Below, one piece after another: positions 1 through 64,000 of a stretch of DNA of 64,000 nucleotides (its first letter is position 1; each line of letters starts with the position of its first letter). This stretch comes from Spirochaetales bacterium (GTDB lineage Bacteria > Spirochaetota > Spirochaetia > SZUA-6 > JAFGRV01). Made by a program: the position numbers and the translations under genes. The notes below the pieces were generated by a model. That model was not told the DNA's origin. It saw only the letters and a list, made by a program, of their open reading frames with translations, and made no database searches. The stretch spans positions 1,703 to 65,702 of the forward strand of contig JAFGWI010000009.1 of assembly GCA_016937215.1 (NCBI GenBank). Direction: 5' to 3'.

Positions 1-593
1 TCCGGGGCCTGGGGAACACAAAGCCTTTTGAAACTTTCAGCTTGCTCCATATTATCGAAATTATTGCACGGCAACTCAAAGCCACAGATTTTTTAAGCCA
101 TTTCACATCCTTTGCTTCGAACTGGCAATTCATGGTGCTTTTATTTTCCGCCATCATGGTGCTTCTTTCACGCTACAAGCGTCCGAGCCTGGGTCTGAGC
201 CTCATGATTCTGGGCTATTTTCTGGCCTCACCAAAAACCACCGAGTTTCACCTAAGCGCGGCACTGATCATGGGCATTCTTATGCTTTCGGCCCTCACCG
301 CGGAACCCAAAAGCCGGAACAGCCCTATCTACCTGGGGTTTACCCTGGCAGCACTTATCGTGTTGACCTTGCCGAGTCTTTTTGTATTTCTGGACAGGGT
401 AAAAGATGTCTCCCTATATGAAGTCACTACAGAATGGTCATTTTTCCGGAAATTCATGCTCAGCTTTCCCAAGGTTATTGCCACACTGGGGCTCTACCTC
501 ATCGCCTTAATGAAAATGACCTCCATGGGTTTAAAACTCCCCTGGCAGGAATACCGGAAAAAACTTCAGCCCCGGGAACACGGTATTTTTTAA
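1..593 (+). CDS. Polytopic membrane protein, 5'-truncated by the window edge. The reading frame is open back to position 3 and the ORF track starts at a TTG.
   Basis: Continuous ORF with several hydrophobic helices. It is the only substantial plus-strand gene and is convergent with the downstream minus-strand operon. Confidence 0.4.
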   Translation, partial: RGLGNTKPFETFSLLHIIEIIARQLKATDFLSHFTSFASNWQFMVLLFSAIMVLLSRYKRPSLGLSLMILGYFLASPKTTEFHLSAALIMGILMLSALTAEPKSRNSPIYLGFTLAALIVLTLPSLFVFLDRVKDVSLYEVTTEWSFFRKFMLSFPKVIATLGLYLIALMKMTSMGLKLPWQEYRKKLQPREHGIF

Positions 594-624
594 AAAGGCA
601 TCTCATAAATTAGCCAGGTATTTT

Positions 625-1340
625 GGGCGTTGCCTTTTGAAGAGAACTTCAAAAGGCCGGGCTTTCCAGGGCTCCGCTTTGCTTCGAAGTCCTCGGCGCT
701 AAAAAATAGCGCCTCCGGGCTTCAGCCCTCCTTTTTTGAAAAAAAGGAGGGCTGTCCTTCCAATCCCTAACGCCAGAAGCAATACCCTTGGTTCTTCCAA
801 AATCATCGCATCTCAAAAAACAGCACCACCTTCCTTTCCGCGCCAAAATGCTAATTTACTATTTTATAGATAAATAGATAAGGGGCCAGGAAATGCTGGC
901 ACCCTTATTTGCCTCAAAGGATGAAAGCCTTTTATTAAGAACAATTTATTATGGATGAAAAGGGGTTATTTGTTTCTGTAATAGCTGAAACAGGTTTTTT
1001 AACAGGAAGATGGCAAAAAAAAAAGGCAAAAAAAAACGGTATGCCTGGATGTCTTGGTGCATACCGTCTCATGTACATTCGATGTTAAACAGCGCTGTTA
1101 ATAATATTTTCGGCCAGGGGTTTAAAAACATTAAGTGAGTTTTCTTTTTTTTAGCGATTTTTATCAAATAATTCCGCATTCATTCATTGCTGGCCAGGAT
1201 CTATCGCCTTAGGGATTGGAGAGGCAGCAAGGCCTTTTTTCAAAAAGGACTTGCTGAAACCCGCAGGCGCGATTATTCGCGCCGAGGATTTCGAAGCAAA
1301 GCGGAGCCGCGGAAAGCCCGGCCTGCCTTGGGTTTAAGGC
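625..1340. repeat. Palindromic repeat element copy A. A forward unit (625-774) and an inverted unit (1204-1340) flank a ~430-bp A-rich core.
   Basis: It shares the motifs GGGCGTTGCC, GGCCGGGCTTTCC, CCTCGGCGC..AT.GCGCCTCCGGG, TTTTGAAAAAA and CAATCCCTAACGC with loci at 19043, 27749 and 49352. The right arm is the reverse complement of the left arm. Confidence 0.6.
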
Positions 1341-1439
1341 TGGTGAAGCACTAAAAAACTCAGCAACTTACTGTTGATTAAAAAAATTGAAGGCAGGCAA
1401 GGCCCGGATAATTCAATTATTTCAGACTTTTCCTGAAGC

Positions 1440-2066
1440 TCAGGAAAAATACTTTTTGGTGAACAATAACAAGGCCTTTTTCTTCAGGCTTTTTTGGGCG
1501 TCCTTCATGGCAACGATTAAAAGGCTGTTAAATGCCTTGATGTTGGCCATGTTTTCCAGGGTTTCCAGAATGATCATCCGGATCTTCACCGAGCTTCGAA
1601 GGTAGAGCGCGGCCAGCTCGGAGCCGCTTTGCATGATATTCAGCTGCCCCACTGCTGCTATGGCACAGGCCACCACTTTTTCATCATCATCCCACAGGCC
1701 TCGTCGAATAAAGGTATAGGCCGCTTTTTTACGACTGGCGACCAGTTGATTGATGATCTCGATGCGTTTTTTAGAATCATTCTGATGTAAAAAGGATTTT
1801 CCCAGAGTGTATTGCCTGTGAACCGACCGCAATTTGGTTAAAAAGGAATCCTCTGTTGCTGATGTTCCTGTTTCCCCAGGCTGGCTTAATTGTTTTTGAA
1901 GGTTTTCAAAGGCCTTTCGGATTCGGTGAAATTGATTTAGGGCGTTCTGGCCCTTATTCACATCAGGGTGATACAATTTTAGTAAGCGGCGGTAGGATTT
2001 TTTGATTGTTTCAAAGTCAGCTCCTGGCTCCACTTCCAGAATTCGGTAAATTTGCAACATGGTCAC
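1440..2066 (-). CDS. J-domain protein (DnaJ-like N-terminal J domain, HEAT/ARM-like helical C-terminus).
   Basis: The N-terminus reads IYRILEV..DFETIKKSYRRLLKLYHPDVNKG with an HPD motif. It overlaps the upstream SBD gene by 4 nt. It is the last gene of a five-gene minus-strand operon. Confidence 0.75.
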   Translation of the reverse strand: MTMLQIYRILEVEPGADFETIKKSYRRLLKLYHPDVNKGQNALNQFHRIRKAFENLQKQLSQPGETGTSATEDSFLTKLRSVHRQYTLGKSFLHQNDSKKRIEIINQLVASRKKAAYTFIRRGLWDDDEKVVACAIAAVGQLNIMQSGSELAALYLRSSVKIRMIILETLENMANIKAFNSLLIVAMKDAQKSLKKKALLLFTKKYFS

Positions 2067-2671
2067 AGGCTGGCTCTTTTCACAGCCTCGGCCTCGGCAA
2101 TAAGGGTTTCAAGTATCAAGGGCATTTCAATAATGGCCTGCCGATGTTCACGCTTAAGAGCCTCCTGAGCGAGAGTAAGATTTTCATAAATTTCAGAGGC
2201 AAAACTGCCTGAAAGAAGATGATGCTCCTGTGTCATTAACTGACTCAGGTGGCTGATATGCCTTTGAAGCCTGGTTTTTCTGTGATTCAGGTCGTCGCTC
2301 AGAAAATCCAGATTAAACACCTCGTCATAGCTTTCCACTGACAGGGTTTGAATCAGCTGCTTTTCGCTGGCTGTGTCCTCCATTTTGAGGGTGATTAATC
2401 CATGGGAATCAATGTGTATGGTCAGATCAATTTTGGGCTGGCTCTTTTTCTGGGCTTTTAATCCGGAAAGGACAAAGCGACCCAGTGATTTATTTTTGTG
2501 AGCACAGTCGGAATTTCCTTTGAGCAAATGAAGCTCAATGGAAAACTGGTTATCTGAAACAGTTGTTATGCTCTGAAAGGACTTTGCCGGTAATGGCGAG
2601 TTTTTTGGCACAAGTTTATAAAAGACATTTCCATCAATTTCTATTCCAATTGAATAGGGCAATTGATTCAT
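2063..2671 (-). CDS. Hsp70 (DnaK) substrate-binding-domain-only protein with no nucleotide-binding domain.
   Basis: Residues 5-105 align with the DnaK SBD-beta (SIGIE.DG....L..KN..P.K..Q.F.T..DNQ..I.L..G......NKSLG.F.L.G.........I..T..ID..G........EKQ). A helical lid-like tail follows. The N-terminal 380 aa of Hsp70 are absent, and the gene begins 6 nt after the upstream stop. Confidence 0.75.
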   Translation of the reverse strand: MNQLPYSIGIEIDGNVFYKLVPKNSPLPAKSFQSITTVSDNQFSIELHLLKGNSDCAHKNKSLGRFVLSGLKAQKKSQPKIDLTIHIDSHGLITLKMEDTASEKQLIQTLSVESYDEVFNLDFLSDDLNHRKTRLQRHISHLSQLMTQEHHLLSGSFASEIYENLTLAQEALKREHRQAIIEMPLILETLIAEAEAVKRASL

Positions 2672-2676
2672 CGCGG

Positions 2677-3273
2677 CTATTCCTTTGACAATTGTTCGGC
2701 CAGGGAAATAATAAGCTCAACCTCACCCACAGGAAGATCAACTTTCGAGGCAATCATCGCCGGTGTGAAGCCCTCGCTGTAATACATCAAAACTTTGTCC
2801 TTCAAGGGTAATTCCTCACTGATTTTCAGCGAAGGTGAGGGCTCAATTGTAACTGGCCGCTTTTTACTGATAATATCATTATATTCAATAGAGACCGAAG
2901 GCCTTCCTGTGTCACGTTTCAACAGGGCGATCTTTTTATCAGCCAGAATAAGATGCTCTTTTAAAAGACGAATTCTGTCCTCAATCAGCTGAATATTCTG
3001 ATCAGTGGTTGAATTCAGTTCCACTAAAATTTTTTCAACCTCTCCAGAAATATCATTCAAAATTTTTTGAGGGTGTACCATTCTTTTGATCCGTGCCCAG
3101 AGTATAAAATAAAGAATGGCCAAGCCGCTAACAACAATGGCTAGGGTTAGTATAAAGTTTTCCATATCAACTTCTAAAAATGAATTTTTTTTACGACCGT
3201 GACAAACCGCCATGGGCCGTTTCTCTTTTGACTGCTGGGGTTCCGCGAAATCCTGCCGCAGCCATTTTATCAT
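2677..3273 (-). CDS. Membrane-anchored coiled-coil protein. The C-terminal 30 aa weakly resemble a sigma region-4-like HTH.
   Basis: One TM helix (FILTLAIVVSGLAILYFILW) followed by a coiled-coil. The tail KVLMYYSEGFTPAMIASKVDLPVGEVELI parallels the fliA region 4 ([21 protein letters not shown]). The true start is possibly the internal Met before the TM. Confidence 0.5.
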   Translation of the reverse strand: MIKWLRQDFAEPQQSKEKRPMAVCHGRKKNSFLEVDMENFILTLAIVVSGLAILYFILWARIKRMVHPQKILNDISGEVEKILVELNSTTDQNIQLIEDRIRLLKEHLILADKKIALLKRDTGRPSVSIEYNDIISKKRPVTIEPSPSLKISEELPLKDKVLMYYSEGFTPAMIASKVDLPVGEVELIISLAEQLSKE

Positions 3274-3281
3274 AACACCAA

Positions 3282-3611
3282 TCAGGTGGTAATATCAATA
3301 TGCTGTCCCAAATCCGGGTCATGGTACACTTCTTTTTTATTTTTTTCTTCCAATTGTTGCCGCTTGTTATCTTTATTTTTCCGGTTCCTTTGCTCCTGTT
3401 TTTTTTGGCCTTCCTGGTTTACTTTATCGGCCCCCTCACCTATTTCCTGGGATTCATCAACAATGGTATCCTTAATTGCTGCCTGTTCTGCCAGCTCCAT
3501 TCCCTGAACCATCTGGGTATGGGGCAAATTCTCCTTAATATGGGCCTGTTCTTTACCAACCTGATTGATATGAGAAAACATCGTCTGCAAATCGATAGGA
3601 AGCATTGGCAT
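3282..3611 (-). CDS. Small charged hypothetical protein.
   Basis: 109-aa ORF, 4 nt from the FapA-like stop and 9 nt from the next gene. Lys/Glu/Gln-rich tail. No family recognised. Confidence 0.45.
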   Translation of the reverse strand: MPMLPIDLQTMFSHINQVGKEQAHIKENLPHTQMVQGMELAEQAAIKDTIVDESQEIGEGADKVNQEGQKKQEQRNRKNKDNKRQQLEEKNKKEVYHDPDLGQHIDITT

Positions 3612-3614
3612 AGG

Positions 3615-5555
3615 TTAGACAACTCTCCTTTTAAATTCTTCTTCGATGGCTTCGTATTTGGTAATACGAATCGTATTGTGTTCCAAAATAAAGGTAACAA
3701 ATTTGAATTCGTTTTTCACTTCCAAAAAAGCATCCTTAATATATAATTTGACTCCGGGAAAAACCTTTTCCGATGCGGAAATTTTACCGTCTTTTTTAAG
3801 AGCATCAAGATGCTCCCGGATTTCATTCATTTCCACATTCACCTGCTCAAGTTCTGCCAGACAGGTGTCTCTCTTTCCTGTAAGCTCTTGCAGATTGGCT
3901 TCCTTATCTTCTGAAAGCTTTCTTTGAACTTTTTTTAGATTCAAGAGAGTTTTGATATTGAGTTCAATTTCTTCCAGTTCTTTTTCAATTTCCATCTTAT
4001 TCTTTTCACAATTGACCAATTTTTCCTTGCTCAAGGGGTCATAACCCACTTCAAGAACTGTCTCTGTTCCCGCGATGGAGCCCAGGTTTTTCGCGTTAAT
4101 TTCTTCAGCCGCGCGGAGGTTTCCTCCTACAATTGAAGCCCGCCTTCCCTGGCAAATAATTTTTTTATTGGCATCCACATTGGAATGAAGAATACCTTCA
4201 TTAACCATAACATATTCAGAGGCCTCAATTTTGGCATGCTCGATAAATTTGGAGAAAACACTTTTGCCGCTTCTGACTTTACCTCCGTTTTTGCCTAAAA
4301 TACCCTGGTGCACAATAACATCACCCTCGGCATCTAGAATGCATTTACCCACATTACCCTTCACCTCGATATTTCCGGCTGCCTTTACGCTAAACCCATC
4401 CAACACGCTTCCCTTGATTATAACCGTTCCCAGAAAAAGGATATTTCCGGTTTGCAGATTAACATCACCATTAACTGTATAAATGGGTTCAACATTAATG
4501 CGGCCGCTCAAAAGCATAACTTGCCCATTTATTTCCGATATGGCCGTTGTACCGTCTTCAGAGAGCTTAACGTTTTTACCGATTTGGATTACTGTATCAC
4601 TGCCCGATTTGGCCGGTAAATTTTTACCAGTAACTGTTTTCCCATTAACACCCTTTTCAGGCAAGGTTTTTTTTGCCAAAACCTGACCAGCCACAACATT
4701 CTCGATTAAATTCAGCTCTTTAAAATCAACGCGCCCATCCTCTTCTTTAAGACTTACATTCTTGTGATCTGTATTAAAATGATATTGTATCTGAGCATCA
4801 TTACCATTAACAGGTTTCTGCCCCTCGGCAATTAAAATAGAGGTTGAATACTGTGGTCTGTCCTCGAATTCCTTAACAATATCTTCTTTAATTCCAAAAT
4901 AAACACCGTTATTTTCCAGAATCTTCTTGATATTTTCTTTGGATAAGTCAGCTCCACCGAGACGGGGAGGACTTACCTCCATGTAAACCTTCATTTCCAT
5001 ATCAACGATATCAACTGTCATAGTCGCGTCATTGATCGGGTTATAATCAAATTCTCCCACCTTTACCCAACGGTTTTCCGCGCGTTTCACCACCTTGGAT
5101 ATCATGGAGCTATCGTATTTGGTCACACCTCGCTTTAAAACCAAATCCAGGGCATTTTTCTCATTTGCCATCTTTCCCCTGCCAACGGCTTTTGTCACCT
5201 TAATATAAGCGCCATCATGGGTCAGGCGCACAAAAACCTCGCCATTGGCATCGCGTTTCTCGGTAATGTCACCAAAATCCTCAACAGAAAGATTCTCCAC
5301 TACACTATCGGCAGCTACCAGCTCTGTTCCTTCATAGACAAAAAGTTTCCATTCCTTGTCACCCACGCCAAACATGGCTTTCTGTCCTTTTTGGATTACC
5401 TCGTATTCCAAATCCTTTACAGGAATGCCCAATTCAATAGACGCATTGAGCAATGCCTCATTTATACTTTTACCCGTAATTTCAATGGTTTTATTACCCC
5501 TATCTTTTTCAGACTGGCGGTTCATAAATTCCCGTAATTGTGAAAGATTTACCAT
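3615..5555 (-). CDS. DUF342 / FapA-like (flagellar assembly protein A family) beta-helix protein.
   Basis: 646 aa. The central region has repetitive G-N/D-V/I-x-hydrophobic beta-helix repeats (GNILFLGTVIIKGSV..GNIEVKGNV..GDVIVHQG). C-terminal coiled coil. Shine-Dalgarno AAGGA sits 6 nt upstream of the ATG. First gene after fliA. Confidence 0.7.
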   Translation of the reverse strand: MVNLSQLREFMNRQSEKDRGNKTIEITGKSINEALLNASIELGIPVKDLEYEVIQKGQKAMFGVGDKEWKLFVYEGTELVAADSVVENLSVEDFGDITEKRDANGEVFVRLTHDGAYIKVTKAVGRGKMANEKNALDLVLKRGVTKYDSSMISKVVKRAENRWVKVGEFDYNPINDATMTVDIVDMEMKVYMEVSPPRLGGADLSKENIKKILENNGVYFGIKEDIVKEFEDRPQYSTSILIAEGQKPVNGNDAQIQYHFNTDHKNVSLKEEDGRVDFKELNLIENVVAGQVLAKKTLPEKGVNGKTVTGKNLPAKSGSDTVIQIGKNVKLSEDGTTAISEINGQVMLLSGRINVEPIYTVNGDVNLQTGNILFLGTVIIKGSVLDGFSVKAAGNIEVKGNVGKCILDAEGDVIVHQGILGKNGGKVRSGKSVFSKFIEHAKIEASEYVMVNEGILHSNVDANKKIICQGRRASIVGGNLRAAEEINAKNLGSIAGTETVLEVGYDPLSKEKLVNCEKNKMEIEKELEEIELNIKTLLNLKKVQRKLSEDKEANLQELTGKRDTCLAELEQVNVEMNEIREHLDALKKDGKISASEKVFPGVKLYIKDAFLEVKNEFKFVTFILEHNTIRITKYEAIEEEFKRRVV

Positions 5556-6072
5556 AAGTTCCTTCTTGGCTTTATTAAAATCCTCTTCGGGTCTGGACTT
5601 TAAACATCCTCCCCATCTTCAATAATGGCTCCTACCCTTTAAATATAATAAAAAACCAGGAGTGTTGCTATTTATTTACAGTTATTTGCATCATAGTATT
5701 TGTTCAGCCCATTGTTTTCCTGGAGCTTTTTCCTGGCCTCGAAAAGTTTTGAGCCGGTCTTTGGGCTTGCTGGTCATAAAGGCAAGCCAATTTATTGCTC
5801 GATTGTGAGTTTTTAAAACAAGCCCAAAGCCAAATCAGCAAAGTGAGTTTTTATGGCCTGCCTCATCATGGATCCAAAGACCAAGCTATTTTGCCGAAAT
5901 AAAGCATTATGCTAAACAACTTATTTTTTCTCACTCCAGTAGTTGCCCAAAAACAAAAAACATAAAAACCCTGGGTTAAAAGCCGTTAAAACCTTCAATC
6001 AGGTAAAATTGTCTTTGAGCAGCCAAGAAATGAGTGAAAAAGATGCAAAACCTACATTAATTATCGGCTAGT

Positions 6073-6858
6073 TTATATAATACCTTTTTTAATATTGCTT
6101 AATTTTGTACGTAATCGCATGATGGCTTTGGTATGCAATTGGGAAATCCGGGATTCGGTGACACTTAATACTTCACCAATTTCCTTGAGGGTCAAATCTT
6201 CATAATAATATAGCACAAGAACCTTTTTTTCTTTGTCAGGCAGTTCACTGATCGCTTCCACAATAACCCGCTTGATTTCATCTTTTTCCACTATCATGTC
6301 GGGATTCAGACTGGAAGGCGACTCAATACTATCTTCAATCGATATTTTATCACTATCCTCCCCTGTGCTCCACACATCATGAAGCGAGAGAATGGATGTT
6401 CCGCTTAATTTCAGCAAAAGCTGCTGAAATTCGTTTAAATCCATATTCATGGCCTTGGCAATTTCTTCATCAGTGGCCACGCGACCAAGCTGGGCTTCGA
6501 GAATACGTACCGTTTCTTCAAGTTCACGACTCTTTTGACGAACAGAACGAGGCACCCAATCGATTGATCGGAGCTCATCGAAAATAGCCCCACGAATACG
6601 GGTAACCGCGTAAGTCTTGAATTTTACGTGTTTATCAGGATCAAATTTCTCAATGGCATCGAAAAGTCCGAAAACACCATAACCAACAAGATCATCAAAT
6701 TCCACATTATGAGGCATGCCCATGGCAACTTTTCCAGCAACATATTTTACAAGAGGAGCATATTGTTTGACAAAAAAATCCCTGATTTTCGGATCCTTTT
6801 TGCGTTTGTACTGCTTCCAGAGATCCTGTTCTGATTTTCCTTCCAAGGTATTAACCAT
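6073..6858 (-). CDS. fliA: Flagellar sigma factor sigma-28 (FliA/SigD/WhiG family).
   Basis: Region 2 ([19 protein letters not shown]) and region 4 ([27 protein letters not shown]). 261 aa, downstream of flhF-flhG. Confidence 0.9.
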
Positions 6859-6863
6859 ATACT

Positions 6864-7613
6864 CTATCCTTCCTTGTCCCGCTGTAACCAGGTGTGAATT
6901 GCTTGCGCAGATTTACCCGGATCCTGAAGATATTCAGGAACATCCATTTTGGAATTCTTCTTTTCAGATGGTGAACCAATCTCCTCCCCACTGGAGGATT
7001 CAGAATTAAAGGTCGAAAAGGTGCCATCAAAATTATCCAGGGAAGGCATGTCGTCAATACCCATGTTATCAATGGTCGCGACATCATCCATTACCTGGCT
7101 TGGTTGATCATCATCGTCGAAATCAGCATCACTTTCATCATATCCAGAGCCTTTGCCATTATAGGAAACCGATTCAGCAGCGGCTGTTTCCTCAATATTC
7201 GATAAATCGGAAGAATCAAAGGATTCCGCGGCATCCATATCCGCACTATCTTCTGATTCAAGCTTTTTTTTGTTTTTTCGATAGGAACCTGCGGCTGAAG
7301 ATTCCTTTACCATATCCAATTCTTCACCAAAATCAGCCTGATAATCCTCATAGGGATTTTCACTATCGATTATCTCATCAATTTCAGTTCCTTTAGCCGG
7401 TTTCTCGATTGGATTATTTCCCGAAGAAGTTAATTCCGGTAAATAGCGATCGATAATAAAACCAATCCCAAAACCAAGGCCTCCGAAAATAACTGCTCCG
7501 AAAAGGGATCTTACGATAATTTCCCAAAAAGGTACACCGCCTATACCACCTGCCAGTATGGATAAAATCATAGCCACCAGAGCAAAAGCAATGATCACCT
7601 TCAAATTAACCAT
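6864..7613 (-). CDS. Hypothetical two-TM protein with a long acidic Asp/Glu/Ser-rich tail.
   Basis: The N-terminal 65 aa are hydrophobic and Gly-rich ([10 protein letters not shown]). The remainder is acidic low complexity. The gene sits between flhG and fliA, where Bacillus carries its che genes. Confidence 0.55.
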
Positions 7614-7734
7614 AAAATTTCCTCAATTTAAGATTAAAGTAAAAGCCCAAGTCAGTCAAGTTCCGATTTTTCTGTTCATGATTTGCCACTAAGGAATTAT
7701 CCGCGACCTTAGTTACAGTCAACAATCCGGCCAA

Positions 7735-8604
7735 TTATTGCTCTCCTCCGAATAATTTTTTCAAGAACCCGCCTATACCGCTGCCTTCTTTGTATTCAAT
7801 ATTCTCAAGGCGTCCAACAATATGCTTCACACACATCGAAGCCTTGGATTTTCCGTCAACAATCAAAAAGGGACGCTGCTTAACAACAGCAGTATGAACG
7901 ATGGGATCATCAAAAACAAAACCAAGATAATCAACCTTGAGATTCAAAAACTGCCCGGCGATATTAATCACACGTTCAGCGACCTTTCGGCCCTCAGCCA
8001 CACTTTTGACTTTGTTAACCACAAGCTTTAAACCAATATTAATGTTATCAATCTCGGTCGCGATAATCTTGATAATGCCATAGGCATCGGTGATGGCTGT
8101 TGGCTCGGGAGTCGTGATAATCAAGGCATCGTCAGCTGAAGCGATAAAGGACAGCACATTGTTGGAAACACCGGCCCCTGTATCAACAATCAACACATCA
8201 GCCTCGGAAAGGGCGCTGAATTCGGTTATGATATTATTCCGTTCATCCTCTGACAGATTGGCAATTTTGGAAAAGCCCGATGCTCCGGCCACAATCTGAA
8301 TACCGTAATTAGTATTCTGGATGATTTCTCCCATCTTTTTTTGTTTGCGAATAAGATGATAAAGATTATAACGCGGAATAATCCCCAAGACCACATTCAC
8401 ATTGGCTAATCCAAGATCAGCATCCATCACCACCACTTTTTTACCTAACTGGGCATAAGCGATGGCCAAATTGATGGCAATATTGGTTTTGCCAACTCCT
8501 CCCTTTCCACTGGATATGGCAATTATCCGTGTATTTCTGCGTGTACCTGTTTTTCCCATTATTTCTCGTAATTTCTGTGCTTGATCCGCCATTTTTAACT
8601 CCAT
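7735..8604 (-). CDS. flhG: MinD-like ATPase FlhG (YlxH/FleN).
   Basis: Deviant Walker A SSGKGGVGKT. Overlaps flhF by 10 nt. Confidence 0.85.
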   Translation of the reverse strand: MELKMADQAQKLREIMGKTGTRRNTRIIAISSGKGGVGKTNIAINLAIAYAQLGKKVVVMDADLGLANVNVVLGIIPRYNLYHLIRKQKKMGEIIQNTNYGIQIVAGASGFSKIANLSEDERNNIITEFSALSEADVLIVDTGAGVSNNVLSFIASADDALIITTPEPTAITDAYGIIKIIATEIDNINIGLKLVVNKVKSVAEGRKVAERVINIAGQFLNLKVDYLGFVFDDPIVHTAVVKQRPFLIVDGKSKASMCVKHIVGRLENIEYKEGSGIGGFLKKLFGGEQ

Positions 8605-9782
8605 AGGCTATTGATTGGGGAAAGCTTTTTCCCGTATTTTTTATCCAAATACTCCCGGTCAAGATGAAAACCCTCAAGTTTGAGAATCAACTTTAAAATA
8701 GTTGCTTCTTCTATATCCTGGGGAACAACCTGACCATCGGTAAAATATGAAACCGGTTTTTGCTTGAGAATCAAGGAACTGATAACATTACCAATACTGC
8801 TGGTTTCATCAAGCTTTGTTATTATTATCGACTGATATTTAAAGGGCTCAAATTGTCTCAGGATTTCTTCCATATCCGAGGCTTTTACCGAGGCGCTCAT
8901 GGCCAGATGGGTATCATTATCAGAGCCCACAGCCTCCAGTACCTTCTTCATCTCGGCCAGTTTATCATAATCATTGGGACTCTTTCCAATGGTATCGATC
9001 AGGATCAAATCAGTGTCATTATAAAGGGCCAGGGTTTTTTTAAGGTCCTCAAAGGTCTCGACAAAACTCACTGGAATTTGCATGATCTCGGCATAGGTCT
9101 CGATTTGTTTTTTGGCCGCGATTCTGTAATTGTCAATCGTAATCATTCTGACTTTTTTGCAAGCACCTCGCTGTGGATTTATCCCATGAATCGCAGCCAA
9201 TTTGGCAATGGTTGTGGTTTTTCCAACTCCAGTGGGCCCGACGATAGTACAAATATGGGGTTTTCTTGTGCTTTGGGAAAAGGGTTTATGGATTTTTATC
9301 CCATCGGCAATCCAGTCGATCAAAGCCTTGTGCACCATCTCCTTGTTATCCAGCTCCTGAAGAGAAAATTCCGACTCCAGGCGCTGCACCAGTAAAGCGA
9401 TTAATGTTTCGGAAAAATCATTTCGCTTGAGTAATTCAGTGTACTCATCCATGGCAGGATGGGTCCCGCGGCCGTCAAGGGGTTTTTGAGTGCTGATTTG
9501 CTCTTTTAAAGACTGAATTTCCTTTAAAATCATGGACATGGTGGTATCTTTTTTAACATTTTGAAGAATTTTCATTTTTTCAGTTTCAAGATTGAGTTTC
9601 GTCGAAGGACGCGATTCCGCCAGATAACCGGTAATCTCGATCCCCTCCTGGGCAAAAAAGCCTAAAAAACCGCCCCTTTTTATTCCGCGGTGAGTCAAAA
9701 TACGCGCGTTTTCACCATACTGCTCTTTCATGCGGTCGATTGCGTCCTTTAAACTATTTCCCTGCATTGTAAAATACTGCAT
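8595..9782 (-). CDS. flhF: Flagellar SRP-type GTPase FlhF.
   Basis: [22 protein letters not shown] and TKLDET motifs. Confidence 0.9.
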   Translation of the reverse strand: MQYFTMQGNSLKDAIDRMKEQYGENARILTHRGIKRGGFLGFFAQEGIEITGYLAESRPSTKLNLETEKMKILQNVKKDTTMSMILKEIQSLKEQISTQKPLDGRGTHPAMDEYTELLKRNDFSETLIALLVQRLESEFSLQELDNKEMVHKALIDWIADGIKIHKPFSQSTRKPHICTIVGPTGVGKTTTIAKLAAIHGINPQRGACKKVRMITIDNYRIAAKKQIETYAEIMQIPVSFVETFEDLKKTLALYNDTDLILIDTIGKSPNDYDKLAEMKKVLEAVGSDNDTHLAMSASVKASDMEEILRQFEPFKYQSIIITKLDETSSIGNVISSLILKQKPVSYFTDGQVVPQDIEEATILKLILKLEGFHLDREYLDKKYGKKLSPINSLWS

Positions 9783-9792
9783 TCACCGCTCC

Positions 9793-11874
9793 TTACTGCA
9801 CTCTTATCTCGCCAAGGCTTTCAACAGAAACCTCGGATATCATTTCCGGTATGGATAACACAACCAGATGGGGAATTTCCCGATGAGCGCTGGATTTTAC
9901 CAGATAACGTGCTGCTTCCGAACAAAGTATCACAGGATGATAGCCCTGTTCCTGAACAGCCTTGATCGAAGTTGTCAAAGCGCCTATCCATTTTCTTTGA
10001 ACCGAAGGCTCCAGAGCCGCGACCGGACCACTTGTTGTATCCACTTTGGATTCAATAATCTGGTGTTCAAAGGCAGGGGCAATGGTTAACACCCTGAGTT
10101 TTTTTTCTTCGTCAGCGTATTGAAGACAAATCTGCCGCCGCAATGACTGGCGTACTTTTTCTATTATATAAGAGGGATCCTTGGTTACATCACCATAATC
10201 GGTCATGGCCTCAAGAATGGTCACAATATTTCTGATGGAGATCTGTTCATCAAGCAAGCCCTGCAACACCTTGTGAATCTGGCTCAAGGTGAACATCTTG
10301 TTGACTTCATCAACCACAGCAGGATAATCATTTTTCAAAGTATCCAGGATAAGCTTCACTTCCTGACGGCCCAGGATTTCCGAAGCATGCTGCTTGATAA
10401 TCTCGGTAAAATGGGTTGCAATTATCGAAGGCGGGTCGACAACCGTATATCCGATTTGCTCAGCCTGTTCACGATAATCTTCTGACACCCAAATGGCAGG
10501 TAAACCGAATGCAGGGTCAAAGGTCTTTTCACCTGGAACTGTTTCAGTAATTCCGCCAGGATTAATGCAAAGATAATGGCCCATGCGGATCTTACCCTTG
10601 CCGACTTCAACACCCTTTATTTTAAAGGAATATTCCGGCGGCTCAAGGCGCATATTATCAATAATACGAATGCGCGGGACAACAATACCCAGATCCAGAG
10701 CCGATTCCCGGCGAATTCTCGTTATTCGGTTTAGCAACTCAGCACCCTGTTCCTTATCCACAAGAGGAATTAAGCCATAGCCGATTTCCAAAGACAAAGG
10801 ATCCAATGGCACCACAGGTGAAATCTCCTTGGGGGCTTCACCTTCCTTGGCCTTAACCGCCTTTACCTTTTCCGCGTCCTCTTGTGCTATAGCCTTACGC
10901 GACAAGATAATACCCAAAAAGCCGAGCAACAAAGCCAGTGGTACAAGCACATACCAGGGAAATCCGGGCAAAATACTTAAAACAAACAAAATCGCGGCAG
11001 ATATAAAATAAGGCCTTGCCTGCACGGTGAATTGATCGGTGACATCCTGGCCAAAGGATGCCTCTGATACGCTCCGAGTTACGATTATACCAGTTGATAC
11101 GGATACAAGAAGAGCAGGCAATTGCGAAACAAGACCATCACCAATAGCCAGTGGTATATATGTATTCAGTGCCAGATCCATGGATTCGGCATGCATAACC
11201 AGGCCAACTATCATTCCACCGATAATGTTTACCAAGGTGATGATAACACCGACCTTTACATTTCCCGAAACGAATTTTGAAGCACCATCCATGGCTCCAT
11301 AAAAATCAACCTCCCGTTGAAGCTGATGTTTTTTAAAGGTGGCTTCTTCTTCGGTGAGCAATCCTGAGTTATACTCTGCTTCTATGGCCATTTGTTTTCC
11401 TGGCAAAGCATCAAGAGTAAAGCGGGCCGCGACCTCGGCAACCCGGGTCGAACCTTTTGTAATGACCATGAGCTGAACAATCATGATAATAACAAAAATG
11501 ATAAGACCGATGACAATACCTTCAGAAGCAGCCGTACCGACTACAAAGGTCCCGAAAGCTCTGACGATTCGGCCGTCAAAATGGCTTCCTTCAACAAGAA
11601 TCAAGCGTGTTGATGAAATGTTCAGGCCTAATCCGAATACTGTTAAAATCAAAAGCAAAGTGGGGAACACAGAAAATTCAAGGGCATGCTTGGTATAAAG
11701 CACGGTTAAAATTACCAGAAGACTCAGAACCAGATTGATGGTCATAAGTGTATCCAGAATAAAAGTCGGCAATGGAATAATGATCATCATAACAAAAAGG
11801 ACCACTCCAATGGCAACAAACAGTTCCGTGGGTTGTTTAAAAAGATTTTGGGTTATTCTTTGCGCGTCAGCCAT
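9793..11874 (-). CDS. flhA: Flagellar export apparatus protein FlhA.
   Basis: 693 aa with an N-terminal 8-TM domain and a cytoplasmic C-terminus. Conserved FHIPxG-like region. Confidence 0.95.
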   Translation of the reverse strand: MADAQRITQNLFKQPTELFVAIGVVLFVMMIIIPLPTFILDTLMTINLVLSLLVILTVLYTKHALEFSVFPTLLLILTVFGLGLNISSTRLILVEGSHFDGRIVRAFGTFVVGTAASEGIVIGLIIFVIIMIVQLMVITKGSTRVAEVAARFTLDALPGKQMAIEAEYNSGLLTEEEATFKKHQLQREVDFYGAMDGASKFVSGNVKVGVIITLVNIIGGMIVGLVMHAESMDLALNTYIPLAIGDGLVSQLPALLVSVSTGIIVTRSVSEASFGQDVTDQFTVQARPYFISAAILFVLSILPGFPWYVLVPLALLLGFLGIILSRKAIAQEDAEKVKAVKAKEGEAPKEISPVVPLDPLSLEIGYGLIPLVDKEQGAELLNRITRIRRESALDLGIVVPRIRIIDNMRLEPPEYSFKIKGVEVGKGKIRMGHYLCINPGGITETVPGEKTFDPAFGLPAIWVSEDYREQAEQIGYTVVDPPSIIATHFTEIIKQHASEILGRQEVKLILDTLKNDYPAVVDEVNKMFTLSQIHKVLQGLLDEQISIRNIVTILEAMTDYGDVTKDPSYIIEKVRQSLRRQICLQYADEEKKLRVLTIAPAFEHQIIESKVDTTSGPVAALEPSVQRKWIGALTTSIKAVQEQGYHPVILCSEAARYLVKSSAHREIPHLVVLSIPEMISEVSVESLGEIRVQ

Positions 11875-11900
11875 TTACTTCTCCTTTCATGTTGATCATA

Positions 11901-13076
11901 TTATACTGCCTCAGCCCTTTTTCCGCTCATTTTATAAACTTCCGCCAAAATTAAAGCAACCACTTCCCAGTATTTTTCAGGAATGGAATCACCAATTTCA
12001 ACTTCATGATACAAGGCCCTTGCCAAAGGTTTGTTTTCCATCAATGGAATGTTATGCTCATTGGCGATTTCTCGGATTTTAAAAGCCACCTGATCAACGC
12101 CTTTGGCTAAAACAGAGGGACTGATCATTTTAGTCCTATCCCACGCCAAGGCCACGGAAAAATGGGTAGGGTTGGTGATAACCACATCAGCCTTGGGGAC
12201 TTCCTTCAAAACATTCCGCGAAAGCAATTCCCGCATACGCTGACGCATACGGCTCTTTATCAGCGGATCACCTTCATAGGTCTTGCGTTCTTCCTTGATT
12301 TCCTGTTTGGACATTTTCAAGGATTCCAGATGCTGACGTCGCTGAAAAAAATAATCAGGAATGGATAAGGCCAGCATGGCAATAGCCACCTGCAGGAAAA
12401 TACGAAAAGCAATACCGGAAAAAAAACCCAAACTATAACCCACCGGCGCCTTCATTAAAACAGCAATTTCCTTTATTTCCGCTGAAATATTCAAAAAAGC
12501 GATGATCACAACAATGAATACCTTTAAAAAGGATTTTAATAAATTAAAGCCCGCTTCAGCAGACAAAAAAGCCTTTTGCAAAAATTTGCCGAACTTGGGG
12601 ACTATCCTGTTGAAATCCGGTGTGATCGGCTTCACCGTAAAAAGAAAGCCCACCTGGAGCACATTACCGACAACAGCCGTTATAAAGCAAATGATGGTAA
12701 TAGGCAGCACCATGCGCAGAAAAAAATTCAAAAAAACCGGAGTCACCGTACTATTAGTGGCTATATCTATTTCAGTGGCATTTCCGAAAAAATACTTGAT
12801 CAAATCAATGGTATCATGAAGCAGATAGGAGGCCATTAACGCGATGGCGACCACAGCAAAAAGCAAAACAAGAGCGCCTGTCACTTCCTGAGACTTGGCC
12901 ACCTTGCCTTCTTCACGCGCTTTTTTTATTTTATGCTCGGTCGGCTCCTCTGTGCGACCTTCATCGTCTGCGGCAAACCATTGCAAATGCATATCAAAGG
13001 AAGTACCATGATTATCGAGCCAGCTTGGGGAAGCTGTGAGCCATGACCTTTGTGTATCAACGCCAATCTGAATCAT
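11901..13076 (-). CDS. flhB: Flagellar export apparatus protein FlhB.
   Basis: NPTH autocleavage motif (VVITNPTHFSVAL). 4 TM. Confidence 0.95.
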   Translation of the reverse strand: MIQIGVDTQRSWLTASPSWLDNHGTSFDMHLQWFAADDEGRTEEPTEHKIKKAREEGKVAKSQEVTGALVLLFAVVAIALMASYLLHDTIDLIKYFFGNATEIDIATNSTVTPVFLNFFLRMVLPITIICFITAVVGNVLQVGFLFTVKPITPDFNRIVPKFGKFLQKAFLSAEAGFNLLKSFLKVFIVVIIAFLNISAEIKEIAVLMKAPVGYSLGFFSGIAFRIFLQVAIAMLALSIPDYFFQRRQHLESLKMSKQEIKEERKTYEGDPLIKSRMRQRMRELLSRNVLKEVPKADVVITNPTHFSVALAWDRTKMISPSVLAKGVDQVAFKIREIANEHNIPLMENKPLARALYHEVEIGDSIPEKYWEVVALILAEVYKMSGKRAEAV

Positions 13077-13846
13077 ATCTGGTCTCCCTTAATTTCAAGA
13101 ATCAAGCGGCTAATCATTTTAAAACTTGTTTCGATAATCGCCGCGAAAGCTTCCATTAAAAATGGCATGATCGCCAGCATGATGATAAAAGCCACTCCAA
13201 TAGCCAGGGGGAATCCCATCATCAAAAGATTCATCTGGGGAGCGGCCTTGGCCATAAGCCCCATGGATAAACTCACTAAAAACAAAGTGCCCAAAATCGG
13301 AAAGGAAATTGTCAAAGCTGATTCAAAAAGCTGGCCTAAACTACCGGCAAAAGTAGCCAACAGCCGGCCCTGGCTTGAAGCCAGATCCATAGCTGTTATT
13401 GACCTGAAAGACGCGTCAATACCTGCCAAGAAAAATTTCTGAAAACCGCCGATCACCACAAAAACCAGCATGGCAATTAGGTTCAAAAATTGCCCTATAA
13501 GAGGAATTTCTACCTGAGCCAGGGGATCAAAAACCTCGGAAGCACCAAAGCCCATTTGCAATGAAAAAAACTGACCAGCCACTTGAAAAATGTCATAAAT
13601 GACAACCAAAAAAAAACCGAGTATCAAACCTATCAGGACTTCTCCCAGCAGCACCAAGGCATAATGCACGAAATTATCAGGGACAACATAACCACGCTCA
13701 ACAACACCTGGAAAAATAACCATTGCCATAAAAAGAGCCATTCCCACTTTGGCCACCTGGGGGACAGCAGAAGATGAAAACAAAGGCATTACTTCCAATG
13801 TGGCTATAATCCGAAAAAAAACGAGGAAAAATAACTGTAGGTTCAA
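13073..13846 (-). CDS. fliR: Flagellar export protein FliR.
   Basis: 257-aa polytopic membrane protein. Position in the cluster. Confidence 0.9.
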   Translation of the reverse strand: MNLQLFFLVFFRIIATLEVMPLFSSSAVPQVAKVGMALFMAMVIFPGVVERGYVVPDNFVHYALVLLGEVLIGLILGFFLVVIYDIFQVAGQFFSLQMGFGASEVFDPLAQVEIPLIGQFLNLIAMLVFVVIGGFQKFFLAGIDASFRSITAMDLASSQGRLLATFAGSLGQLFESALTISFPILGTLFLVSLSMGLMAKAAPQMNLLMMGFPLAIGVAFIIMLAIMPFLMEAFAAIIETSFKMISRLILEIKGDQI

Positions 13847-13903
13847 AACAAATAATTCGATTGTCAGCCTGCCTTTAACTTACTGAAATTAAAAAGGAAA
13901 AAA

Positions 13904-14173
13904 CTATTTCCCCAAAGAGGGAATTGAGTCAATTAACCTCACAGTGAATTGTGTTAATGAATTTAAAATCCATGGCCCAAGAAAAATAATCGCTCCCAGA
14001 ATAGCCGCGATTTTGGGAACAAAAGTCAATGTCTGCTCCTGAATGGATGTAGTGGCCTGAAAGATAGATATGATCAAACCAACTCCCATTCCGATCAATA
14101 ACAAAGGAGCGGAAATGATCAGCACCTCCAAAATTCCGTTTCTCACCAAATTAACTGCCATTCCAAAATCCAT
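13904..14173 (-). CDS. fliQ: Flagellar export protein FliQ.
   Basis: 89 aa, 2 TM, typical FliQ sequence. Confidence 0.9.
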   Translation of the reverse strand: MDFGMAVNLVRNGILEVLIISAPLLLIGMGVGLIISIFQATTSIQEQTLTFVPKIAAILGAIIFLGPWILNSLTQFTVRLIDSIPSLGK

Positions 14174-14195
14174 TTTTTACACAACCTCCTTTTGG

Positions 14196-14981
14196 CTATC
14201 CAAAACTCTCAATCAACTTCCGCACAATCAAATCCCACCCATCGGCCAAAACAAAAACAATCAATTTAAAGGGCATGGATATCATCACCGGCGGCAGCAT
14301 GATCATGCCCATGGACATTAAAGTGGATGCCACAACCATGTCGATTACAATAAAAGGAATAAACAATAAAATTCCGATTTTAAAAGCATAAGTTAGCTCG
14401 TGGAGCACAAAGGCCGGAATTAAAATATAAGTAGGCACATCCAGATCTGTTTGAGGTTTAGGAAGGTCCTGCATGGTCATAAAGAGCCTGATATTTTCAT
14501 AATCCCCTTCGAGCTGACGAAACATAAACATTCGCAAAGGCCCCTCTACTTTGGTATAAAGCGCGTCAATTCCAATTTCTTCAGCCGCAAAGGGAGCGAA
14601 CCCTTCATCATACATTTGCGTAAAAGTTGGCCACATGATAAAAATGGTCAAAAACAAGGCAATACCCATGAGAACCGTTGTCGGAGGAACTTGTTGAAGC
14701 GAAAGAGCGCGTTTTATGAAATCAAACACAATAGCAATGCGCAAAAAACAGGTTGTCAATATTATCAAGGAAGGTGCAAGGGTCAGAACCGACAGCAACA
14801 AGAGCAGCTGAATTGAAAGAGCCACTTCCTGGTTTGTTTCAGCCTCGCGAACATTAAAATCAACAAAAGGGAAACCGGGAATTGTCACATTATTCTGGGA
14901 ATAGACTGGTCCTATAGCAGTAAAGAGTAATATAATAATACAAAGTGTCAGTCGAAACCTGTTTTTCATTTCCCCTCCCAA
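14196..14981 (-). CDS. fliP: Flagellar export protein FliP.
   Basis: Signal peptide plus conserved FliP core. Confidence 0.9.
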   Translation of the reverse strand: MGGEMKNRFRLTLCIIILLFTAIGPVYSQNNVTIPGFPFVDFNVREAETNQEVALSIQLLLLLSVLTLAPSLIILTTCFLRIAIVFDFIKRALSLQQVPPTTVLMGIALFLTIFIMWPTFTQMYDEGFAPFAAEEIGIDALYTKVEGPLRMFMFRQLEGDYENIRLFMTMQDLPKPQTDLDVPTYILIPAFVLHELTYAFKIGILLFIPFIVIDMVVASTLMSMGMIMLPPVMISMPFKLIVFVLADGWDLIVRKLIESFG

Positions 14982-15026
14982 TGAAAAAAAGAAACACCCT
15001 TTGCCCGAAAAGTGTTTCTTAAGAAA

Positions 15027-15641
15027 CTACTCGCGCAGTCTCTTTAACCTGTCCTGTTGCTTTTTCATAAATTCAACCGGAGATGAAGAAACAGCTGCCG
15101 GTTCTTCAACCCTAGCCGAAGACTGCTTTGGCTGAAACAATCTTGCCAGCAAATCATTAAACCCGAGTTTTCCCTTTTCGGAGTTTTCCGCGGACAAGAG
15201 CCTTAACCGATCAATTGTCTCCTTATCGTCAATCTCCTTCAGAAGACTGACCGATTGATCAGCAGCGCCGATAAGATAAAATTGCGATGCCAATTCAATT
15301 AAATGCAATGCATTATTTCCCTGCAAAGCCAGGGATGATACTATTTTCATCATTTGGTTGTCAGGAGTCTTTAGCCGAGCTGTGCGCTTTAAAAAATGGA
15401 GAAAAACCATCAAAACAGCCACTACCAAAACCAACACAAGGATCATTTTGAAAAAGTCCCAAATCGAAAAAACATCATTCGATGGATTCACCTCTTCACC
15501 AGAACCCCCGGGTTCAGCTTCAGAATCAGGATTTTCGGTTAAAATAAAGGTCGGAACAGTCTTCTCATTATTGCCTGTGTTATCCGGAGTTTCTGAATTG
15601 TCTTGCGAAAAAACAGGAAATGCAGTTATTAAAACAAGCAA
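15027..15641 (-). CDS. fliO: FliO/FliZ-like single-TM flagellar biosynthesis protein.
   Basis: 204 aa with one TM helix. Immediately upstream of fliP, as in Firmicute and spirochaete operons. Confidence 0.6.
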   Translation of the reverse strand: MLVLITAFPVFSQDNSETPDNTGNNEKTVPTFILTENPDSEAEPGGSGEEVNPSNDVFSIWDFFKMILVLVLVVAVLMVFLHFLKRTARLKTPDNQMMKIVSSLALQGNNALHLIELASQFYLIGAADQSVSLLKEIDDKETIDRLRLLSAENSEKGKLGFNDLLARLFQPKQSSARVEEPAAVSSSPVEFMKKQQDRLKRLRE

Positions 15642-16113
15642 AATTCCTAAAAGGAATTTGCCGTGAGTCGTGATGTTCAGTTGTCCCTCCCAGATAAAAG
15701 CATAATTATATTATGCTCCTCTTTGTTATAAAACATTTTTTAAAATTTTTCAAGGGTTAACTAAAAAAAACTTGACTTATTGAAGCTCTTGCAAAAACGG
15801 AGTTTCACACAAACCATGAAAATGGCGGATAAGTATTTTTTTACCAGTGTTTAAGATATTATTCCACAGCTTTCATTAAATTGCTTATGCCTGGACATTT
15901 GCAATCATATCAATTGTGACAAGTTAAAAAACGAAAAAAACCATGAAAAATAATAGCAGAGGCTAGTATTCTTCCAAAAAAACAAAACATCCAACATCCA
16001 GACAACAAAAAAGCAGAAAAGTTTTCAAATAACACAAATTCCGGCCAAAACAGAGAACTGGCTCTAGCACGATCGTAAAAATGTTCGAAAAAGCAGAGAA
16101 TAATCCTGTGTTA

Positions 16114-17238
16114 TCAGGTCATATCATTCATACGGTCCATGGGAGATACAATTTCGGTAACACGCACACCGAAATTTTCATCAATAACAACCACTTCACC
16201 CTTGGCAATCAATTTGTGATTCACCAGAATATCAACAGGTTCTCCAGCCAGTTTGTCCAGCTCGATAATTGTTCCTTCACCGATTCCCAGAATATCCTTA
16301 ATCAATTTTTTGGTGCGCCCCAGTTCAACAGTCATTTCCATATAAACATCCATGAGCAATCCAATGTTTCCCTGCTCATGGGATATGTTCTGCCCCTGAA
16401 GGTTTGGGAATTGAACAGATTGAACACTGGGAGAACCCAAACCAGGATTACCACCGCCCATTAAACCAGACAAGCCGTTGCCATTCATTTTAGGTTGACC
16501 ACTCTGACCACCCATAACATCGTTGCCTCCAAGACCACCGCCAAACATGGCATCCAGATCACCTGTATCCATAATTGAGGTTTCAGCGCCACCACCACTG
16601 TGTCCGCCGGTAACCTGTTTAACCACATCAGTGGAATATATTTCAAAAAGCTTTGACGTGCCTCCGTTCACCTTTACCTTATACTCTGCCACAACAATCT
16701 GGTCACCCTGGGGCAATGAAATAGCCGCCTTGGGGATACGCTTTGCCTCGGGAGGCTCTGTTGTTACAGTCTGATTAATTTTGTTGCCAATCGCTGTTAA
16801 GGCCGGGCTGGATATATTGGAAACAGCCTCGGACAAGGTGGACAAAGCCATTTCGTCAAGTTCAACACCTTCCTGGCCAAGCATCATTTCAGCGGTTTTC
16901 AATGCAAAATCCGTATCCATGATGGAAGAATGCTCGCCGCTCAAACCGCCGCTAAAATCAGCCTTTACTTCCACTACACTGTCGGGCAGCAAACCAAGCA
17001 ACTGATCGCCAGGCATAATACTCAAGGTCGGACCGCTTATAGCGATAGTCTGACTGGTCAGCATCGAAATATTGGAGGATTGAGACTCCACAACACCCTG
17101 CAAAATGCCTAAAAACGCGCTTTTATCCTGATCAGACAAGCCGCCGCCCACATCCTGAAAACCCGAGTCAAAATCTATATTATCAGTTCCCTGCAATAAA
17201 GCATCAATTTCGTCTTGCGACAAAGATCCGTCACTCAT
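16114..17238 (-). CDS. fliY: Flagellar motor switch protein FliY (FliN-type C-terminal SpoA domain with a CheC-like N-terminal region).
   Basis: N-terminal MSDGSLSQDEIDALLQG. C-terminal SpoA domain (GEGTIIELDKLAGEPVDILVN). Confidence 0.9.
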   Translation of the reverse strand: MSDGSLSQDEIDALLQGTDNIDFDSGFQDVGGGLSDQDKSAFLGILQGVVESQSSNISMLTSQTIAISGPTLSIMPGDQLLGLLPDSVVEVKADFSGGLSGEHSSIMDTDFALKTAEMMLGQEGVELDEMALSTLSEAVSNISSPALTAIGNKINQTVTTEPPEAKRIPKAAISLPQGDQIVVAEYKVKVNGGTSKLFEIYSTDVVKQVTGGHSGGGAETSIMDTGDLDAMFGGGLGGNDVMGGQSGQPKMNGNGLSGLMGGGNPGLGSPSVQSVQFPNLQGQNISHEQGNIGLLMDVYMEMTVELGRTKKLIKDILGIGEGTIIELDKLAGEPVDILVNHKLIAKGEVVVIDENFGVRVTEIVSPMDRMNDMT

Positions 17239-17241
17239 AGA

Positions 17242-18267
17242 CTACTCCTCCACATCTGTTGAGAGCTCTTCAAAATCCTGTTTGCTAACATCCTCAAGGC
17301 GCTTTGTTACCTGAACAGCCACCTTATTTGCCACCATACCCGGCCGGCATAGAAATTTCTTCCGGTTCCCAATTTTCAGCACCATGGGGTCGCCCTTGCG
17401 CACACTGTACAAACGAATAACATCACCAGGCGTCAGGGCCAACACATCCCTGACCTTCAGATTGATGCTGCCAATCTCGGCGACCAAAGGGACTTCGATT
17501 TTTGAAAGCCGCTCCCGTAAAATATTCAAATTCTCCGTTGTCGTTCCCCTGCGCACCGATGAATACCAGTACTGAGCCGACAACTTGGAAATAATCGGTT
17601 CGATGGTCAAATAGGGAATACAAAAGTTCATCATACCCTCGACCTCGCCGACCTTTGTTTCCAGAGTAACCAGAACAACCATTTCAGTTGGAGGCACAAT
17701 CTGGGCAAACTGGGGGTTGGTCTCAATTTGACCTAATCTCGGCCTTAAGTCAATCACCGTACTCCAGGCTTCACGCATATTTCCCAAAATTCTTACGATA
17801 ATACCTTCCATAACCGACTGTTCAATATCGGTGAGGTCCCGGGAAAATTTGGTGCCCTCCCCCTGGCCGCCGAACAAACGGTCGATAATGGAAAAAGTAA
17901 CAGCCGGGTCTATTTCCAGAATAGCCGAACCTTTCAAAGGATCCATATTTATAACCGCCAGGGTCGTGGGATTAGGAATGGACCGGATAAATTCCTCATA
18001 GGTCAGCTGATCAACCGAAGCCACATGCACATGAACCAGAGAACGAAGCTGGGCTGAAAGCGAGGTGGTTGTTAATCGCGCGAAGGTTTCATGCATAATG
18101 GAAACCGTTCGTATCTGATCTTTGGAAAATTTGTCAGGACGCTTGAAATCATAAATCTTGATTTTCTTCTGATCAGCCGCCTGAGTAATTTCCTGTGTTT
18201 CAACCTCGCCGGAAGAAATCGCTGTTAAGAGCTGGTCAATTTCATCCTGCGACAATACTTCAGTCAT
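17242..18267 (-). CDS. fliM: Flagellar motor switch protein FliM.
   Basis: N-terminal LSQDEIDQLL motif. 341 aa. Confidence 0.9.
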   Translation of the reverse strand: MTEVLSQDEIDQLLTAISSGEVETQEITQAADQKKIKIYDFKRPDKFSKDQIRTVSIMHETFARLTTTSLSAQLRSLVHVHVASVDQLTYEEFIRSIPNPTTLAVINMDPLKGSAILEIDPAVTFSIIDRLFGGQGEGTKFSRDLTDIEQSVMEGIIVRILGNMREAWSTVIDLRPRLGQIETNPQFAQIVPPTEMVVLVTLETKVGEVEGMMNFCIPYLTIEPIISKLSAQYWYSSVRRGTTTENLNILRERLSKIEVPLVAEIGSINLKVRDVLALTPGDVIRLYSVRKGDPMVLKIGNRKKFLCRPGMVANKVAVQVTKRLEDVSKQDFEELSTDVEE

Positions 18268-18333
18268 TTAAAACCCCTTAAAAGCAGCCATGTTTTATTT
18301 ACAAAACAAAGGTCCATATTTGAAATTGTTGCC

Positions 18334-18888
18334 TTAAAAGGCCTGTAATTCATTAAAAAGCACCACATTAATACGTTCAATCATTAATTCAATGATCATC
18401 TCCTTTAATTCATTCTGGAGCTTTTCAGCATTGGAAATACTCAATTCCTCTGCCTCTTTGCTTCCCAAATGAATCAAAATAAGATTCTGGATCTGAATAC
18501 GCCTGTCCAGAAGTTCCTGCTGAACCGCGTTATTCCCCGGTACATAACCAATAGACACCGAAGCAATAAAATTCTTGGCCGGCTTATCAGCAGTTAATCC
18601 CCGAATCGTATCAAGATTGTTAAACCAGGCATACATTTCCTTTTTATTGGAATACTGCTCGGAAATTGATTGAGGAGGCTGGGTCACAGTTCCCTTAATC
18701 AAGTTCTGAAACATGAAATAGGAAATAGTCACAATCAAAATAATCAAGAGCGCGATAATGGCCAACCATTGTAGAATCTTGATGACAATAGCCGGTAAAA
18801 AACCGACCTTTTGCCCCACCTCTACATCGTCCGAACCACCGGTCTCTTCATCTTCCAAAAAACTGTCATCATCAGCCATAAAGGGCAA
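18334..18888 (-). CDS. fliL: Flagellar basal-body-associated protein FliL.
   Basis: Single TM plus periplasmic domain. Position after motB. Confidence 0.85.
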   Translation of the reverse strand: MPFMADDDSFLEDEETGGSDDVEVGQKVGFLPAIVIKILQWLAIIALLIILIVTISYFMFQNLIKGTVTQPPQSISEQYSNKKEMYAWFNNLDTIRGLTADKPAKNFIASVSIGYVPGNNAVQQELLDRRIQIQNLILIHLGSKEAEELSISNAEKLQNELKEMIIELMIERINVVLFNELQAF

Positions 18889-19042
18889 TCTCCTTTAGCT
18901 TATTTTATCAAAGAAAAAAACTTTAATCAAACCCTAATCATGTGAGCCATGTTATTAACATTGGCCAAATCAAATCAATTAAGCACAAACATAGAATGGC
19001 TTTTAACAGAAAACAAAATGGCCTGTTTCAAAGTGACTGTTC

Positions 19043-19451
19043 GGGCGTTGCCTGCTGCCACAGCCCTATTCACTCCCGACAGCCTTTTTTAATAAAAATG
19101 TTCAGATGCTGAATAGCAAGCGGCAGCAGGCCAGGCTTTGCGCGGCTCCGCTGTTGCTTCGAAAGCCTGGAGCGCGAAATAATCGCGCCCCAGGCTTTTT
19201 GTGAATGTTTTTTGAAAAAAACATTCACCACCGCTCCAATCCTTAACGCTTTACACCAGATGTCCTTGCCAGGCTTAAAGCGCCATCCCTGTTTCACGCG
19301 TTAGGGATGGTTGCCATGGCTTGCCATTTTTTCAAAAATGGCAAGCCAAAGCGTTTTCGCGCGGATTATTTCCGCGCGAAAACCTTCGAAGCGCCTAGTG
19401 GAGTGGCAACAAGCCCGGCCTGAAAGCCCCCGGGCTTATCAGGCAACGCCC
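19043..19451. repeat. Palindromic repeat element copy B. A 409-bp imperfect palindrome with a perfect 12-bp terminal inverted repeat GGGCGTTGCCTG / CAGGCAACGCCC.
   Basis: The two arms are inverted copies of the same ~190-bp unit and meet at CAATCCTTAACGC...GCGTTAGGGAT. GC-rich hairpins. The copy sits between motB and fliL. Confidence 0.75.
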
Positions 19452-19507
19452 AACAAGATCCACAGAACAAATAAACAGAAAGCCGGCTTTCACAAGAAGC
19501 AGGAATT

Positions 19508-20251
19508 CTATAAATGCCCTGATGTCAAAACAACAATATCAACCCGGCGGTTCAGAGCCCTTTGCTCGGCTGTACTTTCATCCATGGAATAGGGAACCGT
19601 GTCGGCAAAACCAGCCACCTGAAACTTTTTCTCGTCCACGCCATACTGCACAAGATAATGCAGCACATTGGTGGCGCGGGCTGTTGAAAGCTCCCAGTTG
19701 GAAAAAAACTCATCCCCAGGATCAGTGGGAATGGAATCAGTATGGCCTTCTATCCTGAATTTGGTTAAGGGGTCTGAAAGGTCAGGGTCATTAAAAAGCT
19801 TGGCCAGATTCTGGAGAACATCCCGGGTTTCCTCAATATTCACATCAGAGGACCCCACATCAAAGAACAAATCCCCGGCAAGGGAGATGATTAATCCCCG
19901 CTCATCCTCCTTTACCCTGAGTTTTTGGGTCTTTTGGGCCATTTCAAACAAGGCCTTGGCCCGTTTCCTTGCCTTATCCAATGCCCGCCCCTGCTCCATG
20001 GAAGGCAGGCTCATGATGGTGTTGCCAAGTTCAGCCAGTTTTCCTTCCTGCAGAGTGTTTCCGCCGCGCATTGTTCCCAGTCCCTGAAACGCGGCCAGAA
20101 TCATTCGAAGTTCGCTGCCGTCAATTTCCGCTGTGGTGAACATCATGATAAAAAAGGTCAAAAGCAGGGTGGTCATGTCTCCATAGGTCAAAAGCCAGTC
20201 AGGAGCACCCTCAGAGACCTTTTTTTTCTTCTTTTTGCGTTCTTCAGCCAT
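19508..20251 (-). CDS. motB: Flagellar stator protein MotB (OmpA-like C-terminus).
   Basis: TM plus plug region. C-terminal OmpA/peptidoglycan-binding motif (NWELSTARA..NRRVDIV). Confidence 0.9.
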   Translation of the reverse strand: MAEERKKKKKKVSEGAPDWLLTYGDMTTLLLTFFIMMFTTAEIDGSELRMILAAFQGLGTMRGGNTLQEGKLAELGNTIMSLPSMEQGRALDKARKRAKALFEMAQKTQKLRVKEDERGLIISLAGDLFFDVGSSDVNIEETRDVLQNLAKLFNDPDLSDPLTKFRIEGHTDSIPTDPGDEFFSNWELSTARATNVLHYLVQYGVDEKKFQVAGFADTVPYSMDESTAEQRALNRRVDIVVLTSGHL

Positions 20252-20259
20252 GGTTTCTC

Positions 20260-21042
20260 CTATTCGGCCACTGATTCCTGCTGTATGGCTTCACGCTTTG
20301 ATGGAGGCAAAAATGACAGCAATTTTTCCTCAAGAATACGGGGATTATCGCCTGATTGAATGGACAATATCCCTTCTATCATAATTTCCTTAACCAAAGC
20401 CTCGGCCTCATCTTTTACGGTCAATTTTTCCTTAAAGGGAATAAGCAGAAGGTTGGCAAAAAAGGCTCCATAAAGGGTTGTAATCAAGGCAACGGACATA
20501 CCAGCACCAATGGCTGACTTGTCTTCAATTTTTACCATCATGGCAATCAGACCGATCAAGGTCCCTATCATTCCAAAGGCTGGGGCGAATTTTCCCCAGT
20601 TATCAAACAAAGTGATTCCCTGGGCGTGCCGCTCCTGGATTTTATTCAACTCGGTATTTAGCACATTCTTGATAATATCAGGATCAGTACCGTCAACCAC
20701 CAGCTGAATGCCTTTGCGTAAAAAATCTTCCTCAACACTTTCCAGATCATCTTCAAGAGCCAGAATACCGTCACGCCGTGCTTTTTCTGAAAAAGCCACC
20801 AGACTTTGAATCAGTTTTTCCTCTTCATAGCTGCGAATTGTAAAAAGCTGTCCGAAATAGGAAAAAATCATCATAACCCGGTTCAAAGGAGTCGCGACCA
20901 TGATGGCCCCGAATGATCCAATAATCGTGATCAAAAAAGAAGGAAGGTCAACAAACATTATTGGATTGGCTCCGTTACTGATAACACCAATAACAACAGC
21001 CAGAGCGCCCAAGGCTATTCCTAATATCGTACTAAGATCCAT
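20260..21042 (-). CDS. motA: Flagellar stator protein MotA.
   Basis: 4-TM MotA/TolQ/ExbB family. Confidence 0.9.
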   Translation of the reverse strand: MDLSTILGIALGALAVVIGVISNGANPIMFVDLPSFLITIIGSFGAIMVATPLNRVMMIFSYFGQLFTIRSYEEEKLIQSLVAFSEKARRDGILALEDDLESVEEDFLRKGIQLVVDGTDPDIIKNVLNTELNKIQERHAQGITLFDNWGKFAPAFGMIGTLIGLIAMMVKIEDKSAIGAGMSVALITTLYGAFFANLLLIPFKEKLTVKDEAEALVKEIMIEGILSIQSGDNPRILEEKLLSFLPPSKREAIQQESVAE

Positions 21043-21049
21043 TTTTCAC

Positions 21050-21247
21050 TTACTCCTCGTTTTTAAAGGCGCCGATCAGGCGCCTGTATTGGACTATTCG
21101 TTTATAAACCAGTTCATATTCTTCTTTCACAATCAAACGCTTGCCGGAAAGCATAACCAATGTGGTATCGGGATTGGATTCAATGTATTCTATCTGATGA
21201 GGATTGATGTAATATTCTGTTCCGTCCAGTTTTGTTACTTTGATCAT
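21050..21247 (-). CDS. flbD: Flagellar protein FlbD.
   Basis: 65 aa, MIKVTKLDGTEYYINPHQIEYIE, typical FlbD, upstream of motA. Confidence 0.8.
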   Translation of the reverse strand: MIKVTKLDGTEYYINPHQIEYIESNPDTTLVMLSGKRLIVKEEYELVYKRIVQYRRLIGAFKNEE

Positions 21248-21267
21248 TTACTTATTCATCCTAGGGC

Positions 21268-22635
21268 TTATCGCTTTAATGTCAAGAGCTCCTGCAGCAT
21301 CTGGTCGCTGGTTGTTATGGTCTTTGAATTGGCCTGAAAACCTCGCTGAGTGACAATCATATCGGTGAACTGTTCGGCCAGGTCCACATTGCTCATTTCA
21401 AGAGCGCCGGCAATAATCTTACCCCGGCCTTCGGTTCCGCTTGTGCCAACCATGGCATTTCCGGAATTATTGGAAACCACATAATTATTTTCACCCGCTT
21501 TTTCAAGGCCGCCGGGATTGGTAAAACTGGCCAAAGCCACTTGTCCCAATGCCCTGTTCGCGCCATTTGAATACACACCGGTTATAACACCAGATTGGTC
21601 AATCTTGAAGGTTTCCAGATAGCCCATGGTATAACCGTTTTGCTCACGAATCTTGGTTGAAAAATTTTCAGCATACTGGGTGATACTGTCCAGCGGAGAA
21701 CCTACTGTTCCCAGGTTTAGATTAAAGGTTTGGCGGTATATACCTCCGCCCGCGTCAGGATCCGCGTCTGCCACATCAAAGGCAACCGAAACATTCAAGG
21801 CATCGGTATCCAAGGTGTCTCCCTGGGCATCAAGCACAGATTGCAGCACACCATTGTTGTCAAAATCCAGCAAAAAGGTATTGTTCGTTCCATTAGCCGC
21901 GCCAACATCGGCGATCACATTGGTGTCAACTGCCGCCTGGGGATCGACCACTACCGTGGCCTGCCAACGGTTGGCGACAGCGGCATCTTTTTGAAATCGC
22001 ACCTCAAGGCGGTGTGTGCGGCCAAAGGAATCATATACATCAAAACTGGTTTGCCACTGCCCTTCCGTGCCAATCTGGGGCGCGTTTTTATCCAGATTAC
22101 ATGCCAATCGAACATCGGTTGTCGCGAAAGCAGGGTCCTTGGAACCAACAGGAATAATTAGATCTTCACGATTTCCAGCCGTATTGATCACCACATTTCC
22201 CTGTTCATCGACCTGCGACATCCATCCCTGAACCTTTAAACCATTGGCAGGATTCACCAGATAACCATCCTGATCAAGGCCAAAGGCCCCGTTCCGGGTA
22301 TAAAAGGTTTTCTCACCCTCGGAAAGAATAAAAAAGCCGTTTCCCTGCAAGGCTATATCGGTCATGACACCGGTTGTCTGCAAAGCGCCTTGGGTGTGGA
22401 TCGTGTCGATGGAATTAACATTCATTCCTAATCCGACCTGTTTCGGGTTAATACCTCCCACATCGTCGGTGGGCTTAGCCGCGCCGGACATGGTTTGAGA
22501 AAGCATATCCTGAAAAGTCACACGGCCTTTTTTAAAGCCATTGGTGTTAACATTAGAAATATTGTTACCGATCACATCCATTCGGACCTGATGATTCTGC
22601 AATCCGGAAACACCGGAATAAAGTGATCTCATCAT
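21268..22635 (-). CDS. flgE: Flagellar hook protein FlgE.
   Basis: N-terminal [12 protein letters not shown] and C-terminal conserved rod/hook domains. Confidence 0.9.
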
Positions 22636-22651
22636 AAGCTATGCCTCCTGT

Positions 22652-23101
22652 TTAATTTTCAATAATATTTTGGACCTGTGAGATTTCAAAGGACTGCCCA
22701 TCAATGTATATCAACCCTAATTCGGCATTTGAAATTTTATCAACCTTGCCGGTAAGCATTTCTTTGCCGTCAAAAACCTCGACGGTTTTACCAAGCATGG
22801 AAATAGCGGAATTCTGATTCACCATCTGGGAAATCTTGGCCATTTCAGCTGTCATGTTTTTCATTTGTTCAAGTGATGAAAACTGGGCCATCTGGGCGAT
22901 AAATTCCTTATCTTCCATGGGTTTGGTGGGGTCCTGATGAGTCAGCTGCTGAAGCAGGATGGTTAAAAAAGCATCTTTATCCAGTTCCTGTTTCATTTCA
23001 CGGCCTTGCCCTACTGTTTTATTATAATTATCGACTTGCATTTTAAGTCGATTGTAATTTTCACCGCTGATTCTCGGTGTATCAAAACTAATATCAGACA
23101 T
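22652..23101 (-). CDS. flgD: Hook capping/assembly protein FlgD.
   Basis: DKDAFLTILLQQLTHQDP motif. Confidence 0.85.
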   Translation of the reverse strand: MSDISFDTPRISGENYNRLKMQVDNYNKTVGQGREMKQELDKDAFLTILLQQLTHQDPTKPMEDKEFIAQMAQFSSLEQMKNMTAEMAKISQMVNQNSAISMLGKTVEVFDGKEMLTGKVDKISNAELGLIYIDGQSFEISQVQNIIEN

Positions 23102-23112
23102 ATTTTTTCTCC

Positions 23113-24321
23113 TTACACAACAACATTAACCAAGGCCACTCCGGCCGCGTTTTCGTCATATTCAATCTGGTTCTTGTCAAATTCTTCCTGCACCGATTTG
23201 CTGTCAGTAAAGGGTAAAACCTGAGGTTGATGGTTGGATCGATCCTGATCCTGATACTGCTGCCCCACCGACACCTCCAAGGCCACACTTTCATAACCTC
23301 CGCTTTTTAAAGAATCGGCAAGAGTGCTTAATGAAGAATTAATAATCTCCTTCACAGTATTATTTTCGACAAAAATCCGGCCTTCTATATGATTTTGATT
23401 TAAATTTACACGCATTGTCACACGGCCCAGGTTTTCGGGTTTAAGCACCAATCTGATCTCTCCCTGGTTGCCTTCTTTAAGAACAAATTTGGTATGCCGC
23501 ACCAGATCAGTTTGAAAGCGTTCTTTCAGGCTTTGCAGCATTTCGGAATTCTTAAGGCTAAAGCCTTCCTGTTTGCCAAAGGACTTAAAACTTTCGGCGC
23601 CTTGATTCAAATCCATCGTGTCCTTTATAAGCACTTGAAAATCACGGCTTTCTTTCTGGCTTACCTGCTTTTGAGCTTCGGTTTCAGGTAAAGCATTTTT
23701 TACCTTAACATCATTAGAGTTTTCATCTGCTTTGACTTTCTTTGCCAAGGCAGCACTCTCTTTCGGGTTTTTTCGCAAATCCACAAGTTCAACCTTGTTT
23801 TTAATGACTTCAAGGGCTTCCCTATTGTTTTTGCCATCAGATTCCCTTACCGCTGGTTTTAGCTCGCCGATTTTTCCCAATTCCAGGGCATTGAGCCATG
23901 ATTTTACCGCGGCAAAGGCATCGGTTTCAGAAGATTCACCTGATTCCGATAGATTCAGCTTTTTTTTCAACAATTGCACCACATCCTTGAGCCCGGAATC
24001 ATCAGGGAGTTCTGTCTTCATCAAGGATTTTAACAGCTTTTGAAGGATTTGCTTGTTTTCAGGCGATTTCTGGATTTCAGAAAAATCTCCCCCCTTGGCT
24101 AATAATTGCTTCAGCTGCTGCAGAATTTCGCCAAGTGACATCTTGTTAATGGGAATTTTTGATTTTTGCTCGATTTTTTTTTCAAACCCGGCCAGCAATT
24201 CGGAGAAAAGCCCCTTTTGTTCATGGTCCTTTACATACTTGTGCCTGATGGCTTGATTACCCTCTGAAAGTTGTTTCGGACTTTCCGCCGATAACAGGTT
24301 TTTTGGAGCAGTATCAACCAC
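23113..24321 (-). CDS. fliK: Hook-length control protein FliK (Tap1-like).
   Basis: Conserved C-terminal FliK domain (GRVTMRVNLNQNHIEGRIFVEN). Position before flgD. Confidence 0.75.
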   Translation of the reverse strand: MVDTAPKNLLSAESPKQLSEGNQAIRHKYVKDHEQKGLFSELLAGFEKKIEQKSKIPINKMSLGEILQQLKQLLAKGGDFSEIQKSPENKQILQKLLKSLMKTELPDDSGLKDVVQLLKKKLNLSESGESSETDAFAAVKSWLNALELGKIGELKPAVRESDGKNNREALEVIKNKVELVDLRKNPKESAALAKKVKADENSNDVKVKNALPETEAQKQVSQKESRDFQVLIKDTMDLNQGAESFKSFGKQEGFSLKNSEMLQSLKERFQTDLVRHTKFVLKEGNQGEIRLVLKPENLGRVTMRVNLNQNHIEGRIFVENNTVKEIINSSLSTLADSLKSGGYESVALEVSVGQQYQDQDRSNHQPQVLPFTDSKSVQEEFDKNQIEYDENAAGVALVNVVV

Positions 24322-24343
24322 TGCTGCCTCCTTGATATACCGG

Positions 24344-24955
24344 TTATCGTGCTAAAAGCCGTGTCAGCGTTGAAGCCCTTTCAGTCGGCATTAAAGATAA
24401 CCAGTAAGATACCAGCGAAACAGCACCCTGCCTGCTGGCTTCTTCCTCAGTAACCCTGAGTATATCTATTATATCGGCATCTTGAAGGCCAAGCATAATA
24501 TTTACTGCATCTTTCGGAGGCATTCCTGTTAATTTTTCACTAATTAATATCAGATTTTTGCTTCTGTCATTAACTTCCTGCAATTTAAGGGCAAAGGCTT
24601 CCTGTTGCTCGGTAATATTCTGTTGTTGCTGCTCGATTTCAGCGGATATCTGCTCAATTTCTTCCTGCTTTGTCACAATACTTTGTTCTTTTTTATCAAG
24701 CTCCTCTGCCCGTAAATCCAGAGCTTCCATCTGCTTCAGCAGATTTTCTTTTTCAAGCAACAGAGGATCGTTTATATCCACATTAGCAGCTGGTTGGCGC
24801 ACACCCACAAGATTAAAAAGAGGGTTCAGAAGGTTTTTACTTTCAATTATACCCATTGAATCAAACCACCACAGGCCAAATATTACCAGCGCGATTAATA
24901 AAAGAATCAATACCAGTATTCGGGTACCAGTGCTCACAAAACTATATCTGGCCAC
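24344..24955 (-). CDS. YlxF/FlbB-family flagellar protein.
   Basis: TM plus coiled-coil. Sits between fliJ and fliK exactly as ylxF does in Bacillus and flbB in Borrelia. Confidence 0.55.
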   Translation of the reverse strand: MARYSFVSTGTRILVLILLLIALVIFGLWWFDSMGIIESKNLLNPLFNLVGVRQPAANVDINDPLLLEKENLLKQMEALDLRAEELDKKEQSIVTKQEEIEQISAEIEQQQQNITEQQEAFALKLQEVNDRSKNLILISEKLTGMPPKDAVNIMLGLQDADIIDILRVTEEEASRQGAVSLVSYWLSLMPTERASTLTRLLAR

Positions 24956-24958
24956 TTT

Positions 24959-25420
24959 TTATTCTCCTTTTAAATCAAGATTAAGGTTTCGCGCATACTT
25001 CTGGGTCGTTAAGTCATCCATTTCCTTAAAAGCCGCTCGAAGTTCTTCCTGATAATACTCATCCTGCCGTTTTTCCTTAAGTTTTTCAAGAACCTTGCGC
25101 TTCTGGGAAGCCTCAATATATTTCTTCTGGATTTCCTGGCGCTTTTTTTCTTTTTGCTCCAGCATGATCGTCTTTGTCTTTATTTCCTGAACAAGCTTGT
25201 CCGCGAAAAGCTGATGACTCTGAAGCAGTTCAAAACTCAATTGATTGCTGTATTTTGCCAGGTCCTCAAGATTCAGCTGCTTTTGTTTTTCCATAAACTG
25301 GATATTGTTTTGAATCACCATGCATTCTCCGGAAATCTCGGCAAGCCTTAATTCCCACTCCCGCTCGGTGTGGCGACGCATTTGCAGAACACGTTCAAGT
25401 GGAAACTGAAAGCGCTTCAT
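24959..25420 (-). CDS. fliJ: Flagellar export chaperone/stalk protein FliJ.
   Basis: 153-aa coiled-coil protein (MKRFQFPLERVLQMRR). Overlaps fliI by 26 nt. Confidence 0.75.
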   Translation of the reverse strand: MKRFQFPLERVLQMRRHTEREWELRLAEISGECMVIQNNIQFMEKQKQLNLEDLAKYSNQLSFELLQSHQLFADKLVQEIKTKTIMLEQKEKKRQEIQKKYIEASQKRKVLEKLKEKRQDEYYQEELRAAFKEMDDLTTQKYARNLNLDLKGE

Positions 25421-26753
25421 GGCCCAACTCCTCCGGCGGAATTTCCATACCCGCTATTTCGGCTATTCGTAAAAATATTTCGCTCAAGCTGTTTTTTTCA
25501 TGGGTACCCTGAATCAGAAAATCATTAATGGCCGATATTTTGGAAACAGCTTCATCAATCTGGGGGTTTGAACCCTTTACATAGGCCCCCACATTAATCA
25601 AATCCTCGGAATCAGCGTACATCGCCATCATGCGGCGAATATAAGCGGCAACTTTTTTTGTTTGCGGCCCTGTTATCTGATTACAAAGCCTTGAAATAGA
25701 GCGCAAAACATCAATTGCCGGATAATGGTTCCGTTGGGTAAGCTTTCGTGATAAAATAATGTGGCCATCGAGAATACCGCGAACCGTATCTGAAATCGGT
25801 TCATCCATATCATCACCTTCGACAAGTATGGTATAAAAAGCGGTAATGGTTCCCTTTGAGCCTGTTCCGCTTCGCTCAAGCAGCTTGGGTAATGTGGAGA
25901 AAACAGAAGGCGTAAAACCGCGGTTGGCAGGAGGTTCTCCAATAGCCAGTCCGATTTCCCGCTGGGCCCGCGCGAATCGGGTAAGAGAATCGAACATCAG
26001 CATAACATCCTTGCCCTGGTCCCTGAAATACTCGGCTACTGTGGTTGCCACATAGGCCCCGCGCATACGGGCTATTGCCGGCTCGTTTGAAGTAGCCACA
26101 ATAATAACCGAACGCTTCAGACCTTCTTCGCCAAGGTCGTTTTCAATAAACTCCCGCACTTCCCTGCCTCGTTCACCTATCATGGCAATCACATTTATAT
26201 CGGCTGAAGTATTTCTGGCTATCATTCCCAGCAAGGTCGATTTTCCATAACCAGACCCTGAAAAAATACCCATACGCTGGCCCTTGCCCATGGTCAGCAA
26301 AGCATCGATGGACCTGACACCGGTTGAAATAACCTCGGTTATACGTTTTCGCTCAAGCACATTAGGCGGTTCGGAAAAAACCCCTCGCCAGACGCTGGAA
26401 CCAATATCCCCTTTGTTGTCCAGGGGTTTACCGCGGGAATTAAGAACACGGCCCAGCAATTTGTCCGATACCGGAATCTCCAAAGGAGTCCCCCCGGCAA
26501 TCACCTGGCTTCCGACCTCAATGCCGCCTAATTCATCATAGGCCATAAGTTGGGTAATTTCATCTTTTAAGCCGACCACTTCGGCCCAGGCGGTTTTACT
26601 ATTTTCCTCACACACAATCTGACAGATTTCGCCGACCTTGGCGCGAGGGCCATGGCTTTCAACCAGCAAACCCTGGACTCTGCGGACAACACCGGTATAT
26701 TTGATTGGGTCCACTTTTTCCAGCAAAGCGGAGTATTTTTCAAAAAGGCTCAT
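25395..26753 (-). CDS. fliI: Flagellum-specific ATPase FliI.
   Basis: Walker A GSGYGKSTLL. F1-ATPase beta-like. Confidence 0.95.
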   Translation of the reverse strand: MSLFEKYSALLEKVDPIKYTGVVRRVQGLLVESHGPRAKVGEICQIVCEENSKTAWAEVVGLKDEITQLMAYDELGGIEVGSQVIAGGTPLEIPVSDKLLGRVLNSRGKPLDNKGDIGSSVWRGVFSEPPNVLERKRITEVISTGVRSIDALLTMGKGQRMGIFSGSGYGKSTLLGMIARNTSADINVIAMIGERGREVREFIENDLGEEGLKRSVIIVATSNEPAIARMRGAYVATTVAEYFRDQGKDVMLMFDSLTRFARAQREIGLAIGEPPANRGFTPSVFSTLPKLLERSGTGSKGTITAFYTILVEGDDMDEPISDTVRGILDGHIILSRKLTQRNHYPAIDVLRSISRLCNQITGPQTKKVAAYIRRMMAMYADSEDLINVGAYVKGSNPQIDEAVSKISAINDFLIQGTHEKNSLSEIFLRIAEIAGMEIPPEELGHEALSVST

Positions 26754-26755
26754 GG

Positions 26756-27694
26756 TTATCCTTCCTTTTTGATTTTTATGGGCATCATTTCAAGAATTTT
26801 AGATTCCAGTTCATGGAGCTGACTTGAAATTCGCGCGTCAATTTGGCCGAAATCGGTTTCAATAATACAACCGCCCCGATCCACCGAGGAATCCTCAAGA
26901 ATGGAAATGTTTTTAACATTTTCTACCATATTCTGAAACTGGGTCATATTTTCAGAAGCCAGTTCAAGATCAGCCATGTTTACTCGCAAAACAACATCGC
27001 CCCGGCCTTTCAGTTTTCGCAAAGCCTGAACCACATTATTAATCACCACATTCTTCTGATTTTCTGAAATAACCTTGATGACCTTTTTCGATATCTGAAG
27101 CACAAGATTGATCAATTGCGTTTCAGATTCCTCAACAATTTCGTTCCGCCTATCAATGGCTTTGGTCAATATCAAATGCAGCCGGTCTACCAGACGCTGA
27201 ACCTCATTTTTACCCGCGTCAAAACCCTTATCATGGCCTTCCTTGTAGCCCCGCTCATAAGCACCTGATTCAATTTCACCGATTTTTTCTTTGGCTTCAG
27301 ATAAAATTTCATTGGCTTCAGCCTTAGCTTCGTCTACCAGGCGTTTGGCTTCATCCTGAGCTTCCTGCCTTGTTTTCTGCACCTGGTTTGTTTTTTTCTG
27401 AACCTCATCAAAGGCCACTTGCTCCGCATCCTTGATTATTCTTTCAGCCTCAGCCTTGGCCAATTGAATCATCTGGGCCTTTTCCTCTTCCCACCTTTGT
27501 TTATATTCTTCTATTTCAAGCTTAACATCCTCAAGGCTCTCGGTTGGCAAATCATCGATGGGTTCAATCTCTTCTTCAACCTCCACCTCGAATTTCGGGG
27601 GATCGATGGCCACTTTCTGCGCGAGATTATGAATTTCTGTTGGTCTGAAAACATGCTTTGCCACAGTATGCTCCTTGCGCTGGTTTTCACACAA
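26756..27694 (-). CDS. fliH: Flagellar assembly protein FliH.
   Basis: Charged coiled-coil N-terminus plus FliH C-terminal domain. Position between fliG and fliI. Confidence 0.8.
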   Translation of the reverse strand: MCENQRKEHTVAKHVFRPTEIHNLAQKVAIDPPKFEVEVEEEIEPIDDLPTESLEDVKLEIEEYKQRWEEEKAQMIQLAKAEAERIIKDAEQVAFDEVQKKTNQVQKTRQEAQDEAKRLVDEAKAEANEILSEAKEKIGEIESGAYERGYKEGHDKGFDAGKNEVQRLVDRLHLILTKAIDRRNEIVEESETQLINLVLQISKKVIKVISENQKNVVINNVVQALRKLKGRGDVVLRVNMADLELASENMTQFQNMVENVKNISILEDSSVDRGGCIIETDFGQIDARISSQLHELESKILEMMPIKIKKEG

Positions 27695-27748
27695 AAACCT
27701 TATCTTCGGAAAGCCGATAAAATAACAGCTTTCAATTTATATTTTGTT

Positions 27749-28074
27749 GGGCGTTGCCTGCCTCCCCTTCGGTCCGGCAGGCCGGGCTTTCCGCGGTATA
27801 AAATCCTCGGCGCGATTTTTTCGCGCCTCCGGGTTTCAGGCGCCCCTTTTTGAAAAAAGGAGCGCCTGCCGCTGCAATCCCTAACGCGCTACAGCGGGAT
27901 AATCGATTCACTATCCGCTTACGCTGTTATAATGGGTTAGGGATCGGAGCGATGCTTCGTCTCTTTTTCAAAAGTGACGAAGCAAAGCGTTTTTGGACGG
28001 ATAATTTCCGTCCAAAAACCTTCGAAGCGAAAGCGGAGTCGCCTAGAGCCCGGCCCGAGCCCCTTAAGGAATGC
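27749..28074. repeat. Palindromic repeat element copy C (326 bp). The left unit ends CAATCCCTAACGCGC and the right unit is inverted with a diverged terminus.
   Basis: Same motif set as copies A, B and D. Located in the fliG-fliH intergenic spacer. Confidence 0.7.
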
Positions 28075-28237
28075 CATTTTATATTTTGACATTTCCCATG
28101 ATATACAAAGTTTCCCCACCTATCAGGGTAGCTTAATAATTGGACAAATGCAAAATGGCCGTTCCTTGAACTAAAAAAAACGCGATTTTACGCGGCCGGG
28201 CAACCCCCGAATAACAATCACAAATCAAATACAAACA

Positions 28238-29296
28238 TCAAACAACCAGTTCGTCCTCGCCGGCGCGGGCAACGACGATTTCACCCTGTTCCTCGAGCTT
28301 GCGAATAATCGATACGATTTTTTGCTGGGCCTCTTCAACATCCTTCAAGCGGATGGGTCCCATATAATCCATGTCTTCTTTCAAAAGGGTAGCGGCGCGC
28401 TTGGACATATTCCGAAAAATCTTGTCCTGCACCTCGGAATCCACCGCTTTGAGGGCTTTGGCCAGTTCCTGAGTATCGACCTCGCGAAGAACCTTCTGAA
28501 TGGCGCGGTCGTCAAGCAGCACGATGTCTTCGAATATGAACATGCGCTTTTTGATTTCTTCGGCCAACTCAGGATCGTCTTCCTCAAGTGATTCGATAAT
28601 GGTTTTTTCCGTGGAACGGTCAACCAGGTTAAGAATATCAACAATGCTTTCAACACCGCCGGCTGCTGTGTAGTCTTCACTCGAGAGAGTGGACAATTTT
28701 TTCTCGAGCACCCGCTCTACCTCGCGTAAAACTTCAGGCGAGGTCCTGTCCATGGTGGCAATTCGCTTAGCAACATCGGACTGGATTTCATGAGGCAGAC
28801 TACCCAAAATAATCGAAGCTTTTTGAGGTTCCAAATAAGCCAGAATCAAGGCAATGGTTTGGGGATGCTCCTGCTGGATAAAGTTTAACAAATGGGCCGG
28901 GTCGGTGCGTCGTATGAAATCAAATGGCCGAACCTGCAACGAAGATGTCAGACGGTTGATGATATCCACGGCTTTTTGAGGCCCCAAGGACTTTTCCAAA
29001 AGTTCACGGGCATAGTCAATACCGCCGGAGGAAATGAAATCCTGGGCCATCATGAGTTCCTGGAATTCCATGAGCACTTGATCGCGATCAGCGGCTTCTA
29101 TATTTTCAAGACGCGCGATTTCAAAAGTAAGCTGTTCAATCTCGTCTTCCCGAAGGTGCTTGAAAATTTCAGCGGATATTTCACTCCCCAGAGTAACAAG
29201 AAAAATAGCAGCCTTTTGACGACCGTTTAAAGCTTTCTTGCCTCCGCCTTTTTTGGGAGGCCCGCTGCTGGCTTGAGCGTGGGCTTTCTTTGCCAT
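28238..29296 (-). CDS. fliG: Flagellar motor switch/rotor protein FliG.
   Basis: 352 aa, conserved FliG middle and C-terminal domains. Confidence 0.95.
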   Translation of the reverse strand: MAKKAHAQASSGPPKKGGGKKALNGRQKAAIFLVTLGSEISAEIFKHLREDEIEQLTFEIARLENIEAADRDQVLMEFQELMMAQDFISSGGIDYARELLEKSLGPQKAVDIINRLTSSLQVRPFDFIRRTDPAHLLNFIQQEHPQTIALILAYLEPQKASIILGSLPHEIQSDVAKRIATMDRTSPEVLREVERVLEKKLSTLSSEDYTAAGGVESIVDILNLVDRSTEKTIIESLEEDDPELAEEIKKRMFIFEDIVLLDDRAIQKVLREVDTQELAKALKAVDSEVQDKIFRNMSKRAATLLKEDMDYMGPIRLKDVEEAQQKIVSIIRKLEEQGEIVVARAGEDELVV

Positions 29297-29300
29297 AATC

Positions 29301-31019
29301 CTATTCCTCCATTAACCAGGTTCTGATAAGCTGAGCCACATCCTCAGGATGCTCGCGGGCCATGTTGATGGCATTTTCCTGCATCTCCATCCTGGCCCTC
29401 TCCTCAACAGTAAGCTCAACATCCATGCCCTGCTCTTCAGCGCTCTTAAGAGCTGCTTCACGCATGGCCTGGTGCTGTCTGGCCAATTCTTCTTCTTTCT
29501 CACGACGCTTTCTTTCAATATACTTCGAAAGCATTCTTAATACAACTGCCATGAAAATAACAATTCCAAGCCCGATGAGTATCCAGAAAACCGTTTGGGC
29601 CATCTGTCGTCCCTGACGATATTTGGCATCTTCCGCTTCAAACAGGGCACGCCGATCGACGGGAATATGTTCAACCGTCACCGAATCACCTCGGGCTGGG
29701 TCAGCTCCTATGGAATCCTCTATCAAGCGCTGGACCTTACGAAGGGTTTCACCATCTACCGGAACATAAGAGCGTTTCACCTTTGAAGGATTATTCTCTT
29801 CAAACATGATTTCACCCTTGGAATCATAGTGCTTTTCCCAGTAACCATCAACATTTATACCAATGGTTAAACGCTTAATTTTATAAGGTTGTTCCTGACG
29901 CTCGGTGTTTTTTTCACCGACTTCGTAATTGGTGGTCTCGGAATTCTGATCATACTGGCCAACCAGAGTAGACAAATCCTTGTAAGCAGGAGGCACCTGC
30001 CCTTCCTGGCCCGGAGGGCCTTCAGGAGTAAAACCGGTCCCCTTAAAGGATTCCGCGCTTGTCTGTTTTGACCGGACAATATTGTCCTTTATTTCCAATT
30101 CGCTGTAAGGTGTTTTGGGATCGTCAGAACGGAGGGTAACCGGAATAATCTCTTTTAAGGTGCTGCTTTCCTTGCTGGTATCCAGTTCGATTTCCAGTTT
30201 TGGAATACTGACTCGATCGGGTGTGAAAATATTTCCCAAGGATTTAATAATTTCACCATGGTATTTCCGTTCCAGCTTTTCTTTCAAAGCCATTTCACGG
30301 CTGATAAGATCAAGACGGTCCTGCTCCGCGTAATTTTCAAAATCATTCAACTGAAGTCCGTATTGATCAGTAATAACAAGATTTTCATGGGTCAGACCGC
30401 TGATAGACGACATGATCAGGCGTTCGATACCTTCTACCTTGTAACGCTCTTCATGAAGGTCCACCCCGGGCTTGGCCGTGAGCTGAACAGATGCGGTAAA
30501 GGGTTTTTGATCAGCCTGGAAAAGTTCATTCTCGGGCATATCGACAACAACAGATACCGCGTCAATATCATCAAGCGCCATGATATGCTGCTCCAGATTG
30601 CGGGTGATGGAACGGCGTAGATTTATCTTGCGGTCAAAATCGGTTAATGTCCATCGTTCAACATCGAAAAGGTCCCAGGGATCGGAATCCTCGGGAACAA
30701 GATCCTCGCTGACCAAAAGGCTCCGCATTCTCTGAGCCTTTTTAGGATCACGTACCTGAATAATATTATCAGTGGTCAATTCATAATCGCCCGGAAATTC
30801 TTCGTCAAGCCGGGTCGTAATACGCGCGAGAAGATTATCATCTTTTATGGGTACTTGATAAAGCCGGACCATGGTTGGTCTTGAGCTAAAGGATAATAAC
30901 AGCACGATGGCAATGAGTACCACGCCTATCACACTGAAAAATATCACTTTTTGAACAGTCGACCATTTTGCCCAGATAGTCTTAATCTGTTCCATCATTT
31001 TTTTAAAGAATTCGTTCAT
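29301..31019 (-). CDS. fliF: Flagellar MS-ring protein FliF.
   Basis: 572 aa, N- and C-terminal TM helices with a periplasmic ring-building domain. Confidence 0.95.
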   Translation of the reverse strand: MNEFFKKMMEQIKTIWAKWSTVQKVIFFSVIGVVLIAIVLLLSFSSRPTMVRLYQVPIKDDNLLARITTRLDEEFPGDYELTTDNIIQVRDPKKAQRMRSLLVSEDLVPEDSDPWDLFDVERWTLTDFDRKINLRRSITRNLEQHIMALDDIDAVSVVVDMPENELFQADQKPFTASVQLTAKPGVDLHEERYKVEGIERLIMSSISGLTHENLVITDQYGLQLNDFENYAEQDRLDLISREMALKEKLERKYHGEIIKSLGNIFTPDRVSIPKLEIELDTSKESSTLKEIIPVTLRSDDPKTPYSELEIKDNIVRSKQTSAESFKGTGFTPEGPPGQEGQVPPAYKDLSTLVGQYDQNSETTNYEVGEKNTERQEQPYKIKRLTIGINVDGYWEKHYDSKGEIMFEENNPSKVKRSYVPVDGETLRKVQRLIEDSIGADPARGDSVTVEHIPVDRRALFEAEDAKYRQGRQMAQTVFWILIGLGIVIFMAVVLRMLSKYIERKRREKEEELARQHQAMREAALKSAEEQGMDVELTVEERARMEMQENAINMAREHPEDVAQLIRTWLMEE

Positions 31020-31075
31020 TTCCCCTCCCTGAATGAACCCATTCTAGCTAATTAACATTTCACATCAAAAGCTGT

Positions 31076-31402
31076 TTATCGCGTTGAAATGATCTCCCTG
31101 TAAGCTTTGATGGCTCCATCAACGATGGATTTTGTCATGCTTAAAGCCATATTGGCTTCCGCGATAGCTATGGTTACATCATGAACATTCACAGAATCAG
31201 GGTTAGTTATCATCTGCTGACTCAGTTCATTTGAATGCCCCTGAAGATCGTTAACTTGATTAAAGGCGTTTAAAAGCATTTCGCCAAAGGCCTTTTCCGT
31301 TGTTTCAGGTTCTTTTACCTCACCGCGGCCAGTCAAGTGTTCCTGACTGGTTCTGGCCATCTGGACATTTAACCCATTTGTATCAGCTGCCGAATAAAAC
31401 AT
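31076..31402 (-). CDS. fliE: Flagellar hook-basal body protein FliE.
   Basis: 108 aa, conserved C-terminus. Confidence 0.85.
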   Translation of the reverse strand: MFYSAADTNGLNVQMARTSQEHLTGRGEVKEPETTEKAFGEMLLNAFNQVNDLQGHSNELSQQMITNPDSVNVHDVTIAIAEANMALSMTKSIVDGAIKAYREIISTR

Positions 31403-31407
31403 CTATA

Positions 31408-31869
31408 CTACCTCCCGATTTCCAAAGCTTTCATAAACATACTTTTTGATCCGTTTACAACCGCCACATTGGCTTCATAAGAACGTGAGGCGGAAATCAT
31501 ATCCACCATTTCACTGACAACATTCACATTGGGATACTCCACATAACCCTTTTTTTCGCCTGTTTTATATGCATCGGGATGTGTGGGATCATAAACCAGA
31601 CGAGTGGAAGCGTCCATATCTTTTTCAATGGTATTAATTCGAACACCCTTGCCCACTCCATTATCCAGATAATCGGGTAAAAAAGGACTTCGCCAATAGG
31701 GCTGGTCCACTTTTGGCCGAAAAACCACACGGCTTCTGCGAAAGACCCCGCCTTCACTGGTCCGGGTTGTATTCACATTAGCAATATTGTCGGCGATCAC
31801 ATCCAGCCTGGTTTGCTGAGCAGTCAGACCGGTTGACGCTGTATTAATGCTTGAAAAAATTCCCATCAT
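31408..31869 (-). CDS. flgC: Flagellar proximal rod protein FlgC.
   Basis: GLTAQQTRLDVIADNIANVNTT motif. Confidence 0.95.
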   Translation of the reverse strand: MMGIFSSINTASTGLTAQQTRLDVIADNIANVNTTRTSEGGVFRRSRVVFRPKVDQPYWRSPFLPDYLDNGVGKGVRINTIEKDMDASTRLVYDPTHPDAYKTGEKKGYVEYPNVNVVSEMVDMISASRSYEANVAVVNGSKSMFMKALEIGR

Positions 31870-31877
31870 TCACCTTC

Positions 31878-32297
31878 CTATGGTTTTAACACAATATTTA
31901 TTCTGGAAAATTCACTTTGGACCACCTGCACCATGGTTTGATAGAGCAATTGGTTTTCCAAAGCTGACATCATTTCAACTTCAACATCAACATTATTGCC
32001 GTTGTTTTTTGATTGTGTTAAATAATCAAGTACCCTATTGGCTTTTACATCGCGGTAATCCATGGGTGCGTCAAAGGCAATATGCCGTTTATCTGTCATA
32101 AAATTGGGAAAGGATTGTTTTTTTTCGGAATCCAAAGCCCTCTTTAACTGGCTTTCAAAAGTTACATCGGTCCGTTTGAAATTAGGCGTCTCGGCATTGG
32201 CGATATTATTGGCAATAACATCGCGCCTTAAAAGACTGACATCCATGGAACGCTTGAGAATATCCATATTTTTTCCAAAACTGCCTGATAAAAACAT
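31878..32297 (-). CDS. flgB: Flagellar proximal rod protein FlgB.
   Basis: VIANNIANAETPNFKR motif. First gene of the flagellar operon. Confidence 0.9.
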   Translation of the reverse strand: MFLSGSFGKNMDILKRSMDVSLLRRDVIANNIANAETPNFKRTDVTFESQLKRALDSEKKQSFPNFMTDKRHIAFDAPMDYRDVKANRVLDYLTQSKNNGNNVDVEVEMMSALENQLLYQTMVQVVQSEFSRINIVLKP

Positions 32298-32311
32298 CTC
32301 TTATACCTCTG

Positions 32312-32345
32312 ATTATATGATCGGCATTTTTACACCAGCCATAAG
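32312..32345 (-). promoter_or_regulatory. Candidate sigma-70-type promoter for the flgB operon. There is a perfect TATAAT about 20 nt upstream of the flgB ATG, but the -35 is weak.
   Basis: The minus strand reads ...GGCTGGTGTAAAAATGCCGATCATATAATCAGAGGTATAAGAG-ATG. Inferred from sequence only. Confidence 0.25.
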
Positions 32346-32364
32346 CCTTTTCTAGAATTTTAGA

Positions 32365-33741
32365 CTATAAAATGAAACGCGTCAAATCCCTGTCTTCGAT
32401 TATTTCATTCAAACGTTCATTTACATAATCTTTTGTCACTTTTATGGTCTGTCCTTTGATATCAGTAGCATTAAAGGATATATCTTCAAGAAGATTCTCC
32501 ATGATGGTATGAAGCCGACGGGCGCCAATATTTTCGGTTTTTGAATTCACATCCATGGCAATTTCACTTATGCGATGAATGGCCGCTTCATCAAACTCAA
32601 GAGTAACTTCTTCTGTTTTTAAAAGCTCGACATACTGAGTGATCAATGCATTTCGCGGCTGAGTCAGGATTTTGACAAAATCCGCGGCTGACAGGGCCTG
32701 AAGCTCGACTCGCAAGGGGAAACGCCCTTGTAATTCAGGAATCAGATCCGAAGGCTTGGACATATGAAAGGCTCCGGCCGCTATAAACAAAATATGAGAG
32801 GTGTCAATGATTCCATATCGTGTATTTACTTGTGACCCTTCCACAATCGGAAGAATATCACGCTGAACACCCTCCCGGGAAACATCAGCGCCCTGCCGGT
32901 TGGCTGAACCAGCTACTTTATCAATTTCATCAAGAAAAATAATACCCATTTGTTCACAGCGATGTTTTGCGATATCAGCGACCTGGTCCATATCAATCAA
33001 TTTATCCATTTCCTCGGCCAAAATGATTTCACGGGCCTGCTTTATGCTCACCTTTTTTTTCTTCTTTTTATTTCCGAAAATATTTCCCAGACTCCCGAGC
33101 TGAATATCCATCTCCTCAAAATTGGTGCCTGAAAATATCTGCATGGAAGGAGAATTACGCTTAACCACATCTACTTCGACCTGTTTATCCTCAAGCTCGC
33201 CTTTTTGCAGTTTTTCCCGGAATTTCTCGCGAGTCGACACAGCCGCATCCGAGGCAGGTGTAACGGTAACACTGTTATTCTGTGAACCCATGGCCGCGTC
33301 GGGCTTCCCAGGTTTTACACCAGGTAAAAGCAAATCGAGCAAAGCTTCTTCTGTTCGGCTTTCAGCTGTTTTTCTAACATTTTCCTGCATTTCGTTTTTC
33401 ACCATGGACATGCTAACAGAGAGAAGATCACGCACCATGGATTCCACATCGCGTCCCACATAGCCGACTTCAGTGTATTTGGTGGCTTCAACCTTAATAA
33501 AGGGCGCGCCGCTCAATTTTGACAAACGCCGGGCTATTTCCGTTTTTCCAACACCGGTCGGCCCTATCATAATAATATTCTTGGGGGCCACTTCATCGCG
33601 TAAATCATCGGGCAATTTTTGTCTTCGCTGCCGATTCCTCAAAGCAATGGCCACCAGTTTTTTGGCCTTATCCTGACCCACGATATATTTATCCAGCTCC
33701 TGAACTATCTCCTTGGGAGTCAAATTATCAAAATCAATCAT
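32365..33741 (-). CDS. hslU: ATP-dependent protease ATPase subunit HslU.
   Basis: Walker A GPTGVGKT. ClpY family. Confidence 0.95.
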
Positions 33742-34276
33742 TATTAATTACCTCGCTATAAATTTGAGAATTAGTGTAAATACAAACACGGGATGCGATT
33801 TCCAGTGACTTCAGGGCGATTTCATTGGCAGATAAATCCGACCCGTCAAGATAGGCCAAGGCCGCGGAATAAGCATAGGTACCACCACTGCCGATTCCAA
33901 TCACACCTTCTTCGGGCTCCACTACATCACCTGTGCCTGAAATGAGCAGTGTTTTATCTTTATCAGCAACAAGAAGCAGGGCTTCCAAACGCCGAAGGGC
34001 CCTGTCAGTGCGCCAATCCTTGGCCAGTTCCACTGCCGCGCGGGTCAAATCACCGCCATACTCTTTTACCTTGCCTTCAAAACGCTCGAAAAGAGTAAAG
34101 GCATCGGCAGTAGCTCCCGCGAAACCGACAATTATTTTATTATCGAAAATACGACGTACCTTCTTTGCATTACCCTTCATCACCGTATTGCCAAGAGTGA
34201 CCTGACCATCGCCGGCCATGGCAACCTGATTTCCTTTTCGAACCGCCAAAACGGTTGTACCTCTGAATTGACTCAT
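33734..34276 (-). CDS. hslV: ATP-dependent protease subunit HslV.
   Basis: N-terminal Thr after Met (TTVLAVRK). 180 aa. Confidence 0.95.
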
Positions 34277-35301
34277 TTTACTACCTGTCCTTCGTTTTTA
34301 ATATCATTTTCAAATTTGCCCTTAGCATGGGGGTGGGCTTTATTATATATCTTCTGCAATCCTTCAAGACTAACATGAGTATAAATCTGGGTAGTGGATA
34401 AATTGGAATGGCCCAATAATTCCTGCACAATCCGGATATCCAGTCCTCGATTTAAAAGATGAGTGGCAAATGAATGCCGAAAACTATGGGGCGTCAACTT
34501 TTTGGTTAATTGCATCAATTTAAGATATTTCTCCAAAATATACCTGACACCTCGGTCTGTAATTCGCGCGCCGCGGTTATTTACAAAAAGAGCCTTGGCA
34601 TTATCTTTAAGGTCTTTGATATCCCGCGTATTTCGCTTCAATATATAATCTTCCAAAGCTCCAAGAGCTTCATCACCCAAAAACACCAGCCTCTCTTTTC
34701 TGCCTTTTCCCATGACACGGCAAGATCTGGATTTGAAATCCAGATCGAACAAATTCATTGCAACCGCCTCACTGATACGGCAGCCTGTTGAATAAAGAAA
34801 TTCAAAAACAGCCCTGTCCCTTTTCCCCAAAAAAGAATCCTCAGGATAGGATAATAATTCCTCAACTTCTTTCTCAAAAAGAAAACCAGGCAGTTTTTTG
34901 TTCTTCTTCAACGATGATATGATACCAAATGGGTTAAGGGATAAATAATCCTGCTGAACACAAAACCTGAAAAACCCCTTACATGCCGATAAAATACGAT
35001 TACAACTCGCTGATGATAAATTTTTCCGTCTAAGCGAATAAATAAACTGGTGAGCATCGATGGTTTTCATCTCTTGAAAAGTCTTTTTGTTCTCATCGAG
35101 AAATTCGGACAGTAAATCCAAATCTCCCTGATAAGAGACAAGGGTGTGTTTAGATAATTTACGGATTTCCGCCAAATAAAGCAGATAATCCTTAATCGCT
35201 TTCACCGTCGTTCTCGTCTTCCTTTTCATCTTCTTTTTTGAGGTGAATATAATCGCATGCAGCGTTTGAACACACCTTGAAATCACCCCGTTTCTTATCA
35301 C
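34273..35301 (-). CDS. xerC: Tyrosine recombinase XerC-type (CodV-like). The annotated start overlaps topA by 110 nt, so the true start is probably the internal Met at about 35229.
   Basis: C-terminal [26 protein letters not shown] catalytic motif. Confidence 0.85.
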
Positions 35302-37330
35302 TTTTTTCCACCAAAAAATAGCCGCATTGGGGGCATTTGATATCCACTGGCGGCGCGTATGTCACAAAATCACAGTCAGGGAAATTGGTGCAGCCATAAA
35401 AGGTCTTTCCCCTTGAGCCCTGCCGGCTTTTGGCCACAATTTTCCCGCCACAGCCTTCCTTCGGGCAATCGGCCAAAGGCACAGGCTTCGAATTCATGCA
35501 CTCGGGGAATCCTGAACAGGCCAGAAAAAAACCGTAGCGTCCCAGCTTTTTTACCATCATTTTTCCGCATTTTTCGCAGGTGTACTCGGTTTCTTCATCA
35601 AGAACACCTTTTATAGATTCCAGATTTTCCATTACATGTTCAACCTGTTCATTAAAGGGAGTGTAAAAATCCCTGAGCATCTGAACCCAATCCTGCTGCT
35701 CTTCTTCAACCTGATCTAGACGCTCTTCCATGGCTGCGGTAAATTGTAAATCAACAATATCGGGAAAGGATTTATTCAATAATTCATCAATAATTTTACC
35801 CAACACAGTTGCCATGAGTTTTTTATTTTTACGCACAACATAATAGCGATCCAGAAGAACCGAAATAATCGGAGCGTAAGTTGAAGGCCGGCCAATGCCG
35901 TTTTCTTCCAGAGCTTTGATTATGGAAGCATCGGTGTAATGGGCAGGGCCTTGGGTATAATGCTGTTCCGGTAAAAACTGAACCAATTCCAATGTTTCGC
36001 CCTCCTTTACAACAGGAAGAGCCTTGGACTTTTCTTTTGGTGCCAATTGTTTTAAAACAGCCTGAAAGCCCTTTTCAAGAACCACGCTGGCATTGGCCCT
36101 GAACAACGCGTCTTTGCACTCAACTTCTATGGTTTTTAAAATGGATTTTGCCGGTGTCATTTGAGAAGACACAAAACGTTCCCAGATAATTGAATAGAGT
36201 TTGAATTGTTCCGAAGAAAGATGGGATTTTAAGGACGCTGGTGTTTTATCAGCGTAAGTCGGCCTGATGGCTTCATGAGCATCCTGGGCCTTTTTTCCTG
36301 TAGTGTAATTATTAGGCTTTTCCGGCAAGGCTTCGGGATAATTCTCGCCTAAATACTTGCGAACAGCCTCAATAGCTGTGTCGGACACTCGTGTAGAATC
36401 GGTACGCATGTAAGTGATCAAACCAACGCGTTCTTTGCCTATATTGATGCCTTCGTACAAGGATTGAGCAACCCTCATGGTTTTTCGTGAAGTAAAACCA
36501 AGACGGTTGGCCGCTACTTGCTGCAGCTTGGATGTTGTGAAGGGAGCCTGAGGTTTCAAGGTTTTGGCCTTTTCCTTGATAGACACAACCTTGAAGAGAT
36601 TGCCTTTCAGGTTTTCGAGAATCCTTTGCGACTCCTTCTCAGAATTAATAACAGGCTTTTCTCCGTTCAAAGCCACCAGCTGGGCAATAATATTCTTCTT
36701 ACCCTTTGCCAATTCCGCGTCGATGGTCCAGTATTCCTGAGGAACGAATTCATCCACCAGTTTATCCCGGTCACAGATCAGCTTTAAGGCAACAGACTGC
36801 ACTCGTCCCGCGGAAAGTCCATTCTTTACCTTTTTCCACAAAATGGGCGACAAACGGTATCCTACCAGGCGGTCCAGGATACGCCTCGCCTTTTGAGCGA
36901 TAACCTTGGGTTCGTCAATCTCGCCAGGGTGATTAACCGATTCACGGATGGCAGTGGGTGTGATTTCGTTAAAAACAATACGCTTGATATCCATGTCCGG
37001 ATATTTCTTCAGAATCGCGTTTTTTAAATGAAAGGCAATAGCCTCCCCTTCACGGTCATTATCACTTGCCAGCAATATTGATTCAGCTTTTTTCGCTGCT
37101 TTATATAATTCCTTCAGAATTTTTGCCTTGCCTCTGATGGTGATATATTCAGGTTCAAAATCGTGCTCTATATCAATGGCCATCCTTGAACGGGGAAGAT
37201 CAAATAAGTGACCAATAGAAGCAGCTACCTGATACCCCTCACCCAAATATTTTTCAATTGTATTGGCTTTTGCCGGAGATTCCACAATCAACAGTTTTAC
37301 TTTGTTGTTCTTCTTGCTGTTCTTCGCCAT
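35192..37330 (-). CDS. topA: DNA topoisomerase I (type IA) with C-terminal zinc ribbons.
   Basis: Toprim plus topoisomerase IA core. Multiple CxxC Zn-finger repeats at the C-terminus. Confidence 0.95.
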   Translation of the reverse strand: MAKNSKKNNKVKLLIVESPAKANTIEKYLGEGYQVAASIGHLFDLPRSRMAIDIEHDFEPEYITIRGKAKILKELYKAAKKAESILLASDNDREGEAIAFHLKNAILKKYPDMDIKRIVFNEITPTAIRESVNHPGEIDEPKVIAQKARRILDRLVGYRLSPILWKKVKNGLSAGRVQSVALKLICDRDKLVDEFVPQEYWTIDAELAKGKKNIIAQLVALNGEKPVINSEKESQRILENLKGNLFKVVSIKEKAKTLKPQAPFTTSKLQQVAANRLGFTSRKTMRVAQSLYEGINIGKERVGLITYMRTDSTRVSDTAIEAVRKYLGENYPEALPEKPNNYTTGKKAQDAHEAIRPTYADKTPASLKSHLSSEQFKLYSIIWERFVSSQMTPAKSILKTIEVECKDALFRANASVVLEKGFQAVLKQLAPKEKSKALPVVKEGETLELVQFLPEQHYTQGPAHYTDASIIKALEENGIGRPSTYAPIISVLLDRYYVVRKNKKLMATVLGKIIDELLNKSFPDIVDLQFTAAMEERLDQVEEEQQDWVQMLRDFYTPFNEQVEHVMENLESIKGVLDEETEYTCEKCGKMMVKKLGRYGFFLACSGFPECMNSKPVPLADCPKEGCGGKIVAKSRQGSRGKTFYGCTNFPDCDFVTYAPPVDIKCPQCGYFLVEKSDKKRGDFKVCSNAACDYIHLKKEDEKEDENDGESD

Positions 37331-38359
37331 TTACTCACTCCTATATAATGATCCATTGTGCCTGATCGCCTGCCCCTTTAATTCCTTATCCAGGGCCTTT
37401 GCCAGTTCAAGGCCAAAATGAATTTTTTCTTCCTTCGATTCTGAACCACTAAAACCAGGGTCATAGGTGGGATCAGACCCAAAGCCCCATTTTCTTAAAA
37501 TATCCTCTGCTCTGTCAATCACCGGAGCCCCTGTTTCAGCCAATTTTTTTCCCCCTTGGCCATTATTTGCGTTCATCCCCTTTGAATATACAAAAAGATC
37601 ACGCCCTTGGTCGAGGGCGAAATCCGCTGTGATTAAAGCACCTGATCGAACAGGAGCCTGTACCACCAAAGTTGCCTTGGCCAGGCCGCTGACAATGCGA
37701 TTTCGCGCTGGAAAATGATGTTTCATGGGCGGAGTACCGGGCGCGTACTCGGAAACAAGAACTCCCCCTTTATCAAGAATAGCATGGGCGGTTTTTAAGC
37801 AAACCTGGGGATAAATCTGGTCTATTCCATTTCCTAAAACCGCGGCTGTAAAACCCTGCCCGCTTAGGGCACCTTCATGACACTCTTTATCAATACCCTT
37901 GGCCAATCCAGAAACAATAGCTACTCCCCTGACAGCGAGATCCCTGGCAAGACAAAAAGCAGCGCTCCTTGCTTCACCTGTTGGAAAACGGGTGCCGACC
38001 ATGGCCAGGCTATCAAAAGAAGACCACTCCGGCCACTGGCCCCTATAAAAAAGCAATAAAGGCGGATCATAGATTTCTTTTAGCAATCCGGGATAATGGG
38101 GATCACCATAGGCCACCAAGCTGATGGAAGACTGACCGAGCATATGGGCAATTTTTTCAGCATCGGCTATGGCTTTTTGAGGATTCCATGAAGATTTATT
38201 CACCCTCCGCCTCAGAATACCCCCAATATCATGAACATCAAGGAGGGTCAATTGATCAACCTTGCTGAAGAGCTCAAAAAGAAGAATGCGTTCAGCTGGT
38301 TTTAAAAAACCAAGCTGGTTAAGGGTCAGAATATAATGCAATACCTCACCGGATGCCAT
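37331..38359 (-). CDS. dprA: DNA processing protein DprA (Smf).
   Basis: Rossmann-like DprA core. Position upstream of topA, as in Firmicutes. Confidence 0.85.
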   Translation of the reverse strand: MASGEVLHYILTLNQLGFLKPAERILLFELFSKVDQLTLLDVHDIGGILRRRVNKSSWNPQKAIADAEKIAHMLGQSSISLVAYGDPHYPGLLKEIYDPPLLLFYRGQWPEWSSFDSLAMVGTRFPTGEARSAAFCLARDLAVRGVAIVSGLAKGIDKECHEGALSGQGFTAAVLGNGIDQIYPQVCLKTAHAILDKGGVLVSEYAPGTPPMKHHFPARNRIVSGLAKATLVVQAPVRSGALITADFALDQGRDLFVYSKGMNANNGQGGKKLAETGAPVIDRAEDILRKWGFGSDPTYDPGFSGSESKEEKIHFGLELAKALDKELKGQAIRHNGSLYRSE

Positions 38360-39227
38360 ATATTTCCTCGGCGATCTGCTTTTTTAATTCACCGGCCCTT
38401 ATGGTGCTTGTCTGGTCAAAATCGAGTGTAATGATTTCATCGTATTGATCCATGGCTTTTTCAAGATAAGTTAAGGGCTCGGCTGTCAGGGAAGCCAATT
38501 GATAATAAATAATGGCCCTCAGAAAAAGGGCATCCCGGTGTCGTGATTCCTGGGCAATCAGTTTATCAAGATATTCCAAAGCCTTGCCGGGCATTCCCAA
38601 TTCCATGGAATATAATATGGCAATACCATATAAACTATCCCTGTTTTTCGGATCCAATTCAAGAGAACGCTGATAATAGACACGCGACAAATCGAACCAC
38701 TGGTCTTTTTTGTTCCCATCAGCCGGATCAAGATAGGATTTGCCCACCCATCCCGCTGACGCTCCAGCGAGTTGATACAAGATCGCGTTTTTGGGAAAAG
38801 CCAGAATTGCCTTTTTTAAAGCCTCAAAGGCTTTCTCATACATTTCGCGGTCTATAAAAGCAAGAGCCAGCACTTTGTAATAATCACCCTCAGTTTCACT
38901 ATAATTCTCAACTTCACTAGCCGCTTCCAGCCGTCCGATTTCATATAATAAGTCGCCTGTTTTAATAAAACTATTGGCCAACTGTTTATATTTAAGCTGG
39001 TACTCTTCTGTTTCCTTGACCTTGGCGCTTATTTTTTTTTCCAGAGAAGCGAGTTTTTCCTGAAATTCCTTTTTGATTTCCTCCGATGCGCTATCCATGG
39101 ATAGGCCGTCAACTTCCATAAAAGACCGGGTTAATGAATTAGATTTAGCGGAATCACAGGATGACCCGAGGAAAAAATACAAAAGAATAATCGTGACTAA
39201 GAAATAGTCTTTTTTCAGCAAAAACAA
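38346..39227 (-). CDS. TPR-repeat lipoprotein.
   Basis: Signal peptide with a lipobox (LGSSC). TPR-like repeats. Confidence 0.6.
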   Translation of the reverse strand: MFLLKKDYFLVTIILLYFFLGSSCDSAKSNSLTRSFMEVDGLSMDSASEEIKKEFQEKLASLEKKISAKVKETEEYQLKYKQLANSFIKTGDLLYEIGRLEAASEVENYSETEGDYYKVLALAFIDREMYEKAFEALKKAILAFPKNAILYQLAGASAGWVGKSYLDPADGNKKDQWFDLSRVYYQRSLELDPKNRDSLYGIAILYSMELGMPGKALEYLDKLIAQESRHRDALFLRAIIYYQLASLTAEPLTYLEKAMDQYDEIITLDFDQTSTIRAGELKKQIAEEIYGIR

Positions 39228-39547
39228 GCAATACCTCCTGAAACTTTAGACTTGATTATCAATTCCTGGCTTGTATAAACCTTTTGTCCAAAACATGGGC
39301 TTAAGGTCATAACAAAAAAATTTTTTCAGAAAATCCATATCAAAGCGCTTTATCCCTGATTATACAAGAAATAAAACCAACAAAGGCGCGGCAAACTATA
39401 GATACAGGCTAAACCTCAGTGAAAAAGGCTAAGCTATGATCTGTTGCCGCTTGTCCACACTTCCTTGGATCTACAAACCGCCAAGTCCAAAAAAAAACAT
39501 AAAAAAAATAAAGCATCCATTTTATTATCTATAATACCAAGGAAATT

Positions 39548-40459
39548 TCATCCTGCTTTGCCTTTTTTGGCACGGGGATGAAAATGCTGATGATATTCCT
39601 TTAATTCTTCTTCTTCCACATGAGTATAAATTTGGGTTGTACTGATATCGGCATGGCCCAAAAGCTCCTGAACACTTCGAAGGTCGGCTCCACCCTTAAG
39701 CAGGTGAGTGGCAAAGGAATGACGAAGAGTGTGGAGTTTTCCATCCAAACTATGAAGAGATAGCAGATCCTTGTAACGCTTCCACAAACCTTTTCGGGAC
39801 AGGGCTTTACCGCGCTGGTTTAAAAACAGGGCGGAATTCTTTAAAATTCCCTTCAATAAAACAGGACGGCTTTCGGCTATGTATTTTTTAAGCCAATAAA
39901 CTGCCGCATCGCCCAGGGGAATTATTCTTTCCTTGCTGCCTTTTCCCAAAACCTTGATCAGTTTTTGATCGAGAAAAAGATGATTCATCTCCAGGCCAAG
40001 GGCTTCTGACACTCTCAGGCCGCAGGAATAAATCAATTCCAGGATAGAACGGTCACGAATACCGCCGGAATTTGAAGTATCAATTTGATCAAGCAGTGAA
40101 TCTATCTGCTCCAGGGAAAAAACCTTGGGTATGTTTCTCGACACTTTGGGTAATTCCACTTGCTCAAGAGGGTTAACTTCCAGCCATTCTTTTTCCATGG
40201 CGAATTTAAAAAAACTACGAAGGCTCGAAATGATTTTAGCGCTGGTGCGGCTGGAAAGGCCGGCAAGGTTTCTTTCCACCACATAGTTTATGCAGTCTTT
40301 TCGGGTTATTTCAGCCAAGGTTTTAAGGCCCCGGCTTTCCATATGTTCTAAAAAGGATCGGGTTTCTCCCAAATAGGTTTCAACAGTGGTGGCCGCTAAT
40401 TTAAGGCCAAGAACCAAGTGATATTCATATTCTGTGTATAGGGGAAAAAACCGCTTCAT
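39548..40459 (-). CDS. xerD: Tyrosine recombinase XerD-type.
   Basis: [26 protein letters not shown]. Confidence 0.85.
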
Positions 40460-40464
40460 TTGAC

Positions 40465-41667
40465 CTAAGCGTCTCCTCCGTTGGCGATTTTTTTGTCTCT
40501 TAAAACAGTGGGAACAAAAAGATCAGCTTCCGAATAATTTCGGCCCATTAAAAAATCATGGGATGACTTTTTCTCACTCTGACCCTTACTCAGTTTGATC
40601 CATTCATCATAAGAGATGATATCATTCTGGTCCTGCTTTTTTTCCTCAACTTCTTTAGGCTGAATGGTCTCGTTTTCCTGATTAAAACCCGTCGCAATCA
40701 CAATAACCTTGATTCTATCCTCCATGGTTTCATCAAAATTATTACCCGATATAATCAAGGCATCATTATCAGCATTGGCTGTGATAATTTTCAGGACTTC
40801 TTCGTATTCGGTTAAAGCAAGGTCGCTTCCGCCAGTGACATTCACAAGAATTCCCTTGGCCCCTTCAATTTTGGCATCTTCCAAAAGCGGATTATTGATG
40901 GCATTGGTAGCCGCGTCAACCGCGCGGTTATCACCGGCACCCACTCCAATACCCATAAGGGCGTCTCCCTTGCCTTTCATAATGGTTCTGACATCGGCAA
41001 AGTCGATATTAATCTCACCCGGCGTTGTGATCAGATCACTGATACCCTGAACCCCCTGTTTCAACACCTCATCAGCCATAATAAAGGCCTCTTTTATAGG
41101 TGTACGTCGTTCAACGATTTTTAACAGATATTGATTCGGAATCACAATGAGAGTATCCACTGCGGCCCGTAATTTAGATATTCCGTCATCTGCCAGCTTT
41201 TTCTTGCGCTGCCCTTCAAAATCAAAGGGTTTGGTAACAACCGCTACCGTAAGGATATCCATTTCACGCGCCAGTTGAGCAATCACAGGAGCCGCGCCAG
41301 TGCCTGTACCGCCGCCCATACCCGCGGTGATGAACACCATATCAGAGCCACGGATCAATTCCTTGAGGCTGTCCTTGTCTTCAAGAGCGGCTTTTTCACC
41401 TACTTCAGGTACACCTCCGGCGCCCAATCCCTGGGTTACCTTTTTACCGATAGGGAATTTTGTTTCAGCTTTAGATGACTCCAGTGCCTGGATATCGGTA
41501 TTCACTGAAATAAAATCCACATTTTTCAAACCCGCCGCGATCATCCGGTTCACGGCATTATTTCCGCCGCCGCCCACACCAATAACCTTGATGGCTGTCA
41601 GATTCTGAGATTTCTCCTCAAGATATTCAATATTCATACTCCCCTCCCACAAAAAGTATTGAATCAA
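40465..41667 (-). CDS. ftsZ: Cell division GTPase FtsZ.
   Basis: [13 protein letters not shown] tubulin signature. The true start is likely at MNIEYLEE. Confidence 0.95.
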
Positions 41668-41735
41668 TATAAAAATAAACCTTTAACCAAGAGAGTACAA
41701 AGACCTAAAACAGTCACGACCCCTTTTCAAAGGCA

Positions 41736-42974
41736 CTAGATAAATTCCTTAAACCAATCCTTCATTCTATCAAAGACATTTTTGAAAGAACCTTTTTTTT
41801 CTTTCGGTTTTTTTATCTCCCGAATTTCTGTTTGATTATCAGCATACATAACAAGTCCTACACCTGTTGAAAAGGCCGGATGGCGGTATTCTTCCACCAG
41901 GCCGCCCATTTTAACAGGATAACCAAGCCGCGTTGGCAGACCGAAAATCTCCATAGCCAATTCAATGGCGCCAGGCAAGAGGGCTCCGCCGCCAGTCAAA
42001 ACAACGCCTCCGCCAAGCATCTTCAGAAAACCCTTCTCATCAACCTTGGAACGAATAAGACCGTAGATTTCCTGCATTCGCGATTGAATGATTTCCGTTA
42101 AATCGCTTCGCATGATGCGTCTCGGCGCTCTGCCACCAACACTGGGAATCAGGACCTCTTCTTCGGGTTGAATCAATTCCTGATAACAACAGCCCGATTG
42201 AAGCTTGATTTTTTCGGCAGCCTCAATGGGGGTTTTCAGCATGATGGATAAATCATTGGTGACCTGTTCACCACCCAGAGGAAAAACCTCGGTATAATAG
42301 GGCGCGCCATTCAAAAAAACCATGACATCGGAGGTTCCGCAACCCAGGTCAATCAACAGAACACCCAGTTCCTTTTCATCATTAGAAAGCACTGCCCGCG
42401 CAGAAGCCAGGGGTTCCAGAACCAGATCGCAGGCTTTAAAACCAGAACGATTGATGCATTTGACTATATTCTGCGCCGATGAAATGGCACCGGTTATAAT
42501 ATGCACTTCAGCTTCCAAGCGGACACCCATCATTCCAATAGGATTTTTGACCCCGCCTTGATTATCCACAATAAATTCCTGGGGAATCACATGCAAAACT
42601 TCCCTGTCCATGGGAATCACGATGGTCTTAGCCGCGTCAATCACCCTTTCCACATCCTCGTTAGCGATTTCCCTGCCCCTTCCGGTTACAGCTACCACAC
42701 CACGGGAATTAATGCCTTCAATATCACCACCGGCCAGGCCGCTATATACTTCATCCACTTCGCGCCCGCTCATTAACTCGGCCGCTTCAATCGCGGTGAT
42801 GATGGATTTCACAGTGGCTTCAATATTAATGACTACGCCCCGCCTTAATCCTCGGGAAGGCGCGGTTCCGACACCGGTGATTTCAAGCATACCATTATGG
42901 TTATACTCACCAATGACAGCGCAAATTTTTGAAGTGCCGATGTCCAGACCAACAATGACTTCTTGTGCACTCAC
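41736..42974 (-). CDS. ftsA: Cell division protein FtsA.
   Basis: Actin-like ATPase fold motifs (VGLDIGTSKI). Confidence 0.95.
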   Translation of the reverse strand: MSAQEVIVGLDIGTSKICAVIGEYNHNGMLEITGVGTAPSRGLRRGVVINIEATVKSIITAIEAAELMSGREVDEVYSGLAGGDIEGINSRGVVAVTGRGREIANEDVERVIDAAKTIVIPMDREVLHVIPQEFIVDNQGGVKNPIGMMGVRLEAEVHIITGAISSAQNIVKCINRSGFKACDLVLEPLASARAVLSNDEKELGVLLIDLGCGTSDVMVFLNGAPYYTEVFPLGGEQVTNDLSIMLKTPIEAAEKIKLQSGCCYQELIQPEEEVLIPSVGGRAPRRIMRSDLTEIIQSRMQEIYGLIRSKVDEKGFLKMLGGGVVLTGGGALLPGAIELAMEIFGLPTRLGYPVKMGGLVEEYRHPAFSTGVGLVMYADNQTEIREIKKPKEKKGSFKNVFDRMKDWFKEFI

Positions 42975-43843
42975 TCTCCCTCTCCTCCCTTAGATCGGTA
43001 GACCACTTCTTTGGTCCTGAAATCAATTTCATGCTCAGGGCTATCCATACCTTTTTGCGATAGAACATCAAGCATCATCAATGCGTATTTGATATCACCG
43101 GAGTTGATCCGGTCTCCCAATCGAAGACGAGTCCGATAGGGAATCAAATACACAGCCAATTCGAAATCCCTTTGGCTAACCGGGATAAGCTCAACCTCGG
43201 ATAATACATCAAAAAGCGGAGAATTCGCTTCGCGTAAACGCTGAAGATCCGCAACCAAATTCACAAGATTATCAGGTAAATATTTGCCGATTCTGACTTC
43301 CTGGGTCTTTAAGCCTGATATAACAGGCATATCCCAGGACAATTCACCTTGGGCGATTTTAAAAACCATCCCTTTTTCATCAAACAAAAGGGGTATATGC
43401 CTCTTATCCTGTTTAAAAAGGTAACACCCTAAGGGCTTTCGCTCCCACAATTTGATTTTCAAGGTACTTGGAAAATGCTTTTCCACCCTTGCCAAAGCCA
43501 CAGGTGGATATTTTTCCAGATTATCACAAATCTCCTGAGCATTTAATGCAAAATAATACTCGCTTTTTGTTAATCCTGCAAGATCTAAGACTTCATCTTT
43601 GGAAAGATTTAATTCGCTTTCAATAAAGATATTCTCTATTCTGATATTAGGGGCCACTAAAAATTGAAATACCACTTCAACAATAATAACAATAATCAAA
43701 ATGATAATAATTGTCCAAAGGATTTTATTCAAGCGCTTATTATCAGCAACTTTCTTTTTATCCTGACCAAAGGATTTAAAAAGATAGACCTCAGACATAG
43801 AAACGCCCCTCTTCAAGGGGAAGGCGCCTTGAAATATTAACAA
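42971..43843 (-). CDS. ftsQ: Cell division protein FtsQ/DivIB.
   Basis: Single TM plus POTRA-like domain. Position between ftsW and ftsA. Confidence 0.7.
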   Translation of the reverse strand: MLIFQGAFPLKRGVSMSEVYLFKSFGQDKKKVADNKRLNKILWTIIIILIIVIIVEVVFQFLVAPNIRIENIFIESELNLSKDEVLDLAGLTKSEYYFALNAQEICDNLEKYPPVALARVEKHFPSTLKIKLWERKPLGCYLFKQDKRHIPLLFDEKGMVFKIAQGELSWDMPVISGLKTQEVRIGKYLPDNLVNLVADLQRLREANSPLFDVLSEVELIPVSQRDFELAVYLIPYRTRLRLGDRINSGDIKYALMMLDVLSQKGMDSPEHEIDFRTKEVVYRSKGGEGE

Positions 43844-44915
43844 GAATCCCCAGCATGATGAGATTAATCAGCAGACTGGAACCTCCCAAAGAGAAAAAAG
43901 GCAAAGGTATTCCTGTTGCCGGAATCAGACCAATCACAACGGTAATATTCAGTAAAGCCTGCAGCACAATGGAGGAAGTAATGCCAAAGGCAAGGTAATA
44001 TTCAAAACGGTCTTCACACCGAAAGACGATTCGATACCCCCGATAGGCAAGCAATACAAAAGCAGTCAGAATAATCAAGAGGCCCAAAAACCCCATTTCT
44101 TCACCAATCACGGCAAAAATAAAATCCGAATCAGCCTCAGGTAATGGCCCCAGTTTTTTTGTTCCCAGTCCAAGCCCCTGGCCCAGAAAACCACCCTGAA
44201 TCAAAGCCATATTGGCCTGGGACACCTGATAACCTGAACCCGAAGGATCATCCATCAATTTCAAAAAAACCATGATCTTCTCAATCCAATAACGCCTGGT
44301 AAAGAGCAAAAACACACTCAATGGAATCATGATTCCGCCCAGAAGAAAAAAATAAACCAATTTCACATTGGCGATAAAAAAAATTGAAAGGGCGATCAGG
44401 AAAATAATAAAGGCGGTTGAAAAATCGTTTTGAAAATAAACAATCACAATATAGATTAAGACAATCAATAATGGCGGAAGTAAAGAATTAAAGGCATCAT
44501 TAAGCCGTTTTTCTTTTCGAGCCAGAATATACGAAAGATAAACAATCATGGATAGTTTTATATACTCCGAGGGCTGGAAGGTCTGTCCAAAAAGAAAAAT
44601 CCAGCGGCGGGCACCGGACAACTCCCTGCCAAAAACAGGAAAAAAGGGCAGAACAGCCAAAATAAGGGAACTAAAAAGAATCAGGGGAACAGCGCGCTTA
44701 AGAAGCTCCAGAGGGATATGAGAGATAATATAAGCCGCAACACAACCAAACAAAAGCCAGATCAATTGACGCCTGAAAAAATAAGCCCCATCTTTTCCCA
44801 ATTTTTCAGCATGATAAGAGGACGCGGAAAAGAGCATGGCCAAACCAACACCTAACAAAAGAGTCAGAATGATGACTAAAACAAAATCACCGCTTTTTCC
44901 TTTAATCCTTTCCAT
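43791..44915 (-). CDS. ftsW: Lipid II flippase/peptidoglycan polymerase FtsW (SEDS family).
   Basis: 10-TM SEDS protein. Confidence 0.9.
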   Translation of the reverse strand: MERIKGKSGDFVLVIILTLLLGVGLAMLFSASSYHAEKLGKDGAYFFRRQLIWLLFGCVAAYIISHIPLELLKRAVPLILFSSLILAVLPFFPVFGRELSGARRWIFLFGQTFQPSEYIKLSMIVYLSYILARKEKRLNDAFNSLLPPLLIVLIYIVIVYFQNDFSTAFIIFLIALSIFFIANVKLVYFFLLGGIMIPLSVFLLFTRRYWIEKIMVFLKLMDDPSGSGYQVSQANMALIQGGFLGQGLGLGTKKLGPLPEADSDFIFAVIGEEMGFLGLLIILTAFVLLAYRGYRIVFRCEDRFEYYLAFGITSSIVLQALLNITVVIGLIPATGIPLPFFSLGGSSLLINLIMLGILVNISRRLPLEEGRFYV

Positions 44916-44942
44916 GTTTTTCCTTATTACCCTCTAGCCCCA

Positions 44943-46022
44943 TTATTGAATCTTCAAAGTGGATAAACCTAAAAGAGCAAAAAGCCCGCCCAAAAGCCAA
45001 AATCGAATAACTACCTTGCTCTCTTTCCATCCGCTTAATTCAAAATGATGATGCAAAGGCGCCATTTTAAAAACCCTTTTTCCGGTTAATTTGAATGATA
45101 GCACTTGAATAATCACCGACAATATTTCCATGGCAAAAACACCACCGATTATAATCAGCAAAATCTCTTTCTTGATAATCAGGGCAATCACTCCAATAAC
45201 CCCGCCAAGCGAAAGGCTTCCTGTATCACCCATCCAAACCTCGGCAGGGTGGGTATTGAACCACAAAAAGCCCACAGCAGCACCGGTTAAGGCAGCGCAC
45301 ATAATGGTAATCTCACCGGTTCCAGTGATAAAGGGAATCTGAAAATACTCTGTCCAGTCAACACGACCGGTCAAATAACTGAGAATCGTGAAAGATATTC
45401 CCACAAGAATAATCAGACCCGAGGCTAAACCGTCAAGGCCATCGGTAAAATTGACAGCGTTTGAATAGGACATAAGCAAAATCACAGCAAAGGGAATATA
45501 AAAAATGCCCAAATCCACAACAGGGCCTTTTATAAAAGGCAAATAAAGCATTGTTGTGAATTCGTTTTTGTTAAAATACAGTATCAGAACAATAATGAGA
45601 GAAAATGTAAATTGACCAATAAGTTTGAAAACAGCCTGCATACCATCGGAATTCTTTCGGGAAATCTTGATGTAATCATCAAGAAAGCCGATCATCCCGA
45701 ATCCAATAACTCCAATCAGCAGTAACCAGGTATAAAAAGTATCCCAATCCTGCCAGAGCAATACAGAAATCACAATACTGGTAATAATCAGTATGCCTCC
45801 CATGGTTGGCACACCGGTTTTGGTCAAATGGGATTTAGGCCCTTCAAGCCGTATTACCTGCCGAGCCTTCAATGCATGGAGTTTTTTTATAAGCCAGGGG
45901 CCGAAAAGAAAGGAGATCAACAATGCCGTAATCGCCGCGTAGGCTGCCCTGAAAGTGATGTACCGAAAGATATTGAACCCGGAAAAATAATCAACTAATG
46001 GGTACAGGAATTTGTAGAACAC
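44943..46022 (-). CDS. mraY: Phospho-N-acetylmuramoyl-pentapeptide transferase MraY.
   Basis: Conserved MraY motifs. 359 aa. Confidence 0.95.
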   Translation of the reverse strand: MFYKFLYPLVDYFSGFNIFRYITFRAAYAAITALLISFLFGPWLIKKLHALKARQVIRLEGPKSHLTKTGVPTMGGILIITSIVISVLLWQDWDTFYTWLLLIGVIGFGMIGFLDDYIKISRKNSDGMQAVFKLIGQFTFSLIIVLILYFNKNEFTTMLYLPFIKGPVVDLGIFYIPFAVILLMSYSNAVNFTDGLDGLASGLIILVGISFTILSYLTGRVDWTEYFQIPFITGTGEITIMCAALTGAAVGFLWFNTHPAEVWMGDTGSLSLGGVIGVIALIIKKEILLIIIGGVFAMEILSVIIQVLSFKLTGKRVFKMAPLHHHFELSGWKESKVVIRFWLLGGLFALLGLSTLKIQ

Positions 46023-47452
46023 AGAGGCCCCCTTGATTCATAAAGCTTCAAGGCAGGAACAAGTCGTTCTAATGCAACACCGCGGGAACCCTTAAGAAGG
46101 ACAAAATCTCCCGGCTCTAAAATTGCCAGAATTTGCTTTTCAAGGTCCTGATAGTCATGGGTAAAATAAATATGCGCATCCGGTGCCAAAGCCATAAAAG
46201 AGCGAAAAGCGCTCTCCATCTCCTTACCGAATAAAAAAAGCCTGTCATGGCTTGTACCAGCCAATTCTTCACCCAGCTCCTGATGAATCAGGTGACTTTT
46301 TTCACCCAACTCAAACATGCTGCCCAAAACCAGGATCTTCTGTCCATCCCAGACCAGCGATGACACAAAGGACAATACTTTTTTTACCGAATCGAGATTG
46401 GCATTATAACAATCCACCAGAAGAGTTATTTTACCTCTTTCAATCTGCGACCGCCCGAATAGGGGCTTAAACTGTTCCAAACCTTTTTTAATATTTTCCT
46501 TTTTATACCCCAAATCCATGGCCAATGTAAGGCCTGCCAGGGCATTATTGAGATTATATCGTCCTAAAAGGGGAAACAGAACCTGGAGATCCTCCCAGTC
46601 AACAGCATAGCCGTCTAGCCCCAGGTCCTTTACCTGTGTCACCCCTCTGGATGTTTTCTGTCCAAAAAAAACAATTTCTCCTTGAACATTTTCAGATAAA
46701 AATGATAAATAAGGCTCATCTTCGCAAATATAAGCCCTTTGCCTGCCCTTAAAATGCTTAAAAATCTTTTTTTTCTCAGCCGCGATATTATCCTGAGTCC
46801 CCATAAATCCGATATGGGCTGTGCCAATATTGGTAATAACAGCCAAATCCGGTTTTAAAGTATCTGCCAGCAAATCCATTTCACCGGGATGATTCATCCC
46901 CATCTCGAACACAGCATATCGATGCTCTTCCCTTATCAAAAAAATGGATAAAGGTAAACCAATCTCTGAATTATAATTGCCCGGCGTCATCACTGTCGGC
47001 GCTTCGGTAGATAAAATCGAAGCGATGATTTCCTTGGTTGTGGTTTTCCCATTACTTCCGGTTATCCCGATTTTTACCAAATCAGGAAATTTCGCGAGGT
47101 AATAACGGGCGCAATCGTGGAGCGCCATCAAAACATCATCAACTACCACAATTGAACAGCGGTAATTTTCGCCCAAACGGAGAAGCTCGGCTTCATGGTC
47201 CTGAGCATAAAGCATACTCACCAATCCAAGCACCGCGCCCTTTTGAAAGGCTGATTCCAGAAATCGGTGGCCATCGGTATTTTCACCGGGAAGAGCCAAA
47301 AAACAGCAACCCTCTTTACACTTCCTAGAATCATATTCAAAACCAAGGATTTCATTTGAACCAAATTCACAAAGCACCCTCCCCCGGGCTGCTTTGTGAA
47401 TTTCTTCAAGAGTCAATAGAACTGTCTTATCAGCCTGTTTTTCCTGGTTCAA
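45995..47452 (-). CDS. murF: UDP-MurNAc-tripeptide--D-Ala-D-Ala ligase MurF.
   Basis: GITGSNGKTTT P-loop and VITNIGTAHIGFMG motif (MurF-type rather than MurE-type). Confidence 0.85.
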   Translation of the reverse strand: MNQEKQADKTVLLTLEEIHKAARGRVLCEFGSNEILGFEYDSRKCKEGCCFLALPGENTDGHRFLESAFQKGAVLGLVSMLYAQDHEAELLRLGENYRCSIVVVDDVLMALHDCARYYLAKFPDLVKIGITGSNGKTTTKEIIASILSTEAPTVMTPGNYNSEIGLPLSIFLIREEHRYAVFEMGMNHPGEMDLLADTLKPDLAVITNIGTAHIGFMGTQDNIAAEKKKIFKHFKGRQRAYICEDEPYLSFLSENVQGEIVFFGQKTSRGVTQVKDLGLDGYAVDWEDLQVLFPLLGRYNLNNALAGLTLAMDLGYKKENIKKGLEQFKPLFGRSQIERGKITLLVDCYNANLDSVKKVLSFVSSLVWDGQKILVLGSMFELGEKSHLIHQELGEELAGTSHDRLFLFGKEMESAFRSFMALAPDAHIYFTHDYQDLEKQILAILEPGDFVLLKGSRGVALERLVPALKLYESRGPLCSTNSCTH

Positions 47453-47730
47453 AAACCATCACTCCTCGTAAATTCAATTTTTCTGGTCTCATGGGAATCC
47501 CTTTTTTCAAGACCCAGTTTATTTTTTGCCAAATCGTAAATCCTCTTTGGCGAACTATTCACCGCTATATCCCTAAGCACATCTTTGTTTTCTTCGAGCG
47601 CCATCACTTGCTCCTTCTGCAGAGTATCAATCTCTTTCTGAAGTTTCTTAAAGTCATAGACCCGCCAGATTTCCAAAAAAGTAAACACAGGAACCAGCAA
47701 GACAATCAAAACCAAAAGCATCTTTTTCAT
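47449..47730 (-). CDS. ftsL: FtsL-like cell division protein.
   Basis: 93 aa, N-terminal TM plus coiled-coil. Position after rsmH. Confidence 0.6.
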   Translation of the reverse strand: MKKMLLVLIVLLVPVFTFLEIWRVYDFKKLQKEIDTLQKEQVMALEENKDVLRDIAVNSSPKRIYDLAKNKLGLEKRDSHETRKIEFTRSDGF

Positions 47731-48695
47731 TTGCCCTCCAGGGGAAGTTTTTCAACCACCCTCAGCTTGGCGCTGCGGGCAGCCCTGTTTTCTGCTATTT
47801 CATCCTCACTTGCCGTTAAAGGCCTTTTGGTCAAAATTTGCAGTTCTCTTTGTCCCCTACATTGACATATCGGCATTTCCGGAGGGCAGATACACTCCCG
47901 GTTCTTTTCTTTGAAAAAATGCTTGGCGATTCTATCCTCCAGGGAATGATAAGAGATCACCGCCATACGGCCATGATCAGCTAAAACATCAAAAGCCGCC
48001 TCAATACCACTTTTCAAATTTTCCAGCTCATTATTTACCTCTATCCTGACAGCCTGAAAACAACGCGTCGCCGGATGAATACGCGACTTGGCCTTGTTTT
48101 TGATCGGCACGGCCGATGCGATAATGTCAGCCAGCTCTTTGGAAGACCCGATGGCCTTAACATTCCGACGGGCGATAATCTTTTTGGCAATGGCAAAGGC
48201 AAATCGCTCTTCGCCCAGCTCCCTGAAAACCCGCGTCAAATCCCGTAACTCATAGGAGTTTACAAGGTCATAGGCCGTAAAATCCTCTTTTGAGGAAATC
48301 CTCATATCCAGATCTTCATCACGCACAAAGGAAAACCCCTTGCCGCTTTCCTCGTAATGAAACATGGAAATGCCCAAATCAAATAGAATAAAAACCGGTC
48401 GTTCATAAGCAGTATCAAGAAAACCCTTAAAAAAATCACTGAACCAGCCATTATAAAAACTCACCCGGGAACCAAATTCTTCAAGCCGGATTTTGGCCTT
48501 TTCCATAATTCCTTCATCAGCATCAATACCCAAAAGGCGCAATGCCGGAAAAGCAGCTAAAAAAGCCGCGCTATGTCCCCCCTCGCCCAAATTGGCATCA
48601 ATCATAAAACCATTGGCCCGGGAAGCTGGAAAAAAATCGAGAATCTCTTTAATCAAAACCGGTTTATGACTGATATTCACGGCGCTTTTTACCAT
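47727..48695 (-). CDS. rsmH: 16S rRNA m4C1402 methyltransferase RsmH (MraW).
   Basis: Conserved SAM-binding motifs. Confidence 0.95.
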   Translation of the reverse strand: MVKSAVNISHKPVLIKEILDFFPASRANGFMIDANLGEGGHSAAFLAAFPALRLLGIDADEGIMEKAKIRLEEFGSRVSFYNGWFSDFFKGFLDTAYERPVFILFDLGISMFHYEESGKGFSFVRDEDLDMRISSKEDFTAYDLVNSYELRDLTRVFRELGEERFAFAIAKKIIARRNVKAIGSSKELADIIASAVPIKNKAKSRIHPATRCFQAVRIEVNNELENLKSGIEAAFDVLADHGRMAVISYHSLEDRIAKHFFKEKNRECICPPEMPICQCRGQRELQILTKRPLTASEDEIAENRAARSAKLRVVEKLPLEGK

Positions 48696-48707
48696 ACTCC
48701 CTCAAGC

Positions 48708-49139
48708 TCAGGATAAATCAAGCTCTTCCACAGCCTCCTGGAACTCATCTTCATTTTCCAGGCAATACTGCTGATATAAATCAGCATCCCAAATTTCAAT
48801 GGAACGCTCAACTCCCAAAACCACACAATCCTTTTTTAAACCCGCGTAATCCCGCAAAGTAGGCGGAACCATAATCCGGCCGGATTTATCAATTTCGATT
48901 TCCTGGGCCGGCGCGATAATGCGTCGCCGGATCAACCTGGCCCGCTTCTGAAACAATGAAGTCGCGTTCAGCAAATTCTCCGAAACACGCTTCCATTCAT
49001 CCAGGGGAAAAAGCCACAGGCATTGATCCACACCCCGGGTCAAAATCAGGAGATTTCCAATAATTTCGTTTCTCATTTTGACTGGCACCATCAATCGACC
49101 CTTGTCATCAAGAGAACACTTGAATTCCCCTGTAATCAT
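48708..49139 (-). CDS. mraZ: Transcriptional regulator MraZ.
   Basis: Duplicated MraZ/SpoVT-AbrB-like halves. 143 aa. Confidence 0.9.
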   Translation of the reverse strand: MITGEFKCSLDDKGRLMVPVKMRNEIIGNLLILTRGVDQCLWLFPLDEWKRVSENLLNATSLFQKRARLIRRRIIAPAQEIEIDKSGRIMVPPTLRDYAGLKKDCVVLGVERSIEIWDADLYQQYCLENEDEFQEAVEELDLS

Positions 49140-49351
49140 TCACAACCCGCCACTAATTTCTAAAATTTCCCACTTTTCCCCACTTTTGCTTTAATAGTAA
49201 CCTTTATAAATAAAAAGTCAATATTTTTTTTCTAATTAATAGAAGTTTTTTCACATTTAGCAAAAAGACTACTCAACAAACAACGAGTAAATGTGGTAAA
49301 AGCATGTTTTTATCGAGTCATTACATTAAATTTTACTGAATTTTTAGATCA

Positions 49352-49505
49352 GGGCGTTCCCTGCCTCCCTTTCAGTCCGGCAGGTCGGGCTTTTCAGCAC
49401 TAGGCCTGTCGGCTCCGGAAGCCTCGGCGCGAAATTATCGCGCCTCCGGGTTCAAACCAGCCAATTTTGAAAAATTGGCTGGTTTTGCTTACAATCCCTA
49501 ACGCG
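49352..49505. repeat. Palindromic repeat element copy D. A single unit beginning GGGCGTTCCCTG and ending CAATCCCTAACGCG.
   Basis: Shares the full motif set with copies A-C. Lies in the divergent region upstream of mraZ. Confidence 0.6.
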
Positions 49506-49681
49506 TCTCTCGCGGAAAAAAAGCAGACACCGCGCCCTGCGGCACTATTCTGGCCAAAGATAGCAAAAAGAAAGCTGCCAAAAGCCAAAAAGGACAGCCC
49601 TCTATTTCAACACAGGAGAAACAACTTGACTTTCTTCAAGCGAAAAGTTATTTTGAAACTCGTAAATAAAGGAGACAAGCT

Positions 49682-49969
49682 GTGTCAGTTTATCGCGTAT
49701 ACTTCAAATGGAAAAACAAGGATATTCATCTCACTGCCAAAAACCTTGATCTCACCCACCCCTATTTCGTTTCCATAATGGATCTGGTATTTCAAAAAGA
49801 ATCGGCCATCATCATCAATCCTCAGGACGATGAAATCCAGAAAGCCTTTGGCCAGACTAAAAACCTGATGCTGCCCTTTAACAGCGTAAACTATATTGAA
49901 GAGCTAAAAGAAGAAGAAACCAAAAAAGTCATGCCCTTTTCACTGATCAACGAAAAAGATTCAGAATAA
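49682..49969 (+). CDS. Hypothetical small protein (95 aa).
   Basis: GTG start preceded by AAAGGAG at 7-nt spacing. Convergent with tlyA and overlaps it by 23 nt. No family recognised. Confidence 0.4.
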   Translation: MSVYRVYFKWKNKDIHLTAKNLDLTHPYFVSIMDLVFQKESAIIINPQDDEIQKAFGQTKNLMLPFNSVNYIEELKEEETKKVMPFSLINEKDSE

Positions 49970-50729
49970 TTTCTTCGGCAACCATAAAATCCTGAACTCC
50001 TGATTTTAACAGAAAAAAATACTCCTGATTCCCCTTGGTTCCTTTTTGCGGCGATTCGATTGCTTTTACAAGTTGAAGAGCTTCATTGTTCAACAGCCTT
50101 GAGGTTTGAAGCAAAACCTCTTTTATCACTTCTTTATCAAAAATCACACCTTTAAAATTCTCATCAGGGGTTTTCCACTCAAACTGAGGCTTTATCAGAG
50201 CCAAAAGCCAGGCGCCTTCCTTACAAAGGGAAAGAATATGACCGGCTGCTCCGGAAATAGAACGAAAAGATAAATCACAAACAGCACCATCAGGACGGCT
50301 TTCAAAATCGCCATGCCGAAGATCCATAATATTCCTTCGCTCCCAAACAACAACCCTTTGGTGACAACGCAGGGAATAGGCCAACTGGTTGTAACCTACG
50401 TCCACGGCATAAACCCTGGCAGCCCCCCTTTGAAGCAGACATTGGGTAAAACCGCCGGTGGAAGCCCCCGCGTCAATAAACCTAAACCCCTGAATATCAA
50501 GCTCCAGCTCGTCTAGAACAGGAGCCAATTTTAAAGCGCCCCGTGAGAAAAAATTATTTTTCACCAGAATTTCTAGCTGAGCGGCATAATCGACAAGCTC
50601 GCCTGGTTTAATTCTTTTTTCACCATTCACATAAACCTGGCCCTGTATAATGCGCGACCTTATTTCAGCTTCAGAAAGGTGAGAATATTTTTGAATACAT
50701 AAAGTTATTAATGGAATTTTTTTAGCCAT
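49947..50729 (-). CDS. tlyA: TlyA-family rRNA 2'-O-methyltransferase (S4 domain plus FtsJ-like methyltransferase).
   Basis: FIDAGASTGGFTQCLLQRGAARVYAVDVGYNQL motif. Confidence 0.85.
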   Translation of the reverse strand: MAKKIPLITLCIQKYSHLSEAEIRSRIIQGQVYVNGEKRIKPGELVDYAAQLEILVKNNFFSRGALKLAPVLDELELDIQGFRFIDAGASTGGFTQCLLQRGAARVYAVDVGYNQLAYSLRCHQRVVVWERRNIMDLRHGDFESRPDGAVCDLSFRSISGAAGHILSLCKEGAWLLALIKPQFEWKTPDENFKGVIFDKEVIKEVLLQTSRLLNNEALQLVKAIESPQKGTKGNQEYFFLLKSGVQDFMVAEEIILNLFR

Positions 50730-50886
50730 TGTTAAAAGACAAAAATCAAAGAAAAACCTGTTGATTACCCGAATTTCAAAAACACTGCCTGAAAATCCAG
50801 ATGATTTTCAGGCCAGGCTTTTATCTACCCAGCTGTTTTAAGCCAAACTAATAAGCAACTATCAAAAAAAACAGCAAAGTACTTCG

Positions 50887-51678
50887 CTAAAAACTCCTGT
50901 CCACCACACGTTCAATAGACAAGGATTTTCCGGAATTAGCATCAATAACACAAAGGATACCCATTATATCAGCGTTATTATGCGATGTTTCCATTTTAAG
51001 AGGCATTTGCGTCAGGTTTTTCTTGATAATGATAGCCGGATCCATGCCTAGAACAGAATCCCTTGCGCCTGTCATGCCTATGTCACTGATATAAGCTGTT
51101 CCATTAGGCAATATCCTTTCATCGGCCGTTTGAATATGAGTGTGGGTTCCCGCCACAACAGACACCTGACCATCGAGATAAATACCCAGAGCTTCCTTTT
51201 CAGCTGTAGATTCAGCATGAAAATCAATGATAATAATATTGCATTTATTTCTAAGCCTCTGAACAACTTCCTTCCCAACAGCAAAAGGAGAACGAATGTT
51301 AGGGAGCTCACACAGGCCTTGCAGGTTAAGCACAGCAACAGTTTTGTCACCAACTGTGACTTGAGTCACACCCTTGCCATCAACTCCAGCAGGATAATTT
51401 TCAGGACGAAGCAAACGCTTATCAGAATTCAAAAAGGGATAGATTTCCTTTTTTTGCCATATGTGATTTCCAGAAGTGATAATATCAGCGCCCGATTGAT
51501 AGAACATATTCAGAACATCAGGGGTAATACCATGGCCTTCAGTCGCGTTTTCACCATTCAGAACACAAAGATCTGCGTTCATTCGTTTTTTTAGGGTTTT
51601 GAGGCGGGTAAAAACAGCCACACAGCCCGATTTACCCACCACATCACCAATCATTAGTACACGGATAGTTTCACTCAA
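50887..51678 (-). CDS. ymdB: YmdB-family metallophosphoesterase (2',3'-cNMP phosphodiesterase).
   Basis: IRVLMIGDVVGKSG N-terminus. Immediately downstream of rny, as in Bacillus. Confidence 0.85.
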   Translation of the reverse strand: MSETIRVLMIGDVVGKSGCVAVFTRLKTLKKRMNADLCVLNGENATEGHGITPDVLNMFYQSGADIITSGNHIWQKKEIYPFLNSDKRLLRPENYPAGVDGKGVTQVTVGDKTVAVLNLQGLCELPNIRSPFAVGKEVVQRLRNKCNIIIIDFHAESTAEKEALGIYLDGQVSVVAGTHTHIQTADERILPNGTAYISDIGMTGARDSVLGMDPAIIIKKNLTQMPLKMETSHNNADIMGILCVIDANSGKSLSIERVVDRSF

Positions 51679-51696
51679 AACATCATTTTCCTAAAA

Positions 51697-53226
51697 CTAC
51701 CGGGCATATTCCAATATCCTGGTTTCACGAATAATTGTAACCTTGATTCGTCCCGGATATTTCAATTCATTCTCAATACGCTTCGCAATATCCTTGGCCA
51801 TTTGCCGTGCCTGGGCATCGTCCACTGCTTCGTTGTTTACGATAATACGCAGCTCACGTCCAGCTTGAATGGCATAGGTTTTTTCAACACCTTCAAAGCT
51901 CTCGGCGATTTTCTCAAGATTCTCTAAACGCTTTAGATAATTATCAAGAGTCTCTCGACGCGCGCCTGGCCTTGAAGCAGAAATCGCGTCGGCAATCTGA
52001 ACAATAACCGACTCGATGCAAATCGGCTCCACATCATTATGATGCGAACCAATAGCATTAATGACACGGGGATCCTCACCCAGTTTTTTGGCTAATTCCA
52101 TCCCGATTTCAGCATGATTTCCCTCATTATTGGTTTCAATACCTTTGCCAATATCATGAAGAAGCGCGCCTCGTTTGGCAATATTCACATCTGCACCAAG
52201 CTCCGAAGCAATCATGCCCGCAACTACAGCTACCTCTTTTGAGTGAAACAATACATTCTGGCCGTAACTTGTTCGGAAGTACAAGCGCCCCAGGGCCTTA
52301 ATGCCTTCAGGCCTGAAATTATGAATACCTAACTCAAAAAGAACCTTTTCACCTTCTTCATAAATCTTTTGACTGATTTCCTTGGTCACTTTTTGAACCA
52401 CTTCTTCAATTCGTGCCGGATGAATCCGTCCATCGGAAATCAAACGCTCGAGCGATGTTTTAGCGATTTCCTTACGTATCGGGTCAAAGCATGAAATAAC
52501 TACGGCCTCAGGTGTATCATCGATGATAATATCCACACCTGAAAGTGTTTCCAGGGTACGGATATTTCGCCCTTCACGCCCGATTATTCGACCTTTCATT
52601 TCATCATTTGGCAGACTGACCGAAGTCACTGCCATTTCCGAACTGACATCTGTCGCAATTCGCTGCACTGTAGATACAATGATTTCTCTGGCTTTTTTTT
52701 CAGCCGTTATTTGCGCATCATGTTCTATCCTGTTAATAAGAATTTGCGCGTCATGCTTGGCTTCGTTCTCCAGGCTTTGAATAATTAAATCTTTTGCTTC
52801 TCCAGCAGAAATTCCAGAAATCTTTTCCAGTTCATGTCGCCATGTATCTAGACTCTTGGATACTTCCTCTTCCCTTAATGTTAATTCTTTCTCACGGTCT
52901 GAAATGCCTCTTTCCTGATCCTCTACATGAGACATTTTTCTTTCTAGATTTTCCTCTTTATTGATTAACCGTCGTTCGAATCTTTGCAGTTCGTTACGGC
53001 GTTCTCGTGTTTCCCTCTCCAGCTGATTTCGTTCTTTTATTATCTGGTCCTTTGTTTCCAAAAGGGCCTCACGTTTTTTTGCTTCAGCTTCTTTAATGGC
53101 TTCCTGTATAAGCCTCTGAGCTTTTTGCTCAGAGGACGAGAGTCGAAATCTGGCTACTAGCCATCTTATAATCCAACCTAGAACAATACCGATGAGAGAA
53201 AGAAGAAATCCAATAAGAATGTTCAT
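51697..53226 (-). CDS. rny: Ribonuclease Y.
   Basis: N-terminal TM, coiled-coil, KH domain ([11 protein letters not shown]) and HD domain (HDIGK). Confidence 0.95.
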
Positions 53227-53323
53227 CGTCTTTCCTCCACATCCTAGTATAAATTACAATATAAAACGTTTTTACTAAAATTGTCAAGAATAAATAATAT
53301 CTTCTTTTAAATGACAGGATTTA

Positions 53324-56300
53324 TTAGGATTTGATATGAAGTTTCTCAAATATTTTGAAAATATCTACCGGTTCATTTCCAATAAATGAAAAAAAGAGGT
53401 AAGAGGCTTTAAGATTATACATAACAGGCAAAAAAACCGCTGAAGCAACATATTTTATATCCATCTCAGAAAATTTATCATTGAAAATTTCAGTTTTTTC
53501 TGGAGATTGATTCAATACCAGTATATGCCTTTGGGCAAAAATAGCCTGATAAATTTCTTCATTAGTATCAAATACCAAATTATGATGATCGCGATTTGAA
53601 AAACCCACAGAAAACACTGGCTTAAATTGATTTTCTTCAAGACTGAGAACAGCCGCACATATAGAAGCCAGATCGCGGGAAAGCTGTATAAGGGATTTGG
53701 TGATAACCAATTCGTCGTCCTTTTTTCCCAGTGCGCTTATATAACCATCCAAATCAATACCTTTATTTGACAGACCTATTTGAATGAATTTTTTTTGATG
53801 CTTGAATGGACGGTAGATTTTTTCATCATCAACAGCTTCATTGATCACTCGACTTGTTGTTTTGGTTTCAACCGCTTCCACAAGGCTTTTAAATTTAGGA
53901 TTAAACTTAGACAAAGAATGGCTGCCTGCAGTCTTGGCAACCTTATAAACACCCTTTTCTTCAATTATCGCCTTAAAATCTTCACTTTTTGACTCCAATA
54001 TATAACTTAAGGGATAAATATTGATAACTTTTCGTTTCATTGCATTTGAAACTTGTGGAAAGTTTAGTAATTTTATTAAAATATCACTTGCCGGTTCATG
54101 GTTTTTATTGTCATTTCTCAGATATAGCCGCTTTTGCGAATTCTTAATTAAGTAATACTTTCCTGCCTGCTCAAAAAAGTACTGGGACTCTTCATCAATA
54201 ACAGGCTCCAGCTCTTCCATTGATTCAGATTCCTTCGCCTGCCTATCGATCACTTCAAGCCCTGACAGGCCAGCCGAGACCACTGACTCTGATACTGATG
54301 CGCTTTCCTCCAGATCTCGACTCATGTCTTCAAATAAACCCTGAAGTCGATCACTCTGTTCTTGGGTCATCATGATGTCTTTATCATCATATTCTTCCAA
54401 AAGCTCAGGTATTTCATTGTCTTCAATCTCATCAAGATCTTCAAGGAGCTCACCTTCTTCAAGGGCTTTTACTTCCTCAATAATAGTTGGCTTTTTTAAG
54501 CTAGTATTTGCTTGTTTTTCTACCAGGTCTGCATCCTCAAGTTCTTCAAGCTCTAAAAGCTCATCAGATTCCTCAAAACTGTTATCTGCTTGTAAATCTT
54601 CAAGCTCCTGCAATTCTTCAAGACCATCATCCATTTCAGCCAACAATTCATTTTCAGTTTCTTCTTCAAGGCTCCGGGCCTCAGAAACTTCATCCAGCTC
54701 CTCCATTTCCTCCAGGTCTTCTATCTGGTTGGCTTTTTCCAGCTCTGCATTTGAAACATTACGTTTATCTTCTTCAAGCCTATCTTCAGAATCAGGATCT
54801 ATACTCGCCTTATCACGGCTATTGACTTTATTAGTTTTTTCTAAAATACCATCTCGACTCGCCTCAGCAAGCTCAAGATCATCGCCATCTAAGACTTCTG
54901 TTAAATCATCGTGTTCTTCATGGTTTAACTTATTTTCTTCAGGTGTCGCTATTCGGACTCCATCATCAGCTGATTCGATTTCTTCAAGATCTTCGATTTC
55001 ATCGAGATCTTCATTTTCCTTATCCAGATGATTTGAAAGAAGCTGCACATCCTCATCTGCATTAAGCTCGGCAACATCTATTTCCTCAAGCTCACCAGTC
55101 GCACTCTCTTGATCGTGGGAAGATTCAAGTTCCCTTACTTCATCGAGCTCATCAATATCTTCATTTGCTCTATCCGTTTCATTTACAGAAATTGATCCTA
55201 CTTCATTATTCTGAACAGAATTCTGACCTTTGGTTATTGATTTTTCACTGCCATGTTGTATCAAATTTTGTTGCGATGGTAAAACAAATTGACCGTTTTT
55301 CAATGCCTTGGCCAACATACTTTGAATCTGCCCAATGGCATCATCTCCAATGGAACTCTTAGCTGCCTTTTTTTCTAATATAATCAGAATTTCGTCCCAA
55401 CTCTTATCAATAAGATTATTGACCAATTCTTTTTTGGCTTTACCTACGCGGCCGATCCCCTTTTTTAGCTCTTTCTTAATTTCAGCCTCACGAGCAACCA
55501 TTTCCCTTTTCCATTTTTTCCAGTTCACTTCGATATCAGCTTCAATAAAGGTATTGAGCAACTCGATTTGAAAGCGCTTTATCCGGCGAGAAACTATCAG
55601 AACCGAATCCTCTTTAATATTGAATATAAAAAAGAAAATCAAATAAATAGTTACCAGTAGAATGATATTGATTAATAATTTAATGGAATCTGCAAGGCGA
55701 AAAAGGTTTTGCTTTAATAAAATACTGATAATGCCATAGTTTTCATCATGCACATTAAACAATAAAAAGGAACTGGCTGATTCTTCATCAACGGCATTTT
55801 CAAGAACATCAACATAAGCTTCGGTAGAAGAATTTCGGTTCCACATTTCTTTTATCAATGGAACCAATTCCTCATTTACCGAAAGAGGCAGATTCAAAAC
55901 CAATCCTTCATCTTCAACCAGGACCAAATTTTGAGCAAGGGAAATATCATTTTCATTAACTAAAAATCTCTGTAATTCCTTATAATTGATATAAATAAGA
56001 GCCGTTCCCTTGTAAATGTCAAATTCATCGATCATGGGAAAGCAATAAATAAATCGATTGTTATATCCGTCTAGGTAGATATAAGGCTCATCAGATTTGG
56101 CAACAATCAAACGTGAATCAGGAACTCTTTCACCAAGTTGGTCATAATTATAATATACAATTTCACGATCAGTACGAGATTTAATATCACCATCCCTGGT
56201 ACTGAAATGAATCGTTTTCCCTTTTTCACCCAGCAATCTGATAAACAGAAAGTCTGGCATGTTGTTCTTCAACAACTCAAATTTTTCAGACCTTCTAAAT

Positions 56301-56584
56301 ATGTCCTCTGAAGATTTTCGCTGATCAGAAACATAAGCAGAAATGACAAAAGGATTGGCCAGTATGTTTTGAAATAATTCGATGTTATTTTTATGATACA
56401 ATCGAACCTCATCCGCAACAAGTAAAGTTCGCTTCAAATATTCATTTCGCAAATTCTGATTAAAAAATTGTGTTTCTATGACATTAAAAAGATTAATGGA
56501 AAAAAACAACAAATATAGGGTAAATAGGAGTATTGTAAGAAATAGACTTAATGCTATTTTTAAACCTTGATTCATGAACCTCAA
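53324..56584 (-). CDS. Giant two-TM membrane protein. It has a ~270-aa extracytoplasmic domain, a ~400-aa acidic D/E/L-rich low-complexity linker and a ~300-aa C-terminal globular domain. Function unknown.
   Basis: TM1 at aa 10-33 and TM2 at about aa 300-320. Repetitive EELEDLEE/DELDEVxE stretches. No catalytic motif recognised. Confidence 0.7.
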   Translation of the reverse strand: MRFMNQGLKIALSLFLTILLFTLYLLFFSINLFNVIETQFFNQNLRNEYLKRTLLVADEVRLYHKNNIELFQNILANPFVISAYVSDQRKSSEDIFRRSEKFELLKNNMPDFLFIRLLGEKGKTIHFSTRDGDIKSRTDREIVYYNYDQLGERVPDSRLIVAKSDEPYIYLDGYNNRFIYCFPMIDEFDIYKGTALIYINYKELQRFLVNENDISLAQNLVLVEDEGLVLNLPLSVNEELVPLIKEMWNRNSSTEAYVDVLENAVDEESASSFLLFNVHDENYGIISILLKQNLFRLADSIKLLINIILLVTIYLIFFFIFNIKEDSVLIVSRRIKRFQIELLNTFIEADIEVNWKKWKREMVAREAEIKKELKKGIGRVGKAKKELVNNLIDKSWDEILIILEKKAAKSSIGDDAIGQIQSMLAKALKNGQFVLPSQQNLIQHGSEKSITKGQNSVQNNEVGSISVNETDRANEDIDELDEVRELESSHDQESATGELEEIDVAELNADEDVQLLSNHLDKENEDLDEIEDLEEIESADDGVRIATPEENKLNHEEHDDLTEVLDGDDLELAEASRDGILEKTNKVNSRDKASIDPDSEDRLEEDKRNVSNAELEKANQIEDLEEMEELDEVSEARSLEEETENELLAEMDDGLEELQELEDLQADNSFEESDELLELEELEDADLVEKQANTSLKKPTIIEEVKALEEGELLEDLDEIEDNEIPELLEEYDDKDIMMTQEQSDRLQGLFEDMSRDLEESASVSESVVSAGLSGLEVIDRQAKESESMEELEPVIDEESQYFFEQAGKYYLIKNSQKRLYLRNDNKNHEPASDILIKLLNFPQVSNAMKRKVINIYPLSYILESKSEDFKAIIEEKGVYKVAKTAGSHSLSKFNPKFKSLVEAVETKTTSRVINEAVDDEKIYRPFKHQKKFIQIGLSNKGIDLDGYISALGKKDDELVITKSLIQLSRDLASICAAVLSLEENQFKPVFSVGFSNRDHHNLVFDTNEEIYQAIFAQRHILVLNQSPEKTEIFNDKFSEMDIKYVASAVFLPVMYNLKASYLFFSFIGNEPVDIFKIFEKLHIKS

Positions 56585-56643
56585 ACCATTGTCAGGATAT
56601 TCTTCTTATCTCTTATCGACACAATTTTTAGGATACTAAATAA

Positions 56644-56673
56644 ATGAAAAGCTTTATTTTTTAGGCTTTTCAT
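56644..56673 (-). terminator. Perfect 9-bp stem hairpin ATGAAAAGC-N12-GCTTTTCAT followed on the minus strand by TTATTT. Candidate terminator downstream of the rplQ-to-201-aa unit.
   Basis: Read directly from the sequence. Confidence 0.3.
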
Positions 56674-56940
56674 TAGATTGAAAATGCCAGGCATAAATAT
56701 ATCGACAATTTTCCTTCACCATGATTGTTATCACATTTAATCGACAGTGAATTCAGGCAATTGCTAAGATTTTTTAGAGTTCGGAAATTGCGGCATACAA
56801 AAAAACCTTTCTGTTTCGCGTTATATATGAAATTTCAATTTCAGTGCGGAGAATGAATTTAAAAACCCTATAAAATCGACAGCACTAACAAACTTCATAT
56901 TTTGACAAAACAAGTCCTATATCTCTCAATATCTTGATTT

Positions 56941-57546
56941 TTAAAAAAAAAGCGAGATCTTTGAAACAAAACAAACTATCCACACAAGAATAATAATATA
57001 GAAATAAAATAAAAAGGCAAAATTTAAGCGGAAAATCTTATTTGTATTCATGGCTCGATGGTTGTCCCAGAGATTCAGCAACAAATTATCAACATACTTG
57101 AAAAAGTCAACTTTTTTTGACTTTTTCTGAATGCTTTGAAACATCTGATTCATAAATTCCAAGGAATTTTGAATCATCAAACCAATAGGGCCGTGTAACG
57201 CAACTGGCTGAGCAAGACTAAAATTTGAAACTAAAATCAGACTATCAAAAAGAAGGGCCTTATAAATGCCCTTAACAAGGGCACCTGTCGTAACAGGAAA
57301 ATGAAGAATTCTTAAAAAAACACGCCCATTTGGTATACTGAGATTAAGAATAACAATAGCCCCTGTAAATAAAAAGAGTCTTAACAGCGATATTTTTTGC
57401 TTAAAAAATATATTTAGCAGAAGATAAAAGACAGTAATTATCAATAATATCAAAGAATCTGAGCTAAGTATAACTGGAATAATAAAGAAACTATGAATAA
57501 AAAGAAAAGGCTGACGTAGATCATCAGCCTTCATTATTTGATTCAT
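56941..57546 (-). CDS. Hypothetical polytopic membrane protein (201 aa).
   Basis: 5-6 hydrophobic helices. Sits 14 nt downstream of rplQ. Possibly ECF-transporter T-component-like, but too short to say. Confidence 0.45.
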   Translation of the reverse strand: MNQIMKADDLRQPFLFIHSFFIIPVILSSDSLILLIITVFYLLLNIFFKQKISLLRLFLFTGAIVILNLSIPNGRVFLRILHFPVTTGALVKGIYKALLFDSLILVSNFSLAQPVALHGPIGLMIQNSLEFMNQMFQSIQKKSKKVDFFKYVDNLLLNLWDNHRAMNTNKIFRLNFAFLFYFYIIILVWIVCFVSKISLFF

Positions 57547-57560
57547 ACGCTTTTCAGAAA

Positions 57561-57977
57561 TTATCCGATTTTTGGCATCTGTTGGTTTTCCGCTTTTTTT
57601 CTTCGTTTTTTGATTCGATCTTCACGGTCAACTAATTCCAAAAACACCATTTCTGTTGCATCAGCAGGTCTTTGTCCAATTTTCAAAATACGTGTATAAC
57701 CACCAGCGCGTTCATTAAAACGCGGTGCAACGTCTGTGAACAGTTTGGCAACCATATTTTTTGAATAAAGTGTTTTTGCAGCCATTCTTCGATTGTGCAC
57801 AGAATCCACCTTAGCTCTTGTAATAAGTTTTTCAGCAGTTTTCCGGATTTCTTTTGCTTTAGTTATGGTTGTTTTTATTCTCTCATATTTTATTAATGCC
57901 ATAACCATATTTCTATGCAACGACTGTCTATGGGCATAATTACGACCTAATCTTTTAAAACCTAGTTTATGTTTCAT
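57561..57977 (-). CDS. rplQ: 50S ribosomal protein L17.
   Basis: Conserved L17 sequence. Confidence 0.95.
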   Translation of the reverse strand: MKHKLGFKRLGRNYAHRQSLHRNMVMALIKYERIKTTITKAKEIRKTAEKLITRAKVDSVHNRRMAAKTLYSKNMVAKLFTDVAPRFNERAGGYTRILKIGQRPADATEMVFLELVDREDRIKKRRKKAENQQMPKIG

Positions 57978-59022
57978 CGCTCTTTTCCTTATCTAAATCT
58001 TGATTCTTAAGAGTTCTTAGCACGCTATAGTCAACCATTCCAAGACTCAAGTTCCATTCGGACAATTTTTCTTTAATTTCCTGTAAAGACTTTTTGCCGA
58101 AATTTCTGGTTTTTACCAGATCTTCTTCAGACTTTTTGGTCAAATCACCTATTGTTCTAATGTTCGCATTTTTCAAACAATTACTTGACCGAACGGATAA
58201 TTCCAATTCCTCAACAGGAGTTTCTAAAAATTTCCTGATTCGTTCTTCCTCATCATCCTTATCATCTTCTCTCATAATTTCATTTTCATCAAAATTGATA
58301 AAAACGGTAAAATGTTCTTTTGCGATTTTAGCAGCTTCGGCCAGGGCATCTGGAGGCGCTATACTTCCATCTGTCCACAGTTCAATACTCAATTTATCAT
58401 AATCTGACCGTTGTCCAACTCTAGCGTTTTCCACATTATATCTTACTTTTCTAATAGGTGAAAATATAGCATCAATAGGTATTGTTCCTATTGTTTCTAT
58501 GTGTTCAGCATTTCTTTCAGCTGAGACATATCCTCTTCCTAAATCGATTTGAATTTCAAATTCAACATGGGCTTTTTCAGATAGTGTTGCTATATGCAAT
58601 TCTGGGTTTACAACTTTAATTTTGTTGCTTTTTTCAATATCCTTTGCTGTAAAATCGCAAGGGCCTTTTAATTCAACCGAGATAGTTTCACTTTCTACTT
58701 CGTCTAAAAGAAATAATTGAATTTGTTTTAAACAATTGATGATTTCAGGTGTGTCTTCAACAACTTCCGGTATGGCTTCATATTCACTGGATACAACCAT
58801 ACTAGTACCATCATCATTATAATGTGTTATTCGAATCGCAGTAATTGCATACCCCTGAATGGATGATAACAGCACACGACGCAAAGTATTACCAACAGTA
58901 ACCCCATATCCCCGTTCAAAGGGATATGCTGTGAATTTACCATAAAAGGGATCTACCTCTTTGTGATCAAATGTTATGCCTTTTGGTCTTTTAAATCCCT
59001 TTAATAAATTTTTAACAGCCAT
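57967..59022 (-). CDS. rpoA: DNA-directed RNA polymerase alpha subunit.
   Basis: N-terminal dimerisation domain plus C-terminal alpha-CTD. Confidence 0.95.
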   Translation of the reverse strand: MAVKNLLKGFKRPKGITFDHKEVDPFYGKFTAYPFERGYGVTVGNTLRRVLLSSIQGYAITAIRITHYNDDGTSMVVSSEYEAIPEVVEDTPEIINCLKQIQLFLLDEVESETISVELKGPCDFTAKDIEKSNKIKVVNPELHIATLSEKAHVEFEIQIDLGRGYVSAERNAEHIETIGTIPIDAIFSPIRKVRYNVENARVGQRSDYDKLSIELWTDGSIAPPDALAEAAKIAKEHFTVFINFDENEIMREDDKDDEEERIRKFLETPVEELELSVRSSNCLKNANIRTIGDLTKKSEEDLVKTRNFGKKSLQEIKEKLSEWNLSLGMVDYSVLRTLKNQDLDKEKSDET

Positions 59023-59032
59023 TAGCTCTCCC

Positions 59033-59668
59033 TTATTTTGAATAAAGTTCGACGATTAATTGCTCTTTAATATGTGCCAAGTCTGTCACATCAGATCTTC
59101 TTGGTAATGAAGTGACAGTTCCTATCATATTATCAGGATCAATATTTAACCATGGTACTATACCAGATTTTGAATACTCTTTTAAAGCCTCTTTAATGAC
59201 TATCAATTTCTTGCTGCTATCACGTACTTCGATTTTATCGTTTTCTTTAACATGGTATGAAGGAATATTTACACGTCGTCCATTAACATAGATATGTCCA
59301 TGCGAAACAATTTGCCTTGCCATTTTTCGAGAAGGTGCGAATCGCATACGATATACTATATTATCTAACCGACTTTCTAATAATCTGATTAGATTTTCAC
59401 CAGTAATACCTGTTTGTCTTGCAGCATGGTTAAAGACAATCTTAAATTGCTTTTCCAGCATTCCGTATAATCTTTTTAATTTCTGTTTTTCACGTAACTG
59501 CACACCGTAATCAGATATTTTTTTCATACGTGTTCGAGGTCCTCTACCTGGAGGCCCCATTTTTTTTGTAATGGGACATTTGGGTCCCTTACATCTATCA
59601 CCCTTTAAAAATAATTGAGCTCTTTCTGCTCTGCATAATCTGCAACTAGGTCCCGTATATCTCGCCAT
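59033..59668 (-). CDS. rpsD: 30S ribosomal protein S4.
   Basis: MARYTGPSCRLCRAE N-terminus. Confidence 0.95.
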   Translation of the reverse strand: MARYTGPSCRLCRAERAQLFLKGDRCKGPKCPITKKMGPPGRGPRTRMKKISDYGVQLREKQKLKRLYGMLEKQFKIVFNHAARQTGITGENLIRLLESRLDNIVYRMRFAPSRKMARQIVSHGHIYVNGRRVNIPSYHVKENDKIEVRDSSKKLIVIKEALKEYSKSGIVPWLNIDPDNMIGTVTSLPRRSDVTDLAHIKEQLIVELYSK

Positions 59669-59687
59669 AATTTAAACTCTCCTTTGA

Positions 59688-60077
59688 TTATACTCTTCTG
59701 CTCTTTTGAGGTCGACAACCATTGTGCGGTATAGGGGTGATATCCTTTATGGATCGTACTCTTATTCCAAGAGCTCCCAATGCTCTTATGGCAGATTCTC
59801 GGCCAACACCTGGGCCTTTGACATAAACATCGACTTCTCTGAGTCCATGTTCTACAGCTCTTGATGCTGCAGATTCAGCCGTACTTTGAGCAGCAAAGGG
59901 TGTAGATTTTTTAGCACCCTTAAAACCTAAACCACCAGCAGAGGCCCAGGAAATGGCGTTACCTTTTTGATCAGTAACAGTTACAATAGTGTTATTAAAT
60001 GTAGCCTGGATATAAACACATCCATAGGGAATATTCTTTTTTTTATCTTTTTTAGTCTTACGCTTAGCCAACTTCAA
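59688..60077 (-). CDS. rpsK: 30S ribosomal protein S11.
   Basis: Conserved S11 sequence. Confidence 0.95.
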
Positions 60078-60092
60078 TTTCCTCCCAGAAAA

Positions 60093-60458
60093 TTACTTCT
60101 TCTTACCTGCTACAGTTTTTGCTCTTCCTTTTCGTGTTCGAGCATTTGTTTTTGTGCGTTGTCCTCTAACAGGCAAACCTCGTCTATGTCTTAAACCACG
60201 ATTACACCCAATATCCATCAATCGTTTGATATTTAAGGCAATTTCTGTTCGAAGTCGCCCTTCCACCTTATATTCACTTTCGATTACAGTTCTAAGATTA
60301 TTGATTTCATCAGCAGCTAAATCATTAATCTTAGTTTTTGGGTCTATTCCAGTTTTAGAACAAATGTCCATTGCTGAAGTTCTGCCTATTCCATAAATAT
60401 ATGTTAATGCAATATCAACATTTTTATTTGGTAAGTCTACACCTGCTATACGTGCCAT
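60093..60458 (-). CDS. rpsM: 30S ribosomal protein S13.
   Basis: [11 protein letters not shown]-terminus. Confidence 0.95.
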
Positions 60459-60469
60459 TCATTACTCCT

Positions 60470-60582
60470 TAGCGTTGTCTCTGCTTGTGTTTTGGGTTTT
60501 GACAAATAATTCTTAACACACCGCGACGTCTAATAATTTTACATTTTTCACAAATTGGTTTTACACTAACTCTTACTTTCAT
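60470..60582 (-). CDS. rpmJ: 50S ribosomal protein L36. As given, it is interrupted by a 1-nt deletion in an A-run (A4 to A3) after codon 15.
   Basis: The ATG at 60582 gives [15 protein letters not shown], then the frame is lost. The -1 frame continues [22 protein letters not shown]-stop. It is too short to appear in the ORF track. Confidence 0.6.
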
Positions 60583-60593
60583 ATAAAAACCCT

Positions 60594-61916
60594 CTATAAA
60601 TTTCTTGATTTGATTCGGCCTTTTTTCAAGAGACCATCATGATGATGCATTCGTAAATGCCCTTCGATTTGGGACATGGTATCCAGATCCACTCCAACCA
60701 GAATCAGCAATGATGTTCCACCCAGTAACATGGCTACTGAATGAGGAAAATTAAACACAAGCGTAATTACTGTTGGAATAATCGCAATAAATGCCAAGAA
60801 TAGTGAACCTGGTAAAATTATCCTCTGTAGAATTCGGTTAAGATAACCTTCCATTTTTTCACTTCTTATCCCTGGAATTGAACCACCATGTTCTCTTATA
60901 TTTTTGGATATTTCATAAGGATTTAAAGTTACTTGCGTATAAAAGTAACTAAAAAATATAATCATTAAAGCATAAATAATATTGTAAGGCAGTTTATCCC
61001 AGGCTAAAAAGGATACCATGCCTTGTAGCCAATCAATATTCTTGAAACTTTGAGCTATTTGAATTGGAAATGTCAAAACTGCGCTTGCAAAAATAACCGG
61101 AATTACTCCTGAAGGATTGATTTTAAAGGGAAGATAAGTATTTTGTGCTCCATATACTTTTCTTCCAACAACCCGTTTCGCATAGTGAACTGGAATTTTT
61201 CTTTGGCCCTGTTGTTCATAGATAACTAAGGCAATAACAACAACGAAAATAAACATTACAACAAAGAGGAACACTGGATTTAAATTTGAATTGGGATTTC
61301 TAATTTCTTCTACTAATGTAACAACGGCTTGCGGCATTCGCGCTACAATACCAGCAAAAATTAGAATTGAAATACCATTTCCAACACCTCTATTTGTTAT
61401 CTGCTCACCCAACCAAACCAAAAATATTGTTCCCGTTGTTACAGTCAAAACCGCAATCAATCTAAATTGCAACTCATTCATACCAGTTAAGGCATTGGGT
61501 ATACTAAGAGGCAAGGTGATAGATGCCATGGTTTGCAAAATACATACAGGTATTGTCAAATAACGAGTATATCTTTGAATTTTTTTCTTGCCGCCCTCTT
61601 CTTCTGAAATCTTTTTTAATTTCGGAAAAATAATAGTTAATAAATTCATTATAATGGACGTTGTTATGTAAGGCATAATCCCTTGCATAAAAATAGAGAC
61701 ATTACTAAAAGCACCACCTACGAAGAAATCTATAAAATCAAAGATTCCTCCAGCTCCAGATCCTTGGTTAAAATATGCAATAACAGCGTTTCTATCTATG
61801 CCGGGAATAGGAATGAATACACCTAATCGAAAAATTATTAACGCAAAAATTGTAAATAAAATTCGATTTCTCAGGTCTTTGATTCGAAAAATATCAACAA
61901 GGGAGTTACTAGCCAT
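60594..61916 (-). CDS. secY: Preprotein translocase SecY.
   Basis: 10-TM SecY. Followed directly by rpmJ. Confidence 0.95.
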
Positions 61917-62389
61917 TATTTTTCCGCCTCTTTCTTAGCTTCTTCTAAAATTTCTACAGCTCCACCTGCTTTTTCAATTTTATCCTTTGCGGATTTTGAT
62001 ATCTTATCAATCTTAACATTCAATTTGATAGTTAATTCACCGCGGCCTAAAATCTTCACAGGATAGCGATTAGCATGGATCAATCCCATTGCTTTAAGAC
62101 TGTCTTTGGTTATGCTGTCGCCAGCCTTAAAAACACCAAGATCTTCAATGTTAATAATGTTGTAAGTTTTTTTGAAAGGACAGTTAGAAAAACCTCTTCT
62201 CGCTACGCGTCGATAAAGGGGCATTTGTCCGCCCTCAAAGCCTGGTCTAACGCCACCGCCAGATCGCGCATTCTGACCTTTATCACCACGACAGGCTGTT
62301 CCGCCATGTCCTGTACCTACACCTCTTCCAATTTGTTTTTTATTTCTATTAGCACCTTTTGGAGCTAATAAAATTATTTTTTCAACCAT
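61916..62389 (-). CDS. rplO: 50S ribosomal protein L15.
   Basis: Gly/Arg-rich N-terminus typical of L15. Confidence 0.95.
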   Translation of the reverse strand: MVEKIILLAPKGANRNKKQIGRGVGTGHGGTACRGDKGQNARSGGGVRPGFEGGQMPLYRRVARRGFSNCPFKKTYNIINIEDLGVFKAGDSITKDSLKAMGLIHANRYPVKILGRGELTIKLNVKIDKISKSAKDKIEKAGGAVEILEEAKKEAEK

Positions 62390-62405
62390 TAGTCTCTCCT
62401 ACTTT

Positions 62406-62600
62406 TTATAACTCGGTAACTTCAACTAAATGAGAAATACAGCTTACCATTCCCATAATTGTGGGCGTTGCTTCTTTTTTGACAGTTCGATCAATTTTCT
62501 TTAACCCCAATGCCATTGCTGTAGCCCGTTGATTAGGTTTACTTCCAATTATACTTTTTATTAATTTTATTTCAATCTGTTTTGCCATTGTTAACCCCAC
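62406..62600 (-). CDS. rpmD: 50S ribosomal protein L30. The true start is probably the MAKQ four codons inside the ORF.
   Basis: MAKQIEIKLIKSIIG...RATAMALGL. Confidence 0.85.
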   Translation of the reverse strand: MGLTMAKQIEIKLIKSIIGSKPNQRATAMALGLKKIDRTVKKEATPTIMGMVSCISHLVEVTEL

Positions 62601-63097
62601 ATCTCACTAATCTTTTTGCCTCGGTTTTGTGCGATTTCTTTAGCACTCATAAGATTTTCCAAACCATTAAAAACAGCTTTTAAAATATTCATCGTATTTT
62701 TAGACCCAAGGGATTTGCTTAAAATATCACTTACCCCTACCGCTTCAAGAGCTGCTCTTACTGGACCACCGGCAATAATTCCTGTACCAGGTGCAGCAGG
62801 TTTAAGCATAACTTTAGCACTTTTGTATTCTCCGTAAATCAAATGCGGAATGGTATTTTTTTTCAAATTTATACTTATAATATTTCTCTTTGCTTTATCA
62901 AGACTTTTTTTAATAGCCTCAGACACATCATTTGCTTTGCCAAATCCTAGTCCGATCTTGCCCTTTTGATCACCAACAACAACAAGTGCTGAGAATGAAA
63001 ATCGGCGTCCACCTTTAACAACTTTGGCTACTCGATTTAATCGAACAAGCTTTTCAACAAATTCTTTTTCCATTTTTGCTTCTTTGCGATTATCCAT
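62591..63097 (-). CDS. rpsE: 30S ribosomal protein S5.
   Basis: Conserved S5 dsRBD and C-terminal domain. Confidence 0.95.
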
Positions 63098-63106
63098 ATG
63101 AGCCTC

Positions 63107-63466
63107 CTAAAATTCGATTCCCGATTTTCTGATTGAATCTGCAATAACTTTTACTACACCATGATATTTATAACCATTTCGATCGAAAATTAAGGTCGAT
63201 ATTTTCTTGTCTTTTAAGCGTTTACCCAAAATCTCGCCCAACTTGGCTAATTCTTTTTGATTATTTTTTATACCCCTCGTTTCTTCTTCTGTATTAGAAA
63301 TTGAACACAGGGTATTTCCTTTTGTATCATCTATTGCTTGTAAATAGGTATATTTGTTACTTTTGAAAATGCTTAATCTAGGTCGTTCTGCCGTACCTGA
63401 AATTTTTTTTCTGATACGTACTTTCCTTCTATTTCGCCGATTAATTTTATCTTTTATTCTGTTCAT
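63107..63466 (-). CDS. rplR: 50S ribosomal protein L18.
   Basis: Conserved L18 sequence. Confidence 0.9.
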   Translation of the reverse strand: MNRIKDKINRRNRRKVRIRKKISGTAERPRLSIFKSNKYTYLQAIDDTKGNTLCSISNTEEETRGIKNNQKELAKLGEILGKRLKDKKISTLIFDRNGYKYHGVVKVIADSIRKSGIEF

Positions 63467-63475
63467 AGTGCTATC

Positions 63476-64000
63476 CTATTTGACTCCTGTCTTTCCAACT
63501 TTCTTACGAACCAGTTCATTTTCGTATCGAATACCTTTACCTTTATAGGGCTCTGGCGGTTTATATGCTCTTATTTCAGCACACATCTGGCCAATTTGTT
63601 GTTTATTAATACCAGATACAATAATCTTTGTGTTTGCATCAACACTAACAGTAATACCATTAGGTATGGGATATTCTACTGGGTGGGCGAATCCAAGATG
63701 TAATATAAGATTGTTACCTTTAACCTCAGCTTTATATCCTACTCCGATTATTTGAAGATTGCGTGAAAAGCCCTGAGAAACCCCAATTATCATATTATTG
63801 AGAAGATTCCGATACAAACCATGCATACTCTTAGCTCGTTTACTTTCATTTAAACGATCAACCATCACTTGATTTTCCTGAATATTAAATTTAACTTCAG
63901 GTTTATAGTCCTGTGATAATTTTCCCTTTGGCCCTTCAACATTCATCAAATTATTATTTATATTGATCTTTACTCCAGCGGGTATTTTAATTGGTTTAAA
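63476..64000 (-). CDS. rplF: 50S ribosomal protein L6. The N-terminus runs off the window edge, and the frame stays open to 64000 as ..KPIKIPAGVKININNNLMNVEGPKG.
   Basis: Conserved L6 sequence. The ORF track starts at an internal TTG. Confidence 0.9.
   Translation of the reverse strand, partial: FKPIKIPAGVKININNNLMNVEGPKGKLSQDYKPEVKFNIQENQVMVDRLNESKRAKSMHGLYRNLLNNMIIGVSQGFSRNLQIIGVGYKAEVKGNNLILHLGFAHPVEYPIPNGITVSVDANTKIIVSGINKQQIGQMCAEIRAYKPPEPYKGKGIRYENELVRKKVGKTGVK

Follow-up and report, generated by a model that had tools for sequence, protein, structure and literature searches.

Introduction

Extragenic palindromes of the REP, BIME and REPIN families of proteobacteria often lie just past stop codons and between the genes of operons. 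They occur in mosaic combinations of subtypes, and in REPINs the functional unit may consist of two inverted copies separated by a short spacer (PMC3116915, PMC3337134). REP elements block 3'-to-5' decay and give differential expression within operons, with malE-malF as the example (PMC5927463). Bacterial MITEs such as Correia (CREE), ERIC, RUP and BOX are small, non-coding, multi-copy elements with inverted ends, which insert between genes and are co-transcribed with them. They can bind RNase III, create promoters and alter mRNA stability (PMC2649163, PMC10969869, PMC2229807). Spirochaetes have repeats of their own: TD-1 and TD-2 (Rfam clan CL00124) are multi-copy, multi-hairpin intergenic motifs with covariation and stems of variable length, described in T. 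denticola in 2007 and of no known function (PMC1950547). The attC sites of integrons act as folded single-stranded DNA and keep their structure while the sequence of their stems is free.

Here we describe a family of structured repeats in Spirochaetia for which Rfam has no entry. We found it in a 64-kb window, by which we mean the whole stretch of DNA analysed, where two pairs of its modules (elements B and C) lie between flagellar genes. The module resembles REP and BIME elements in being an extragenic palindrome, often placed just past a stop or between operon genes, and in its mosaic subtype combinations. Elements B and C are inverted doublets with a short spacer, as in REPINs; the remaining modules of the window are two separate copies (A) and a solitary one (D). 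However, a REP is a single imperfect hairpin of 20-40 nt, whereas the module measures 140-275 nt and combines an outer stem, a variable hairpin and a three-way junction. REP and REPIN sequences are paired with a RAYT transposase, no RAYT is known for the module, and its copies within one genome, unlike those of REP, are highly divergent in their stems.

Elements B and C also have much in common with MITEs. They are multi-copy, intergenic, non-coding and under about 600 bp, they are probably co-transcribed with their neighbours, and the inverted modules form element ends GGGCGTTGCC and GGCAACGCCC that are terminal inverted repeats. Unlike in MITEs, each of these inverted repeats is a complete structured module that is also found by itself, the linkers between them are unrelated from copy to copy, a target-site duplication is seen at one copy only, where it is ambiguous, and no parent insertion sequence is known. 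The likeness to TD-1 and TD-2 lies in copy number, hairpin number, intergenic position, covariation and variable stems, yet the module matches neither model and differs in fold and conserved motifs. With attC the module shares a structure kept over free stem sequence and AAC/GTT boxes. In contrast to attC (5'-RYYYAAC...GTTRRRY-3', a bulged hairpin of 57-141 nt), it reads 5'-GGGCGTT...AACGC-3', is branched and larger, forms no cassette arrays and has no integron integrase nearby.

Elements in the flagellar cluster

The flagellar cluster of the window lies on the minus strand, and Pfam matches assign FliF, FliG, FliH, FliI, MotA, MotB, FliL and FliM. Gaps between its genes are short, apart from those between fliG and fliH and between motB and fliL. 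Around the first of these lie fliF (29301-31019, minus strand; Pfam FliF), fliG (28238-29296, minus strand; Pfam FliG_N, FliG_M and FliG_C), whose product is 89-95% identical to other spirochaete FliG proteins, and fliH (26756-27664, minus strand; Pfam FliH and a gene call). The latter encodes 302 aa from a GTG start at 27664 with an AAGGAG ribosome-binding site, and its product is 100% identical to the database FliH of a Spirochaetales MAG; together with the FliG matches, this places the organism in the Spirochaetales. The second gap separates motB (19508-20251, minus strand; Pfam MotB_plug and OmpA) from fliL (18334-18879, minus strand; Pfam FliL), which encodes 181 aa from an ATG at 18879 and whose exact protein is on record. 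With these likely true starts for fliH and fliL, the two gaps measure 573 and 628 bp.

The initial annotation had placed repeats in both spacers of these co-directional flagellar genes, and Pfam, repeat finding and seven covariance-model modules bear this out. Measured from ORF to ORF, its spacer lengths of about 540 and 620 bp hold. It took each repeat for a single palindromic element, which has to be revised: each enlarged spacer holds one element of 410-460 bp made of two inverted modules of 140-275 nt, and the module is also found alone at 49352-49504. In both elements the 3' ends of the modules face each other across a linker of 46-48 nt, and alignments show that the operon-sense module is of a beta subtype and the antisense module of an alpha subtype.

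Element C (27749-28208, 460 bp) lies between fliG and fliH. Its right module (beta; 27934-28208, minus strand, operon sense; 82.9 bits with the covariance model) begins 30 nt past the fliG stop. It consists of a core three-way junction at 27934-28056 and a hairpin-1 loop of 137 nt at 28057-28193, closed from outside by a compensatory outer stem (GGGGGTT/AACCC) in which 28208-28202 pair with 27938-27934. This stem and the long loop move the end of the element out to 28208 from the 28074 given before. The 46-nt linker (27888-27933) has a small hairpin of its own, as seen from sequence and folds. The left module (alpha; 27749-27887, plus strand, operon antisense; 89.9 bits, and alignments) has its 5' end 84 nt upstream of the fliH start. 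A perfect extended -10, TGTTATAAT, occurs in the linker at 27925-27933 (plus strand) without a good -35; it points rightwards, antisense through the right module towards fliG, and could be due to chance.

Element B (19043-19451, 409 bp) lies between motB and fliL. The right module (beta; 19298-19451, minus strand, operon sense; 84.2 bits) begins 57 nt past the motB stop, and its hairpin 2 is the best terminator-like match. The linker (19250-19297, 48 nt) is unrelated in sequence to that of element C. The left module (alpha; 19043-19249, plus strand, operon antisense; 93.3 bits) has a hairpin-1 loop of 60 nt. In elements B and C the only ORFs are short ones that arise from translating the repeat.

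Three further modules, all alpha, lie outside the flagellar cluster. Module A-left (625-773, plus strand; 100.7 bits) begins 32 nt past the stop of a co-oriented 183-aa ORF. Module A-right (1206-1405, minus strand; 88.2 bits; compensatory outer stem GGGCCTT/AAGGC, hairpin-1 loop of 65 nt) begins 35 nt past the stop of a co-oriented DnaJ-domain gene. The two are 432 nt apart and are probably independent copies, each placed after the stop of one of two convergent genes. Module D (49352-49504, plus strand; 97.0 bits) is solitary and stands between mraZ, which is divergent and 213 nt off, and a DUF1820 gene. Altogether, the covariance model finds exactly seven modules in the window, at 83-101 bits, and the motif TTTTGAAAAA-N19-ATCCYTAAC occurs seven times against 0.02 expected.

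Fold and covariation of the module

Modules for alignment were drawn from the window, a Treponemataceae MAG, a Treponema MAG and metagenome contigs, and they form a family whose fold is maintained by compensatory change. On the sense strand, the module opens with GGGCGTT(C/G)CC, followed by hairpin 1, the segment GGYCGGGCUnU and a 4-pair stem. Its 3' portion comprises hairpin 2, hairpin 3 with the invariant tip TTTTGAAAAA, the closing stem halves and nATCCCTAACGC. RNAalifold, run on 21 and on 19 modules, gives a three-way junction closed by GGGCUn/nAUCCC and the 4-pair stem. The hairpin-1 loop varies from 4 to 137 nt across modules, and is 60-137 nt long in three of them.

Standard pairs fill 93.1% of the paired cells in the core alignment of 19 modules, compared with 66.8% after shuffling and 36-53% when the partner is slid by 1-3 columns. 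Compensatory changes on both sides are seen in 27 of the 35 pairs of this alignment, one-sided changes in the stems are almost absent, and the covariation score is 0.668 against 0.170, a level that none of 500 shuffles reached. The outer stem (5' GGGCGTT, 3' AACGC) is invariant in 19 of 21 modules. Both exceptions are compensatory, and the true 5' ends of the two modules concerned are therefore at 1405 and 28208.

Among the seven copies of the window, the hairpin-3 tip TTTTGAAAAA is 100% identical and the junction and closing stems are 75% identical. The variable stem of hairpin 3 is only 36% identical, yet 10-11 of its 11 pairs form in each copy. Such divergent stems mean that the copies are old. 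Judging from these alignments, what is preserved in the module is a set of short sequence motifs and pairing as such.

Folding departs strongly from chance as either nucleic acid, with z-scores of -8.4, -12.1 and -9.1 for RNA folding and -11.3 for DNA folding; the fliG-fliH spacer folds as RNA at -234 kcal/mol. The antisense strand folds better by a mean of 3.8 kcal/mol, in 17 of 19 copies, many of which are near-identical and not independent. G-U pairs occupy about 7 cells, leaving out one near-invariant U-G column, as against 15 A-C mismatches, which are G-U on the other strand; the strand bias of these counts is not significant. Rare and symmetrical, they would fit Watson-Crick palindromes kept in DNA better than an RNA made from one strand, although this is not proof.

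Comparison with relatives and signs of insertion

The flagellar region was compared with six other Spirochaetales loci of the same gene order, the closest available FliH being 68% identical. Their fliG-fliH gaps are 9, 22, 46 and 57 bp, with a 244-aa ORF at that place in one further locus, and their motB-fliL gaps are 77, 96, 112 and 112 bp. The covariance model finds no module in the flagellar loci of the six relatives, and short native flanks are still recognisable around the elements in the window. On this comparison the two elements are lineage-specific insertions in an otherwise tight, co-directional cluster, in agreement with the earlier proposal that inserted elements had expanded the spacers.

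Insertions of other kinds are seen in another Spirochaetales MAG (L037). The 244-aa ORF between its fliG and fliH (11153-11887) has no Pfam match, and at 14867-17076, between fliJ and a 224-aa ORF that precedes the hook-length gene, there are an unannotated 285-aa ORF, a DUF3859 gene and an RHH/ParE toxin-antitoxin pair. Several junctions of the flagellar operon seem open to insertion.

An 11-bp direct repeat, TTTATATTTTG, is associated with element C. Its first copy (27736-27746, plus strand) lies beyond the 5' end of the left module, 2 nt away, and its second (28078-28088, plus strand) lies inside the hairpin-1 loop of the right module. These are the only two occurrences in the 64-kb window, where 0.23 are expected. 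They bracket 27747-28077, both ends of which resemble module 5' ends, and would present the classic picture of an inverted-repeat element with its target-site duplication. However, this boundary conflicts with the covariation of the outer stem, which puts the 5' end of the right module at 28208, a further 120 nt out. An older module may have received a nested insertion, or the repeat may simply fall by chance within a long hairpin-1 loop. Neither element B nor the A modules are flanked by a target-site duplication.

Further assemblies of this organism, from SRR13394436 and SRR13394437, either match element C exactly throughout or are broken inside repeats, and no presence/absence polymorphism was found among them. 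The joined flanks of element C, TCAATTTATATTTTGACATTTCCC, which would mark an empty site, have no matches in metagenome contigs. Same-organism contigs tend to start or end at or near modules: two (L050 and L051) start within the left module of element B, one (L043) just beyond element C and one (L049) beside module D. Assembly breaks inside modules are consistent with a multi-copy repeat.

Promoters in the flagellar cluster

A sigma-70-like promoter with an extended -10 (TTGATT-17-TGaTAAAAT; 18902-18930, minus strand) lies between element B and fliL. Its pattern, TTTGnn-17-TGnTAnnAT, is kept in the window and in four relatives, all four without the element; these are the motB-fliL spacers of L038, L040, L041 and L042. 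Such conservation points to an internal promoter of the long flagellar cluster, placed at fliL. Since element B lies upstream of this native promoter, the cluster may be read as more than one transcript here. The description of these genes as one polycistronic operon fits their co-directional, tight arrangement, but the site of element B may already be a transcript boundary. With the promoter on its 3' side, element B would have landed at a probable natural sub-operon boundary, where it could do little harm.

Between element C and fliH, the promoter scan found no convincing promoter. The fliH gene still has a good ribosome-binding site, but it is no longer closely coupled to fliG as it is in relatives.

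The sigma-28 pattern TAAA-N14-16-GCCGATAA has no match in the 64-kb window, while the -10 consensus GCCGATAA by itself occurs six times against two expected. Two occurrences, at 6061-6068 and 3424-3431 (both minus strand), are intergenic and upstream of minus-strand genes, one FapA-like and one with a sub-threshold DUF6115 match. Another, at 27713-27720 (plus strand) in the fliH leader, was discarded as a promoter candidate: it is on the wrong strand for fliH and directed into the left module of element C.

Distribution among spirochaetes

No part of the window matches Rfam at the gathering score. In 18900-19520, the element B spacer and the one stretch searched at this threshold, there are no TD matches at E up to 5. 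A literature search found no paper on this repeat in spirochaetes. A scan of a genome collection, with one genome per species, gave at least 32 loci, and about 16 of those listed are real. Among the matches listed, 11 copies come from one Treponemataceae MAG (JARGFC01) and others from a Treponema MAG and T. vincentii. Metagenomes from JGI gave three pattern matches, of which two are real, and viral contigs gave none.

Two modules are on contigs binned as Bacteroidales and Prolixibacteraceae (L025 1-133, beta subtype, and L021 7220-7271), both from one sample series with isolate names beginning ZodW. We suspect these contigs to be mis-binned spirochaete DNA, although they could reflect horizontal spread.

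The 5' end of the module is always towards the nearest gene. In 11 of 21 cases, the module starts 0-57 nt past the stop of a co-oriented gene, and the rest are 29-268 nt from the start of a divergent gene. The genes themselves are unrelated, as shown by modules upstream of mraZ, at the 3' end of a DnaJ-domain gene and at the 3' ends of ABC transporter genes.

Modules of the Treponemataceae MAG are solitary and directly followed by arrays of TD-2 RNA (RF03162) on the opposite strand. The module is therefore part of a wider mosaic of structured spirochaete repeats. TD-2 matches adjoin module 3' ends at L033 233-349 (plus strand), L012 4084-4203 (minus strand), L030 7045-7148 (plus strand), L014 496-617 and L026 763-877 (both plus strand), often as several hairpin units. 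The first two, in L033 and L012, are the only ones to reach the gathering score; matches next to modules score 55.8 and 48.9 bits. Before this, TD-2 was known solely as a T. denticola repeat.

Search for a mobilising enzyme

A comparison of the ORFs around 16 modules, and a tblastn search of the 64-kb window with one module-adjacent recombinase, yielded no transposase or other mobilising enzyme. The former, run all-vs-all, returned only ABC ATPases and translations of the repeat, with no recurrent neighbour protein family. Most other ORFs of the window are probably housekeeping genes, given their synteny with relatives.

On one contig (L034), a module starts 19 nt after the gene for a 379-aa Xer/IntI-like recombinase (1264-2403, minus strand). 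This link was set aside as incidental: the loci of the four closest homologues are without a module, even with filters off. The L034 recombinase has an N-terminal extension of about 100 aa and belongs to a large family (P0242-P0360) whose members lie mostly on very short contigs (1-5 kb), a pattern that hints at a mobile element present in many copies in Bacteroidota-like genomes. A tblastn search with this protein finds only two Xer paralogues in the window. These tyrosine recombinase genes (34273-35301 and 39548-40459, both minus strand) share a 117-nt stretch of 72% identity (34373-34489 and 39618-39734) and are both syntenic with element-free relatives. They appear to be unrelated to the repeat.

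Discussion

On balance, we lean towards reading the modules as an interspersed repeat of the REP/BIME or MITE kind, a palindrome at the level of DNA that is co-transcribed with the operon. Such a repeat would be selfish or mosaic, with hairpins maintained and recognised as DNA. It would also be non-autonomous, mobilised by an enzyme whose gene lies elsewhere in the genome. Several findings speak against it. The searches described above gave no mobilising enzyme and no empty site, the nearest available relative being distant; target-site duplications are missing at B and A, and the direct repeat at C conflicts with the covariation; the linkers of B and C are unrelated, so that the pair may not move as a unit; and the age and divergence of the copies in a single genome would be unusual for a MITE that had moved recently.

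Placed between co-directional genes, the elements would be transcribed with the operon, and the transcribed spacer would form a very stable RNA structure of about -230 kcal/mol. The most likely consequence would be an end to translational coupling, together with a block to 3'-to-5' decay or the creation of processing sites. The flgB-fliG and fliK-motB segments could then differ in stability from the segments downstream, with fliH read through and using its own ribosome-binding site, and fliL served by its own conserved promoter. A role in decay protection or processing would be plausible by precedent: the malE-malF structure is an RNase barrier with differential operon decay (PMC5927463), and Correia elements set an example for RNase barriers and processing (PMC2649163). 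For element B, a regulatory role is weakened because the conserved promoter lies downstream of it. Transcription termination at the elements seems less likely than a decay block or processing.

The malE-malF protective structure and the widespread differential decay of operons (PMC5927463) would also suit modules selected by the host as cis-acting RNA, which would protect or process transcripts in 3'-UTRs or between cistrons and set flagellar stoichiometry. This would be a strongly adaptive version of the regulatory role proposed in the initial annotation. Sense modules do begin 30 and 57 nt past the fliG and motB stops, as they begin 0-57 nt past a stop in 11 of 21 cases, and the fold is extremely stable and strongly conserved. 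We nevertheless regard this as unlikely: the six relatives examined make flagella without modules, half of each element is antisense to the operon, the G-U and A-C counts have no strand bias, and the module also stands in unrelated contexts (mraZ, the DnaJ-domain gene, ABC transporters). It is improbable that the elements are partial intrinsic terminators, lowering transcription of fliH-fliJ and from fliL onwards. The two best candidates of 11 kb are hairpin 2 of the operon-sense modules, with 13-bp stems and then tails GCUUUGGCUU or GCUUUGCUUC, and the right module of element C has, within its hairpin-1 loop at about 28171-28192, a small CGCG hairpin followed by U8. However, the U tracts in GCUUUGGCUU and GCUUUGCUUC are broken up and set off from the stems, the CGCG hairpin has a stem of only 4 pairs, and terminator-like sites are only modestly enriched across the region (22 vs 13.6 expected). 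A lax scan of the 11 kb, which hairpin 2 passes, found no canonical intrinsic terminator in the elements. Moreover, flagellar export requires fliH, fliI and fliJ, and no convincing promoter leads from element C to fliH. More improbable still is a family of multi-copy sRNAs like TD-1 and TD-2, with each module a small non-coding RNA gene in its own right. Structured RNAs are nominated on covariation of this kind, the module adjoins TD-2 RNA (RF03162) in the Treponemataceae MAG, and the antisense strand folds better in 17 of 19 copies; but that count includes many near-identical, non-independent copies, G-U pairs are scarce and show no bias, neither strand of the module is flanked by a conserved promoter or terminator, and the TD motifs themselves are without a shown function (PMC1950547).

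At the DNA level, the modules or the junctions between inverted modules might be tyrosine recombinase sites, attC- or Xer-like, which we judge very improbable. Class 1 integron core sites read GCCTAAC and GTTAGGC, and the junctions here (CCCTAAC-48/46 nt-GTTAGGG) are one base per side away from them; variable stems over a conserved structure are also typical of attC, and one module follows the Xer/IntI-like gene of L034 by 19 nt. Yet the order of the module, 5'-GTT...AAC-3', is the reverse of attC and its fold is multi-branched. Modules come as inverted pairs or alone, not as same-orientation cassette arrays, the four closest loci of recombinase homologues are without one, and the recombinases of the window are two syntenic Xer paralogues that element-free relatives have as well. 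Treponema species do carry chromosomal integrons, but the attC sites of T. denticola measure 63-68 bp (PMC3607928), which counts against such a site here. We think it quite unlikely, too, that the module is the structure recognised by a mobile or recombination system that depends on hairpins and has yet to be described, or a new class of structured RNA that partitions long operons by stability. In the former case, the system might be common to the TD-1 and TD-2 repeats, its enzyme would bind GGGCGTT, the hairpin tip TTTTGAAAAA and ATCCCTAACGC, and the copy-specific paired stems would carry the identity of each copy.

Whichever reading holds, the long spirochaete flagellar operons are usually treated as tightly packed, and here two extremely structured inserts of 410-460 bp stand between essential genes. 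The cluster offers a natural experiment on the amount of intercistronic structure that such an operon can carry, and on whether this structure reshapes the stoichiometry of flagellar proteins. The module itself is a well-supported structured element outside Rfam, with 27 covarying pairs, and is common to distant Spirochaetia and physically linked to TD-2. Finding what recognises it could explain the whole TD-2-linked group of spirochaete repeats. If the module is instead an ordinary decaying repeat, the practical points are broken short-read assemblies and spurious ORFs. Spurious ORFs from translation of the repeat occur in the window at, for example, 630-770 and 49400-49588.

Follow-up and report, generated by a model that had tools for sequence, protein, structure and literature searches.

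The open reading frame at positions 53,324..56,584 on the (-) strand of the window, i.e. the whole 64,000-nt stretch of spirochaete DNA analysed here, codes for a two-pass membrane protein which, according to structure prediction, carries a double-Cache (dCache) sensor fold outside the membrane and a very long polyanionic region ending in a GAF fold inside it. From the N-terminus to the C-terminus the predicted anatomy comprises a cytoplasmic N-terminal end, transmembrane helix TM1, the periplasmic dCache domain, TM2, a conserved helical module, a polyanionic tether, a short conserved segment and the GAF domain. On the grounds of a Pfam match the protein is placed in the uncharacterised family PF27485 (TP_0593_N). 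By analogy of folds and by its architecture it may quite possibly be an inner-membrane ligand-sensing receptor with an output through protein binding or scaffolding and not through catalysis, and it is in this tentative sense that we read it below.

The ORF list contains a single frame at this location, open over 3261 nt with no frameshift, which starts with TTG, ends with the stop codon at 53,324-53,326 and corresponds to 1086 aa. Because the in-frame ATG at 56,575 (residue 4) is preceded by a GAGG Shine-Dalgarno sequence and the starts of homologues fall at the equivalent position, this ATG is probably the true start and the product probably has 1083 aa. The NCBI protein P0001 is 100% identical to the window protein over residues 62-1086 and its gene model lacks TM1; the public model, short of the first transmembrane helix, is thus corrected by the present analysis. 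The first-pass annotation had pointed to two sources of error, namely unnoticed frameshifts and a collapsed repeat, and both were looked for: the frame is intact over all 1086 aa, and Tandem Repeats Finder detected nothing beyond two trivial 9/18-nt arrays, 26-43 nt in length. The suspicion of a mis-assembly, a collapsed repeat or a decaying pseudogene might draw on the apparent origin of the window from a metagenome-assembled genome and on the runs of N which break the acidic region in public assemblies of relatives (loci L008, L013, L022, L046 and L070), but it is contradicted by the uninterrupted frame, by the lack of tandem repeats at the DNA level and by the complete architecture being found again in relatives from many other species, dozens of them, including two contigs of 3.9-4.0 Mb. 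Such an artefact is therefore already effectively refuted, its remaining probability being negligible, and the gene is real and intact.

The family assignment is based on a precomputed match of PF27485 to P0001 and to the other 19 proteins of the full-length search (20/20). Direct Pfam and NCBIfam scans of the window protein gave no family match, in the case of Pfam because the copy used predates PF27485. A genome scan revealed relatives in 108 species, and all the organisms named in the 80 loci kept are spirochaetes, so the family is apparently restricted to Spirochaetota; a homologue search for which the N-terminal half alone served as the query added only 8 proteins, mostly partial. There are two forms of the protein, a long one with the GAF domain and a short one without it, the latter occurring in Treponemataceae-type genomes; within PF27485 the window protein represents the long, GAF-bearing subgroup encoded after rplQ. 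The family is named after TP_0593 of Treponema pallidum, and it is this Pfam name that indicates the membership of the T. pallidum protein. T. pallidum, the syphilis agent, has a small genome, and the retention of the gene both there and in many free-living spirochaetes suggests that it is probably important, yet a literature search for PF27485 or TP0593 in several locus-tag styles returned nothing relevant, and the family has no described function.

Hydropathy analysis indicates two transmembrane segments, TM1 at about residues 10-33 (56,486..56,557, (-) strand) and TM2 at about residues 301-322 (55,619..55,684, (-) strand), with about 267 aa between them. TM1 is conserved in homologues and helical in the AlphaFold2 (AF2) model, in which TM2 is recovered as well. 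Both segments are bordered by Lys and Arg on their cytoplasmic sides, consistent with an N-in, loop-out, C-in topology, and the order read at first pass (a transmembrane segment, an outside domain, another transmembrane segment and a long cytoplasmic region) is borne out. The outside domain (about residues 34-300, 55,685..56,485, (-) strand) had been left without a family, and so had the C-terminal one; structure prediction combined with Foldseek now allows the former to be assigned to the dCache sensor fold. It was modelled with pLDDT values mostly of 87-96 and has the secondary-structure order of a helix at residues 6-75, two α/β modules and a helix at residues 299-322. Its best PDB matches are all dCache sensor domains of kinases or chemoreceptors, the top ones being DctB (3by9), TlpA (6e0a), PscC (6mni), HK1S-Z16 (3lif) and KinD (4jgp), with E values from 8.7e-5 and target-normalised TM-scores up to 0.59. 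The fold matches of both the dCache and the GAF domain are moderate (Foldseek E of about 1e-4, target-normalised TM-scores of 0.55-0.60, 10-18% identity), and the AF2 models were built on shallow alignments of 25 and 13 sequences. Pfam dCache_1, dCache_2 and dCache_3 do not match the window protein at E ≤ 1, and dCache_1 is matched by one of 19 relatives (8.6e-4). The conserved periplasmic residues S128, D133, Y144, D186 and G193 are only candidates for a ligand-binding pocket in the membrane-distal module.

Immediately after TM2 there is a conserved membrane-proximal module (residues 323-445, 55,250..55,618, (-) strand), recognised from the alignment and modelled as helical with pLDDT values of 62-84. 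It is the best-conserved stretch of the protein, with a mean column identity of 54%. Its conserved core covers about residues 323-410 and contains the motifs NxRQD, RIKRFQI, DWxRW and DKSWDEIL, and six residues are invariant (R334, K336, Q339, I340, W358 and W396). Such invariance is what would be expected of a signal-transmitting or partner-binding element. A profile search of PDB sequences with the module gave chance-level matches only, and against Pfam there was no significant match, with neither HAMP nor another transmitter domain appearing at E ≤ 10.

The module is followed by a polyacidic linker which is predicted to be disordered (residues 446-831, about 330-390 aa, 54,092..55,249, (-) strand) and is classed as such by the charge-hydropathy boundary. 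Its strongly acidic core extends over about residues 470-800 (54,185-55,177, (-) strand) with 15-21 Asp+Glu per 50 residues, and over residues 446-844 the Asp+Glu content is 33% and the net charge -100. The acidic tract of about 400 aa reported at first pass does exist, although it is shorter and less pure than was described: Asp, Glu, Leu and Ser make up only 54% of residues 446-844, so that calling it almost pure in these four residues was an overstatement, and of the strings quoted as typical, ELLELEELED can be found at position 675 and DELDEV at position 478, but EELEDLEE is absent. The linker contains 23 occurrences of the period-3 motif [DE]-hydrophobic-[DE][DE]-hydrophobic, as compared with 2.7 ± 1.9 in shuffled sequences, an approximately eightfold enrichment. 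Composition is kept across homologues while sequence and length vary, the linkers of relatives being likewise acidic and disordered, with net charges from -53 to -188 and lengths from 233 to 615 aa, one truncated relative aside. Repeat expansion is evident from the comparison of P0019 with P0020, one of which has three more copies of a 32-aa acidic unit than the other. Acidic tracts of this size had also been considered uncommon in bacterial membrane proteins; a precedent for long acidic cytoplasmic tracts is provided by FimV/HubP.

What had been taken for a single globular C-terminal domain of about 300 aa is resolved by AF2 into three parts: a conserved segment, partly confident, at about residues 832-907, a low-confidence spacer, and a domain of 150 aa at residues 936-1086. 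The segment (53,864..54,091, (-) strand), defined by alignment and AF2, shows in relatives the motifs K-I-E-I-Y-S-L, E-D-G-V-Y-x-I and E-F-x-x-L-V-D-S-V, and its pLDDT is about 91 at residues ~840-859 and below 50 for the hairpin; it is at the equivalent of this segment that the short-form relatives stop. The last 150 aa (53,327..53,779, (-) strand; pLDDT 83-94) are assigned on the basis of the model to the GAF fold, characterised by an antiparallel sheet of six strands with helices on its flanks. GAF domains account for almost all of the 50 best Foldseek matches in the PDB, among them 3eea, 3ci6, 3vv4 and 4g3v (E from 4e-4, target-normalised TM-score 0.55-0.60). At the sequence level the Pfam GAF families did not match any of 12 family members at E ≤ 10, a profile of the domain had no match among PDB sequences, and inspection by eye revealed no convincing NKFDE-type cyclic-nucleotide-binding motif. 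An exhaustive profile search with the domain found 315 representatives, and in all of the 150 best matches listed it occupies the C-terminal position, just as it does in the full-length proteins of the family. The word-index homologue search with the domain profile had returned nothing, which must reflect a limit of the word index, given the 315 recovered exhaustively with a similar profile. Stand-alone GAF proteins were considered and rejected, as the short matches of the exhaustive search look like fragments or split gene calls.

The gene is preceded by an AT-rich intergenic region of 356 nt (56,585..56,940, (-) strand), which probably represents its own promoter or regulatory region. It contains four same-strand copies of TGTCGAT (at 56,615, 56,701, 56,740 and 56,875), that is, four of the eight present in the whole window. 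In four homologous loci TTGTCGATAAT lies upstream of the gene, right after a stem-loop with a T-run that reads as the rplQ terminator. Rfam gave no match in the window or in the upstream intergenic region, and the latter folds no better than shuffled sequences.

As for the function, neither kinase, MCP, GGDEF/EAL, HAMP nor DNA-binding domains are detectable in the window protein with Pfam and NCBIfam, and no transmitter or enzymatic domains were found in 18-19 homologues at E ≤ 0.1. In the mechanism we propose, the dCache domain would bind a small periplasmic ligand and the resulting change would travel via TM2 to the conserved helical module. The output would be non-catalytic: what the cytoplasmic region binds, or keeps at the membrane, would change. 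The repeated acidic-hydrophobic motifs might offer basic partner proteins a multivalent set of docking sites, and the tethered GAF domain could be either a second input, binding a small molecule, or a dimerisation or partner-binding head; as the short form lacks it entirely, the domain is dispensable for the core function, whatever that may be. The whole would then act as a ligand-gated membrane scaffold. The sensor and the scaffold suggested at first pass are both compatible with a dCache fold outside and a polyacidic multivalent tether with a GAF fold inside. Some dCache and GAF folds only dimerise or have lost ligand binding, which counts against the sensing part of this reading. The dCache fold is among the commonest bacterial sensor folds and usually feeds into a kinase, chemoreceptor or cyclase. 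In the present protein it is coupled to a new conserved module, a huge polyanion and a GAF fold; an unstudied mechanism of signalling or scaffolding may be involved, and the domain assignments offer concrete experimental handles.

An alternative suggested by the gene order is that the protein is a membrane scaffold or regulator of the RNase Y (and YmdB) encoded downstream, with a polyanionic tail that could imitate RNA or associate with the basic or coiled-coil N-terminus of RNase Y. The gene is oriented towards rny-ymdB-tlyA, located directly downstream and all on the (-) strand, just as the first-pass annotation had it, and RNase Y is itself membrane-anchored (RNase_Y_N). The GAF-bearing long form is found directly after rpoA-rplQ, and rny lies downstream in 21 of the ~30 long-form loci with enough flanking sequence (~70%); the pairing with rny-ymdB is even kept in a lineage which has hflX in place of rplQ upstream. 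The synteny does not hold for the family as a whole, however: in at least nine long-form loci whose downstream flank exceeds 2 kb, the place of rny is taken by an FtsJ-like methyltransferase gene or rnhA, and about 25 short-form loci, the neighbours of which were taken from called genes rather than from six-frame ORF clusters (spurious in high-GC DNA), have unrelated contexts with neither rplQ nor rny nearby. Moreover, the 97-nt spacer provides rny with a near-consensus promoter of its own (TTGACA-18-TATATT, at 53,258-53,287), and inherited gene order can account for the adjacency, so we consider a dedicated link to RNase Y unlikely.

We would give a similarly low weight to the possibility of a polar or landmark hub like FimV/HubP, a membrane-anchored polyacidic platform recruiting ParA-like ATPases or flagellar, chemotaxis or division components to a defined site, with the outside domain mainly anchoring or positioning the protein. 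The layout agrees with that known for FimV/HubP, the motifs are multivalent, and the linker expands by repeats in relatives, as with the 32-aa unit of P0019 and P0020, but neither a LysM domain nor the FimV C-terminal motif was found with Pfam and NCBIfam, there are two transmembrane helices instead of one, and ParA, FlhF and chemotaxis genes are not conserved in the loci examined; the likeness is purely architectural. Lower still is the chance of a cation or polyamine sink or an electrostatic brush which would buffer Mg2+, Ca2+ or polyamines, or hold the nucleoid or ribosomes off the membrane, with the folded domains playing a structural role only. The strong net charge of the linkers and the conservation of their composition rather than their sequence would suit it, but a simple sink needs no conserved dCache fold, near-invariant helical module or GAF domain, and the ordered period-3 hydrophobic pattern suggests specific motifs over bulk charge; the cation sink proposed at first pass thus gained no specific support. 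A more far-reaching version of the receptor reading, to which we attach a small probability, is that the family constitutes an unrecognised class of bacterial transmembrane signalling proteins, in which a periplasmic dCache sensor would gate a non-enzymatic, multivalent polyanionic scaffold made up of the helical module, the array of acidic motifs and the tethered GAF head. Basic partners, for instance RNase Y, ribosome-associated or polar-organisation proteins, would be recruited or sequestered by this scaffold. Were it true, spirochaetes would possess in this protein an equivalent of the HubP/FimV hubs placed under ligand control.

Compared with known systems, the predicted outside domain is structurally closest to the dCache domains of histidine kinases and chemoreceptors: in DctB, KinD, PscC, TlpA, Mlp24 and PctA/C the domain is likewise located between two transmembrane helices, measures about 260 aa and consists of a long N-terminal helix and, after it, a pair of PAS-like α/β modules. 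Unlike these sensors, the window protein lacks a sequence-level Pfam dCache match and has no HAMP, kinase, MCP, GGDEF or other transmitter after TM2. Its C-terminal domain shares fold and size with the GAF domains of the GSU GAF/HD protein (3eea), PtsP (3ci6), the NifA-like Nlh2 (4g3v) and cyanobacteriochromes, but it has no sequence match to Pfam GAF or to a PDB chain, and it forms the very end of the protein, carried by a disordered tether, rather than lying N-terminal to an effector domain. With FimV/HubP/TspA the protein shares a periplasmic domain, a membrane anchor, a very long, highly acidic and repeat-prone cytoplasmic region, a small conserved C-terminal domain and the lack of an enzymatic domain. 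It differs from FimV/HubP in having a dCache fold instead of the periplasmic LysM domain, a second transmembrane helix and a C-terminal GAF fold instead of the TPR-like motif of FimV, and no sequence relationship to them was detected in the Pfam and NCBIfam scans. In its architecture the window protein therefore resembles the hubs of the FimV/HubP type more closely than a classical two-component sensor, while not being a member of their family.

The ORF at 53324..56584 (-), the only one in the ORF listing there, codes for 1086 aa from a TTG start, and the two TM segments and long acidic tract ascribed to it by the first-pass annotation are borne out by hydropathy and composition. An in-frame ATG preceded by GAGG is located three codons past the TTG, at 56575, and homologue N-termini begin at the equivalent position in the alignment (M-x-x-x-Q-K-[IV]-[AS]-L-S-L-L), so the true product probably comprises 1083 aa starting from this ATG. 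The TM segments occupy approximately residues 10-33 and 301-322, and the basic residues at the very N-terminus and immediately following TM2 fit an N-in, loop-out, C-in topology. The public gene model P0001 (locus tag JXR70_00755, 1025 aa) matches the window protein with 100% identity, begins only at residue 62, which makes it 61 residues shorter, and is devoid of TM1 (affected stretch 56402-56584 (-)); since TM1 is present in every homologue, this model is truncated at the N-terminus.

Pfam and NCBIfam scans gave no match to the window protein, the Pfam copy being older than the PF27485 model. The search of a large protein collection returned 20 relatives at E-values between 0 and 1e-35, all carrying the precomputed PF27485 (TP_0593_N) assignment, and those with a named source are annotated as spirochaetes. 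When one genome for each species was scanned for the motif [DN]KSW[DE][ED]I[LI], 108 species had a relative; of the 80 loci kept, all those with a named organism belong to Spirochaetota (Spirochaetales, Spirochaetaceae, Treponemataceae, Rectinemataceae and Gracilinema). The family is already catalogued, solely as a domain of unknown function, and no mention of PF27485 or of TP0593 in any locus-tag style was found in the literature.

The first-pass annotation considered both folded domains unassignable, which no longer holds. In the AlphaFold2 model of residues 1-445 (25-sequence alignment, mean pLDDT 78.8) a long helix, residues 6-75, passes via TM1 into the periplasm and is followed by two successive alpha/beta modules and TM2 at 299-322, with the outside domain mostly at pLDDT 87-96. 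Its best Foldseek matches in the PDB are double-Cache sensor domains, namely DctB (3by9, 3e4p), TlpA (6e0a), PscC (6mni), HK1S-Z16, Z2 and Z8 (3lif, 3li8, 3lid), KinD (4jgp) and Mlp24 (6ios), with E from 8.7e-5 and target-normalised TM-scores up to 0.59; Pfam dCache_1 is reached by one relative (8.6e-4). Residues 323 to approximately 410, a membrane-proximal module modelled as helical, are better conserved than any other part of the protein, with the motifs NxRQD, RIKRFQI, DWxRW and DKSWDEIL and invariant R334, K336, Q339, I340, W358 and W396. Neither PDB sequences nor Pfam, HAMP included, gave a significant match to this module.

The acidic linker follows, with 15-21 Asp and Glu per 50 residues over approximately residues 450-800 and, for residues 446-844, 33% Asp+Glu and a net charge of -100. 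Its description as almost pure D/E/L/S overstated the composition, these residues together making up 54% of the tract, and of three acidic strings quoted for it EELEDLEE is absent and the other two are present. A 219-aa Ser-rich ORF at 54372..55031 (+) was rejected as a gene, being a shadow ORF antisense to the GAA/GAT-rich acidic tract. The linker is not conserved in sequence among the relatives. It measures 233-615 aa and has a net charge of -53 to -188 in 17 of the 18 aligned, P0015, a truncated protein of 653 aa, being the one that departs from this. Relative to the charge-hydropathy boundary, the linker plots as disordered in 17 of 19 proteins. The linker sequence of the window protein is non-random: it contains 23 instances of [DE]-hydrophobic-[DE][DE]-hydrophobic versus 2.7 +/- 1.9 in composition-matched shuffles, the motifs are grouped in about six clusters, and the hydrophobic positions show autocorrelation at lags 3, 6 and 9. 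In relatives P0019 and P0020 (gene at 8001-11507 of locus L001, on a contig of approximately 3.9 Mb) the linker is a perfect tandem array of the 32-aa acidic unit ETPEPVAVEALDEAEETEELDELEEIGEEEAL, and their lengths of 1168 and 1264 aa differ by three copies, which points to copy-number variation between strains and to a linker evolving by repeat expansion.

The C-terminal part, expected to be a single globule of about 300 aa, is modelled (residues 800-1086, 13 sequences, mean pLDDT 71.8) as a partly confident short segment at approximately residues 832-907 with the motifs K-I-E-I-Y-S-L, E-D-G-V-Y-x-I and E-F-x-x-L-V-D-S-V, a low-confidence spacer, and a confident 150-aa alpha/beta domain at 936-1086 (pLDDT 83-94). 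Foldseek matched the latter to GAF domains (3eea, 3ci6, 3vv4, 7ckv, 4g3v, 3o5y and others; E from 4e-4, target-normalised TM-scores 0.55-0.60), with no sequence-level match to Pfam or PDB chains. An exhaustive profile search among 1.84 billion representative proteins gave 315 matches at E<=1e-3, and in each of the best 150 of these the GAF-fold domain is C-terminal. The short matches look like fragments: runs of N break the acidic region of the gene in public assemblies (loci L008, L013, L022, L046 and L070), so splitting by gene callers is probably behind many of the stand-alone ones.

Among 86 fetched loci, the GAF domain is present in 31/31 uninterrupted genes directly following rpoA-rplQ (long form) and absent in 30/30 complete genes of other contexts (short form). 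With few exceptions, the short form ends just past ..L-V-D-S-V-L (motif ..DG[VI][YF]x[IL]..L[KR]xL[VA]DSVL); it belongs to Treponemataceae-, Rectinemataceae- and Gracilinema-type genomes (L014-L050 and others; examples are L016 5995-8796, L074 3197-5977 and L085 8001-11123), is not beside rplQ, and is divergent from hflX in several loci. The window order (-) is rpsK, rpsD, rpoA, rplQ, a 201-aa ORF, the gene, rny, ymdB and tlyA/ftsJ. The 201-aa hydrophobic ORF (56941-57546 (-)), probably a multi-pass membrane protein, has no Pfam, NCBIfam or PDB match and keeps this position only in a subset of relatives (L004, L006-L009, L013, L026, L080). Upstream of the gene there is a 356-nt AT-rich spacer, 56585-56940 (-). 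In four distant relatives (L001, L071, L077, L078) a stem-loop with a T-run, which we read as the rplQ terminator, stands just upstream of the conserved TTGTCGATAAT, which may be a promoter or operator element, and the gene is probably transcribed from its own promoter. Four of the eight window copies of TGTCGAT also lie in this spacer, on the gene's strand at 56615, 56701, 56740 and 56875.

Adjacency to rny is correct for the window and fails as a general rule. The long form precedes rny-ymdB in 21 loci. Among the long-form loci whose sequence extends more than 2 kb downstream, at least nine carry other genes at this place, e.g. rnhA or an FtsJ-like methyltransferase. One short-form lineage still has rny-ymdB downstream, although its gene is arranged divergently from hflX. 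The 97-nt spacer between the gene and rny contains a near-consensus sigma-70-type promoter candidate, TTGACA-18-TATATT at 53258-53287 (-) with 11/12 matches, and after it a GGAGG ribosome-binding site; rny is therefore probably transcribed independently. Given these mixed downstream genes and this promoter, the association is real, restricted to certain lineages and not evidently operonic, and a scaffold linked to RNase Y is an unlikely reading of the window protein. A polar hub, the reading closest to the analogy discussed below, is likewise improbable, and a mere cation sink, for all the negative charge of a linker with non-random motifs, is more doubtful still. That the gene is an artefact has a negligible probability: the worry about a collapsed DNA repeat is answered by Tandem Repeats Finder, which detected just two trivial 9/18-nt arrays, and the acidic tract is therefore low-complexity coding sequence.

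The window protein combines a Cache-type sensor fold outside with a conserved module, a multivalent polyanionic tether and a GAF fold inside. Neither it nor the 18 aligned homologues have a detectable kinase, MCP, GGDEF/EAL or DNA-binding domain, and a catalytic transmitter is, judging from sequence, absent. From the Cache-type fold outside and the non-catalytic inside we infer that the protein is a receptor which senses a ligand and responds through binding or sequestration, not catalysis. A ligand would be sensed by the Cache-type domain, basic partners would dock on the acidic-hydrophobic motif clusters, and the GAF domain would serve as an interaction head or as a second input. No earlier description was found of the two fold assignments, the long/short split with its tie to rplQ, the motif pattern in the linker or the revised start site, and we rate the protein as a Cache-type receptor whose non-enzymatic cytoplasmic part is unprecedented. 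For its cytoplasmic half the closest analogy is FimV/HubP; the window protein lacks the LysM and FimV C-terminal domains that define those proteins, so the likeness goes no further than analogy.
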